DNA of 64,000 bases from Eledone cirrhosa. Lineage: Eukaryota. Shown piece after piece: positions 1 to 64,000 of the stretch. The stretch spans positions 48,174,001-48,238,000 of the forward strand of contig OZ024750.1 in NCBI GenBank assembly GCA_964016885.1, in the 5' to 3' direction. Position 1 is the first letter of the stretch; each line of letters opens with the position of its first letter. Below the pieces are notes generated by a model, which was given only the letters and a program-made list of their open reading frames with translations, did no database searches and was not told where the DNA came from. A program made the translations under genes and the position numbers.

Positions 1-822
1 TTTAATCTCGGCGGGATTTGAACTCAGTCCGTAAAGGGACGTAATAATATTCGAGTCGTTTGGAATAATGCAAGCAAACTCTTAAATCGTGTGAGTAGAA
101 CAACCTCGTCATTCTTTCTCCTGTTTTGCCATATAAGCAGAACGGCAGACATTAATGTTTCTGGGCGATTCCCCATCACCAGAGCCGTACACTGCGTACC
201 TGCCGACTGTCAGAGATAGTTAAAATATATGATATTTTCTGGAATATGTAGAGACTGGTCGCCTTGATTTGCATATTAGCAGACTGCCTGATCCGTCAGA
301 TCAGCATATTAGCATTTATTAACATATGTTTTTGAATTGCTGGACTTGTGTCTACAGAAGAAACCATTATATACCGTATTTGCAGTGACGACATCAATAA
401 CAATAACAAATGCAACGGGATGGCCGTCATAACGATCCAATGAAGCACAGGCATGGTAACAGTAACAACAATAACTACACCACCCACTGAATACATCACC
501 AACACCTGCTCTGTTGGCTTTTACATCTTCAGCCGAGAAAACAGGATTAGTATTGGTTTAGTCGCCATACGCCACTTCCTAACTAATATTGTCTGTGGGG
601 AATTTAGTTGTCAAAATTGATACGGCTAATAGCATTGTATTTACAAAAACTACCTCAACAGCGAAAAATACGTCAGCTAACTCAACAGCCAAAAATATAA
701 TGTTCCTGACACAAACATATTTGAGAGATAATAGAAAAACGAGATTATCGTTAACTGCAGTATATATATATATATATACGCGCACACACAAATACACACA
801 CACACACACACACCCACACACA

Positions 823-861
<39 letters not shown>

Positions 862-863
862 AG

Positions 864-897
<34 letters not shown>

Positions 898-904
898 TTA
901 AAAA

Positions 905-1215
905 AATAGAGGTGTGACACACGAATTGTGATATATTAGTAAAAAGTAATATAAAATGCTGACGAATTTTTGCCAGGGAAAAATAGTTTAATTAGGAATA
1001 AGTATAAATTAGTAATAAGTATTAGTTACTATTCAGTTTTAGTTTTAAGTTTTTTTACCGGTTGCGCATTTCCTATGCTTTTCAAAAATAATTTTGAGAT
1101 AGAGTGCTCGTGCGAGGGTCACACATTCCCCTATTATCCACTCAACTACCCTAAATATTGAGTACTTTGGTGCGCTATGGTCCATCAGGTTCCTTACCAC
1201 ACTTCCTTCGTTACG
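905..1215 (+). mobile_element. Degenerate fold-back insertion with family A tail and minus-strand HHR-like motif (1050-1086)
   Basis: 1129-1213 matches the family A tail; 1054-1086 resembles 61024-61056. Confidence 0.6.
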
Positions 1216-1469
1216 TATATATATTGTGTGTGTGTAGCCTCTGCACACCCTCTGCACCCTACTATCGACGCCACCCCATCTATGGTTCAGCTAACCACTC
1301 GACTCCCGGGAATGAATATGACCGCAGATAGTAAACAACGACCCACACCCCACCCTCCCGCACCAAAATTAGACTTATCGTCCCCTACTTTTGCTCTTTA
1401 CTCTCTTTACTCTTTGTTCTTGAATGTTTGGTTGGTAGAGTCCATAACACCAATCAAACCCCTTTTATA

Positions 1470-1514
1470 GCTCTGACGAATCCTACGATTACGTAAGGAA
1501 GAAACATTGTAAGC
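1470..1514 (+). ncRNA. Minimal type I hammerhead ribozyme at a PLE-like 3' end
   Basis: gct-CTGACGA-atcctacg..cgtaagga-GAAA-cattg-TA-agc followed by AATAAA and then (TA)n. Confidence 0.72.
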
Positions 1515-1556
1515 CAATAAAAATCTGTTGATGTTGTAGACGCTCTTGTGTTCTTT

Positions 1557-1598
<42 letters not shown>

Positions 1599-1603
<5 letters not shown>

Positions 1604-2170
1604 ATACTTGTGGAGGGTCATATTTGTGTAATAATATTGCCAGAATTAATAACAGTACACACTCATTGTTTGGTTGGTTTTCGCTTCTGTCTTTTATATC
1701 GGTTAATTTAATTTATTCGGTCCTCAATGTTGCCATTGACTGACCAACGGTCAAAAATACAGATACAATATAGACACAAACACATACATATATAGTCTAT
1801 CAAACTTTTTTCGTTTCACATCTGCAACCTCGCCAGTGGTGCTATTATGTTTCCTCCCGTTGCCTTGTATGCTTACGCCATCTTTATTTAGATGTTGCAG
1901 ATGTGCAACGAAAGAACTTTGGTAGACTATATATATGTGTTTGTGTCTATATTTTATCTGTTTTTTTTTACCGTTGGTCAGTCAATGGCAACATTGATGA
2001 CCGAATATATTAAATTAACCGATATTTAAAACGCAGAAGCGAAAACCAACCAAACAGTGAGTGTGTTCTGTTATTAATTCTGGGAATATTAGTACACAAA
2101 TATGACCCTCCCCAAGTATATAAATATGTTTTGACACACGATTTCATATCAAAAACGTCGCAAAACTAAT
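1599..2170 (+). mobile_element. Fold-back PLE-derived insertion, family K
   Basis: Arms ~1603-1830 / 1891-2121 plus tail; terminal sequence shared with 9834-10200; degenerate HHR-like core. Confidence 0.75.
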
Positions 2171-2178
2171 TCATCGCC

Positions 2179-2337
<159 letters not shown>

Positions 2338-2729
2338 ACATATACACAAACTAGACAACATCACAGATATGTATGTTTTGGCAACAATTCACGATGTGGT
2401 TCAATGATGAATTAATAAATGAAATAATCAGAGCTATTAATATACTGTATGCCCATAGAATCATTAATTTTAACTTTAATTTTATTCCTAATTGTTTATG
2501 GCTAACGGTATATTTAATCGATTTCCACGTGCTATTAAAATGTTGGGTAAATATTTCTATAGCGGTTGGTCGCCAATAGATTGCTGTCGTTTATTTATCT
2601 ACTATTTCTTCATAGGTGCCTAAAATCTTATAGCTTGGTTTAATTGATTTTACGTGTGGTTAATTATGCTAATTGGGAGAGGAATTGGTGTATATATCTT
2701 ATCAAATGATTCTATGGACATACTTTATA

Positions 2730-2778
<49 letters not shown>

Positions 2779-2781
<3 letters not shown>

Positions 2782-2969
2782 GAACCAGTAAGACCCCGAC
2801 GGCTGAGCTCAAGCAGTCTCGACGGCTAATTCAGTCCAGAATTAGCCGTCGAAACGGCTTGAGCTCAGCCGTCGGGGTCTTACTGGTTCATATTACCCAC
2901 TCTACTACCCTAAGTATTGAGTACTTTGGTGCGTTATGGTCCACCTGGTTCCTTACCACATTTCCTTCG

Positions 2970-2971
<2 letters not shown>
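2779..2971 (+). mobile_element. Minimal family A fold-back insertion (~55-bp arms + 80-bp tail)
   Basis: gaaccagtaagaccccgacggctgagctcaagc.. / ..gcttgagctcagccgtcggggtcttactggttc between TA tracts. Confidence 0.85.
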
Positions 2972-3057
<86 letters not shown>

Positions 3058-3059
<2 letters not shown>

Positions 3060-3910
3060 CTCAAAACGATCCCAAACTAGAGTGGCCGATTTAATCTGGG
3101 ACCTCAAGGACATGGACATCGAATTCCAGATCATATGGTCAGTCAAAAGACGCGTGGCCCAACTCCCCATTGACAGAAACCGCTGCAGTGTATGCCTGAC
3201 CGAGGCAGCTGAGATAATTAAATTAAAATCCGCCATAAACTATAGGTTGGGCATTATTATCAATTGCAGACACCAGGTTGAACACCTTCTCTGCACAAAC
3301 ATTCGGCTGGGGGCCGCACACTAAACATGACCACACATAACAATAACGACCTTTGCCGTGTCTCACCGTCCTTCATCGCAGTACATTTGTATAACATGTA
3401 ACCATTTGTAAGTCTAAATTGTGTATATATCATGCCGCAGACTAAGTGTGTCTAGGCATCTCATTATATTTGACACCACCAAACCATCCACCACACCAAC
3501 ATAAACACCATTACCATAAACAACAACACCACACTCACACACACAATAATCAACCACAAATATACTCCAGTCTGTCTACCGACAATCCGCAATCCCACAC
3601 CACAGCCCTTCTCAGCCTTTGAGCGCCACCACCATTTTACCATCATATCCACCCCTCCAAACTCTACACGAGAAAACATCCCTATGATCTATTCCACCAA
3701 TCAAAACAATCCTTATTGTCCAACATATGAACTTCTGACTTTATCATATGGCATATATTCATTTTCCACTAGCATTTTAAGGGGTCCGTCAAGCTGGGGA
3801 TTACAGAGCCGGGTAAGATCGATAAAGATCGAACCTTGAGCTGATCAGTGGCGAAACGCGTGTCACCAACCAATAAATGTAATGAAGAAGTATCCAATCG
3901 TCCCTGTTAT

Positions 3911-3915
<5 letters not shown>
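3058..3915 (+). mobile_element. Hydra-type PLE 3' fragment (EN C-terminus + 3' region)
   Basis: LIWDLK..IIWSV..CSVCLTE..INYR..NCRH at 3058-3324; GAAACGCG..AATAAA near 3853-3877; starts at (TA)n. Confidence 0.75.
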
Positions 3916-3994
<79 letters not shown>

Positions 3995-4810
3995 CCTCTC
4001 CCTCTCTCACTCTCCCTCTCCCTATATATATATATATATATATATATGGAAGTGGTTACACAATAGTTATTTCACCGTACCGAGAACAATTGTTTCAACT
4101 TAGCGGATCCTCAGCTCGTAATGGACATGGTTATACGGAACAAGAAGGACAACGTACGAACGCGCATGAGCAGAAACGATCACTTCACACAGTCAATACT
4201 AAATTGCGTGCGAGAGATTTAAGAGAGATAACTGCGAAAGTCCGAAAGTTTCTAGTTGATAAAAAAATTAGAATGCTGTTGTAATTCAATCCGGAGCTTT
4301 GTAGTTATGTAAGAGGTGTTTCCAGACTTGTGGACAACGTGTGAATAATTCATTTCTCGGGTTTAGACAATCACTATTGCGTAATCTATTTAGAATAGAG
4401 CAAATACAATATACTAAACAATGGAAAGATGGACAGACCCACCCCCCTCACTCAGCCTCAATAAATTATGAGGGTTTCGGATCATAAAGGGGATACCATT
4501 CAATCCAGTGTTAGGGATATTACAAACATGTAGAGAAAAAGTTGCTTACCTTTCTACATTTTTTTCAATTTTGCTAAGATATCGCAAACCATTATTTCTC
4601 GGTTGACGTACTTCACCTGCTTTTTTCTTATATAATTGTGTAATTTGCTTAAATGCACATTGTATCTCCACCTGTCTTGTTATGTCCAAATATATCCTAA
4701 ATGAATGGTGTCGACCTTAAAACATCGAAACCGTGGTGGTTTTCAGAAGTTCATTAAGGAGATGCGACTGTCTGTCTCACGATTGTTTTCTCCATTGTCT
4801 GTCCTCTATC

Positions 4811-5135
4811 TATAATACAGATATATTTAATTAAATAATAAACAATGCAATGTAATTATTCATTCGCAAATATTTCAAGAAACTAGTCGAACCTTACAGA
4901 AATGACCGGTACTTTCATCAGAGGAAATACTTTATGTTTTTGGATATAAGTTTTTGAAATTGATATCTATAAAAAAATTAGATATCAATTTCAAAACTTA
5001 TATCCAACAGCTACCCATTTCATCTGATAAATGAGCTAGACGTTTCTCTAAAGATCGTTTAGTGTATTGAAATCTTTCGTAATGGAATAATTATATTTTG
5101 TTGTTTATTATGTAATTAAATATATTTGTACTATA
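4811..5135. repeat. Old degenerate fold-back element
   Basis: tggatataagtttttgaaattgatatcta / tagatatcaatttcaaaacttatatcca core with diverged outer arms. Confidence 0.6.
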
Positions 5136-5204
5136 CATACAGCACTCATCTTTGTTTTACATTTTCTACGGAAATACTTACCCCCCCTCAAATATATATA
5201 TATA

Positions 5205-6420
5205 TCATCATCATTAACCGGCGGTCTCAGCCGAAATCGATTCAACAATTGATCTCTACGTAGGTCTGTCGTTCATTGCCGTTGCCAAGTCCTGGATTTC
5301 AATACCATAATCTTTGGAGATGACATCTGGGTGGGGGAGATCTGGTGTCATTTGTTATTAGTGACTGCTTGTGGTTTCCAAAGTACTAATGGGGACACAG
5401 ACTCATAGGAGGCACGATGGCAGTGGACAGCATATAATTCTTTCAAAGTCAGATGTCGCCAGCTTAAGTTATGAATGTGTAGAAGTAGCCGCGTGTAGTT
5501 GCCATCATGATGCTTTGTTGTTAGGATAAAAGCGTCCATGTTTCACTTCCATATAGAAAGATTGGTTGATTTGTTACTTGGAAGCGTCTAATTCTTGCGT
5601 GGTTGGAAATATTTCAGCGCTAAACTCGATCTATCATGTTTCAATCGGATCATGCTTGGGCCTTTCTGGTGGTAAAATCCTCGCCAGAGTCCATGATCCA
5701 GGACCCAAGATACTTAAAATCCTCGACTTGCTTAGTATCACGGCCGTTGATTACTTTGATGTTGTTGCCTGTACAGTCTGATATGTACTCTGTTTTACCT
5801 TCGTTGAGATGAAGGACAACGAGGGTGGCTGCTTCCAGGAAGATGTCAAACGTTGTTGCGCATTTTCTAAGCGATCTGCAAGAAGTGCAATGTCATCCAC
5901 AAAGTCATGGTCAGTGATATGTTTACAGGGGAGCCTAGAGCTCATGCGCGATTTGATGGTTATATTTTGTTATTGTTTCTTTCAATTGAGAGTCTCAGGG
6001 CGTAGTGTAGTCCAATGATGAAGTGGGATGGGGCAAGATTGTCACCCTGCAGAACTCCTGCTGAGATGTCATAGATCATGTTGGGCCATCAGGTGTAATA
6101 ATAGTGGCACACGTGTTAAGATACAGAGTCTTAATTTCTTCCATATGTTTTGCTGGGAGGCCATACAAGGGTAAGAACTCAAACAAGATATCCCCAAATA
6201 TTAGAGCCATTTCTCTGTTGGATTTTCATATTTCTTCCACAACTTTTCCAAAGGCCAAAATATGTGCAAGTGTAGATCTACCGCGACTAAAACCGTCTTG
6301 GTTGTTGCGAAGGATTGGATCAACATACGAAACTATACGGTTGAGGATTAGCCTGTAGATCTTGGCAGCAATGAGGATAGGTGATATCACATTTTGGTTA
6401 ACAGTAACTATGCCTGCTTT
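5205..6420 (-). pseudogene. RTE-like LINE RT and 3' end fragment
   Basis: ILNRI..DPILRNNQDGF..GRST, GVLQGDNLAP, ITDHDFVDDIALL; (TGA)n tail abutting the TA tract. Confidence 0.78.
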
Positions 6421-6829
6421 TAGAAAACTTGCTGGAGGAGTTGAGTTACTTCAAGTGTGGTTGCAGATTGATAGTAGGACTAAAGTAATATATGGGCCTT
6501 TCCAGATAATAAGCTGGCGACATCTGACTTTGCAGGAAATATATGCCAGCCTCCCACACATATCTGTCGTTGTACGCAATATATATATATATATATATAT
6601 GCCCAAAATACATTCGTTGTTCACAGAAGGGCATTTGCCCCGTGCAAAGACTTTCTTCATTTAAAAGAAGCTTCAAGAACAGGCATCGCTTGATATCTGA
6701 TATTTGTTTGCGGTGCATATTATTGGTGGCCATAGGGAAGTCCCTAGAAGGACAACAAAGCCACGTCTCTAATGCTCATACTTCAGTATCGAGCGATGGC
6801 ATTACTCGAAATTGAGTTGGTGCCATCAT

Positions 6830-6904
<75 letters not shown>

Positions 6905-6906
<2 letters not shown>

Positions 6907-7978
6907 TGTCGTTGCAGGTCTCTGCGATCCGTAATTGAAATTGTCCCTGCCCATAATTTCCTTACTATTGCAGGCAACTTCAACGCAGACTTGGCCTTGG
7001 CGATGTAAAATTCACCTTCAACACCGAATCAACCCGAAATCGTGAAATGCTTCTCAGATTCCTCGATGAATTTGAAACCTTCTGGTCTACAAATAGCTTC
7101 ATGAAAAAGCAATCCAAGCTCTGGTCAGTCACCTACACTAACGATAGAAGAGCTCAATGGGATTATATCCTAGTTCGGAAAAAATGGCGAAGCAGTTTAC
7201 GCGACCCTGAAACCTATTCCTCCTTCTCCAGCGTGGGATCTTATCACAGGATTATCACTTCCAAATTTACTCTTAGCCTTAGCGCACCTAAACCTATGAA
7301 ACAAATTGACTGGATGTTAGTGTCACCAAATAAGGAGGTCTCCAGTTGGTATCCAACTAGTGTCTACAATAGGTTATCTGTACTATGCTGAACTGTTGAT
7401 TCCATTGAGACTAAATACTCGAAGCTAATTGTTGCGAATGAGGAAGCTGGTCGTTCCAAGCTAACCCAAAAAATCAAAAGGAAGCTCACGAAATTTCGCT
7501 CAAATATCTTAGTATCAAAGCGCGCAGAAAATTGGAAAGTATTTTTCTCAGTACAACTAAAATCCAAATAGTTTACTGAAAACCGAAATGATCCAATGGA
7601 AAAAAGACCTTGATGAGACGCACACAACTGCTCTTGCAGAGTATGTAGAAAGAAGAATAAATAAACTTAAGACCCTTCATGTAAACAAACAGCAAGGAGC
7701 CGCGTGGGCTCTAGTCAACAAAATAACTGGCAAAAAAGAGAAGCTCTCACCCATCATCAAAAGAGGCTCTCAAGGAGGTAGAAAAAAGAGCTGAACTGAC
7801 CACTTCAAGGGTTTAATAGGCAAACCATCCCTTTAGAAAACGATCTCCCAAAGTATGTGGTATTACCTGAACACGACATGTCTACTGGATTTTTCACCTT
7901 GAGTGAGATCAATCAGGTGATCAAAACACTTGAAGACAACAAATCACCCCGTCTCGACAACATAACTGGTATAATTTG

Positions 7979-7980
<2 letters not shown>
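6905..7980 (+). pseudogene. RTE-like LINE apurinic endonuclease/linker fragment
   Basis: IAGNFNA, TNSFMKK..LW..DYILVRKKWR, SSVGSYHRII, FTLSEI..IKTL..KSPRLDNI. Confidence 0.78.
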
Positions 7981-8060
<80 letters not shown>

Positions 8061-8974
8061 TAATAGAGTGAGAGAGAGAGAGATGGAGAGAGAGAGCGAG
8101 TAAGAGAGAGAGAGTCTGCGCTGCTAGAACACTAACTATGAGAGTACTCGATACATCAGGAGTTTTAGAGTGGGTATAGAGATATGTAAAATCCAGACCG
8201 CGGTGTCATGTGTTTGTCTCCCAGAATCTCAAAGAAAGAATTTACAGAAAAGATCATATCATTTAATTATTACAAAATAGTGAATGATATACACACATAT
8301 ATTAATATCTAATGATATAAATCTACATATATATGACGTGATTAATCTCAAACGTCATATCCATAACGTTGAAGGGATATGACGTTTGAGCTCTTTATGT
8401 TCCTACCGGTTTGAGCTGTTAATATGTTGAGAGGTAAGAGTACTACTTCGAGTTGCCCTCAACCCATTCATATCACTGCAGACGCTGACCTCCTGCGTTG
8501 GTTTTTTTAAAAAATACCGTATGCTTCTCTTTTCGTTTTCAGTTCTCTATGTTAGCGGGTGTAAGTTCAGATAGATCGAATACCTCACTGAAGATCCGAA
8601 TCGATTATCTTACTGCACCGATATTTAGTGGAATGTAGTCATAATTTCTGAAGGATACATGAGGGAAATACATATGATTTTTATCAGGTATCAGTATCTT
8701 AAATTTTTGTTAAAGTTCAATATGATACTGTAAGGAAATATGTATTCTTACATTCTATACGTGGTCTCTTGTTAAAGTTTAATATGTCCTACTGTACATT
8801 TATATCATTAAATATTTGTCTATGTATATATGTCATTCACTATTTTATAATGATTAAATGCTCAGATTTATTGTTTGAATTTTTTTCTGTGAGCTTATTT
8901 TATGAGACAAGACCCATGTTCGAGATTATCTCAAACATGTCATTTATGAGTTTTAATGTAATATATTATATATC

Positions 8975-9511
8975 ATAGAAGCAGTGGTACCAGGCGTTGC
9001 ACGGGATAAGGTATTTTGGAACGTGGGCCGCCAACAGACATAATCGTGGAAAAACTGCATGCCTGGTCATATGTAAAGAAAATAAACCGAATACTCCGAT
9101 GACTGGATAATCTTTAAGATTTTCCTCGATGAAGCAGGAAAAATGCAGTTTTTCACAGAATGCTGCTGGCCCTAGGGGATCAAGAAAATGAATTTTTTTA
9201 TGTCCATGATATGCCTTGAAATTTCGGTAGAGGTAACGCCTCAAAAAAGCCCTAAAAAGATGAAACCTTGTTCACCTAGAGCGGCACAGGCCATAACAAA
9301 TTTGGATTGTATTTGCCCACGGGATGAAGCAGAGACTGACTAATAGATAGATGCAATTTCAAAGAAATCTCTGAATTAACACCTAAAAAAAAAACCTAAA
9401 AATCTGAAAAAACGCAGTTTTTACCTAATGCGGGCCCTAGGAACACTAGTAATACACATGTAGAGTTTGAAAAAATTCGGTTCGGTACTTCTCAAGTTTA
9501 GGAGATTCAAA

Positions 9512-9552
<41 letters not shown>

Positions 9553-9600
9553 GCGCGCACACGCACACACACACAAACATCATCAGTTTTATATATCTCT
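8975..9600 (+). mobile_element. Non-autonomous Helitron/Helentron-like (Lep1/HINE-type) element
   Basis: 5' taga..gtaccaggcgttgcacggg; 3' aaaattcggttcggta + (CA)n + ttttatata; same architecture as 56616-57585. Confidence 0.55.
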
Positions 9601-9833
9601 ATATATACATTATATGTATCTATATACATGGACAAAATACATGCACATACATATACATGAAGTAATAAGAATAAATAAATAAATGAATAAGTACAAAAAA
9701 TGTAAAGTCAAAAATAAAAAATAAAAACAGAGGATACGTGTTGATAACGATAAGTTGGAGGAGGGGGAAATTAAAAACAATTAAAATTAACAAATACACG
9801 AGGTGTGCATATATAAATATATATATATATATA

Positions 9834-10200
9834 TATTGTTATACTTTGGGAGGGTCATGTTGCAGACTGAGCACACAACACACACACCGAAACAAAATGG
9901 CGTAGGACAGAAGAAAGGAGAGGCACAAAAACAAAGAAAAGAACCCCCAGTCACTGAAGAGGTCACAGAATGTGTGACGAAAGAACGTTGACAATATATA
10001 AACAACTATCTGGTTGTGGAACCAACCAACCAACCAGAAATTTATAAATTCCTAAATTTATAAATTTATTATAATAAATTGAAGTGAAAGTCACTGGTGC
10101 GTGTGTTTCTTATTGGCAACATGAACCTCCCAAAGTATAACAATATCGGTTTCAACACACGATTTCAGATAAAAAATCTTGCTAAACAAATTCAGAAACG
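9834..10200 (+). mobile_element. Family K insertion with short inverted arm, HHR-like motif (9950-9992) and tail
   Basis: ttgttatactttgggagggtcatgttgc vs gcaacatgaacctcccaaagtataacaa; CTGAAGA-gtcaca/tgtgac-GAAA. Confidence 0.7.
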
Positions 10201-10576
10201 ATATATATATATATATATATACATACACAAAAATATAAAAATATAAAATATAAAATAAACATACGTACACATCCACATACGCATACACACGCCTGCAAAA
10301 ATACATATGCGCATACACCCAAACGCATATACACATGAATATAAAAACATGCGTACAACCAAATATACTAACATACACATAAACCCTACAAAAAGGGCAT
10401 TGATACACGCCCTACGTACAAACGTATACACATGCGTGCACGCACTCACATGTAATGAGAAATCAACACACGCATATAAAACCATACGTAAGACTATATG
10501 GGCAAAAACAAAAGGCGTCGAAACGACTTGAGCTCAGCCGTCGGGGTCCTACACGTTCCTATATATATATATATGT

Positions 10577-12041
10577 ATGAATTTTAGAAATTCTACAAAC
10601 ACTTTTGTTCTTTCTGATAAAACTAAAAATCTCTTTGAAGTTAATAGTACTTTGTATAACCAACTTTTAACTAATAGTATTACCAATAAATATCAATTAA
10701 CTAATAATAATACCTACACTACTATCAATAAAGAAGCTTAAGAACTAGCTAGTTCTTTACAAATAGACAACCGGATTGAAAGCCTAGCTAAGTGTAAATA
10801 ATATATTACCGTTAAAGACCATAAATTGGACTTTACTAATCGACCTAGTTGTAGACTGATTAACCCGGCTAAATCCGAGGTTGGCCTTGCAAGTAAGAAA
10901 AGCTAAGGAAAAATAATTCTCCAAATTAGAACTAACACTGACCTATCACAGTGGCTAAATACTTCCTCTGTTATTTCTTGGTTTAATAATATACAAGGTA
11001 AAAATAAGTGTAGATTTACCCAATTTGATATTGTCGATTTTTACCCATCTATTCTTGTTTCCTTATTAACTAATGCCTTAGATTTTGCAAGACCCTTCAT
11101 TAATATTTCTGAATTAGAAGAAGACATTATCTTTCATGCTAGAACAACTTTACTCTTTACTAATGATAATATTTGGGTTAAAAAGTCACACCCTGAAAAC
11201 TCTTTTGATGTTGCAATGGGTTCATATGACAGTGCGGATGTGTGTGACTTAGTAGGATTATTCCTTCTCCACACCCTCAAAGAGAAATTTCCGTCCCATA
11301 ATATCGGTTTATACCGTGATGACGGATTAGCATTGTTACTTCGTAGTAGTTTCTTTAGTATTTTGGCCCCCTACTTGTTGACCTGTCACTGTAAGATAGA
11401 TATGGCCGATTACTACTAACTCATAAAATTATTTCACTACAATCTCGTATTTAGTATTCCGTCCCACCTATTAAACTTTTCTATAGTTTAGCAGTACCAG
11501 TGAGAGACTTGATGGTTGTGGTAGGGGAATAGTAACCAGAAATTGTTTTTTTTTATAATATTTTTAACATTCTTATTATTCTTCTATATATTTACTCCAT
11601 ATTGATTTACTTATTGTTTCGACTTCCTCCCCCTCCCCTTCCCTAGTATACTTCTATTGACCTCTTATCCTTGGGATCCTGCTGTAGTTGGCACTATCAA
11701 CGCACGACTGGGTTTCCTCCAGTCCCTCTCCCTCTTTCTTCTACTGGCAAGTTCAGCTACCCCTTCCTTCCATTAAATGCCATAATAGAATTATGTGTCT
11801 CAACAACAAACTTTTGACCAATCCTTGTGACAATCACTTTTACCATATACGGAATTACCCCCTGAGATGCTCGGCTATTCATGTACCGAGATAAAAATGT
11901 TCATTTATCCAGAATTCACCGTCGAAACAGATTGAGCTCAGCCTTCGGGTCCTACTCGTTCCTATTACCCACTCTACTGTCCTAAGTATTGAACAATTTG
12001 GTGCGTTATGGTCCATCTGGTTCCTTACCACATTTCCTTCG

Positions 12042-12043
<2 letters not shown>
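10577..12043 (+). mobile_element. Internally deleted Hydra-clade PLE: RT fragment 10580-11340 plus family-A pLTR/tail
   Basis: [71 protein letters not shown]; 3' part matches 48050-48577; ends in (TA)n. Confidence 0.88.
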
Positions 12044-12077
<34 letters not shown>

Positions 12078-12299
12078 GCGTGTGTATACATGTATATATG
12101 TGTGTATGTGTTTGTATGTATATATGTATGTGTGTGACTTTATTTATGTTTATATTATACAAAATTATATATATATATATATATATATACAAATACATAT
12201 ACAATGATATATATATATATGCATACACATATATATATACATATATATCCATATGTAAACACATACATATACACACACATACATACGTACACATACATA

Positions 12300-13400
12300 C
12301 ATGCTGTTCTTTTTTCGCTGTTTAAAAGAAGCGACATGTGCATAATACCTGCTTTGAATCTGTCCTGAGTCATGCCAACATGTTGTTCACTCCTGGCTGG
12401 CTGGTTATTAATTATCGGTGTCAATTTGGCCTCAAACACAGTGGATTTAATATTACATTTAGCCTGTAATGGACATTCTTCCGGATTCCTGCAACTGCAT
12501 CCTGGATGTACCCTCGTTCGATTAGAATTGGTAATTTTAGTCTTCATTCATTGACAGCAAGAGTAAATTATTTTGACTACATTTCTATTGAATATCTTAT
12601 ATCTATGATTAGGGGAAAGGTGTTTGTCTAGCAGGTCGAGGAATGTCCTTCCTACATTAGTTTTTACAAATAATAAGGATTCAGCGATAGAGGGGTAAAA
12701 ATCAACAATATCAAATTGGGTAAATCTACACTTAATTTGTCCTTGTTAAACCAAGAAATAACAGAGGTTGTATTTAATCATAGTGATAAGTCAGTCTTAG
12801 TTCTTATTTGGAGTATTATTTTTCTTAAGATTTTTTTTACTTGGAAGGCCAACTTCAGATTTAGCAGTGTTAATAAATCTACAGCTACGTAGATTAGTAA
12901 TGTCTGATTTATGGTCTTTAAGTGTAATATATCTTTACGTTTAGCTAGGCTTTCAATCCGGTTATCTATTTTTAAAATACTAGCTAGGTCTTTGGCTTCA
13001 TTATTAATGGTATTGTAGGTATTAATGTTAGCTATTTGATATTTGGTGGTAATGCTATCTGTTAAAAGTTGGTTATACAAAATATTATTTACTTCAAAAA
13101 GATTTTTAGTGTTATCGGAAAAGACAAAAGTATTTGTAGAGTGTTTAAAGTTAGAAATATCGTTAGATAGTTTAGATTCAATGCTATTGTTGTACTTACG
13201 ATATCTGATTTCACTAAATAAGTTAACTAGGTTTAATTCGAAGTCGGCCATGTCTTTAATTCTAGGTGGGTATTTGCTGTCAACATAGTCATTGGTATCA
13301 GTACTGAAGTATCCATTGTAAACTATTGCAATCCATCTCATTCTTTTAAATAGTTGTTCAATGTTATCAATAAGCAGTTTGGTATAGGTTATCTCATGTT
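12300..13400 (-). pseudogene. Hydra-clade PLE ORF remnant (N-terminus/RT start fused by deletion to linker/EN start)
   Basis: YTKLLIDNIEQLFKRMRW, SDNTKNLFEVN, QFDIVDFYPSI then jumps to KTNVGRTFL..; CSCRNPEECPL (CxCx5C), HVGMTQDRFK. Confidence 0.88.
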
Positions 13401-13478
13401 GTGTATTACATAACTAATAAGATCTGTAGCCTACATAGAGCACTCTTTTTTCCTGTACTTTTCCGACTAAATTAACTC

Positions 13479-14166
<688 letters not shown>

Positions 14167-14901
14167 AATGAATAATAATAGGTAGACATCATAAAAAGGT
14201 AATTTATTCCGTGTGCTCACAAATGTTTCCACGGTGGTACTACAGCCTAGTTATGCTATGTGCAAATGTACAACTATTTGCAGAACTCAAATATCCAATG
14301 CTGTGACCACTGTATCCTCAGAGCAGACTGGTTTAAATGTACAATGTAAATACCCTTAAGTGGGGTTGTTGGAGAAGCTAGATTAGAAAAGGAAGAGAGA
14401 AAAGAAGGGGAGAGAGAGAAAGATATGCTGGGGTTGGAGAGATAGGAGAGTGTGGTTTGTAGATATCTTAATTAACATGTTATGGTAGGGGTTTTATTAT
14501 ACTGGTTACTTATGAAGAGATGCGTTGATAGTTAAGGTCAGAATTATTTATTGCCCCAGAGGGCAGGTTCATAGATGTGGAGTGGGAGGTAGGCCAAAGT
14601 CGAGAGAGAGAGAGTTTAATGGATGTAGATAGAGACATAGAGAGGGGACAGACGCAGTCTATGTGGTGAGTGAACTCTGGGTTCGTAGTAGTAATCTGAG
14701 AATTGCACTGAGTTACCATTTATAGTGATAAGCAGTGTATTGTCTTGTAGTGTGGGGGAAGAGAAGGTGGTTAGCTAGAAAGCGATGTTATTGTTACGGG
14801 TTCGAATGTTAAGTTAATTTATAGTGAGAGAATTTAACTTTTAGTTTGTGGTTGCAGTATAATGATCGTTCGATTCTATCGTTAAGTAGTTTGTTTTTGG
14901 A

Positions 14902-17038
14902 AACCCTCATCTCGATGCTTTCGAACAAGATTTAATGAAAACGACTATGAACATTAAGTTCAACAAACATAGAAATAATGAGCTGCAGAGCAACATGAAG
15001 GCACTATTCCGAAGACTTCAAAATACCAATGGAATTGTTTTGAAAGCTGACAAGACCTCTAACGTGTATACCATGGATATCGATACGTACAATAGCTTCA
15101 TACGCAACGAACTACACAAACAATATAGAAAAACAAATGAAACTACGCTAGCAAATATTAACAACGAGGCATATAAAGTGGTGAAGAATCTCAAGATAGA
15201 CGATAGAACCGAGCCGATTATACCCGCTACCCCCACCTTCAACCTGAAGGACCATAAGGTAAATTTTGACTCTAACCCTAAGATTAGACTTATATGCCCT
15301 TCTAAATCAGACATAGGAAAAATTAGCAAACATATACTTGACAGAGTAATAACTCAAGTGAAAAAGAAAATTGAAATTAAATTATGGTGCAAGACTAGCG
15401 AAGCAATTCGCTGGTTTAATAACGTTAAGAATAAGAATAAATCTAAGTTTATACAATTTGACATAGACGAATACTACTCTTCAATCTCACCAAGCACTTT
15501 ACGTAAGGCCCTATCGTTTGCTAAGGCCAATTCTGACCTAACGGTGGACGAAATTAATATTATTCTCGAGGCTAGAAAAACTATTATTGAGTTTGATAAC
15601 TGCTACTGGGAACGTAAGTACAGACCCACAAACTTCGACATTACCATGGGTTCCAACGACTCAGCGGAAGTCACGGACCTTGTGGGAATTTACATAGCCC
15701 TCATACTACATAATACATTTAGTAATCTACAGGGGGGGGGGGGTATACAGAGATGACGGGCTCTTATTAGTTAATAACTTGAATAACCAAAATCTGGAAA
15801 GGCTACGGAAACATATTAGAAAATCTTTTAGTGAACTGGGTCTAAAAATAACATATGAATACAATCATAAAGTAGTAAACTTTCTGGACGTAACTCTTAA
15901 TTTGAATACCGAACAGATACGACCCTTCCACAAGATGAATGAGAACCTTACGTATATTAACTTTAACTCAAACCACCGACACTCCATTATCAAATCTGTT
16001 CCCCGGAATATTTCTCTTAGAATCTCTCGCCTATCGTCTAACTCTGATATTTTTAGTGAACACGCTGAATACTACAATAATGCATTAAGGAATGCTGACC
16101 AACGGGATACAATAGAATACATTGATAGGAATCTCCATAACACACATAGCTCTACACGAAATCAAGGAATACGTAACCGGGGGACTAAAATACAAGCGCA
16201 CACACACAGTACCACCAGACATACTAATAATAGAAGATCACCACCAAATAAATCACGTTGTAGAAAGTATATCTAGTACAATCCTAATTTTAATTCCTCG
16301 ATTAGTACAAAACTATCTCTTTCATTCTTTAAGTTAATCAACAAACATTTCACTAGTTCCCATAAATACAGCAACATTCTGAACTCTAAAACTATTAGAC
16401 TATCATACTCCACGGCACCAAACGTTGAAGCACACATACAAAAACTTAACTTAAAGCAATTAAACAACACTACAAAACAAAATATTTTAGTAACATATGT
16501 GCAGAACGTAATATCTGCCTCACAACCACTAAATGGGAGACGGGTATTACACAATCCACCTGTACTGCTATCAGAACCTATCCATGGTATACCCGCTACC
16601 CGCAACAAATTATGTAACTGCCATCTACCTGAAAGATGTCCATTGAAGAATGAATGCCTAAAGTCCAACATTGTTTACCAATGCACGGTTTAATCGAACG
16701 ACCAGAAATGGTATTATATCGGATCGAACACCACCTAGTTTAAATCTCGCTGGTACCGTCATCGATTCTCAATCAAACATCCTAATCACCGTTTTGCGAC
16801 CACGCTCGCCAACAAGACTTGGCAACTCCGTGAACGCAACTAACAGTTCACCTTAAAATGGGATATACTTTCCAGCGCAAGTGCATATCGGAGTGGATTG
16901 TAATACTGCAGGTTATGTAACCTTGAACTCTTTTACATATTAAAATCCCAAAACAAACTACTTAACGATAGAATCGAACGATCATTATACTGCAACCACA
17001 AACTAAAAGCTAAATTCTCTCACTATAAAATAACTTAA
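14902..17038 (+). pseudogene. Disrupted PLE reverse transcriptase + GIY-YIG endonuclease ORF
   Basis: KADKT, LKDHK..F..NP..RLICPSKS, FIQFDIDEYYSSI, FDITMGSNDSAEV.DLVG, YRDDG (frameshift at the G-run ~15732-15743), VNFLDVTLNL, CNCHLPERCPL (CxCx5C linker typical of Hydra PLEs), IVY...YIG, CRLC, LLNDR..CNH; several in-frame stops. Confidence 0.92.
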
Positions 17039-17540
17039 CATTCGAACCCGTAACTATAACACCGCTTTCTAGCTAACCACCTCCTCTTCCCCCACACTAC
17101 CGACAATACACTGCTTATCACTATAAATGGTAACTCAGTGCAATTCTCAGATTACTACTACGAACCCAGAGTTCACTCACCACATAGACTTCGTCTGTCC
17201 CCTCTCTATCTCTCTCTCTACATCCATTACACACACACTCTCTCTCTCTCTCGCCTTTGGCCTACCTCCCTCTCCACATCTATGAACCTGCCCTCTGGGG
17301 CAATAAATAATTCCGACATTAACTATCAACGCATCTCTTCAAAAGTAACCAGTATAATAAAACCCCTACCATAACATGTTGATTAAGATATCTACAAACA
17401 ACTCTCTCCTATCTCTCCAACCCCCGCATATCTTTCTCTCTCTCTCTCTCTCTCTCCCCTACTTTTCTCTCTTCCTTTTCTACTCTATTTTCTCCAACAA
17501 CCCCACTTAAGGGTATTTACATTGTACATTTAAACCAGTC

Positions 17541-17652
17541 TGCTCTGAGGATAAAGTGGTCACATCACTGGATATTTGAGTTCTGCAAATAGTTGTACAT
17601 TTGCACATAGCATAACTAGGCTGTAGTACCACCGTGGAAACATTTGTAAGCA
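17541..17652 (+). ncRNA. Type I hammerhead ribozyme with extended stem II (inverted copy at ~14213-14325)
   Basis: tgct-CTGAGGA-(~85 nt foldable insert)-GAAA-catttg-TA-agca, followed by AATAAA. Confidence 0.7.
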
Positions 17653-17861
17653 CACGGAATAAATTACCTTTTTATGATGTCTACCTGTTATTATTCATTC
17701 TTTATATACACTCGGGAATACAGAAGGATCAGGAACTAAGTTTCTTCAACAATTCTTCCATAACTCGTAGAGTAACCTCTCACCGTACGTCAACTATATC
17801 CAGTGTAGTAATTAACCATTACTACATCTAGGATAATCCTATACCTAATATATATATATAT

Positions 17862-19742
17862 TAGGTATAGGAATTCTTTCACGGACCCAAACAAAAAATC
17901 TTCAACATCACTATCAGGCTTACTCTGGAAACTTAAACATAATAACGTTGGATATTCGATGGTTTTGAATATAGTCTCAACAGGGATTCCTTTTAATTCC
18001 TCTTCTGAGACATGTGACCTCTGCGCGGAGGTGATATTCTTTATACTAAAATCTAAACATTCCCTTAATTTACGGACCAATTTATTCAGTTGCTGCAGAC
18101 ATAGATTGAACTCAACTTTTAAATATAAACATAAATTTAAAATGTAGTATATTTACTTAAGATTTTTAATTATTTATGAAACTTGGCGATAAATCTTTCG
18201 ATTCCTTCAATTTTTTAAACCTTCTTCATGAGTATATAATTAATGATGTAATTAAACTACCTTAAAATGATGATGCTCCTAATCTTCTGAATACATTTTT
18301 AAGCTAGATAAACTTGTATAATAAATATAAGAGCATCTGTAGAACAACCGGGTATCCTAAAGTTTTTTTTTTTTTTTTTTTTTTTTTTTTGAATGATTTC
18401 TGCTAAATAAGTTTTGTTGAATAATTTTGGTTTTGTTTGCTTTTGATTCTGATTGCTTCTAATGAACTTGGCAATATATTGTCAAATAAATTTGAAGGGT
18501 TGATTTCTGTGGTTGATATGCGGGGCACACTGTGTTTTCTTACGGCCCTAGATACTCTGGGGAGTGAAATATTATTGGCGTTTTTAATATATTGATATCT
18601 GTTGTCTATTCTATGCTTGAACGATAATCATGTAAGAGAGGGCAAGAATATTATTATTAATAATGTATATTTTATGTATATATATATGTATGTACATATA
18701 TGTATGGTAGAATCTTTTGTAACGCAATGAAGATTTTCATGTGAAATAAAAATTTACAGAGCTGATCACGTAAACTCACATGTGTGTCTATAATGTCAAC
18801 TTGAATTTGAGATAACCTTCTCTTTTTCTTTCTCTTTTTTCTTTTTTCTTTTTTCATGAAAATACATATATACTTATGTATTTCAGTATTTTTTTTGAAG
18901 TTTTATCTCAGATTTTGATTATAAACCTAAGAATTTTTAAACTAAACATATAGTCATTATTTTTTTACACATTATTGATATGTGTCTCATTCATGAATAT
19001 TGATATTTACATTATAATACCTAATTCATAAGAATTGATAGACTGATGAAACATAATATTTTAAAACTATCATCTTTATTTCTGAATATATCTCTTCTCC
19101 TCCTCCCTCTACACTTGACGGGACTGATGTATCGGCTGATTTAACTCTACCTCCTGTATCTCACCCCTCCCCTATCTCTCCCACCTCCTATAATAGATAT
19201 TACTCGATCTACCTCTTTTCTCCCACCACCTATAACTCTTTCTACCTCTCTTTATTTATTTTTATTTTTATTTTTATTTCTCTCTGTATCCTTAACACTA
19301 TAACTAAATAAATAAATAAATAAATAATTACAGTACCCCCTTCCCTCCTAAATCTCTCATTTGTACGTTATTCATTTTTCGCCTCCTCAATATTTCTCTC
19401 TCCCATATCTCTCTCTCTCTATCTCGCTCTGTTGTTTTTTCTTTACATACATTTCTTCATTTTCTTCGCCTTCCTCTCTAACTGTCCTTAGCAGTATACA
19501 CTTTCTTTCTTTTTTCTCTTCGTCTTTCTTTCTAACTGTCCTTAACATTTTCACTACCAAAACAACTTTTTAAATGGAAGTTGTAAAGGTTTAAGGTATG
19601 TCAAATTTATTTATAAAACTGTTTATATATTGTATTTTGTCTGAAGAGGGCATACCATATTTTTAATATGATATCCCTGAAATATATATAATGAAATAAA
19701 TATGGTTTTATAAATGTAGTTTCCATTTGTTTAATATCGTAT
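17862..19742 (+). mobile_element. Hydra-type PLE 3' fragment, family B (EN C-terminus, long 3' region, HHR at ~19634-19697)
   Basis: TSLSGLLWKLK..CDLCAEVIFFIL..LNLR..CCRHR; homologous to 41612-43446; CTGAAGA..GAAA tatata TA then AATAAA. Confidence 0.82.
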
Positions 19743-20342
19743 ATATATATATATATTATTTTATATATATATGTATTCTGTGGAAAGCCAGTCGTATTAT
19801 TTCATGAGATATAATTAAAGTTAAAATATATATATATATATTGGTATGTGTGTATGGCTGTGTAAGTATGCATGTATTTGTGAGTGAAAAATAACAATAG
19901 TAGTCGAGGTTAAATTTGCCTTTCCTCTCTATGGGGTCGATAAAATAAAGTATCAGTAATACACTGGTTTAATTGCTGACCTTGTGCCCGAAGTAGAAAC
20001 AATTATATATATTCTGTTTGTTTGCTAGCCACATAATCACAATAGTGTTTGAGCGGCACCTGAGAGAAAACAGTAGACAATAGACAAATGTTTCTCACTG
20101 CCAAGATTGTGTATTCTGCTTGCTGCTACCCACGGGAACTTCTGAGGATACATAGTGTTCTCAAATGTATACATTGGCTGACTGGACTAATTTGCATACC
20201 AAGCGATTTTTCAGTTGGCCTTGCCGGAAATTAGATAGCATCACATTAGTAATATTATATTATTGTAATGTTATTATAATTCATTCACGAATATACTTAG
20301 GTATCTATCATGTTTAGAGAGAACACAGCATTTTGTTATATA

Positions 20343-20414
<72 letters not shown>

Positions 20415-20420
<6 letters not shown>

Positions 20421-20804
20421 GAATAAATCAAAGAATGAGTTTTACAATAGATTGGAAGCACTCAAGAGGAACGTTTTTCCGGAATTATTAATATTAATTC
20501 AAAATATTAACAAAATAGATATTCTCGTGATCAAGTATATGTTATTATACATATTTCAGAGTTACTGAGTTAACTTCAACAGTACGTCTTCATCAGATAA
20601 AATAAGATGATGCATGGCACACCCTGACATAGTAGATGGTTAAGATTCAGTCATGACTGAACCTTATCCATCTACTATGTCAGGGTACATCATCATCTTA
20701 TTTTATCTGATGAAGACGTACTGTTGAAGTTAACTCAGTACCTCTGAAATATGTATAATAAATATACTTGATCACAAGAATATCTATTTTGTTAATATTT
20801 TGAA

Positions 20805-20810
<6 letters not shown>
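20415..20810 (-). mobile_element. Family C palindromic insertion with HHR (20701-20762 and its mirror) and tail on the left
   Basis: Palindrome centred on cagtcatgactg (~20654); ttttat-CTGATGA..GAAA-tatgta-TA-ataaa. Confidence 0.85.
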
Positions 20811-20871
<61 letters not shown>

Positions 20872-21120
20872 GACAGGAATATTTATGTTGGCTTTGTCAG
20901 TCATTCAATTTTTTGGATCGCCGTCCATTTGATTTCACCATTAAAGATCAATTTAACAAAAACGTTGAAATACATGAAGTTTGTTCATATACATAAACAC
21001 ACACACACACATACACACACACATACACGTACACACACATGCGCACACACACATACATACCCACATACACGCCCGCACACACACACACACACAAACACAC
21101 ACATACACGCACACACACAC

Positions 21121-21227
<107 letters not shown>

Positions 21228-21314
21228 GATATAGATATATAGATAGAAAGATACACACATATACGCACATACGTATATATTAATATTTACATTTATATAT
21301 ATAAACATAATTAC

Positions 21315-21354
<40 letters not shown>

Positions 21355-23965
21355 ATTATTATATTATTACTATTGTCATCAATATTATTTTGCCTTTCAT
21401 TTTAGCTATGTTAAAACTCTGCTCTACTGCCACCATTCAATAAATTAATTTGTAACGATTTGGCAACATTGATGTATTAGAGGAATTTTGGCACATGAAA
21501 ACATTTGAGTTTGTCAGCAATGTAATAAATCAAATATACATAATTAATACTTTCAACCTATGTTAAGAATCATAGGGAAATATATTGGTTTCATATTTAA
21601 GTAATGTCTATCATACTTATGGTCAATCCAGACAAAGGTCATGTTAATTAAATCTTATGACCAGTCGACAAATATATAAATATATAAACACAATAAAGGC
21701 AGACAAAGAAAGGAAATAATCCAATCAACAACGACAACAATAATATTCATCTGAATACGTCTCACTACTTCCAAATTGAAAACGGAGAAATTAGATTCGC
21801 TTTGTAGTAAATGTTTATCAACGGAGAAATCTTTATAAAAACAGAGTAGATTAGGAGAATAACAGAAAAGGAAATCGGATTAACGTATTGAAGTCACTAT
21901 TCTAATTTATATATATAACATCGTATAACATTTTATATATACCTCCCATTGACTAGCTTTGACAACATTAAGAGAAATTCAATATATCAGATTGCTGCAT
22001 CTGTATTTACTGAAAATCACGAAGTAATATGGCAAATATTTTTGTTATTTTTCTGCTTGTCTTTTAGAAATATCGACGTTGGTGAAGTGAAGGTGTCACA
22101 CAAATATAACATCTTTAAGTCAAGGCTGGAACATTAGTAGCGGCGTTGATACAATATCGAATTGAATGACTTCTTACTTGTTCCAGCATCCTACACCCAT
22201 TCGAGGTCACCTTTATTTTCTACGTCCATAAACAAAGTATCAGTTCAATATTCTATTTCTTTCTCGACGTGGTGGTGCCGTTGAAACTCAATTAATCGGT
22301 ATATGTCATAATTGGATTGGTGTTCAATATATTGACCAATGTTGAATGATGTTCATTTAATAAGAAATCAATTTTCAGAGAAAGGCGGGATGCTTTGAAT
22401 ATCTGCTCTGGTTTTATGCCTTCTGAGATCTACTTTGTCTCTCAAACTTTGTAGATTCTCCGAAAGACTTTAAAGCAGATTTTTCTAACTTTTTCATATT
22501 CGTAACATACATTTTCGAAATAAATGTTTTCATGGCACTAAATAGATTATGTTAAAGAAGCAAAACTAATATTTCAATATTTCTTGACGTAACAGTATTC
22601 ACATGCCTAATTAAACCAATATGCTCCGCTTTCCTATTTCTTTCATAGTAACATAATCCGTAAAAAACATAAGATTCTACTAACTTAAACGATTCCACTT
22701 TCGTTCCTCAAAGGCACACACACATTTCGCGATGCACAACTGACTTAGATTATACAGAAATAACTTTTTTTTTCTCCTAAAATATTGCTTGTCATGAATT
22801 AAGTAATGTATTATGTACTTCATAGTTATATTACATTGAAACAAAGAAAAACATTGCAGCACTCACTTATGGAATCACATCTACAATTTTCTGCAACACT
22901 GCATTTCAAAGGTGAGTTCATGGGTAGGTTAATTATATGTGCTCCAGTATTATGAAAGTAACATGAAATAAAGCAATAAACACACCAGTTCCCTCAAAAG
23001 ATGCTCATTCTCTCAATATATAATAGTAGTAAAATTGGCCCATTAAACCTTGCAGAACATACGGTAGGTGGCTTTGTGGTAAGTTTACTTGGCAAACGAT
23101 CGTAAGTTCAATTTCTACCGATGCATTGTATCCTTGTTTATGACAGATAAAGTTGTTCCTATCTACTCAGCTGAAAAAAGATATGTAACTTTATTTCAAC
23201 GGGGCAGCCGTGAGCCACAATTTATCTCATACTAAATCTCCTTAAGAACCTTGAGCAGGTTGTTAAGTATTTGTAGACTACTTAACAACCTGCTCAATAA
23301 TTTAACGAGGAATCCATTTTCTGTTCAAACAAATGGAATGTTCACCATTGTAAGCCGCATTTTATCCGCCAATTAGTAAGAGAGTTGTAAAACCTAAACA
23401 TTGTCTTCTTCAAGAAATAAATTTAATTCCATACTAAATCGAAGGTTTCGAGATTACCCCTCCCATTACTATCGTTCCTTTTACTTGTTTCTTTTATTTT
23501 CTATTTCCTTCGTTCCTCTTGCTATTATGAAGTGGTTCACAAGACGCTATTTTCACAGATCAATTGAACACCTGGACAATCCATAAAAGTTTAAAATCCC
23601 ACATATTCATATTTTTTTTTAGGAAACAGTTGCAAAAAGCTTCAACATTCTTCTCCTTTTAGGCCATATATATTTTAAGAATTTTCATTCTCAAACATTA
23701 GAATGATCTAATACTTCTAAATGCGAGACAATCCGGCTCTGCTTTGCTATTCAAATATTTAACATACCTAAACTGAGTATAATTATTATAACGATATAAT
23801 AAACACCACAAGGCTATATTTTTTGACAATGTTAAAAGTAGTTTGTTTTTAAATCGGTGATAATATTGAGGCAAATGTAGAAACACGATTATTTAGTATC
23901 GCTAATCCACCATATGATTTTGAAATTTAGTTACTTTAATTAATTAAAGCTATCCATTAATAAAG

Positions 23966-24122
23966 CCGGCGAATTGGCAGAGTCGTTTGAACGTCGGATA
24001 TAATTATTTACGGTATTTGTTCCGGCTCCCTACTCCCTGAGTTTAGATCCTACCGAGGTCAACTTTGCTTTTCATCCTTTCGAAGTAGATAAAACAAGTA
24101 CCAGTCTAGTACTGAGGTCGAT
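23966..24122 (+). mobile_element. SINE family 1, diverged copy (other fragments at 1-45, 19903-20005, 29113-29520, 46200-46330, 53990-54110)
   Basis: ggcgaattggcaga..gaggtcaactttgcttttcatcc..gtaccag. Confidence 0.7.
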
Positions 24123-26209
24123 TGTGTCTCTCTGGAAGAAATATGCTGTACTCAGACCTGGTGAGAGATGCGCTGCTCCAGTCTTAAAATGCTCAAGAAA
24201 TGCCCTATGTCAATATGTGACCCATACGACTACCTCAGGAGTTACAGGATCCTATCATCGCATCCATTGATAATTTAACCTATATATAGAAATAAAATAT
24301 ACGACATTAGGAAGACAGCCATACGCTCCATATTTAGTAAAACACTATTAAGGATTTATAAATGACAGTAATTACGTATACAAATAATATGAATCCTAAA
24401 GAAAGCAAAAGGCAGGCAAATGTAGGCAAACTTTGGTGTGGAGGAAATCAACCCCTATAGCTGACTTGTACTTATATTGTCAGTTCCTGAAGGGGAAGAT
24501 TAAGGCATCTACCCTATTCATACACACACTAATATGAAGAAAAAAGTAGCAGTCAAACATACACAAAACCACAATAGAAACATCACATGGAGCAATGGAT
24601 CCACCACGGAATCATTGTGCATGCTATAAATAGTAGCTAAATACATTACAATCCTTCGACTTGAAATCGAGAGAGAATAAAATAAGGTTGTGCTGTTATA
24701 GATGCGCAGTGTCTGAAATAATTTACTTGATGATCTTGGCTGGAACTCTGTATGCTGGATTGGAGAGCATTAATCAACGACGATAACTAAATCAAGAAAA
24801 ATCAACTAAAACATGCACAAAATTAACGTTAACATAAACATTCAAGAAAAATCGAAATAGAAGCAAGGAAATTTGTATGATGATTACTTTTAAAGTGATC
24901 AATTTCATTATCAATCTACCCGTGAACAACTTTTGGTTCTGTCCAATACACCATTTATACTCAACCTTCACATGACTTCCTTTAGTAACCTTTCTTTTGT
25001 TAAGTGGGGCCTGACGTAATTATGATGGCTGGTTTGAAGGAAGTTTCGCAAAAAAATAAAACTGAAAGCAACAACATTTCGATATCACTGCTGATCCAGT
25101 TCAACCTGCAACTATTCTTCCATAGCATTTAATCTGGATAACTTTAAGAGAAAATCTTGACTATGGTAGTAAAGATGCTATTGAGATTAATCCGAAATGC
25201 GATAACCTGACATCTCAATTATGAATCCATTCATCCGAATACCATAATATCATTGTTCATAGTTCAGGATCGTGTAGAGGGTGGCTACTCTACTTAATCT
25301 ATAATGTTTTAACACACACATGCACGCACACACACACAACCCCCCCCCCCACACACACACACATAAAGACATGCCCTTCCACCCAATGTATTCGTCTTCT
25401 CTAACTTTTCATATGATACTCTAATGCACAGTCGAATTATTAATACAGAGATTGTACACTATGTTGAAAAGCAAATACCCTTGTAATATTGAGCAGGTAA
25501 CATCCATGGGCCACATTAATGTCGTCCAATTATTTCTTATTCCGACACAATGTCTACATATTACCAGGAGGGCGTCAGTCAATTACCTCGACCCATTTCG
25601 TAGTTCGTATTTGATTTTAATCTACTCGAGAAGCATGAAGGGCAACTTTAAATTCCGCCGATGGCAGCTTGAGTGAAATATAAATACAGAATCAGAATAC
25701 AGACAATCTTCCTTATAACAGAAATTATTGTCAACCTTTTGTCTTTTGCGTGTGATATAGTGAAATTTGAGCGTTAATGGGTGAATGTGGAGACGTTGGT
25801 TAAGCTACGATGATGTATTTTGCACCGAAGATTTACTAGTCTGGCTACAATAACATGTTAATGATGAGTGGGTGTTATGGTCGAGCCTCAATTATCATCT
25901 GTCCCAGAGTGAGAAGTCAAGAGGGCAAAAGTAAATTTTAGCTGGGCTTAAATACCCATATATTTCGAGACACATATTTTCGTCTGCCTTTCAATATCCG
26001 TAGATATACTTCTGATAATCCCAAGACTGACCATTTTAATTATAGTTACAGTCTTATCGATGGGCATCCACATGATTCCTGCCTTCCTAAATTCACTCAC
26101 AAGGTATTGGTTGACAAAAACTAATAGTAAATACCATGTTTCGAAGGTACCATACAACAACAACAATACCCTTTATCTCCTTATCATTTTATCACACCTA
26201 ATAATGATG

Positions 26210-26285
<76 letters not shown>
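26210..26285. repeat. (TAC)n microsatellite
   Basis: Direct reading. Confidence 0.95.
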
Positions 26286-26494
26286 CAGATTACAGCAAAT
26301 ACATTTTCTGACGCTCTCAATAATTGACAATACACCGTATTTGTTTGGCGCCAAAAATGCATCAAAATGCCATCTAATTATGAATAGATTTCCTAAGTGC
26401 AATTTCAAGAGATAATTATTTAATGGTTGGTTTTAAAAGAATCAGAAAAAAAAATATTAGATTTTATTGCATTGTCACTATCAATTCTACGGGA

Positions 26495-26548
<54 letters not shown>

Positions 26549-26551
<3 letters not shown>

Positions 26552-26975
26552 AAAGTTTTATTTAAAGTTGTTGGGATACAACAAGTAAATATTTGTATAA
26601 CTGATATAAAGCACTCGACAAGTTTTTGGAGTAGATATACGATATTAATAAATGGAAACTATATTTATAAAATCATATTTATTTCATTATACATATTTCA
26701 GGGATACCACATTAAATTATGGTATGCCTTCATCAAATAAAATACAATATATAACAGTTTTACAAATAGCTTTGACGTACCCTTTTAAAATACAACCATT
26801 ACTTTTGGAGGCTATCCAGACAACCTCCAAAAGTAATGGTTGTATTTTAAAGGGGTACGTCAAAGCTATTTATATATTGTATTTTATCTGATGAAGGCAT
26901 ACCATAATTTAATGTGGTATCCCTGAAATATGTATAATGAAATAAATATGGTTTTATAAATATAGTTTCCATTTA
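26549..26975 (-). mobile_element. Family B palindromic insertion with HHR (26881-26944) and tail on the left
   Basis: Arms ~26647-26810 / 26825-26975; attttat-CTGATGA..GAAA-tatgta-TA-atgaaat. Confidence 0.85.
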
Positions 26976-27429
26976 TGAAAATATATATTTAAATTATTGA
27001 TGTATTGTTTTATTGATATTTTTTATCTGATTGTCCCGAATCTTCTATTATCGATTTTTTATCGTATGGTTGATTTTAGACTTGTTCTATGTGTGACGGT
27101 ATTTTAACGATAGTTATAGCTCTGATTCATCTGAATTATTGAGCCCTCTGTCGCTCATTTCGAATCTTGTTTATCGTGAACTCGTGCGCCGATTTTTCGA
27201 TACTCGATCTTTCTAATATATATATATATATATACAGATAAATATGACAATCGTTTCACCAAGTTTATTTAATTCTCCAGCGCGTATTTGCGCTACTTTG
27301 GAGCTCTCTATATATACGTATGAATCTACAGTTTTCACAATAAGCTGAGAATGTAAAAACTGGGGATATTTTAACGATGAAACGTCCGAGTGAATCTTAT
27401 TAAATACGATTATCAATCTGGAGATCATT

Positions 27430-27610
27430 AATTGGCAGTATCGGTAGAGGGTCGGACGCCATGCTTTCCAGCATAGTTACGTCCCTTTATGATCTGAGTT
27501 CAAATCCCGCCGAGGTTGACTTTGCCTTTCATCCTTACGGGGTCGATAAAATAAAGTACCAGTAATGCACTGGATAATTGCTGGCCTTGTGCCTAAAGTA
27601 GAAACAATTA
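27430..27610 (+). mobile_element. tRNA-derived SINE family 1
   Basis: A-box tggcagtatcggtag, B-box gagttcaaatccc, conserved gcctttcatcc..ggggtcgataaaataaagtaccag body. Confidence 0.85.
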
Positions 27611-28045
27611 TAGATAATTCCCTTTGGTCCAGATCACATACGTTCATAGTGTATTCTGATATCATATCTTTCTCAGGAGCTGTATAACGTTTTAAGTTTT
27701 AAATGTTTCTATGAGAAATTTAAATGAAATGATCTTGGTTCTCTAAAAGCTTTATAATCTACTGCTCACTATTTTACTCATGTATTATTCATTACTAATA
27801 TTTGATATATTGTCTTCATCTCATAGACGTTTGAACGTTTTTACTTAACCTTGGTTAAACAATTGTCATACAATGTTTAAACATTTATTTTTCTTCAAAG
27901 TCAGATAAATGGAAATTGAATTATCATATTTCAGGATGGCATTCTTTCTTACCTATTTCTATGAGACGCTGATGTGATGAGAGGGGTTTACAGAAAAGGA
28001 TGAGGAGAGGGAGACATAAAGGCAGAGAGAGGAAGTGGAGAGATG

Positions 28046-28125
<80 letters not shown>

Positions 28126-29713
28126 AGAGAGAGAAGAGAGAGAGAGAGGTGTGGTTAAAGAGAGAGAGATCAAGAGTGTTAGTGTATACAGACACAGATG
28201 TAAATAGAATAGACACTTAGATCGGAAGTTTACAGTAAATTATCTAGTTTGAGTATAAATATTATTTTGAATAGATATTTGTGGATGACAGAATAAGTAG
28301 AGCACGGCACTAAATTCCTTGTGTTATTTAATTATCCTTAGTATATGAGATTCAATTTTGCAGAGGTTTCAACCCACTGTAATATAACAAATAACCTACT
28401 GTAATAAGGATCAACTCAATCGTGTGATTCCGTACTTATAAAGCATACATGTTGTTCAGATCAACCCTGACAAATCCTGTGATCAAATCAGGCATTGTGT
28501 TAAAGCATTACTTCCTCTGGGTTGCATGATCTTACATATCGCTCCCTTTATATTGCGTTAGCATAAGATTCCATGCAGATTTGGTTATTATTTCTAATAA
28601 ATCAACCAATAATGAAAATAGTACTTCTTGGATTGGTATCAACAATAGTTACACTTTATTTGTGTCTTAACAATGAACACCATTTATTATCATTATTCAT
28701 ATTCCTCTTATTGTTATGATCACTATTATTATTAATGTGAAATTCAAAGAGAATATAATAAAGATAAATGGTTTTCGATCATTGATTTTAGTTGCCGACC
28801 TTTAAATTCAGGATATAAGAATGTCAGAAGAAATTAATCGCAGACCGAGTTTTGTAGTTTTTCTATCAAAACAAAATCAACTTCTTTACAAATTATCAGA
28901 AGGAGAAAGAAATTTGAGCAATTTATAATAAAGCATAATTTTTAACTACACGATCTAGAACACGATACCCATGATAAATTAGCAAAATAAAAAGAATTTA
29001 ATCAACAATTTAATTTCAACGCTGCCCGAATACATTTTTCACTTATTTTAGAAATATTTTTCAAAAACTGTTTTGATTATATTGTTGCTTTTTGTTTTCA
29101 AATGTTCTAAGGCTGTTGGATTGGCAGAATCATTTGATTATCTAAGCAAATGCCTTCGTCATTTTGTCGCAGCCTATTTCATTCTGAGTTCAAATCCCAC
29201 CGTAGTTCACTTCACTTTCAGGCTTCCTTGTTCCAGGGTCAACAAAATTGAGTACCAGACAGGTACTGGTGTACGCGTCATCAGTGTCGCCTCCTCCCAA
29301 ACAATTGGACGTTTGCCAAAATTCAAAACAATCAAAAGGTGGTGGATTGGCAGAATGTGTAGGGCCTCGAATAAAATGTCACTGCAGTATTTGTTCTAGA
29401 TAGTTGTAAGGCAAGTTCAAAACCCGATCAGGTTAAACTCACCTTTCATGTACTCTGTTTAGGTTAATCACATTTGCACTTCGTCCATAATTTGTTATCC
29501 TTGCCCTAAATGAGAAATCAATGTAGAGATTCTAACAGCAGTGTCTTATATCCTTCACCTGCTTTAAAGGAATATTCCTCATTTGACAATGTAATGTAGT
29601 CATAAATATATGTGAATGAACTCAAGTGTTGTATCACTGATATTGTAATTCCTAATGGATTTTTAAGAGTGGCGTCTCTACAACTACAACAGTCAATTTA
29701 TATATATATATAT

Positions 29714-30610
29714 AGTCCGGCTGCTGTCTTTTTAACAAACCACTCTTCACTGATTGACCTCGATGTCACGTGATTGATTCTTTTGAATTTGCCACCGACG
29801 CAGTAGGCGGTGATATTTTCAATGGCTTGGAACTTAGTCCACGCTTTGCTTTTTTTCATCCACTGAATTATTTTTGTATAAGTTCCCTGTGTCCACGTAT
29901 TGCCTGGAAACTTAGCTGAGAATAGACTTCCCTTATGACGAAAGGCTTCTCCGTACGTTTCTTCGGAAACTACGTTTATTCCCTTTCAGAATCTAATTAG
30001 TTGGAGTGAAATTTTAGTAAGTTAATTTTTATAATTTTCTTATTTTACGTCTCTCATATTATTGTTCTGCATCCCCATGCATTGAACGACAAAGTTAATA
30101 AGACAAAACCTATATATTTGCTGGCACAGGTATGCATCTGTATACACATGTTAGTAAATATACTAATTCTTTATAATTATCTCCAAATTATTTTGTCGAG
30201 CCAAAATTGGCCAAAACTGCTGCTATAGTTCATAGTAGCAGTCCGGCTGCTGTCTTTCTAACAAACCACTCTTCACTGATTGACCTCGATGTCACGTGAT
30301 TGATTCTTTTGAATTTGCCACCGACGCAGTAGGCAGTGATTTGTTCAATGGCTTGGAACTTAGTCCACGCTTTGCTTTTTTCCATCCACTGAATTATGTT
30401 TGTATAAGTTCCCTGTGTCCACCTATTGCCTGGAAACTTAGCTGAGAAGAGACTTCCCTGATGACGAAAGGCTTCTCCGTACGTTTCTTCGGAAACTACG
30501 TTTATTCCCTTTCAGAATCTAATTAGTTGGAGTGAAATTTGAGTAAGTAAGTTAATTTTTATAATTTTCTTATTTTACGTCTCTCTTGACTGTTGTAGAT
30601 ACGCCACGTT
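29714..30610 (+). mobile_element. Direct-repeat (526-bp period) HHR-containing non-autonomous element between TA tracts
   Basis: 29714-30056 repeated at 30240-30586; second copy has acttcc-CTGATGA-cgaaag..ttcg-GAAA-cta..tag-TT-ggagt. Confidence 0.7.
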
Positions 30611-30655
<45 letters not shown>

Positions 30656-31813
30656 GGATGTATAGTTAGATAGATAAATAAGTAGAGGGAAAGCGGGGGA
30701 CAATAGAGCGAGAAGGAGGGATATTGAGGGGGAAAGAGTGAGAGAAAGTGGGTGAGATAGAGAGAAGCAGAGAGGAATAATCAACCCCACAACTGGATTG
30801 TAATTTTATAGAACACGCGAAATATTAATAGGCCGAAATTTCCCCCGATGTTTTTGAACGAAAGTCAAAGAGAACCGTAATAGATACTGCAGCACATTCT
30901 CCTATCCGGCTCCCTAACGAAGGTGCGAATCCGTGCTTCCATATAATTTCTTTTTAGCAAATTTAATTCTAGAGATTCTAACCCTAACCCTAACCCTTGA
31001 CTATCGTAAATATAATTGACTATGAATTCACACATTTGATCGAACTTTGGACTTCGTTGATGTGCAGCAAACATCTAAATTATACAGGCGAACTTCTGAA
31101 AATAACAGGAATGGTATATAGTATCTGTTAGTTATAGATGTAGGTAACAACTATCTGTGAAATGTCTGGAAAATTGTTTATTCAATGTCTGCTGATAAAG
31201 ATACAATTGAATTAAAACATCATACCCAACAGTAATAACAAACATTACGATATTTCATGTCACTATATCAAATTTAATCTTAGAATATTTTTCTCAAGAT
31301 ACTTCTCAAATTTTATGAAGAATTCAGCCATGACGTTTTTCTACCCAGGAGTTATGTGAGTGTGTTTGTATGTGAGTGCTTGTGGGTGAATATGTCGATG
31401 TAATTTCTCTGCGTTGTTTCCAACAAGAAATATTCCTTATGTGTGAACAAAGGGACAGGCTATTTGAGAAATTAACGCGCACATAATCGGGTATTCCGGC
31501 AACAAGTACATAGAACTCGGGTCGATTTAGCTTGAGAGTGTGTGAAAATAGCAGGCTCTTTGATTTAAAGCGCAGCTAAATGGACCTGAACAACGAGATA
31601 TAAAGTGTCTTGAAATAAAGAACATAGAACTACCACACCATGGGGAATCAGGCCCCTACATTATGATATTCAGACTAACATACCACCCAGAAAAATACAG
31701 ACCTACATATATAAGAAAGGTAATGAAATATATTCATAGATAACTAAGCGTGGACTAAGATATTTCGAAGCTTAAATACTATATTGATCATTAAAGAGGA
31801 CATATTGATCATT

Positions 31814-31996
31814 ATTGGCAGTATCGGTAGCGAGTCGGATGCTATCCTTTGAAGCAAAGAGTTATGGCCCTTTATGGCCTGAGTTCAAATCCCGCCGAGG
31901 TTATCTTTGCATTTGATCCTTATGGGGTCGATGAAATAAAGTACCAGTAATGCACAGGGATAATTCCTGGCCTTGTGCCAAACGTAGAAACAATTA
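31814..31996 (+). mobile_element. tRNA-derived SINE family 1
   Basis: Homologous to 27430-27610. Confidence 0.85.
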
Positions 31997-32579
31997 TCAA
32001 GTGTTTTGTTTAAATTTTTTATTAATTTTAATAAGATACTAGACGAAAAACGTTATCTTGCATTCAGTGCCGAGGGTCTCTAGTCTTAAGATTTGATAAA
32101 TGTTAGTAAACGCTGACGAGTGTATGAATATTTTTCATTAACTTTCTTATAATTAATTAAGCCTTGATTTTATTATTTTGAGCTGTATTTAGAGACTAGA
32201 CATATGTTTGATTTTATGTCATTCATGGCATCCTTTACTTTAAATGTAATATAATAATAAGACCTACATTTATAAGTATATTCGATATACTTCATCTGTA
32301 AGTTTATCCAATGCAGTGTCAACATATTTAACTATAGTCTAGCATATATTTGATATATATTCTACCAATGTCATTATACTCTGGTATAATTCAGTATTTT
32401 CATAATACAACCATATCATGTGATACCATTATTCATGTATCCTGACATGTTTACTATTAATTCATAATATCCGTTGTTTTCAATTTTTAAAATATTTTGA
32501 TTTTATCTGATTTACAATCAGTGTGATACGTATTGTGTTATTTGTGTATGTACATATATTTGTGTATGCATACACAGAG

Positions 32580-33248
<669 letters not shown>

Positions 33249-34168
33249 GCCGATATAACTTCAATTATTTTATGACAATAAAATCACGCAATGCTTCGAG
33301 CTTATTCTAGTAGGTGGCATTGAAGCATACACGTAACGTTTATTAAATTCGGAAAATATAATAGAAATAATGAGTGTACATATGAATACAAATTAGAGTA
33401 ATACAGATATTTCAAATCAGATATATAATCTTTATAATATCTCATCAACAATATGTATTTTAGGAAGTTGGTTCCTAATCCTTTTGGCAAAATTTTAAAT
33501 TTATACATTTCATGCATTGGGGATTTCCTGATTCCTAGTAAAGTGCGTAAATACATATTTACATTGAAGAACATAACAATTTTATATTTGAACTTCAAAT
33601 ACGACTTTTTGACTTATAGAGGTGTAATATGGTTCTTGGCTATTAATCGTTTCTGTATCGTTTTTTTTTTCCTTATTTGTAATGCAGATATATTTGATGT
33701 GAACCAAAAGAGAGTCCTTTTGCCACTAGCATGCCTCTGGATCGTTTAGGATTAGATAGAAAGAGGAGGATCTGATTGGGGTGGTAACAGTATTCTATAT
33801 GTTGTGTATTCTTATAATTTCATTGACATTCTTGTTTATAAAATTCTACAGAAAGTTGAGATAGTTTACAGCCAGAGTTTGCGAATAACTTTATTTTCTA
33901 CGAATGTTTTCAGGCTGGCGTTGGTGTTTATAGTTTGTAATTTAATAGGGGACAATCTTTTCATCCGGTTCTCGTTTCGCTGTCAATCTCTACTCTTCCC
34001 AGCATCATCCCGGCTTCTCCAGTGATAGCAGGTGAGAACTGAAGGCCCAGAACAGAGAGCCGAACAAGGCACTCAGTCACTTAACCTGATGCTCTAACAA
34101 TTGGTAATCCGCCATTAATATATAAATGTACACACGCATGAACCACACATACACACACACACACAAGC

Positions 34169-37110
<2,942 letters not shown>

Positions 37111-37175
37111 TATATATATATATTTATACATATATATATATATATATACAAATGCACGCACACCCTCACACACAC

Positions 37176-37214
<39 letters not shown>

Positions 37215-37270
37215 TCTATATGTATATATATATATATATATATTAATGTATATATATATATATATATATG

Positions 37271-37515
37271 ACAAGTAAATATGTTTTGAAACAGTGCGCA
37301 GGTTTGAAATTAGAAAGTAGAATAGGTTTGACCGTATTTTATGACTAAAGAAATTTTAATCTGATAATGGGGTTTAGAACCCTCATCTAAATGGAAAAAG
37401 ATGTATATTGACGTACATGTACGGCAATACTCATCTTTTTCCATTTATCTGATGGTTCTAAACCCCATTATCATATTAAAATGTCTTTAGTAAAAAAAAT
37501 ACAGTGAAACAAATT
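37271..37515 (-). mobile_element. Family D palindromic insertion with tail
   Basis: gactaaag..ctgataatggggtttagaacc / ggttctaaaccccattatca..ctttagt; homologous to 44037-44250. Confidence 0.75.
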
Positions 37516-37995
37516 ATATATATATACATATATAGAATCATACATAGATCAGACACATATTGCAGCTAGCGTCTAGATGTCTAAAATCAAAGCAAACACA
37601 GTAAAAATAGCTTGAAGCAAATGTTTTAAAATGTTCAATTGTGAATACTTAGAAAAAAGATGCCAAATACAGAGCTATACTCTTATTATAAGAACGACTT
37701 TGGCGCCAGTTTGTTAAGAGGAAGTTAAACGTTGTTATATGTATGTTAATATATGTTTAAAATCGTCGGTTGTTATATATGTGCACAAACTGATAAAACT
37801 TCTAGACATAAGTTGCGTTTTGCGATTTTTATGTGTCACATTATCTATGCAGGTATGAATCACATCTATATTCTAATTATCAGCTTTAAAACCATATTAC
37901 TTTAGAAACTGACTTTTACCAACTAGTGCTTCTATGATAATACTGCTTTACAAGTGAAACATATAATCAAATATACAGATATAAATATGTACGAT

Positions 37996-38027
<32 letters not shown>

Positions 38028-38080
38028 CGTGTGCACTTGTTTAAAAGAAGCGTATCCACCAACACTTCTCTGTCTCTCTG

Positions 38081-38111
<31 letters not shown>

Positions 38112-38955
38112 GATAACTAAAACGTGCTGATAGTGTCTACATTAAACGTATAATATTTGATAACAATATAACCGTTGTGACACACAACTGCCAGACATCA
38201 GCCTGTATGTGGAACTGTATAGGGATTTATATATCTTTCCAAATTGAAGGCAAATGTCATGAAGATATTAAAGTAACATTGGTTTAAAGGATATGACTGA
38301 AACACGGATCCACTTCGTGCGATGGAAGTAATTTATAACTGTAATCGTTTCCACTTTTATCGATTTCAAATTTATCTTTTATCCTTTCATGGTCCTTAAA
38401 TAATGTCGCAATCAAATAGTGTTAACGGTTCTTTATATATATTATACCCAGTTTCACTCGACGTCTTAACAGCATCGCCCTTACGACTCTATAAGGATGC
38501 ATGACTTCGATGGCAGAGAAGATGGTGGGAAACGTTAAACATATCAGCTATGTCTGTCGGACATCAATACAGAAGTATATATAATTAGGTGATTATTTTT
38601 ATCTCAATATTTTCCGTCATAATATCATGTAAGTGCGTTTATTAAGTTGTGCTCCAGCCATCAGATTGATATTAGGAAATGTTGTTGCATTTTTATAATA
38701 CTTCAGATTCTTATTTTCTTAATTAACCACAAATCATAGGTAATATTTGTCTTTAGAAATATTGTAATGAACAGGTAAAATAAATAGCAAGCGCACCAAA
38801 TGATATATGATAATATATGGAATTAATTATATTCTAATTGTAAATAAAAAGGAACCAAATTTAACATTTCAAGTATATATATGCTACACACACACGCAAA
38901 CACACACACACACGCACACACACGCACACACATACACACACACACACACACACAT

Positions 38956-39034
<79 letters not shown>

Positions 39035-39863
39035 TATACATAATATATGTAGTACATATATCAACTTGATTTATTTAACATCTTGAGTACGTGCTATTTT
39101 GTAACTGGGTCTCAATAACAAAGGAAAAGAAAATATTCAGCAAATGAAAAATCAACATCATATTGCCAATATCGTGTCTGATGAAAGCCAACTGACTAGA
39201 AAAGATTCTCATTCTGGCTTATAACATAATTCTATTTGCATTGATCTGATAGCAATTGTTTGTAGTACATTTGAACAATTCATTATTGATGTTACTTGCA
39301 CGGTCAATGGGAGGTTACGGTATTTGCCAAAAGGTGAATATATAGAACATTATAACAAGGCGTCTATAATAAACTGACATTGACATTTCCTGCCCATTTG
39401 GCTAAATATGTTTGGTTTAAAGAGTGTATCGGCTTAACATACTTCATTGATTGCAGACAAATAACTTAGATATTTATTATAGTTGATTCAAGTATTACAG
39501 AATTACGTATACGATTGATCCAATGTCAGAGAGTTCATATACTATAATAAAAGAAAATCTTCAATCTACTGTACAACAAGAGGCAGTCCAAGACATTTAA
39601 CGATCTGCTGAAAAGTAGGGGCACTATGTCGCTGAAGTCCATTGTACACTATTATTTTTGGATCGGTAGCACTGAATAGGGAATGTCTTATGAGTGAAGA
39701 ACAACGAGATTTAAACGGTTGGAGAGCATTTAAACCATAATATACTCGTTCAGATCTGTTGATACACACAAATGCATCATATAACATGAGAAGAGAAAAA
39801 AGATGTGTATGCGTGGTATTTGCAATCTATGGTTGCCATAACAAATATGGATAGTACAGTATA

Positions 39864-40294
39864 GGGTTATTCCATATCAAATCACACAGTTACAAACATA
39901 CTTCCCAGGTCAGCCCCTCGGATCCGCCTTTATTTGCTGTACGTTTAATTCTTGGCAATGTTCAGAGTCTTGTAGATGGGAAAATATACGAAGTAAACTT
40001 GATTTAATCCAATATTTGAATTCTACAGAAGAAGTTAATCCCAAACTCATGATTTTAAAGTCGTGTTTACCTTTATTAGACGAGAAATGGCCGTTTCAAT
40101 TGGTCCGAAAAAAGAAAATGTATAATTAATTAATAATTGAAGGTCTACAATTTCAAAATTATCAAATATATTGACATAATACTTGATATCTTCCTATTAT
40201 ATAGGTACAAGAGATAGTATGAAGTTTGTCAGGGGGGGGGGGGTCGGAGGGGTTGAACAGGGACCCGCTGGGTGATTTGAGAATGGAAGGACCC
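39864..40294. mobile_element. MITE with ~26-bp imperfect TIRs and TA/TATA target duplication
   Basis: tata-gggttattccatatcaaatcacacag ... ctgggtgatttgagaatggaaggaccc-tata. Confidence 0.65.
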
Positions 40295-40482
40295 TATATG
40301 AATCTTATAAGTAGTGTAATCCATATAAGTATTTAAGTAACAACATTCAGTTAATTTCGATGAACAAAACGAATGCGATTACACACAGCACCTAACAACT
40401 ACTGTTATATATATATATACACACACACGCACACACACACACACACCCACACACACATATACACACACACATATATATATCA

Positions 40483-40737
40483 GTGAAGGTGCATGGCTTA
40501 GTGGTTAGAGCATTGGGCTTTCAATCGAAAGGTTGTGAGTTCAATTCTCGCACCTGGTGATGTTTTGTTTCCTTGAGCAATACACTTTATTTCATGTTGC
40601 TCCAGTTTACTCAGCTGTAGAAATGAGTACATGCCCGCCCAGGCAGTGGGATGACGTTATCTTATGGCTAAAACAGCACAACGTGCTCTGACCAGCGGCG
40701 CAAATTGGTGCCCGACAGACTGGTCGGTCAAGGTGAT
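40483..40737 (+). mobile_element. tRNA-derived SINE family 2 with CORE-like central domain
   Basis: gtgaaggtgcatggcttagtggttagagc (A-box), gagttcaattc (B-box), ccttgagcaatacacttt..ctcagctgtagaaatgag. Confidence 0.75.
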
Positions 40738-40754
40738 GAAGGTGATATATATAT

Positions 40755-43446
<2,692 letters not shown>

Positions 43447-43500
43447 TATATATATATATATATTTACTTGTTGTATCCCAACAATTTTAAATAGAACTTT

Positions 43501-43550
<50 letters not shown>

Positions 43551-43609
43551 TTTACTTGTTGTATCCCAACAATTTTAAATAGAAGTTTTGCATATATATA
43601 TATATATAT

Positions 43610-44015
43610 ATTAAAGTACAAATATTAATAAAATAGATGTTCTTTGATCAATTATATTTTATTATACATATTTCGGATGTACAACAGTACGTCCTCATTG
43701 GACAAAATATAATGATACATGAGATACCCTGAGATGTTAAATGGTTAAGATTTAATCACTACCATGATTAAGTCTTAACCATATAACATCTCATGGTATG
43801 TCAAGTATCATTATATTTTGTCTGATGAGGACGTACTGTTGTACATCTGAAATGTGTATAATAAAATGTAATTGATCAAAAGAACATCTATTTTATTAAT
43901 ATTTGTATTTTAATATTAATAACTCCGGAATTTTTTTTTTTAATGTAGAGTGCTTCCAATCTAATGTAAAACTCATTCTTTGACATACTCTTTGAATATT
44001 GTTTACCACTTTAAT
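43610..44015 (+). mobile_element. Family C palindromic insertion with HHR (43816-43866) and tail on the right
   Basis: Arms 43610-43759 / 43765-43913; ttttgt-CTGATGA-ggacgtac/gtacatct-GAAA-tgtgta-TA-ataaaa. Confidence 0.85.
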
Positions 44016-44036
44016 ATATATATATATATATATATA

Positions 44037-44245
44037 TTTTACCGTATTTTTGACTAAAGGAATTTTAGCCTGATAATGGGGTTTAGAACCCTCAGATAAA
44101 TGGATACGTCAATACTCACCTTTTCCCATTTATCTGACGGTTATAAACCCCATTATCAGACTAAAATTCCTTCGGTCAAAAGTACGGTTAAAGCTATTCT
44201 ATTTTATAATTTCAAACCTGCTCACTGTTTCTAAACATACTTACT

Positions 44246-44250
<5 letters not shown>
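44037..44250 (+). mobile_element. Family D palindromic insertion with tail
   Basis: Arms 44040-44103 / 44126-44189 plus tail to the TA tract. Confidence 0.78.
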
Positions 44251-44309
<59 letters not shown>

Positions 44310-44329
44310 AATGAATAATAACAGGTAGA

Positions 44330-44378
<49 letters not shown>

Positions 44379-44575
44379 TTTACAGATTGACTTTGTTAGT
44401 TTCAGAAGATCCCGTTAAGGGTGAAACAGCGATTCTTTGCTTAAACTTTAATCTGTCATTTTAATAAATATTTGCTCTACGGTTCTTATATATTTGATAT
44501 ATATTTATCCTTATCGAACCCTCTTTGGATTTTAGTCTTCTTACAATTGATTATTATTATTATTATTACTATATA

Positions 44576-44633
<58 letters not shown>

Positions 44634-44636
44634 ATA

Positions 44637-44995
<359 letters not shown>

Positions 44996-45150
44996 TATAT
45001 ATAGAGAGAGAGAGTGAGAGAGACGAATAGATAGATATACAATATATATATATTATATACCAGCGGGTGAATAGTTGAGAGGAGACGGTTGAAAGAGTAA
45101 AGGACTGTAGTGGTTGTGTTGTCTGGTTTACAGTATGATGTGAGACCGTA

Positions 45151-45249
<99 letters not shown>

Positions 45250-45371
45250 AGAGAGAGAGAGTCAGAGAGAGAGAAAGAGTGAGAGAGAGAATGAGAGAGA
45301 GAGAGAGTGAGACAGAGAGATAAAGAGAGTGAGACAGAGATAAACACAAAACAATCATAACAATTCCTTAT

Positions 45372-45545
45372 TAGGCCAGGGAGTAAACTGCCGATTAAAT
45401 TGTAGCATTGGCCTTGGATTTTAAACGTTGTGAATTGATTATAGTCTGTATGGTCTTTTTCAGCTTCAAAGGACATCATCTGAAACGCCGCAATATTCCG
45501 CATAACATTCTTTCTGAAGTGTTTAGTTTCGTTAGTACTCTCAGT
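45372..45545 (-). pseudogene. Helitron RepHel N-terminal fragment
   Basis: HFRKNV.RNIAAFQMMSF..TFKIQGQCYNLIGSLLP matches the Helitron F..NIR.YN.AFQMTSFG..TFKIQGQ.YH.IGSLLP motif. Confidence 0.8.
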
Positions 45546-45904
45546 ATGTAGTATATGGATAAAAGCTGCGTGGGTAGATTAATTTCAAATAGTATCAATG
45601 TTGTTTTGTAAAATCAAAGCTTGTAAACGCCTTTATAAAAGCTAACGCAACGTTGTTAACCTTCCTATAGATCAAATTATCTATAGTTAGGGACATTTCT
45701 AGACTTTCGTGGGACGCTACTCTCCCTCTCTCCACCTCTCTCTTTGTTTCTCTCTCTCTCTCTCTCTCTGAATACCTAACACGCCACTTGTATCTCTCTC
45801 TCTGTATAACTGCCTAATTCTCTCTTTCTGCCTCTCCATCTGTGTTTCTCTCCCTTTAGATGTGTGTGTATAATGTTCGTGTTTCTCTCCCTTTAGATGT
45901 GTGT

Positions 45905-45936
<32 letters not shown>

Positions 45937-46647
45937 AGTTTTCGTGTGATTCAACCAAACAAACAACCAACCAATAAACATCTTTCTTTTATAGGTATAG
46001 ATATTTCAGAAAATATATATTTTCACTAACTCTGACAGGTGGCAGGTAAGGAGATTATTGTACTGATGAAGGGTAATCGCCCAGAGACATTAGTGTCTGC
46101 AGTTCTGTTTTCATGCTTTCCTATGAGGCATTACCTCCATATATATAGTATATGGATGCTCAAGAATAATGTTTTCCAACATAGGCTCAACGCCAAATTT
46201 ATTTTATCGACCTCGAAAGGATGAAAAGCAAAGTTAATCTTGACGAAACCTGAGCTCAGTATGTAGATGTCCTTAACATAATGATGCCAACCCTTTTTTT
46301 TCGATGCTCTATCGATAGTGATTATCTACCCTCTTCAAACGTTTAATTATTTCTCATTCAAGCAGAAAACATCGATAGTGGTTTGAGTAGTATTAATTTT
46401 GTCGACTTCACTGCTTGACTGCTACCATAGTGCATTTATTTAAAAGGATGAAAATTAAATCTGAATTCAGAAGGAGTTGAGCGTCCCACGTAAACAGACA
46501 TAAGTGTTACAATAGAAAATAGGAAATGCTGAGTTCACATCCTAACTTAGAAAGATTCCTGCATATTCCTACATCTATTTTTCTTACACTAATTTGGGGA
46601 ATGTGAAACAAGTAACGAAACAGCTATAAACAAACATGATATAACAA

Positions 46648-46699
<52 letters not shown>

Positions 46700-47439
46700 C
46701 GGTGCATGCAATTCTCCCTCATATATGTTCGTTGATGATGATATAGTTTGCTGTGAAATACGTTTGAGGTATCGTATTACAAAATATATTCTACTTTAAG
46801 GTAGTATAACTTTTAGGCAAAAATAATTGTATACAATAGTTGCAAACGTCACGATAATTAAAATGGTACTCAATTTTTTAAATGTATTGTACATACAATA
46901 TAAGGATAGAATATACATGTATAAGTAAATATATGTATATATATATATATATATATATGCGTGTATATATAGACACATTTCTATATAATATATAAAGAAG
47001 TATATGCGTGCGTGCGTGAGTATAGATATATATACATATTCTCTCACATGTACTTATATAATCACACAAACAGATAAGCATAAATAGTGAAATATATGTG
47101 TTATTTTATATAGGTTGAACAATTTACGTTTCACAACATTTGCTAAACATGTTGAGCTTGTATTTCTTTGGCTTTCTCTATTGTTTGAATATCTAGAATT
47201 TAGCAATTGTTTCTTTAGTAATGATTCGTGATTTTGGACAATTCGTTGGAAGTTTGTCTTAACACCTTATTGATATCTGCAAGGCATCAATTCGTTTGAT
47301 GATAGTGCGTGGGTATATGTGCTTGCACAGGCATACACAAGAGAAGTAATGTATGTACGAAAATAATAATCATTTGCATAAATAAACGTAAATAGGTATT
47401 TATAATCTGAACATATATACACAAACGCAGGCATGTACG

Positions 47440-47478
<39 letters not shown>

Positions 47479-47481
<3 letters not shown>

Positions 47482-48574
47482 AACAAGTAAGACCCCGACG
47501 GCTGAGCTCAAACCGTTTCGACGGCTAATTCTGTACTGAATGAAAAATTAATTCTGGTATTTAAATAGCCGAACTTAGCAAGGGGTAATTCCATATATGG
47601 TCAAAGAGATAATCACCAGGATTGGTCACATCACAAGTTAGTAGTAAAACTGTGATGGCAAGTTGGTGGGGAAAGGGGTAGCTAAACCTGCCAGTAGGAG
47701 AAAAGGGGAGAGGGGGTGGGAAAGACCCATTCATGCGTTGGTAGTGCCAGCTACAGCTGGGTGTGAGGTCAAAGAGGATACTTTCTTGCACTGGGTGGTT
47801 GCTGGCTCTGTGTTTGGGGTAGAAACCTTTATTATTTTCGTGGTAGTCTCTTTAGTATTCTGGCCCCCCTTTTGTTGTGCCGTCACCGTACGATACACGC
47901 ACTTATACCTCGTATTAGGATCCCTTTATTTCCGTCCCACCTAGTTTTTTTCTATTATTATCATTTATTTTTTTATTCTACATTATATATATAGATATAT
48001 TTTTTTTTTAAATTTATTTATCTATTCTTTTATTCACTTATTTGTTTATTTATTTATTTATGTATTTCTTCAGCCTAGCAATGGCGAGAGACTTAGGTCT
48101 TAGTAACCAGATTTTGCTTATATTTTTTTTTCTCTCTCAGTACCTTTCACCGTTTTACCTTTCATTGTTCTACTTACCGTTTCGACCTTCCCAGTATCCT
48201 CTTTGACCTCACACCCAGCTGTAGCTGGCACTACCAACGCATGAATGGGTCTACTCCACCCCCTCTCCCCTTTTCTCCTACTGGCAGGTTTAGCTACCCC
48301 TTCCCCCACCAACTTGCCATCACATATTTACTACTAACTTGTGATGTGACCAATCCTGGTGATTATCTCTTTGACCATATATGGAATTACCCCTTGATAA
48401 GTTCGGCTATTTAAATACCAGAATTAATTTTTCATTCAGTACAGAATTAGCCGTCGAAACGGCTTGAGCTCAGCCGTCGGGGTCTTACTTGTTCCTATTA
48501 CCCACTCTACTACCCTAAGTATTGAGTACTTTGGTGCGTTATGGTCCACCTGGTTCTTTACCACATTTCCTTCG

Positions 48575-48577
<3 letters not shown>
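47479..48577 (+). mobile_element. Family A fold-back PLE end (arms ~47479-47782 / 48194-48497, tail to 48577)
   Basis: ~300-bp near-perfect inverted repeat between (TA)n tracts; same tail as 2892-2971, 11961-12043 and 1129-1213. Confidence 0.88.
48389..48483 (+). ncRNA. Hammerhead ribozyme, U3-A8 core variant
   Basis: acccc-TTGATAA-..cggcta..tagccg..-GAAA-cggct..agccg-TC-ggggt. Confidence 0.7.
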
Positions 48578-48659
<82 letters not shown>

Positions 48660-49607
48660 ATATATATATATATATATGTCAAGTCAACAGTTGGTGCTAT
48701 TGGTAACCTCTATCCCAGTACAACCAGTCTCATGGTCGGGTCGTTTGCGACTAAACTGGTAACCCCACCTAGGTTTCTTGGTGAGGAGGGTGACTTTAGA
48801 CATCCTGCAGGACTAAAAATAAAACCTGTCAAAGGCAAAGGAGCTCTTAAGAGTCAATGGCCATCCAAAATCACCGGGAGAGATGACCCCTTAGCCTTTG
48901 TGAAGGCAGAATTCTAGGAGAGGGAAAACTCTGATAAAACACCTGCAACTCTGATGGTATCCAATGATGTTGACTTGTTATTCTTTTTAGTAAATATCAT
49001 CTTGGTTAAGAGAGTGGGACTGGCTTTGTGCAGTGCCTTAGCTCACTATAAAAGCTTCACAGCACAGGGATTGCTTTATATCTGGAGCTCTGTCTGCACT
49101 TGTCGGCACATCGTACCATGGGCACAGCACTATGTGTCAATAATTGTCACAGGTGTAGTGTTTGTACCAGAGTTTTCAAGTCGCTGGCTGGACTAAAAGG
49201 TCAAACTCCTTCAGCGCATCGGTAGGGGTTCTCCTACATCGATGTAAAGTAGTGGCCGTACTCGAAAATGAGTTGGCTGCCACCATATATATATATATAT
49301 ATATGTGTGTATATATATATATATGTGTGTATTTGTTATTTTGTTCCTTCAACACATTGTCCCTTCTACCATTTTATCATGTTTTAAGCTAACTCCAACA
49401 ATAACAACACTCAGCATGAGGAATGTTCTAATAACTGACCAATGATGGGAGAAGAGGACCTTTGACACTGCAATTCGTTTGTTTGAATTCATATGATTCC
49501 AGTTCCTCAGTGAATTAACAACCCAACAAGGAACTGGGCATATCAGAGTATTGACAATATTATACACCTAAACAACATATGTACTTGTCTATACCATACT
49601 AATTCAA

Positions 49608-49662
49608 ACTGCCTGAAGAGGTCACAGCCAAAGATGGCTGTCACTGAAATATATATAGCAGT
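49608..49662 (+). ncRNA. Type I hammerhead ribozyme
   Basis: actgc-CTGAAGA-ggtcacagcca/tggctgtcact-GAAA-tatata-TA-gcagt-AATAAA. Confidence 0.82.
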
Positions 49663-49861
49663 AATAAACGAAGCTAAATTTTAATCATTTGACTTTTTAT
49701 TTAACTTTATACCAAGCAGCCTACGCAGAAAGAATTTGCTATTACCTGGGTAAGATACAGACCTGGGAGTCATGACAACTAAGGGGTAACTCCACATACC
49801 CCACATCTCCTGAACTCCCGAACTGGAGCCATGCCACTGGATGTAGTTTAATGTCATACCC

Positions 49862-50019
<158 letters not shown>

Positions 50020-50020
50020 C

Positions 50021-50648
50021 ATAGAGAAAATTGAGGTTGGTAATGGCACATGGAATATATAAGAGACAGAATACTTTTTTGTGAAAAAAACATATAATTT
50101 TATAAGGTAAGGAAATAATAAAGGGTATAAAAAATGACCGGTTTCGATGGGTCTGCAAAAGCCATCTTTGCAAATGTTGATTAATATTAAGAAAAATTAA
50201 TAATACGAAGAGTTAAAATTTGAGATTTGAAAATTCAAGTATAAAATTCATTATGGGATTTCATAGTAGTTTTCATCTAGGTAGCAACAACAGGTTGACT
50301 GCTGTGTCCCTTTCTGGTAGTGAATGAGAAGTTATTTGAGGTGTGGGTTATTTTATAAAGGTCAGATTTAGCAATGGCCAACTGGCCAGCTGCTGGTCAG
50401 TGAGGGGGTGGAAGCAATATACATACATATATCTTCCTGTGGTGGGTAGGAGAGTGGAGCGTGATAGAAAGGGATTTAGTGCACTTACACCTATATATAC
50501 ACACATACCTTCATCCACACATACATACATATACATATACATACACATATACATATATATATATATATATATACATATACACACATACACACACATACAC
50601 CCACACATACATATACATAAACATATACACACACACACATATACACAT

Positions 50649-50685
<37 letters not shown>

Positions 50686-50752
50686 TACACACACACACAC
50701 ATGTATATACATACACATACATCCAGATACACACATACATACACAGACACAC

Positions 50753-50800
<48 letters not shown>

Positions 50801-50900
50801 CCACACATACATACACACACACACACACATATATACATACACACATACAAACATACACACACACACATATATATATATACACATACACACACATATATAT

Positions 50901-50933
<33 letters not shown>

Positions 50934-51953
50934 CACATACGCATACATTCAGATACACAAATACACACACACACACACGCACACACAATACATACATCCA
51001 CATGCACACACATACACACACACACACACACACACATATATACACATACATACACCCACACACAGAGAAATGGCCTCCAAATATATATATATATATGCAT
51101 ACATACACATATATTTTTTCCATAATATAAGAAGTTGGGACAGTAAAATTAAAATACAAGTCATTCTGATCACATTGAGTTTTTCATGTAGATTGGGCCC
51201 CGCAACCGACAGTGGTCAATTCTGTGTGCGCATATATATATAGATATATGTGTGTGCACGTGCAGGGTTTAACATGGATGTGTTGGTCACACACAGGCAT
51301 GGTCTGTCAACGAATAAACCTGATTCTACAGAATTGGTCTCTGGTCTTTAATAGTAGTGATTCCGTGCGTATGTGTGTTTATATTTTATGACAATTCTAT
51401 TGGTGTGATAACCCGTTTAGTTTTGGTTTAAATTTGTTAAGGAATAGATTTTCTTTGTTTATTCTTTGTTGCTGTGTGAACGAATCTGAGCACTTGTAGA
51501 AGGGGAAGATTTTAAAGTTGGGTAGTGTCATTCCTGCGCAGTTCGCAATATGGCTGGTCAAGGGGATTTTTCTTGTGTTAGCGTCCCGGATTTGTTGGCG
51601 GTGGATGGTCATTCTTTTGCGTAATGAGGTGCCCGTCTGTCCTATGTAGTTGTGTTTGCACCCACCGCAAGTTATTGCGTAAATCAAGTTCTCCGAGTTG
51701 CAGGTGAAATTGTTTTTTACTGTAAATGTTTGGCCATCTTTGAATGTAAATGTTTGTCCATCAGTGAGGTAGAGGCACGTTCCACAGTTTGTTCTACCAC
51801 ATTTGGTAACTGTAGGGTTGGGGATTGGTTCGGGTATATTTGGTCCAGTGAGAATGCGTTTAAGTGATTTGGGTTGTGTGTGCATGTGGATGTATGTATT
51901 GTGTGCGTATGTGTGTGTGTATGTATGTGTGTATCTGGATGTATGCGTATGTG

Positions 51954-51990
<37 letters not shown>

Positions 51991-52253
51991 ATATATATAT
52001 GTGTGTGTATGTGTATATATGTATATGTGTGTGTGTGTGTATGTTTGTATGTGTGTATGTATATATATGTGTGTGTGTGTGTATGTATGCGTGGGTGTGT
52101 GTGTATATATATGTGTGTGTGTATGTATATATATGTGTGTGTGTGTATGTATGTGTGTATCTGGATGTATTTGTATGTATATATATGTGTGTGTGTGTGT
52201 GTGTGTATGTGTGTATGTATATGTATGTGTGTGTGTATGTGTGTGTATGTGTG

Positions 52254-52300
<47 letters not shown>

Positions 52301-52858
52301 GTCTATGTATATGTATATGTATGTATGTGTGGATGAAGGTATGTGTGTATATATAGGTGTAAGTGCACTAAATCCCTTTCTATCACGCTCCACTCTCCTA
52401 CCCACCACAGGAAGATATATGTATGTATATTGCTTCCACCCCCTCACTGACCAGCAGCTGGCCAGTTGGCCATTGCTAAATCTGACCTTTATAAAATAAC
52501 CCACACCCCAAATAACTTCTCATTCACTACCAGAAAGGGACACAGCAGTCAACCTGTTGTTGCTACCTAGATGAAAACTACTATGAAATCCCACAATGAA
52601 TTTTATACTTCAATTTTCAAATCTCAAATTTTAACTCTTCGTATTATTAATTTTTCTTAATATTAATCAACATTTGAAAAGATGGCTTTTGCAGACCCTT
52701 CGAAACCGGTCATTTTTTATACCCTTTATTATTTCCTTACCTTATAAAATTATATGTTTTTTCACAAAAAAGTATTCTGTCTCTTATATATTCCATGTGC
52801 CATTACCAACCTCAATTTTCTCTATAACCTTCGTTTTGTGTAGAAAATTACACTTTTC
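50021..52858 (-). mobile_element. Neptune-type PLE fragment with ~1-kb inverted arms (50021-~51010 / ~51875-52825) around a GIY-YIG fragment
   Basis: Near-identical inverted arms including an internal compound microsatellite; tail 52826-52858; TA flanks. Confidence 0.88.
51397..51875 (-). pseudogene. Truncated PLE GIY-YIG endonuclease with Cys-rich linker (Neptune-like)
   Basis: KCGRTNCGTC linker; FTCNSENLIYAITCGGCKHNYIGQT..LRKRMTIH..H (CCHH); KE..KLN; frame open to the stop codon but 5'-truncated at the inversion point. Confidence 0.88.
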
Positions 52859-53709
<851 letters not shown>

Positions 53710-54495
53710 GAAGAAAAGTATATGAATGCGGAATAGGTACGTTTGCCTATACACAAAGAAACGCTTGCATATACTTCGAATGATTGTCAATACCATTAGA
53801 ACGTTGGGTCGGATAATCAGGACGCCAAATAACTCCCCTGTTATGGGTTTCGCAACAGACGTACAACAGAGCAGCTGGTACGGTGTCAAACGCTGATGTT
53901 GCGCTTGTGAATATCATGTGATATGTATGTGTTAAACTTACATAATTAGTTTATAGTGTGAACAAGTTCAATTAATTAGTTAATCTTTTGGCTGAGTCCC
54001 TGGAGCGTTGGATAAAATATGTCTTCCGGTTACCTGTTTCATAAGTAAGAATCCCGCAGAGGCCAGCTTTCCCTTTCAGCCATTTGATGGGAAAAGGACA
54101 AAGTACCTTTCAATGGCGTGTAATGTTCGTAGTTCTTGAGGCGTTAAACGAGATGTCTTCTGAAGTTGAAATTAACCTGGCATATTTAAATCACAGAACT
54201 AACAACACGATCAATAATGTAATCAAACTGTGATAGAAACTGCAACAAACCACATGAAAGATCTGAAGATTCTAGAGTATTAATATCTATTCTAATTTCA
54301 TATAAATAATGTTCTAGATATTAGACTCATAGACACAACCTCGGAAAGAAACCTTATGTATATTTTTGGTGTTCAGAATTCATCATTAATCTATTATAGA
54401 CATATACACAACATATATATTTAGATATTTTTAAAGACATTTTAAATAGCATATCAATGTGACGGTAAATGCAGTATTTTCTTTCTTTCTTTATA

Positions 54496-55132
54496 TATAT
54501 TCAAATATATATCGCTATTTCAGAGCATTTATTCCAATTTCTAATTTCTGCCGGACCGGCAACCGCTCTTTCAAACCAGTTCCTGTACACAGCTAAGTAT
54601 TCTATAAGTCTCTAGCTGTGTCATTCTCGATAAAAGCACTGGATATGTAGTCCTGATGATTTCTAACAAGAATGAAACGCGTAGATTACTTCCCTTGCTT
54701 TTATCGAGAATCTAATTGTAATACGTGACGTATTCTATTCTATAGCGATTAGGTCTTCAAAATGTTTATTATAAACATACAGAATATTTTCGAATATTCT
54801 ATGTCTATATTCAAATATATATCGCTATTTCAGAGCATTTATTCCAATTTCTAATTTCTGCCGGACCGGCAACCGCTCTTTCAAACCAGTTCCTGTACAC
54901 AGCTAAGTATTCTATAAGTCTCTAGCTGTGTCATTCTCGATAAAAGCACTGGATATGTAGTCCTGATGATTTCTAACAAGAATGAAACGCGTAGATTACT
55001 TCCCTTGCTTTTATCGAGAATCTAATTGTAATACGTGACGTATTCTATTCTATAGCGATTAGGTCTTCAAAATGTTTATTATAAACATACAGAATATTTT
55101 CGAATATTCTATGTCTATATTCAAATATATAT
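54496..55132 (+). mobile_element. Tandem dimer of a 310-bp HHR-containing unit (non-LTR retrozyme-like)
   Basis: Identical units 54496-54805 and 54806-55115; HHRs at 54647-54689 and 54957-54999: gtagtc-CTGATGA-tttc..gaat-GAAA-cgcg-TA-gattac. Confidence 0.8.
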
Positions 55133-55148
55133 ATATATATATATATAT

Positions 55149-56043
55149 ATCAAGATAAGCAGAACAAGTAAAATTCAACCAATTTTTCAAAATAAATCAA
55201 AATTAATATACAATTAAAATTAATCAAAATTAAAAAATATAATATAAATATTTACCTATTCAAATGGCCCTAACTGTACAGTTTCACGGTGCAAAACATT
55301 AAATATCACGAGGATATTAATGGAAAAGCAACGATCATCAGAGAAGCATTTTCCTGTCCTAGGGTTAAAAACCCCAGGAACGACAAAATATATGACCTCA
55401 CTCCAACTAATACAGGTCTAACAGGTTGTGAAAGTGACCCGTAAATACATTGGTGTATAGTGAAGGCGGGAAATCGTAGACTAGCCGTCTATAATCGCTA
55501 CTAAAAAAGATTTTTAGCAACTAAATAGATCGACAAAGATTTATCTCTACATGCTGGAGATTATTGAATAAGGTTAATATATATCTGAGGGTACAATGTA
55601 CCGCCGGAAATATATAGTGTGTCTATGATTTAAGGTGGTTCTATGGTAATAATTTGATATACCAGAACTTAATATCAAGATAAGCAGAACAAGTAAAATT
55701 CAACCAATTTTTCAAAATAAATCAAAAAGGACAGGAAAATGCTTCTCTGATGATCGTTGCTTTTCCATTAATATCCTCGTGATATTTAATGTTTTGCACC
55801 GTGAAACTGTACAGTTAGGGCCATTTGAATAGGTAAATATGTATATTATATTTTTTAATTTTGATTAATTTTAATTGTATATTAATTTTGATTTATTTTG
55901 AAAAATTGGTTGAATTTTACTTGTTCTGCTTATCTTGATATTAAGTTCTGGTATATCAAATTATTACCATAGAACCACCTTAAATCATAGACACACTATA
56001 TATTTCCGGGGGTACATTGTACCCTCAGATATATATTAACCTT

Positions 56044-56048
<5 letters not shown>
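55149..56048. mobile_element. Fold-back insertion of a 525-bp ORF-less HHR unit (minus arm 55149-55727 = ~1.1 units; plus arm 55728-56048)
   Basis: caagataagcagaac at 55151 and 55676; 55566-55727 is the reverse complement of ~55886-56047; HHR 55737-55826 CTGATGA..GAAA-ctgtacag-TT. Confidence 0.82.
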
Positions 56049-56092
<44 letters not shown>

Positions 56093-56615
56093 TCTTTTAG
56101 ATTTCTGTTAACATGAATATCTTTTTCAGCAGATCTCACTTCGAAAATAAGTATTTTATATTTGAATTTTCCATTTCTATCCATCTGCATATAAAGGTAA
56201 TTGATATACAAGTATAAAAGTGTGATTCTGTACAGGATATCTGATATAAAAAGAAGGTAAATCGTGTGGAATATATTGATGTGCATGACACATTTGTTAG
56301 GTTAAAAATAAATGGTGTATTCATAGATATAAGAAAATCGGTCATACAATATAACACATTTATATGTATCCTATTTATCATTTCTCGTGATATTTCGTTT
56401 CAATCTTTTATTTAGATGTTTCAACTTGATTGCTACGATTGGTTATAAAAACATATACCCAAGGAATGATTTACTTGCAATGAAACTAAACATACATGTT
56501 TTGTAAATAAGAATTTACATCATTTATTTATATTTTGTAAATGAAAATAACCGTTTTGTAAGTAATGTTTGTAGAGCCCAAGGCAACTCATCGTCATTTG
56601 TGCAAATTATAAGGT

Positions 56616-57585
56616 ACTAACAGCAGTACCCAGCGTTGCCTGGATAGGTAAAATAATATCTGCGTTGGTGAAAAGGTGTTGAGCTTAGCGACTGCTTCTC
56701 GATGATTCATCTATGGCCAAACACAGGCCATTCGGGGGAGGGTGGTGATGACCTCTATCACGGAGAAACGCGAGTGACTGACGAAGGGGCATGCTGGCGA
56801 GGAAGGTAATGACCTCTATCACTAAGTCAAATTTCCTCACGCTACTTGATTGGAAACCGATGAATTCTCAAACACACAACTAAAAGCTCAGATGACGTCA
56901 GAGGTCATCGTTTTGCCTTTGACCATTTATAATATGTGCACTGATAGGTTCTATCGTAGTATAAAAGTTGAACCAAGTAAATTGGTTTGTGTGTGAGGTG
57001 GAGCCGAAGATTCGAATTTGAACGAAATTGGTTGAAAAATGTCGGAGGTAGAGCTGAAAAGGCGGAAATTTGAGATAAAAGGTGGTATTTTCGAACATAT
57101 AAGCGGCAGCCATGCCGTTCCTGAAGAAAGAATGCAAAATGTAAAGCTACTTTAAGACGTGAAATAATCGGATCTAGCGTAGTGTAAAATTTGAACAAAG
57201 TAGGTTGATTAATGTGGGAGCTAGAGCCGAAAAAGTGGAAATGTTATTCTTAAAGTGTTATTTTTAATATTTAAGCAGCTTCCACGCCGTCCCTGAACAA
57301 CAAATGCAAAATATAAAACAATTACAGGATGTGCTACGATAAATTCTATTTTGCCTTAAAATTTGAATGAAATCGGTGACAAAATGTGGGAGCTGGAGCC
57401 AAAAATCTTATTTTTTGATACCTAAAAAAAGGTGAGCCCCTATCGATTTTTATCTGCAGAATTACCCCGGAATAAAAAAAAATATGCTCTGACTAATCTA
57501 TGAGCCTGTAAAGATTCATGAAAATCGGTCGCAAGATGTAGGCCCCTATAGGTAATACACATACACACATACTTAATGTTATAGA
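56616..57585 (+). mobile_element. Non-autonomous Helitron/Helentron-like element with internal subrepeats
   Basis: 5' tactaacagcagtacccagcgttgcctgg; repeated aaatttgaa..gagctagagccg units; 3' aaaatcggtc + CA-rich + ttatag. Confidence 0.55.
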
Positions 57586-58905
57586 AACACAGATATCCAA
57601 GGCTTTAGACTTCGATAAAAAAATGAGGAACACGGTACGCACACCCATACACAAACATAACCACCCACTAACCCCCACACATACGCACCCACACACACAT
57701 ACACACACACTCTCACACACACACTCACACAGAGAGAGCGTCTGAATATGATGAGTAGGATATTTCAATAAAATGAGATATCACACACAATTTCAAGGCG
57801 AATTTCTCACTGGAGATGTTACAACGCGAGTAACTTGCAATAAAGAGAACTTCTCTAGATTCAATTATTCCAAGTATTTCAGAATAATGTTGAGCAATTC
57901 AATGGAGGTGGGCCTTGTATATAAGCATGCTTCCTGGAAGCAACGAACATATTTAGACCGGATTACATCTCTTCAGCGAAGCATATATTCTCAGCAAGAA
58001 TAGAGGTGTTGATCGTGCTGTTTATGTTTCAAATAAGGGTAGCGGCGAAAATGAATGCGTATGTATATAGAATTATTTACAGATAAGTAAAGGGAAATAT
58101 ATTTAGAGCTCAAACGTTTACATATTAATTTGGTCTCTTGTGATGGTATATCATGTAGAATATTTTCTGGGATGTTCAAATGATATATGACAAAGCTCTA
58201 TGATAAAATGCCGCATGGAATGAATGAATTTTGATCAATAATACAAAACGCCGCGTATCTTCCCATTGTATAAGTTCATCTAATATATATATGATTTGAC
58301 AGTAATGAAACCAAACTACGATGAGCAAATACAAAGTACTATTTAAGCACGAAATCTACCTGGCCTATTACATGTTACCTTGCGACTAACTTTCCAAACA
58401 CTTCAGTCTGCAGCATACATGCGTTTTTACATGTCAGCGTGTTGTCTATGTTTATTATTCTTTAGCGTGGAATTTAGCTCGTCATAAAAAGTTTATCTTG
58501 TCTTGAGGTCTATATAGTTATATACTCTCCGGCGTGCGATCTATCTGGTAATTTACAATGCAACGTGCGGTCGACCTCGTTATTTCCAGTGTAGCGTACG
58601 ATTTGTCGGATAATTCACAGCCAAGCGTTTCGAGGTCCAGTGCCGTTCTACCTTCCTTTTCGCAGTTCAGTGTACTGCCTAACTGCACATTTATAGAGTA
58701 CTTATAGTATATCTCCATATTTACCATTCAGCATGTGGTGTATCCACAGTACAAAGCCTTGCACCAGAGGTTATCAAACTATTTTAGGCCACTCACAGAC
58801 ATGTAATACTTTTAGCGCCACCCCAACCCTGTTTGCAGAGATCTGCCTACAGGCAAATTCTGAAAAGTATATAAGAAACTAAGTAAATTAATTTATGTAT
58901 AATAA

Positions 58906-59099
58906 ATAATTGTTTCTACTTTTTGGCACAAGGCCAGCAAATACCCAGTACATTACAGGTACTTTATTTTATCGACCCCGTAAAGGATGAAAGGCAAAGT
59001 TAACCACAGCGGGATTTGAAATCAGTATGGCAAGGGCCGTAACTCCATGCGTCAAAGCATGGCGTCCGACCCTCTACCGATACTGCCAATTCACCGCCC
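58906..59099 (-). mobile_element. tRNA-derived SINE family 1
   Basis: Reverse-complement homolog with intact 5' ggcggtgaattggcag. Confidence 0.85.
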
Positions 59100-59704
59100 T
59101 TCTATAATTTATGTATAATAAATAATATAATATATACTATGTATAAATAAATATACTCTTTATTTCACTATATTTATACATAATATGTTTCTTTTTATAG
59201 TTAATATACTATGTAATATACTATTATATTTAATATACTATTATATCATCCATACCGGCATCCCACTCTTGCCGCCAACAGTTTCGTAGACCTTCTGGGA
59301 AATGAGAGGGTAGTGCTGCCTATTTTGAGTACCTCTGCTTTACACTAACCCTTTAACGATTCGCTGATGCGTAGCGTAGACGTTGAATAGTGCAGTATGT
59401 AGCACACCAAACTAACATCCATCAACAACATCCATCACGCATGCTACACATTGTACATTATTTACGTCATAGGTTACAATTGTGTCTTCACACTATACCT
59501 TATAGTCTTCTAATATAATCTACGAGTGGCTGATATGAAGGTGAGAGATTTCATGAATACATTAAACAACACATGTTGCATAACAAAACCTAACATCCCA
59601 AAGGTAAATTAAAAATGCGATTTGTTTAAAACAATAAAAGTAATCTTATTAACTCTAAGTATCGAAAGACACTCAGCAAGCTTATGTTAAGCTCTAGGAA
59701 TATA

Positions 59705-59722
59705 TATAGGTATACACTCACC

Positions 59723-59774
<52 letters not shown>

Positions 59775-59994
59775 TATATATATGTATATATATGTTTATA
59801 TTATATATATATATATATGTATATATATGTTTATATTATAAGTATATACATATATATATATTCATATACATATATATAAATATGAATACGCATATATATA
59901 TGTGTGTGCATATATGTATATAGATATACACTCACCCACACACACACATATATATATATATATATAATTATATATATATATATATATATATGTT

Positions 59995-60068
<74 letters not shown>

Positions 60069-60200
60069 GTTTATATTATATATATATATATATGTATATA
60101 TATGTTTATATTATAAGTATATACATATATATATATTCATATACATATATATAAATATGAATACGCATATATATATGTGTGTGCATATATGTATATATAT
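59705..60200. repeat. Tandem duplication of a TA-rich compound unit
   Basis: tacactcacccacacacaca..atacgcatatatatatgtgtgtgcatata occurs twice. Confidence 0.8.
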
Positions 60201-60488
60201 GTATATATATGTATATATATATATATATATACTTATATATATATATACATACATGGATTATATATATATATGAAGCATACAATAAGAACATTTGCGCTGG
60301 CTGGCATGTCAATCTAAGTACATCTGTCTGGGGAATTAGGTGAATACACTTATATATAAAAAGACAATATGGAGGAATATAAAAGTGTAATAGTATAATG
60401 TATATGAATTCATTCTGCTAAGACTAGATTATAATGCAGCTTCTGAATATGCTATAAATAGACATTTACATATGTATGAATATATAAA

Positions 60489-60815
60489 GTGAAGGTGCAT
60501 GGCTGAGTGATTAGAGCGTCGGGCGTACAATCGTGAGGTTGAGTTCGATTCTCGGACTGGGTTTTGCGATGTGTTCTTGAGCAAGACATTTTACTTCACG
60601 TGTTACCAGTTCACCCAACTGTAGTAATCAGTTGCGACGTCACTGGTGCCAAGCTGTCTTTTGGGCAAATCGGTGGCCTAAAGAGATGAGACCTGATATT
60701 GTTGGGCGTGTGCTGGTTTCCCATAAACAACCTTACCCGAACTTGTGCAATAGAGGGGAATTTTCTAGGTGGGAATCTGCTGAGCTTTCGTGACCACAGG
60801 TGGTATTTACACTTT
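60489..60815 (+). mobile_element. tRNA-derived SINE family 2
   Basis: Homologous head and CORE-like segment to 40483-40630. Confidence 0.75.
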
Positions 60816-60855
60816 TACATATAAACCATATAGACAACTTGCATGTATAGGCTTA

Positions 60856-61625
<770 letters not shown>

Positions 61626-61794
61626 TATATATATTTATAAGAAAACTGTCTCTCTTATTGATCATGCTCACATTCCGGACATTACCTTGCGGGGAAAATC
61701 CTAAGGAACGAATTAGTGTAGTTTTTCGCATCTGTTTAACAATATGTCAGCAGATTTTTTATCAACAAACCTTCTTCAACTGAATACATTATAT

Positions 61795-61828
<34 letters not shown>

Positions 61829-63626
61829 TACACGCATCAAGTGACATATAGTACACATACATAAATATATAAGTATATATTTAGTATACACACAAATACG
61901 TATACTTATAATACGAACACACATATATACATATACAGACACACATACTTACATACATACACATGTATATTACATATACATTTATAAATACTGTGCTAAG
62001 TATACAATCTGTAAATATATAAGAACTAGATTCATACGCTCAAGTAGAATTTATTCTCTGTATTAATATCGATATCTCGCAGGAAACTGTATAACCGAAT
62101 AGCATTTTGCATGGAAATGATAGACAGTGACCTAACGGTCAAACACAGCAGATAATTTTCTAATTAACTGCTAGTTGATAATACCCAGAACGGTTTACGC
62201 CAATTTATTTTAGTTTGACTTCAAAGACATTCTTAATTTCCTCCCAATTGCAGTAGTGTGGACATGACAGCACTTTGCAACATCAGTGCAGTAAATGAAC
62301 ATGGTTCTGAGAGACAGATTATTTCCACTGAAGAGTGAGATCAAATAGATTTCAATTAATACAGTTTAATTTAGATAACACAATGCGGTAGAAATGGACA
62401 CGAGAAACTCTAATGTCCAGGCTGTTTTTCTATTTTGTTATGCTGGTTGTTTAATTAAGACTATCTGCAATCTGACCTTGTATTTCATCCTGTAGTTATT
62501 TCTAAATAGAAATTATTGACACGGAAGACCTTATTTCTGATAAAAGAGTAAAAAATATTTCAAGAAATTGTGTTGATTTACACCGTGCTTTCACATTACT
62601 CAACTACATTTTCATATAGATTACTATAACTATGATTGTGTTTTCATTTGAAAGATCACACCAGCTAAATTAATGGTTAATTTAGTATTAACATATTTCA
62701 AGCAGAAAACATTTAAAAGGTAACTAGGAATGACTGTCCTACGACGAAGAAATGACATTACTGAAGGACTAATACTGCTTTAACTATTCATAAATAATTT
62801 GAAAACTGTAGCGTAGCTGGAGCATCCGTCAGTGGAGAGCTCCAACTATTTCCCCGCCACTCAAAACATTACAAACATGTGACCAAATTTGCCACAGGGA
62901 AAATACGCCACTTCTTTCAGTATTATGAACTCATAAACGAAGCATCGACATTATATTACTTGAGTAGGCTATTGAATTATCAATAAACAAAGAACTAAAA
63001 CAAATACTTATCTTGAAGTAGTTAAGTTCACAATGATTTTAATATATTTAAAAATATTTTCAAAAGATATGAACTGGCATATATTAAAAGTGGGTTACAC
63101 ACAGTATCCTAATAATATGAATAAGGTATGTATGATTATAAGACAATATGATCCTCTACTAAACATTGTCTATATAAAACTTGAGGCTTATGTGACATCA
63201 ACATCTGGAGTCACTATGAATATTAATTTTAGTAAAGATAGCGCTCTATAGTTTACTTTGTTCACACACATACACAAACACGCGTGCACACACACACGCG
63301 CACACACACACACAATACACACAAACAAACACACACACACACTACACACACAGACTCTCTCTCTCTCTCACTCTCTCTCTCTCTCTTTCCTGCACACACG
63401 CAAACGTATATCTGTACGTTCCTCTGATGATCTAATAAAGATCTACATGTATATATCCAATCGTTTCGGTAATTAATTTTGTATGAAACAACCATGCAAA
63501 TGACTGGAATGTACCTCCCTCGGTTCGAACAATGGTTGATCTACAAGAATAGGTTGACACGTTCAGGGGCTGACTATGAAGGTGTACAATCTTGCAGGCA
63601 TTAATTTCTATTATTATTTTTAATGG

Positions 63627-63808
63627 ATTGGTAGTATCGGTAGAGGGTCGGACGCCATGCTTTCCAGCATAGTTACGTCCCTTTACGATCTGAGTTCAAA
63701 TCCCGCCGAGGTTGAATTTGCCTTTCATCCTTACGGGGTCGATCAAATAAAGTACCAGTAATGCACTGGTAATTGCTGGCCTTGTGCCTAAAGTAGAAAC
63801 AATTATTT
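63627..63808 (+). mobile_element. tRNA-derived SINE family 1
   Basis: Highly similar to 27430-27610. Confidence 0.85.
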
Positions 63809-64000
63809 TTAAATAACTACGTCGTTTCTTTCCAGGGACTGTGTGGGCAAATAAACTTCATTTGGTCATTCTATGAGACCATCCTGGACAGCCTAGGAAC
63901 TTTTCAAACGACCCTCGCGATTATTCCATCATCGGGAAGGTGTGTTAATTAAATGAACGTGAACATGGCTGAGTAATGTATACACACGTCTACCCATAAT

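Follow-up and report, generated by a model that had tools for sequence, protein, structure and literature searches.

Metazoan non-LTR retrozymes, as described by Cervera and de la Pena (2020; PMC7229834) and by Li et al. (2026; 10.64898/2026.07.22.740005), are tandem repeats of 150-450-bp units that have a GC content below 50%, harbor one type I hammerhead ribozyme (HHR) per unit and contain no open reading frame (ORF). Circular RNAs of retrozymes are already known, and their copying into genomes by the enzymes of Penelope-like elements (PLEs) has rested on co-occurrence and on homology with pLTRs. PLE insertions are recognized by an inverted 5' copy, a tail of 30-40 nt at one end and a bias towards (TA)n (PMC8557442; PMC3846280). 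The account in PMC11167929 adds that the PLE protein, a predicted dimer, extends both target strands, and that two internal start sites bound the tail.

The dimer described here lies in a 64,000-nucleotide stretch of the genome of Eledone cirrhosa, hereafter the window. It belongs to a young family that shares the features of metazoan non-LTR retrozymes listed above: repeats of 310 bp with a GC content of 34%, in arms of up to 46 units, each unit holding a type I hammerhead (two consecutive ones at the window, with an Rfam score below gathering), and copies dispersed alongside PLEs in the genome. Its HHR has the short palindromic helix III described for axolotl HHR_Amex1 together with a U.U at the base of stem II, as in HHR_Amex2. 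By its genomic features the family is a retrozyme, and on these grounds a putative new addition to the metazoan non-LTR group.

The family also resembles endonuclease-bearing PLEs (PMC8557442; PMC3846280; PMC11167929) in its head-to-head copies, the 30-40-nt tail at one end (here 35 nt), the (TA)n microsatellite targets, the variable 5' ends and an HHR some 130-165 nt upstream of the 3' ends, although the window locus itself has no inverted copy. Unlike those elements, it has neither a reverse transcriptase (RT) nor a GIY-YIG ORF, no homologous pLTR was found at the loci sampled, and the whole element is the 310-nt unit, present in up to tens per arm. The non-autonomous Chlamys PLEs, e.g., MRC1 (PMC8557442), differ from the young family in that most are described as lacking canonical HHRs, their 3' end resembles that of an autonomous partner and their hosts are green algae.

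The window dimer and its hammerheads

An exact 310-bp dimer had been proposed from the letters of the window, and this is confirmed, as TRF reports over 54496-55132 a tandem repeat of period 310 with 2.1 copies and 100% matches. The two units are identical, and the terminal 17 nt copy the initial 17 nt of the dimer. With unit positions (q) numbered from window position 54503, the locus is a single arm of 2.05 units that runs from q304 to q10 and terminates in (TA)13, with neither inverted arm nor tail; it is an atypical one-armed insertion that kept or received one arm only. The features of the dimer are the following:

54496..54805, + strand: repeat unit 1 (310 bp), by TRF and sequence comparison
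54806..55115, + strand: repeat unit 2, identical to unit 1, by TRF and sequence comparison
55116..55132, + strand: partial third unit of 17 nt, whose 3' end passes into (TA)n at the first of the family's fixed ends (q1-10)
54647..54689, + strand: type I hammerhead 1, predicted cut after 54683
54647-54652/54684-54689, + strand: stem I of hammerhead 1
54653-54659, + strand: core CUGAUGA of hammerhead 1
54660/54673, + strand: U.U mismatch of hammerhead 1, below stem II at 54661-54664/54669-54672
54677-54682, + strand: palindrome of hammerhead 1
54957..54999, + strand: type I hammerhead 2, predicted cut after 54993
54623..54711, + strand: 16-bp stem enclosing hammerhead 1 (54623-54638 with 54696-54711), found again at 54933-55021
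54684..54993, + strand: predicted 310-nt monomer from double cleavage and putative circle, from cut sites and folds
54814..54848, + strand: segment corresponding to the 35-nt "tail", which is bounded by the two fixed 3' ends of the family, q about 1 and 36 (PMC11167929; PMC8557442)
54814, also 54504 and 55124, + strand: near-private A where the family majority has C, by genome-wide pattern search
55125..55150, no strand: (TA)13 target run, common to the dimer and a second hammerhead repeat family (55147-56051)

The absence of an ORF was borne out, no stop-to-stop frame of at least 100 aa overlapping the dimer. Of the TA flanks that the sequence-only reading described, the right one is a true (TA)13 run, while the left one did not hold.

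Duplication of a single unit during assembly would explain the 100% identity of the two units and the observation that, among the sequencing runs examined, no read or contig spans the whole dimer. This is nevertheless highly improbable, given that exact arrays are the norm in the family and that unit-level variants are resolved in other arrays. In addition, a contig of run X2 connects the left flank to the unit over 53900-54521 with 0 differences, and an exact 43-nt contig crosses an A-type unit-unit junction in two of the three runs of one sample (X2 and X4), though this contig is not locus-specific. Cyclic contigs of 340 nt (runs X1, X3 and X6) were rejected as RNA circles, as tandem arrays give such contigs in assembly graphs. 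A TATA-plus-initiator arrangement at unit positions 4-38 was also set aside, because TA runs carry little weight at such loci. Should the + strand be transcribed, the two intact hammerheads are predicted to free one monomer; that the window locus is in fact expressed is possible but somewhat doubtful.

In each hammerhead a 6-bp stem I leads into the CUGAUGA core. Stem II, of 4 bp, has a U.U mismatch at its base and is followed by GAAA, and helix III amounts to 1-2 bp over the palindromic ACGCGU. The palindromic stem III noted earlier is present, and the 16-bp enclosing stem was recovered with a mean pair probability of 0.95. The label "minimal" turned out to name the wrong class. According to PMC4209133, the minimal HHR of PLE pLTRs has no helix III, a helix II of 7-8 bp and a helix I of 4-5 bp, as against 6 bp in helix I, 4 bp in helix II and a short palindromic helix III here, and under the definition given there the motif counts among the canonical type I HHRs of metazoans, a form thought to work as a dimer. 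At gathering level Rfam gave no match over the dimer; the hammerhead has a sub-threshold HH9 match of 19.2 bits (gathering score 52; E 0.066).

Folding calculations gave the unit z scores against shuffles of -4.3 (linear) and -4.6 (circular); the minus strand also reaches -4.8, and with the ribozyme module excluded the score is only -2.3. For the module on its own, a competitor of the active fold is more stable by 2.4 kcal/mol, and stem II has a probability of about 0.15 in the circular fold. Two palindromic segments co-fold at -9.5 kcal/mol, whereas a single segment does not fold. In these models the hammerhead looks weak, with its U.U stem-II base, its helix III of 1-2 bp and its more stable competitor. 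All the hairpin arms listed in the sequence-only reading are there, but two of the supposed 1-nt loops fold as 3-nt loops, and the atgtttat hairpin, its arms present, is not dominant in the circular fold.

Other hammerhead-bearing repeats occur nearby and elsewhere in the genome. The second family at 55147-56051 has a 525-bp unit with a hammerhead-like motif that includes a long stem II, a head-to-head arrangement, and ends at its positions ~4 and 114; 40 of 1,352 first-look candidates were scored, some of them tandem. Its left end at the window is the usual 3' end of that family, and it is an independent insertion that shares the TA run. Eight more hammerhead-like motifs with palindromic helix III, at window positions 19641, 20707, 26888, 41283, 43345, 43822, 44731 and 49613, are probably PLE ends. 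A short palindromic element (L125:2690-2840; L047:6477-6515) has a core and a U.U stem II that nearly match those of the young family, and is a possible ribozyme donor or pLTR lead. Yet another family (L149:495-620, L091, L045:1783-1815) shows the same design of U.U, 4-bp stem II and palindromic CUAG loop, suggesting that the weakness is one of design and not of decay.

Copy number and conservation of the ribozyme

Searched across the 3.0-Gb assembly, a 25-nt pattern of the ribozyme gave 16,719 exact matches, and its control gave 0. As a count of exact pattern matches, made with no use of summed contig depths, this is a lower bound on the number of units, and it corresponds to about 5 Mb of sequence. 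Freeing six core positions of the pattern brought in just 132 further units, i.e., 132 of 16,851 differ there. Most of the copies sampled match the window unit at 97-100% identity, one subfamily standing at about 94%, and by our own estimate the family numbers 1,400-2,800 loci. The family is young and of high copy number, so that the dimer is neither a lone occurrence nor a chance fold. The dispersed copies that the sequence-only reading had asked a genome count to reveal accordingly exist, with at least 16,719 units genome-wide.

Older relatives, of roughly 70-80% identity, retain the hammerhead and the enclosing stem through compensatory changes. In an alignment of 12 units, 88% of the cells are paired and both sides have changed in 18 of 29 pairs, as against 2-6 in slid controls, the rows being related and the structure drawn from the window row, so that the shuffle figures are not probabilities. 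Nine of the 15 pairs counted in the enclosing stem covary in the relatives. Conservation is highest over unit positions 240-106. In the usual numbering of hammerhead positions, N7 is permissive and exchange between C3-G8 and U3-A8 is known; this exchange, from C3-G8 to U3-A8, is found in 7 of the 12 aligned units. The C3-G8 pair also appears in PMC11167929.

Within the young family, the common variants fall at N7, in loop II or on stem I wobbles, or else repair the U.U. None of 114 locus-fixed variant calls lies on the 12 core positions and 44 are at permissive hammerhead positions, an avoidance of the core that is not significant on its own (33 distinct sites, with about 1.3 expected in the core). 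The ribozyme is retained with covariation well above the slid controls (at most 6), and we hold it to be highly likely that it is functional in the family. Together with the tandem type I HHR units and the dispersed copies, the conserved ribozyme supports the identification of the dimer as a retrozyme.

Some of the older relatives, of 310-330 bp (L041-L047, L065, L068, L007:350-667), have a stronger helix III and U3-A8 cores, and those in which both arms are visible (L068, L024) have the same two ends as the young family. A distant relative (L132:2516-2700) shares the end module but ends in (CA)n, not (TA)n. Rfam searches of six relative loci returned mainly microsatellite noise.

Head-to-head arrays, their ends and their haplotypes

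The insertion anatomy was tallied at 69 loci, of which 17 were the first by position on contig C1, 18 were best-hit loci and 34 were chosen for their variants. The typical locus is a clonal head-to-head array in (TA)n with two fixed ends. Two arms are present at 12 of the 17 position-chosen loci and at 52 of the 69 overall; the remaining five position-chosen loci show a single arm, which in one case borders an assembly gap and in another is accompanied by a short inverted stub. At all 12 position-chosen two-armed loci the outer ends fall into two classes, one lying at q300-10 and its counterpart at q27-45. Both classes are represented at 50 of the 52 two-armed loci, at ~q1 and ~q36, 35 nt apart, the two exceptions ending at a gap and at foreign sequence, and the same rule holds for L165-167, a long locus outside the tally. 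TATATA adjoins 112 of the 121 outer ends. Direct flank repeats of at least 10 nt occur at 6 of 52 loci, compared with 1.6% of 257 control pairs, in keeping with the target duplications, long or hidden, of PLE-mobilized elements. The loci are made up of units alone, with no LTR layout. At one of them (L035) each flank is an inverted copy of its counterpart across 26 nt, as might follow from insertion into the center of an older palindrome.

The inner junctions are variable, with 1-6-nt overlaps in 32 of 47 and use of the 16-bp stem in 2, and the two arms of a locus begin at unrelated unit positions. Arm length in this set has a median of 2.3 units and a maximum of 19. Arms cross the ribozyme cut site without a scar, and only 1 of 94 5' junctions is near it (q175-190). 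A 5' start that seemed to be fixed at unit positions 2-4 was no longer seen in position-chosen loci and was an artefact of search ranking.

The two fixed 3' ends that bound the 35-nt tail would be start sites of reverse transcription. Independent choice of start site would give like ends in half of the loci, and the one-of-each rule thus suggests that both active sites engage one RNA. Alternatively, the inverted arm might stem from fold-back, i.e., self-priming, of one cDNA (PMC3846280) and not from priming on both strands. Such a process would account for the short overlaps at the junctions, for the use of the 16-bp stem at two of them, and for the single haplotype common to both arms. It is improbable, as the arms begin at unrelated positions of the unit and as fold-back does not predict one outer end of each class. 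'Twin priming' is an existing term for priming on both strands; in a literature search lying outside most subscription journals, no account was found of twin priming by PLEs or of head-to-head clonal retrozyme arrays. In the main texts of PMC7229834 and 10.64898/2026.07.22.740005 the words "tail" and "head-to-head" do not occur, and "inverted" occurs once, in the title of a reference.

The arms are clonal. At 33 loci with at least three units (326 units), 93 variant calls are fixed, i.e., present in all units of both arms, 75 are single and 16 are intermediate, the latter confined to 4 of the 33 loci. Many of the fixed types are sub-lineages common to several loci. Near-private haplotypes were checked genome-wide in two cases only, L177 and the window A. 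The haplotype 81A+195A has six occurrences in the assembly, all in L177 (six of six units, three per arm). The window A, at q2, is found in all three junctions of the window copy and gives six pattern matches genome-wide, two at the window, three as single units in arrays of other haplotypes and one in a diverged relative, and no multi-unit donor of this haplotype was found in the assembly. A variant fixed at a locus for which there is no multi-unit donor calls for a one-unit bottleneck at insertion, an argument that is weakened because a haploid assembly may lack some of the donors. That arms read through the cut site with no scar is suggestive of a ligated circle and, taken with the clonality of the arms, agrees with the rolling-circle copying of a single circular monomer by a Penelope-like enzyme, with priming on each of the two target strands.

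The same PLE machinery might instead copy an uncut linear multimer of the donor array, with a hammerhead that acts slowly or in a different step, so that a circle is not needed. In the in vitro work of PMC11167929, insertion did not require HHR cleavage and the main substrate was uncut RNA, which counts against a circular template. The hammerhead fold is weak, and the sub-lineage haplotypes common to many clonal loci would also be explained by a homogeneous linear donor. On the other hand, some haplotypes are fixed in one locus with their multi-unit donor absent from the assembly, intermediate-frequency variants are found at so few loci, and the ribozyme covaries strongly. We therefore consider a linear template unlikely, and a circular RNA the likely template.

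The source of long arrays is a related question. Li et al. favor local array amplification (10.64898/2026.07.22.740005), whereas the arrays of the young family look multi-unit from birth. On the model of those authors, a monomer, in the form of a solo pLTR-like piece, would insert and then grow like a satellite by unequal exchange, the window dimer being a local duplication. The window copy is indeed one-armed and bounded by a 17-nt direct repeat, and the long arms of L165-166 (46 units; G000:C1, 217.795-217.809 Mb) and L066+L038 contain repeated variant blocks, i.e., higher-order repeats, with a block offset of 11 units in L165-166. These two long arrays expanded locally at a later time. As an origin for the family's arrays, however, local growth is quite improbable, since young loci are multi-unit in both inverted arms, with one haplotype and ends at fixed sites, and since the short arm of L166 retains the founder type, so that growth looks secondary.

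In the mosaic 46-unit arm of L165-166, all eight units with 81A come after a unit with 195A. A monomer cut from this array in the ribozyme register would match L177, which may thus be its daughter, but this is suggestive only, because 81A also forms a clonal lineage that lacks 195A (12 of 12 typed loci) and one extra mutation explains L177 equally well.

A probable Penelope-like route of insertion

The insertion anatomy makes it very probable that PLE machinery lies behind the insertions, in line with the mobilization by PLEs proposed from the sequence. That these PLEs are local found no support, as the unit is absent from the PLE ends of the window and of 80 fetched PLE loci. The 80 loci, a small sample of thousands, comprised 30 with GIY-YIG, 20 with a long ORF (among the matches listed) and 30 of a second PLE group; neither these loci nor the window yielded a homologous pLTR, and weak matches turned out to be other non-coding HHR repeats. 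A scan of 192 fetched loci gave no PLE ORF running into a unit, and the retrozyme loci hold no RT or GIY-YIG ORF of the kind that an autonomous PLE carries. There are 10,595 GIY-YIG candidates in the genome, and 150 matches were scored. One ORF-bearing PLE (L124) is a 3,266-bp palindrome with two ends ~50 nt apart, a layout like that of the retrozyme loci.

In the window, broken PLE-like RT/endonuclease frames are seen at 10907-13413, 14890-18150 and 51397-52302, the last matching Pfam GIY-YIG (E 1.2e-6), and the PLE group at 17812 has 46,359 first-look candidates. A tRNA-like match (40487-40556; Rfam RF00005, 41.6 bits) is possibly the head of a SINE.

The following course of events is proposed. 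A multi-unit locus would be transcribed on the hammerhead strand, and two hammerheads are predicted to cut after GUA, probably slowly and through pairing of their ACGCGU palindromes, to release a 310-nt monomer. By analogy with other retrozymes (PMC7229834), a host ligase would close this monomer into a circle. A PLE protein, probably as a dimer, would then nick both strands of a (TA)n target, and cDNA synthesis would start on each strand at its own site, the two lying 35 nt from each other, which the observed fixed ends are taken to reflect. Each cDNA would travel around the template a variable number of times before being joined at microhomologies of 1-6 nt, the product from the putative circle being the clonal head-to-head array that is observed. 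Some long arrays would grow later by local duplication, as seen for two loci.

On balance, the dimer is one insertion of a young non-coding non-LTR retrozyme, probably copied from a 310-nt circle into (TA)n by a Penelope-like RT/endonuclease. This explanation is weakened by the weak fold of the hammerhead, by the mosaic long arrays, by the missing inverted arm and tail of the window copy, by the failure to find an autonomous partner among the PLE loci sampled, and by in vitro work on Xenopus, in which cleavage failed for eight of nine predicted retrozyme dimers (10.64898/2026.07.22.740005). For the wider proposal that the thousands of loci are single events, in which a PLE RT dimer on one circular RNA makes double rolling-circle copies into both (TA)n ends, we judge the chances to be even.

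The young family is a natural record of very recent date, in which ends are fixed, haplotypes can be traced and the marks of mobility are unusually clear. It speaks against satellite growth of a purely local kind as the source of such arrays, and supplies a defined 310-nt template for existing in vitro assays of PLEs, so that the copying of retrozymes by PLEs and the origin of inverted copies and of the one-sided tail both become testable. If the double rolling-circle reading is true, the family would offer direct evidence from a genome for the birth of retrozyme arrays in animals as clonal concatemers of circles, and the inverted copy and one-sided tail of PLEs would be explained as twin priming on one RNA.
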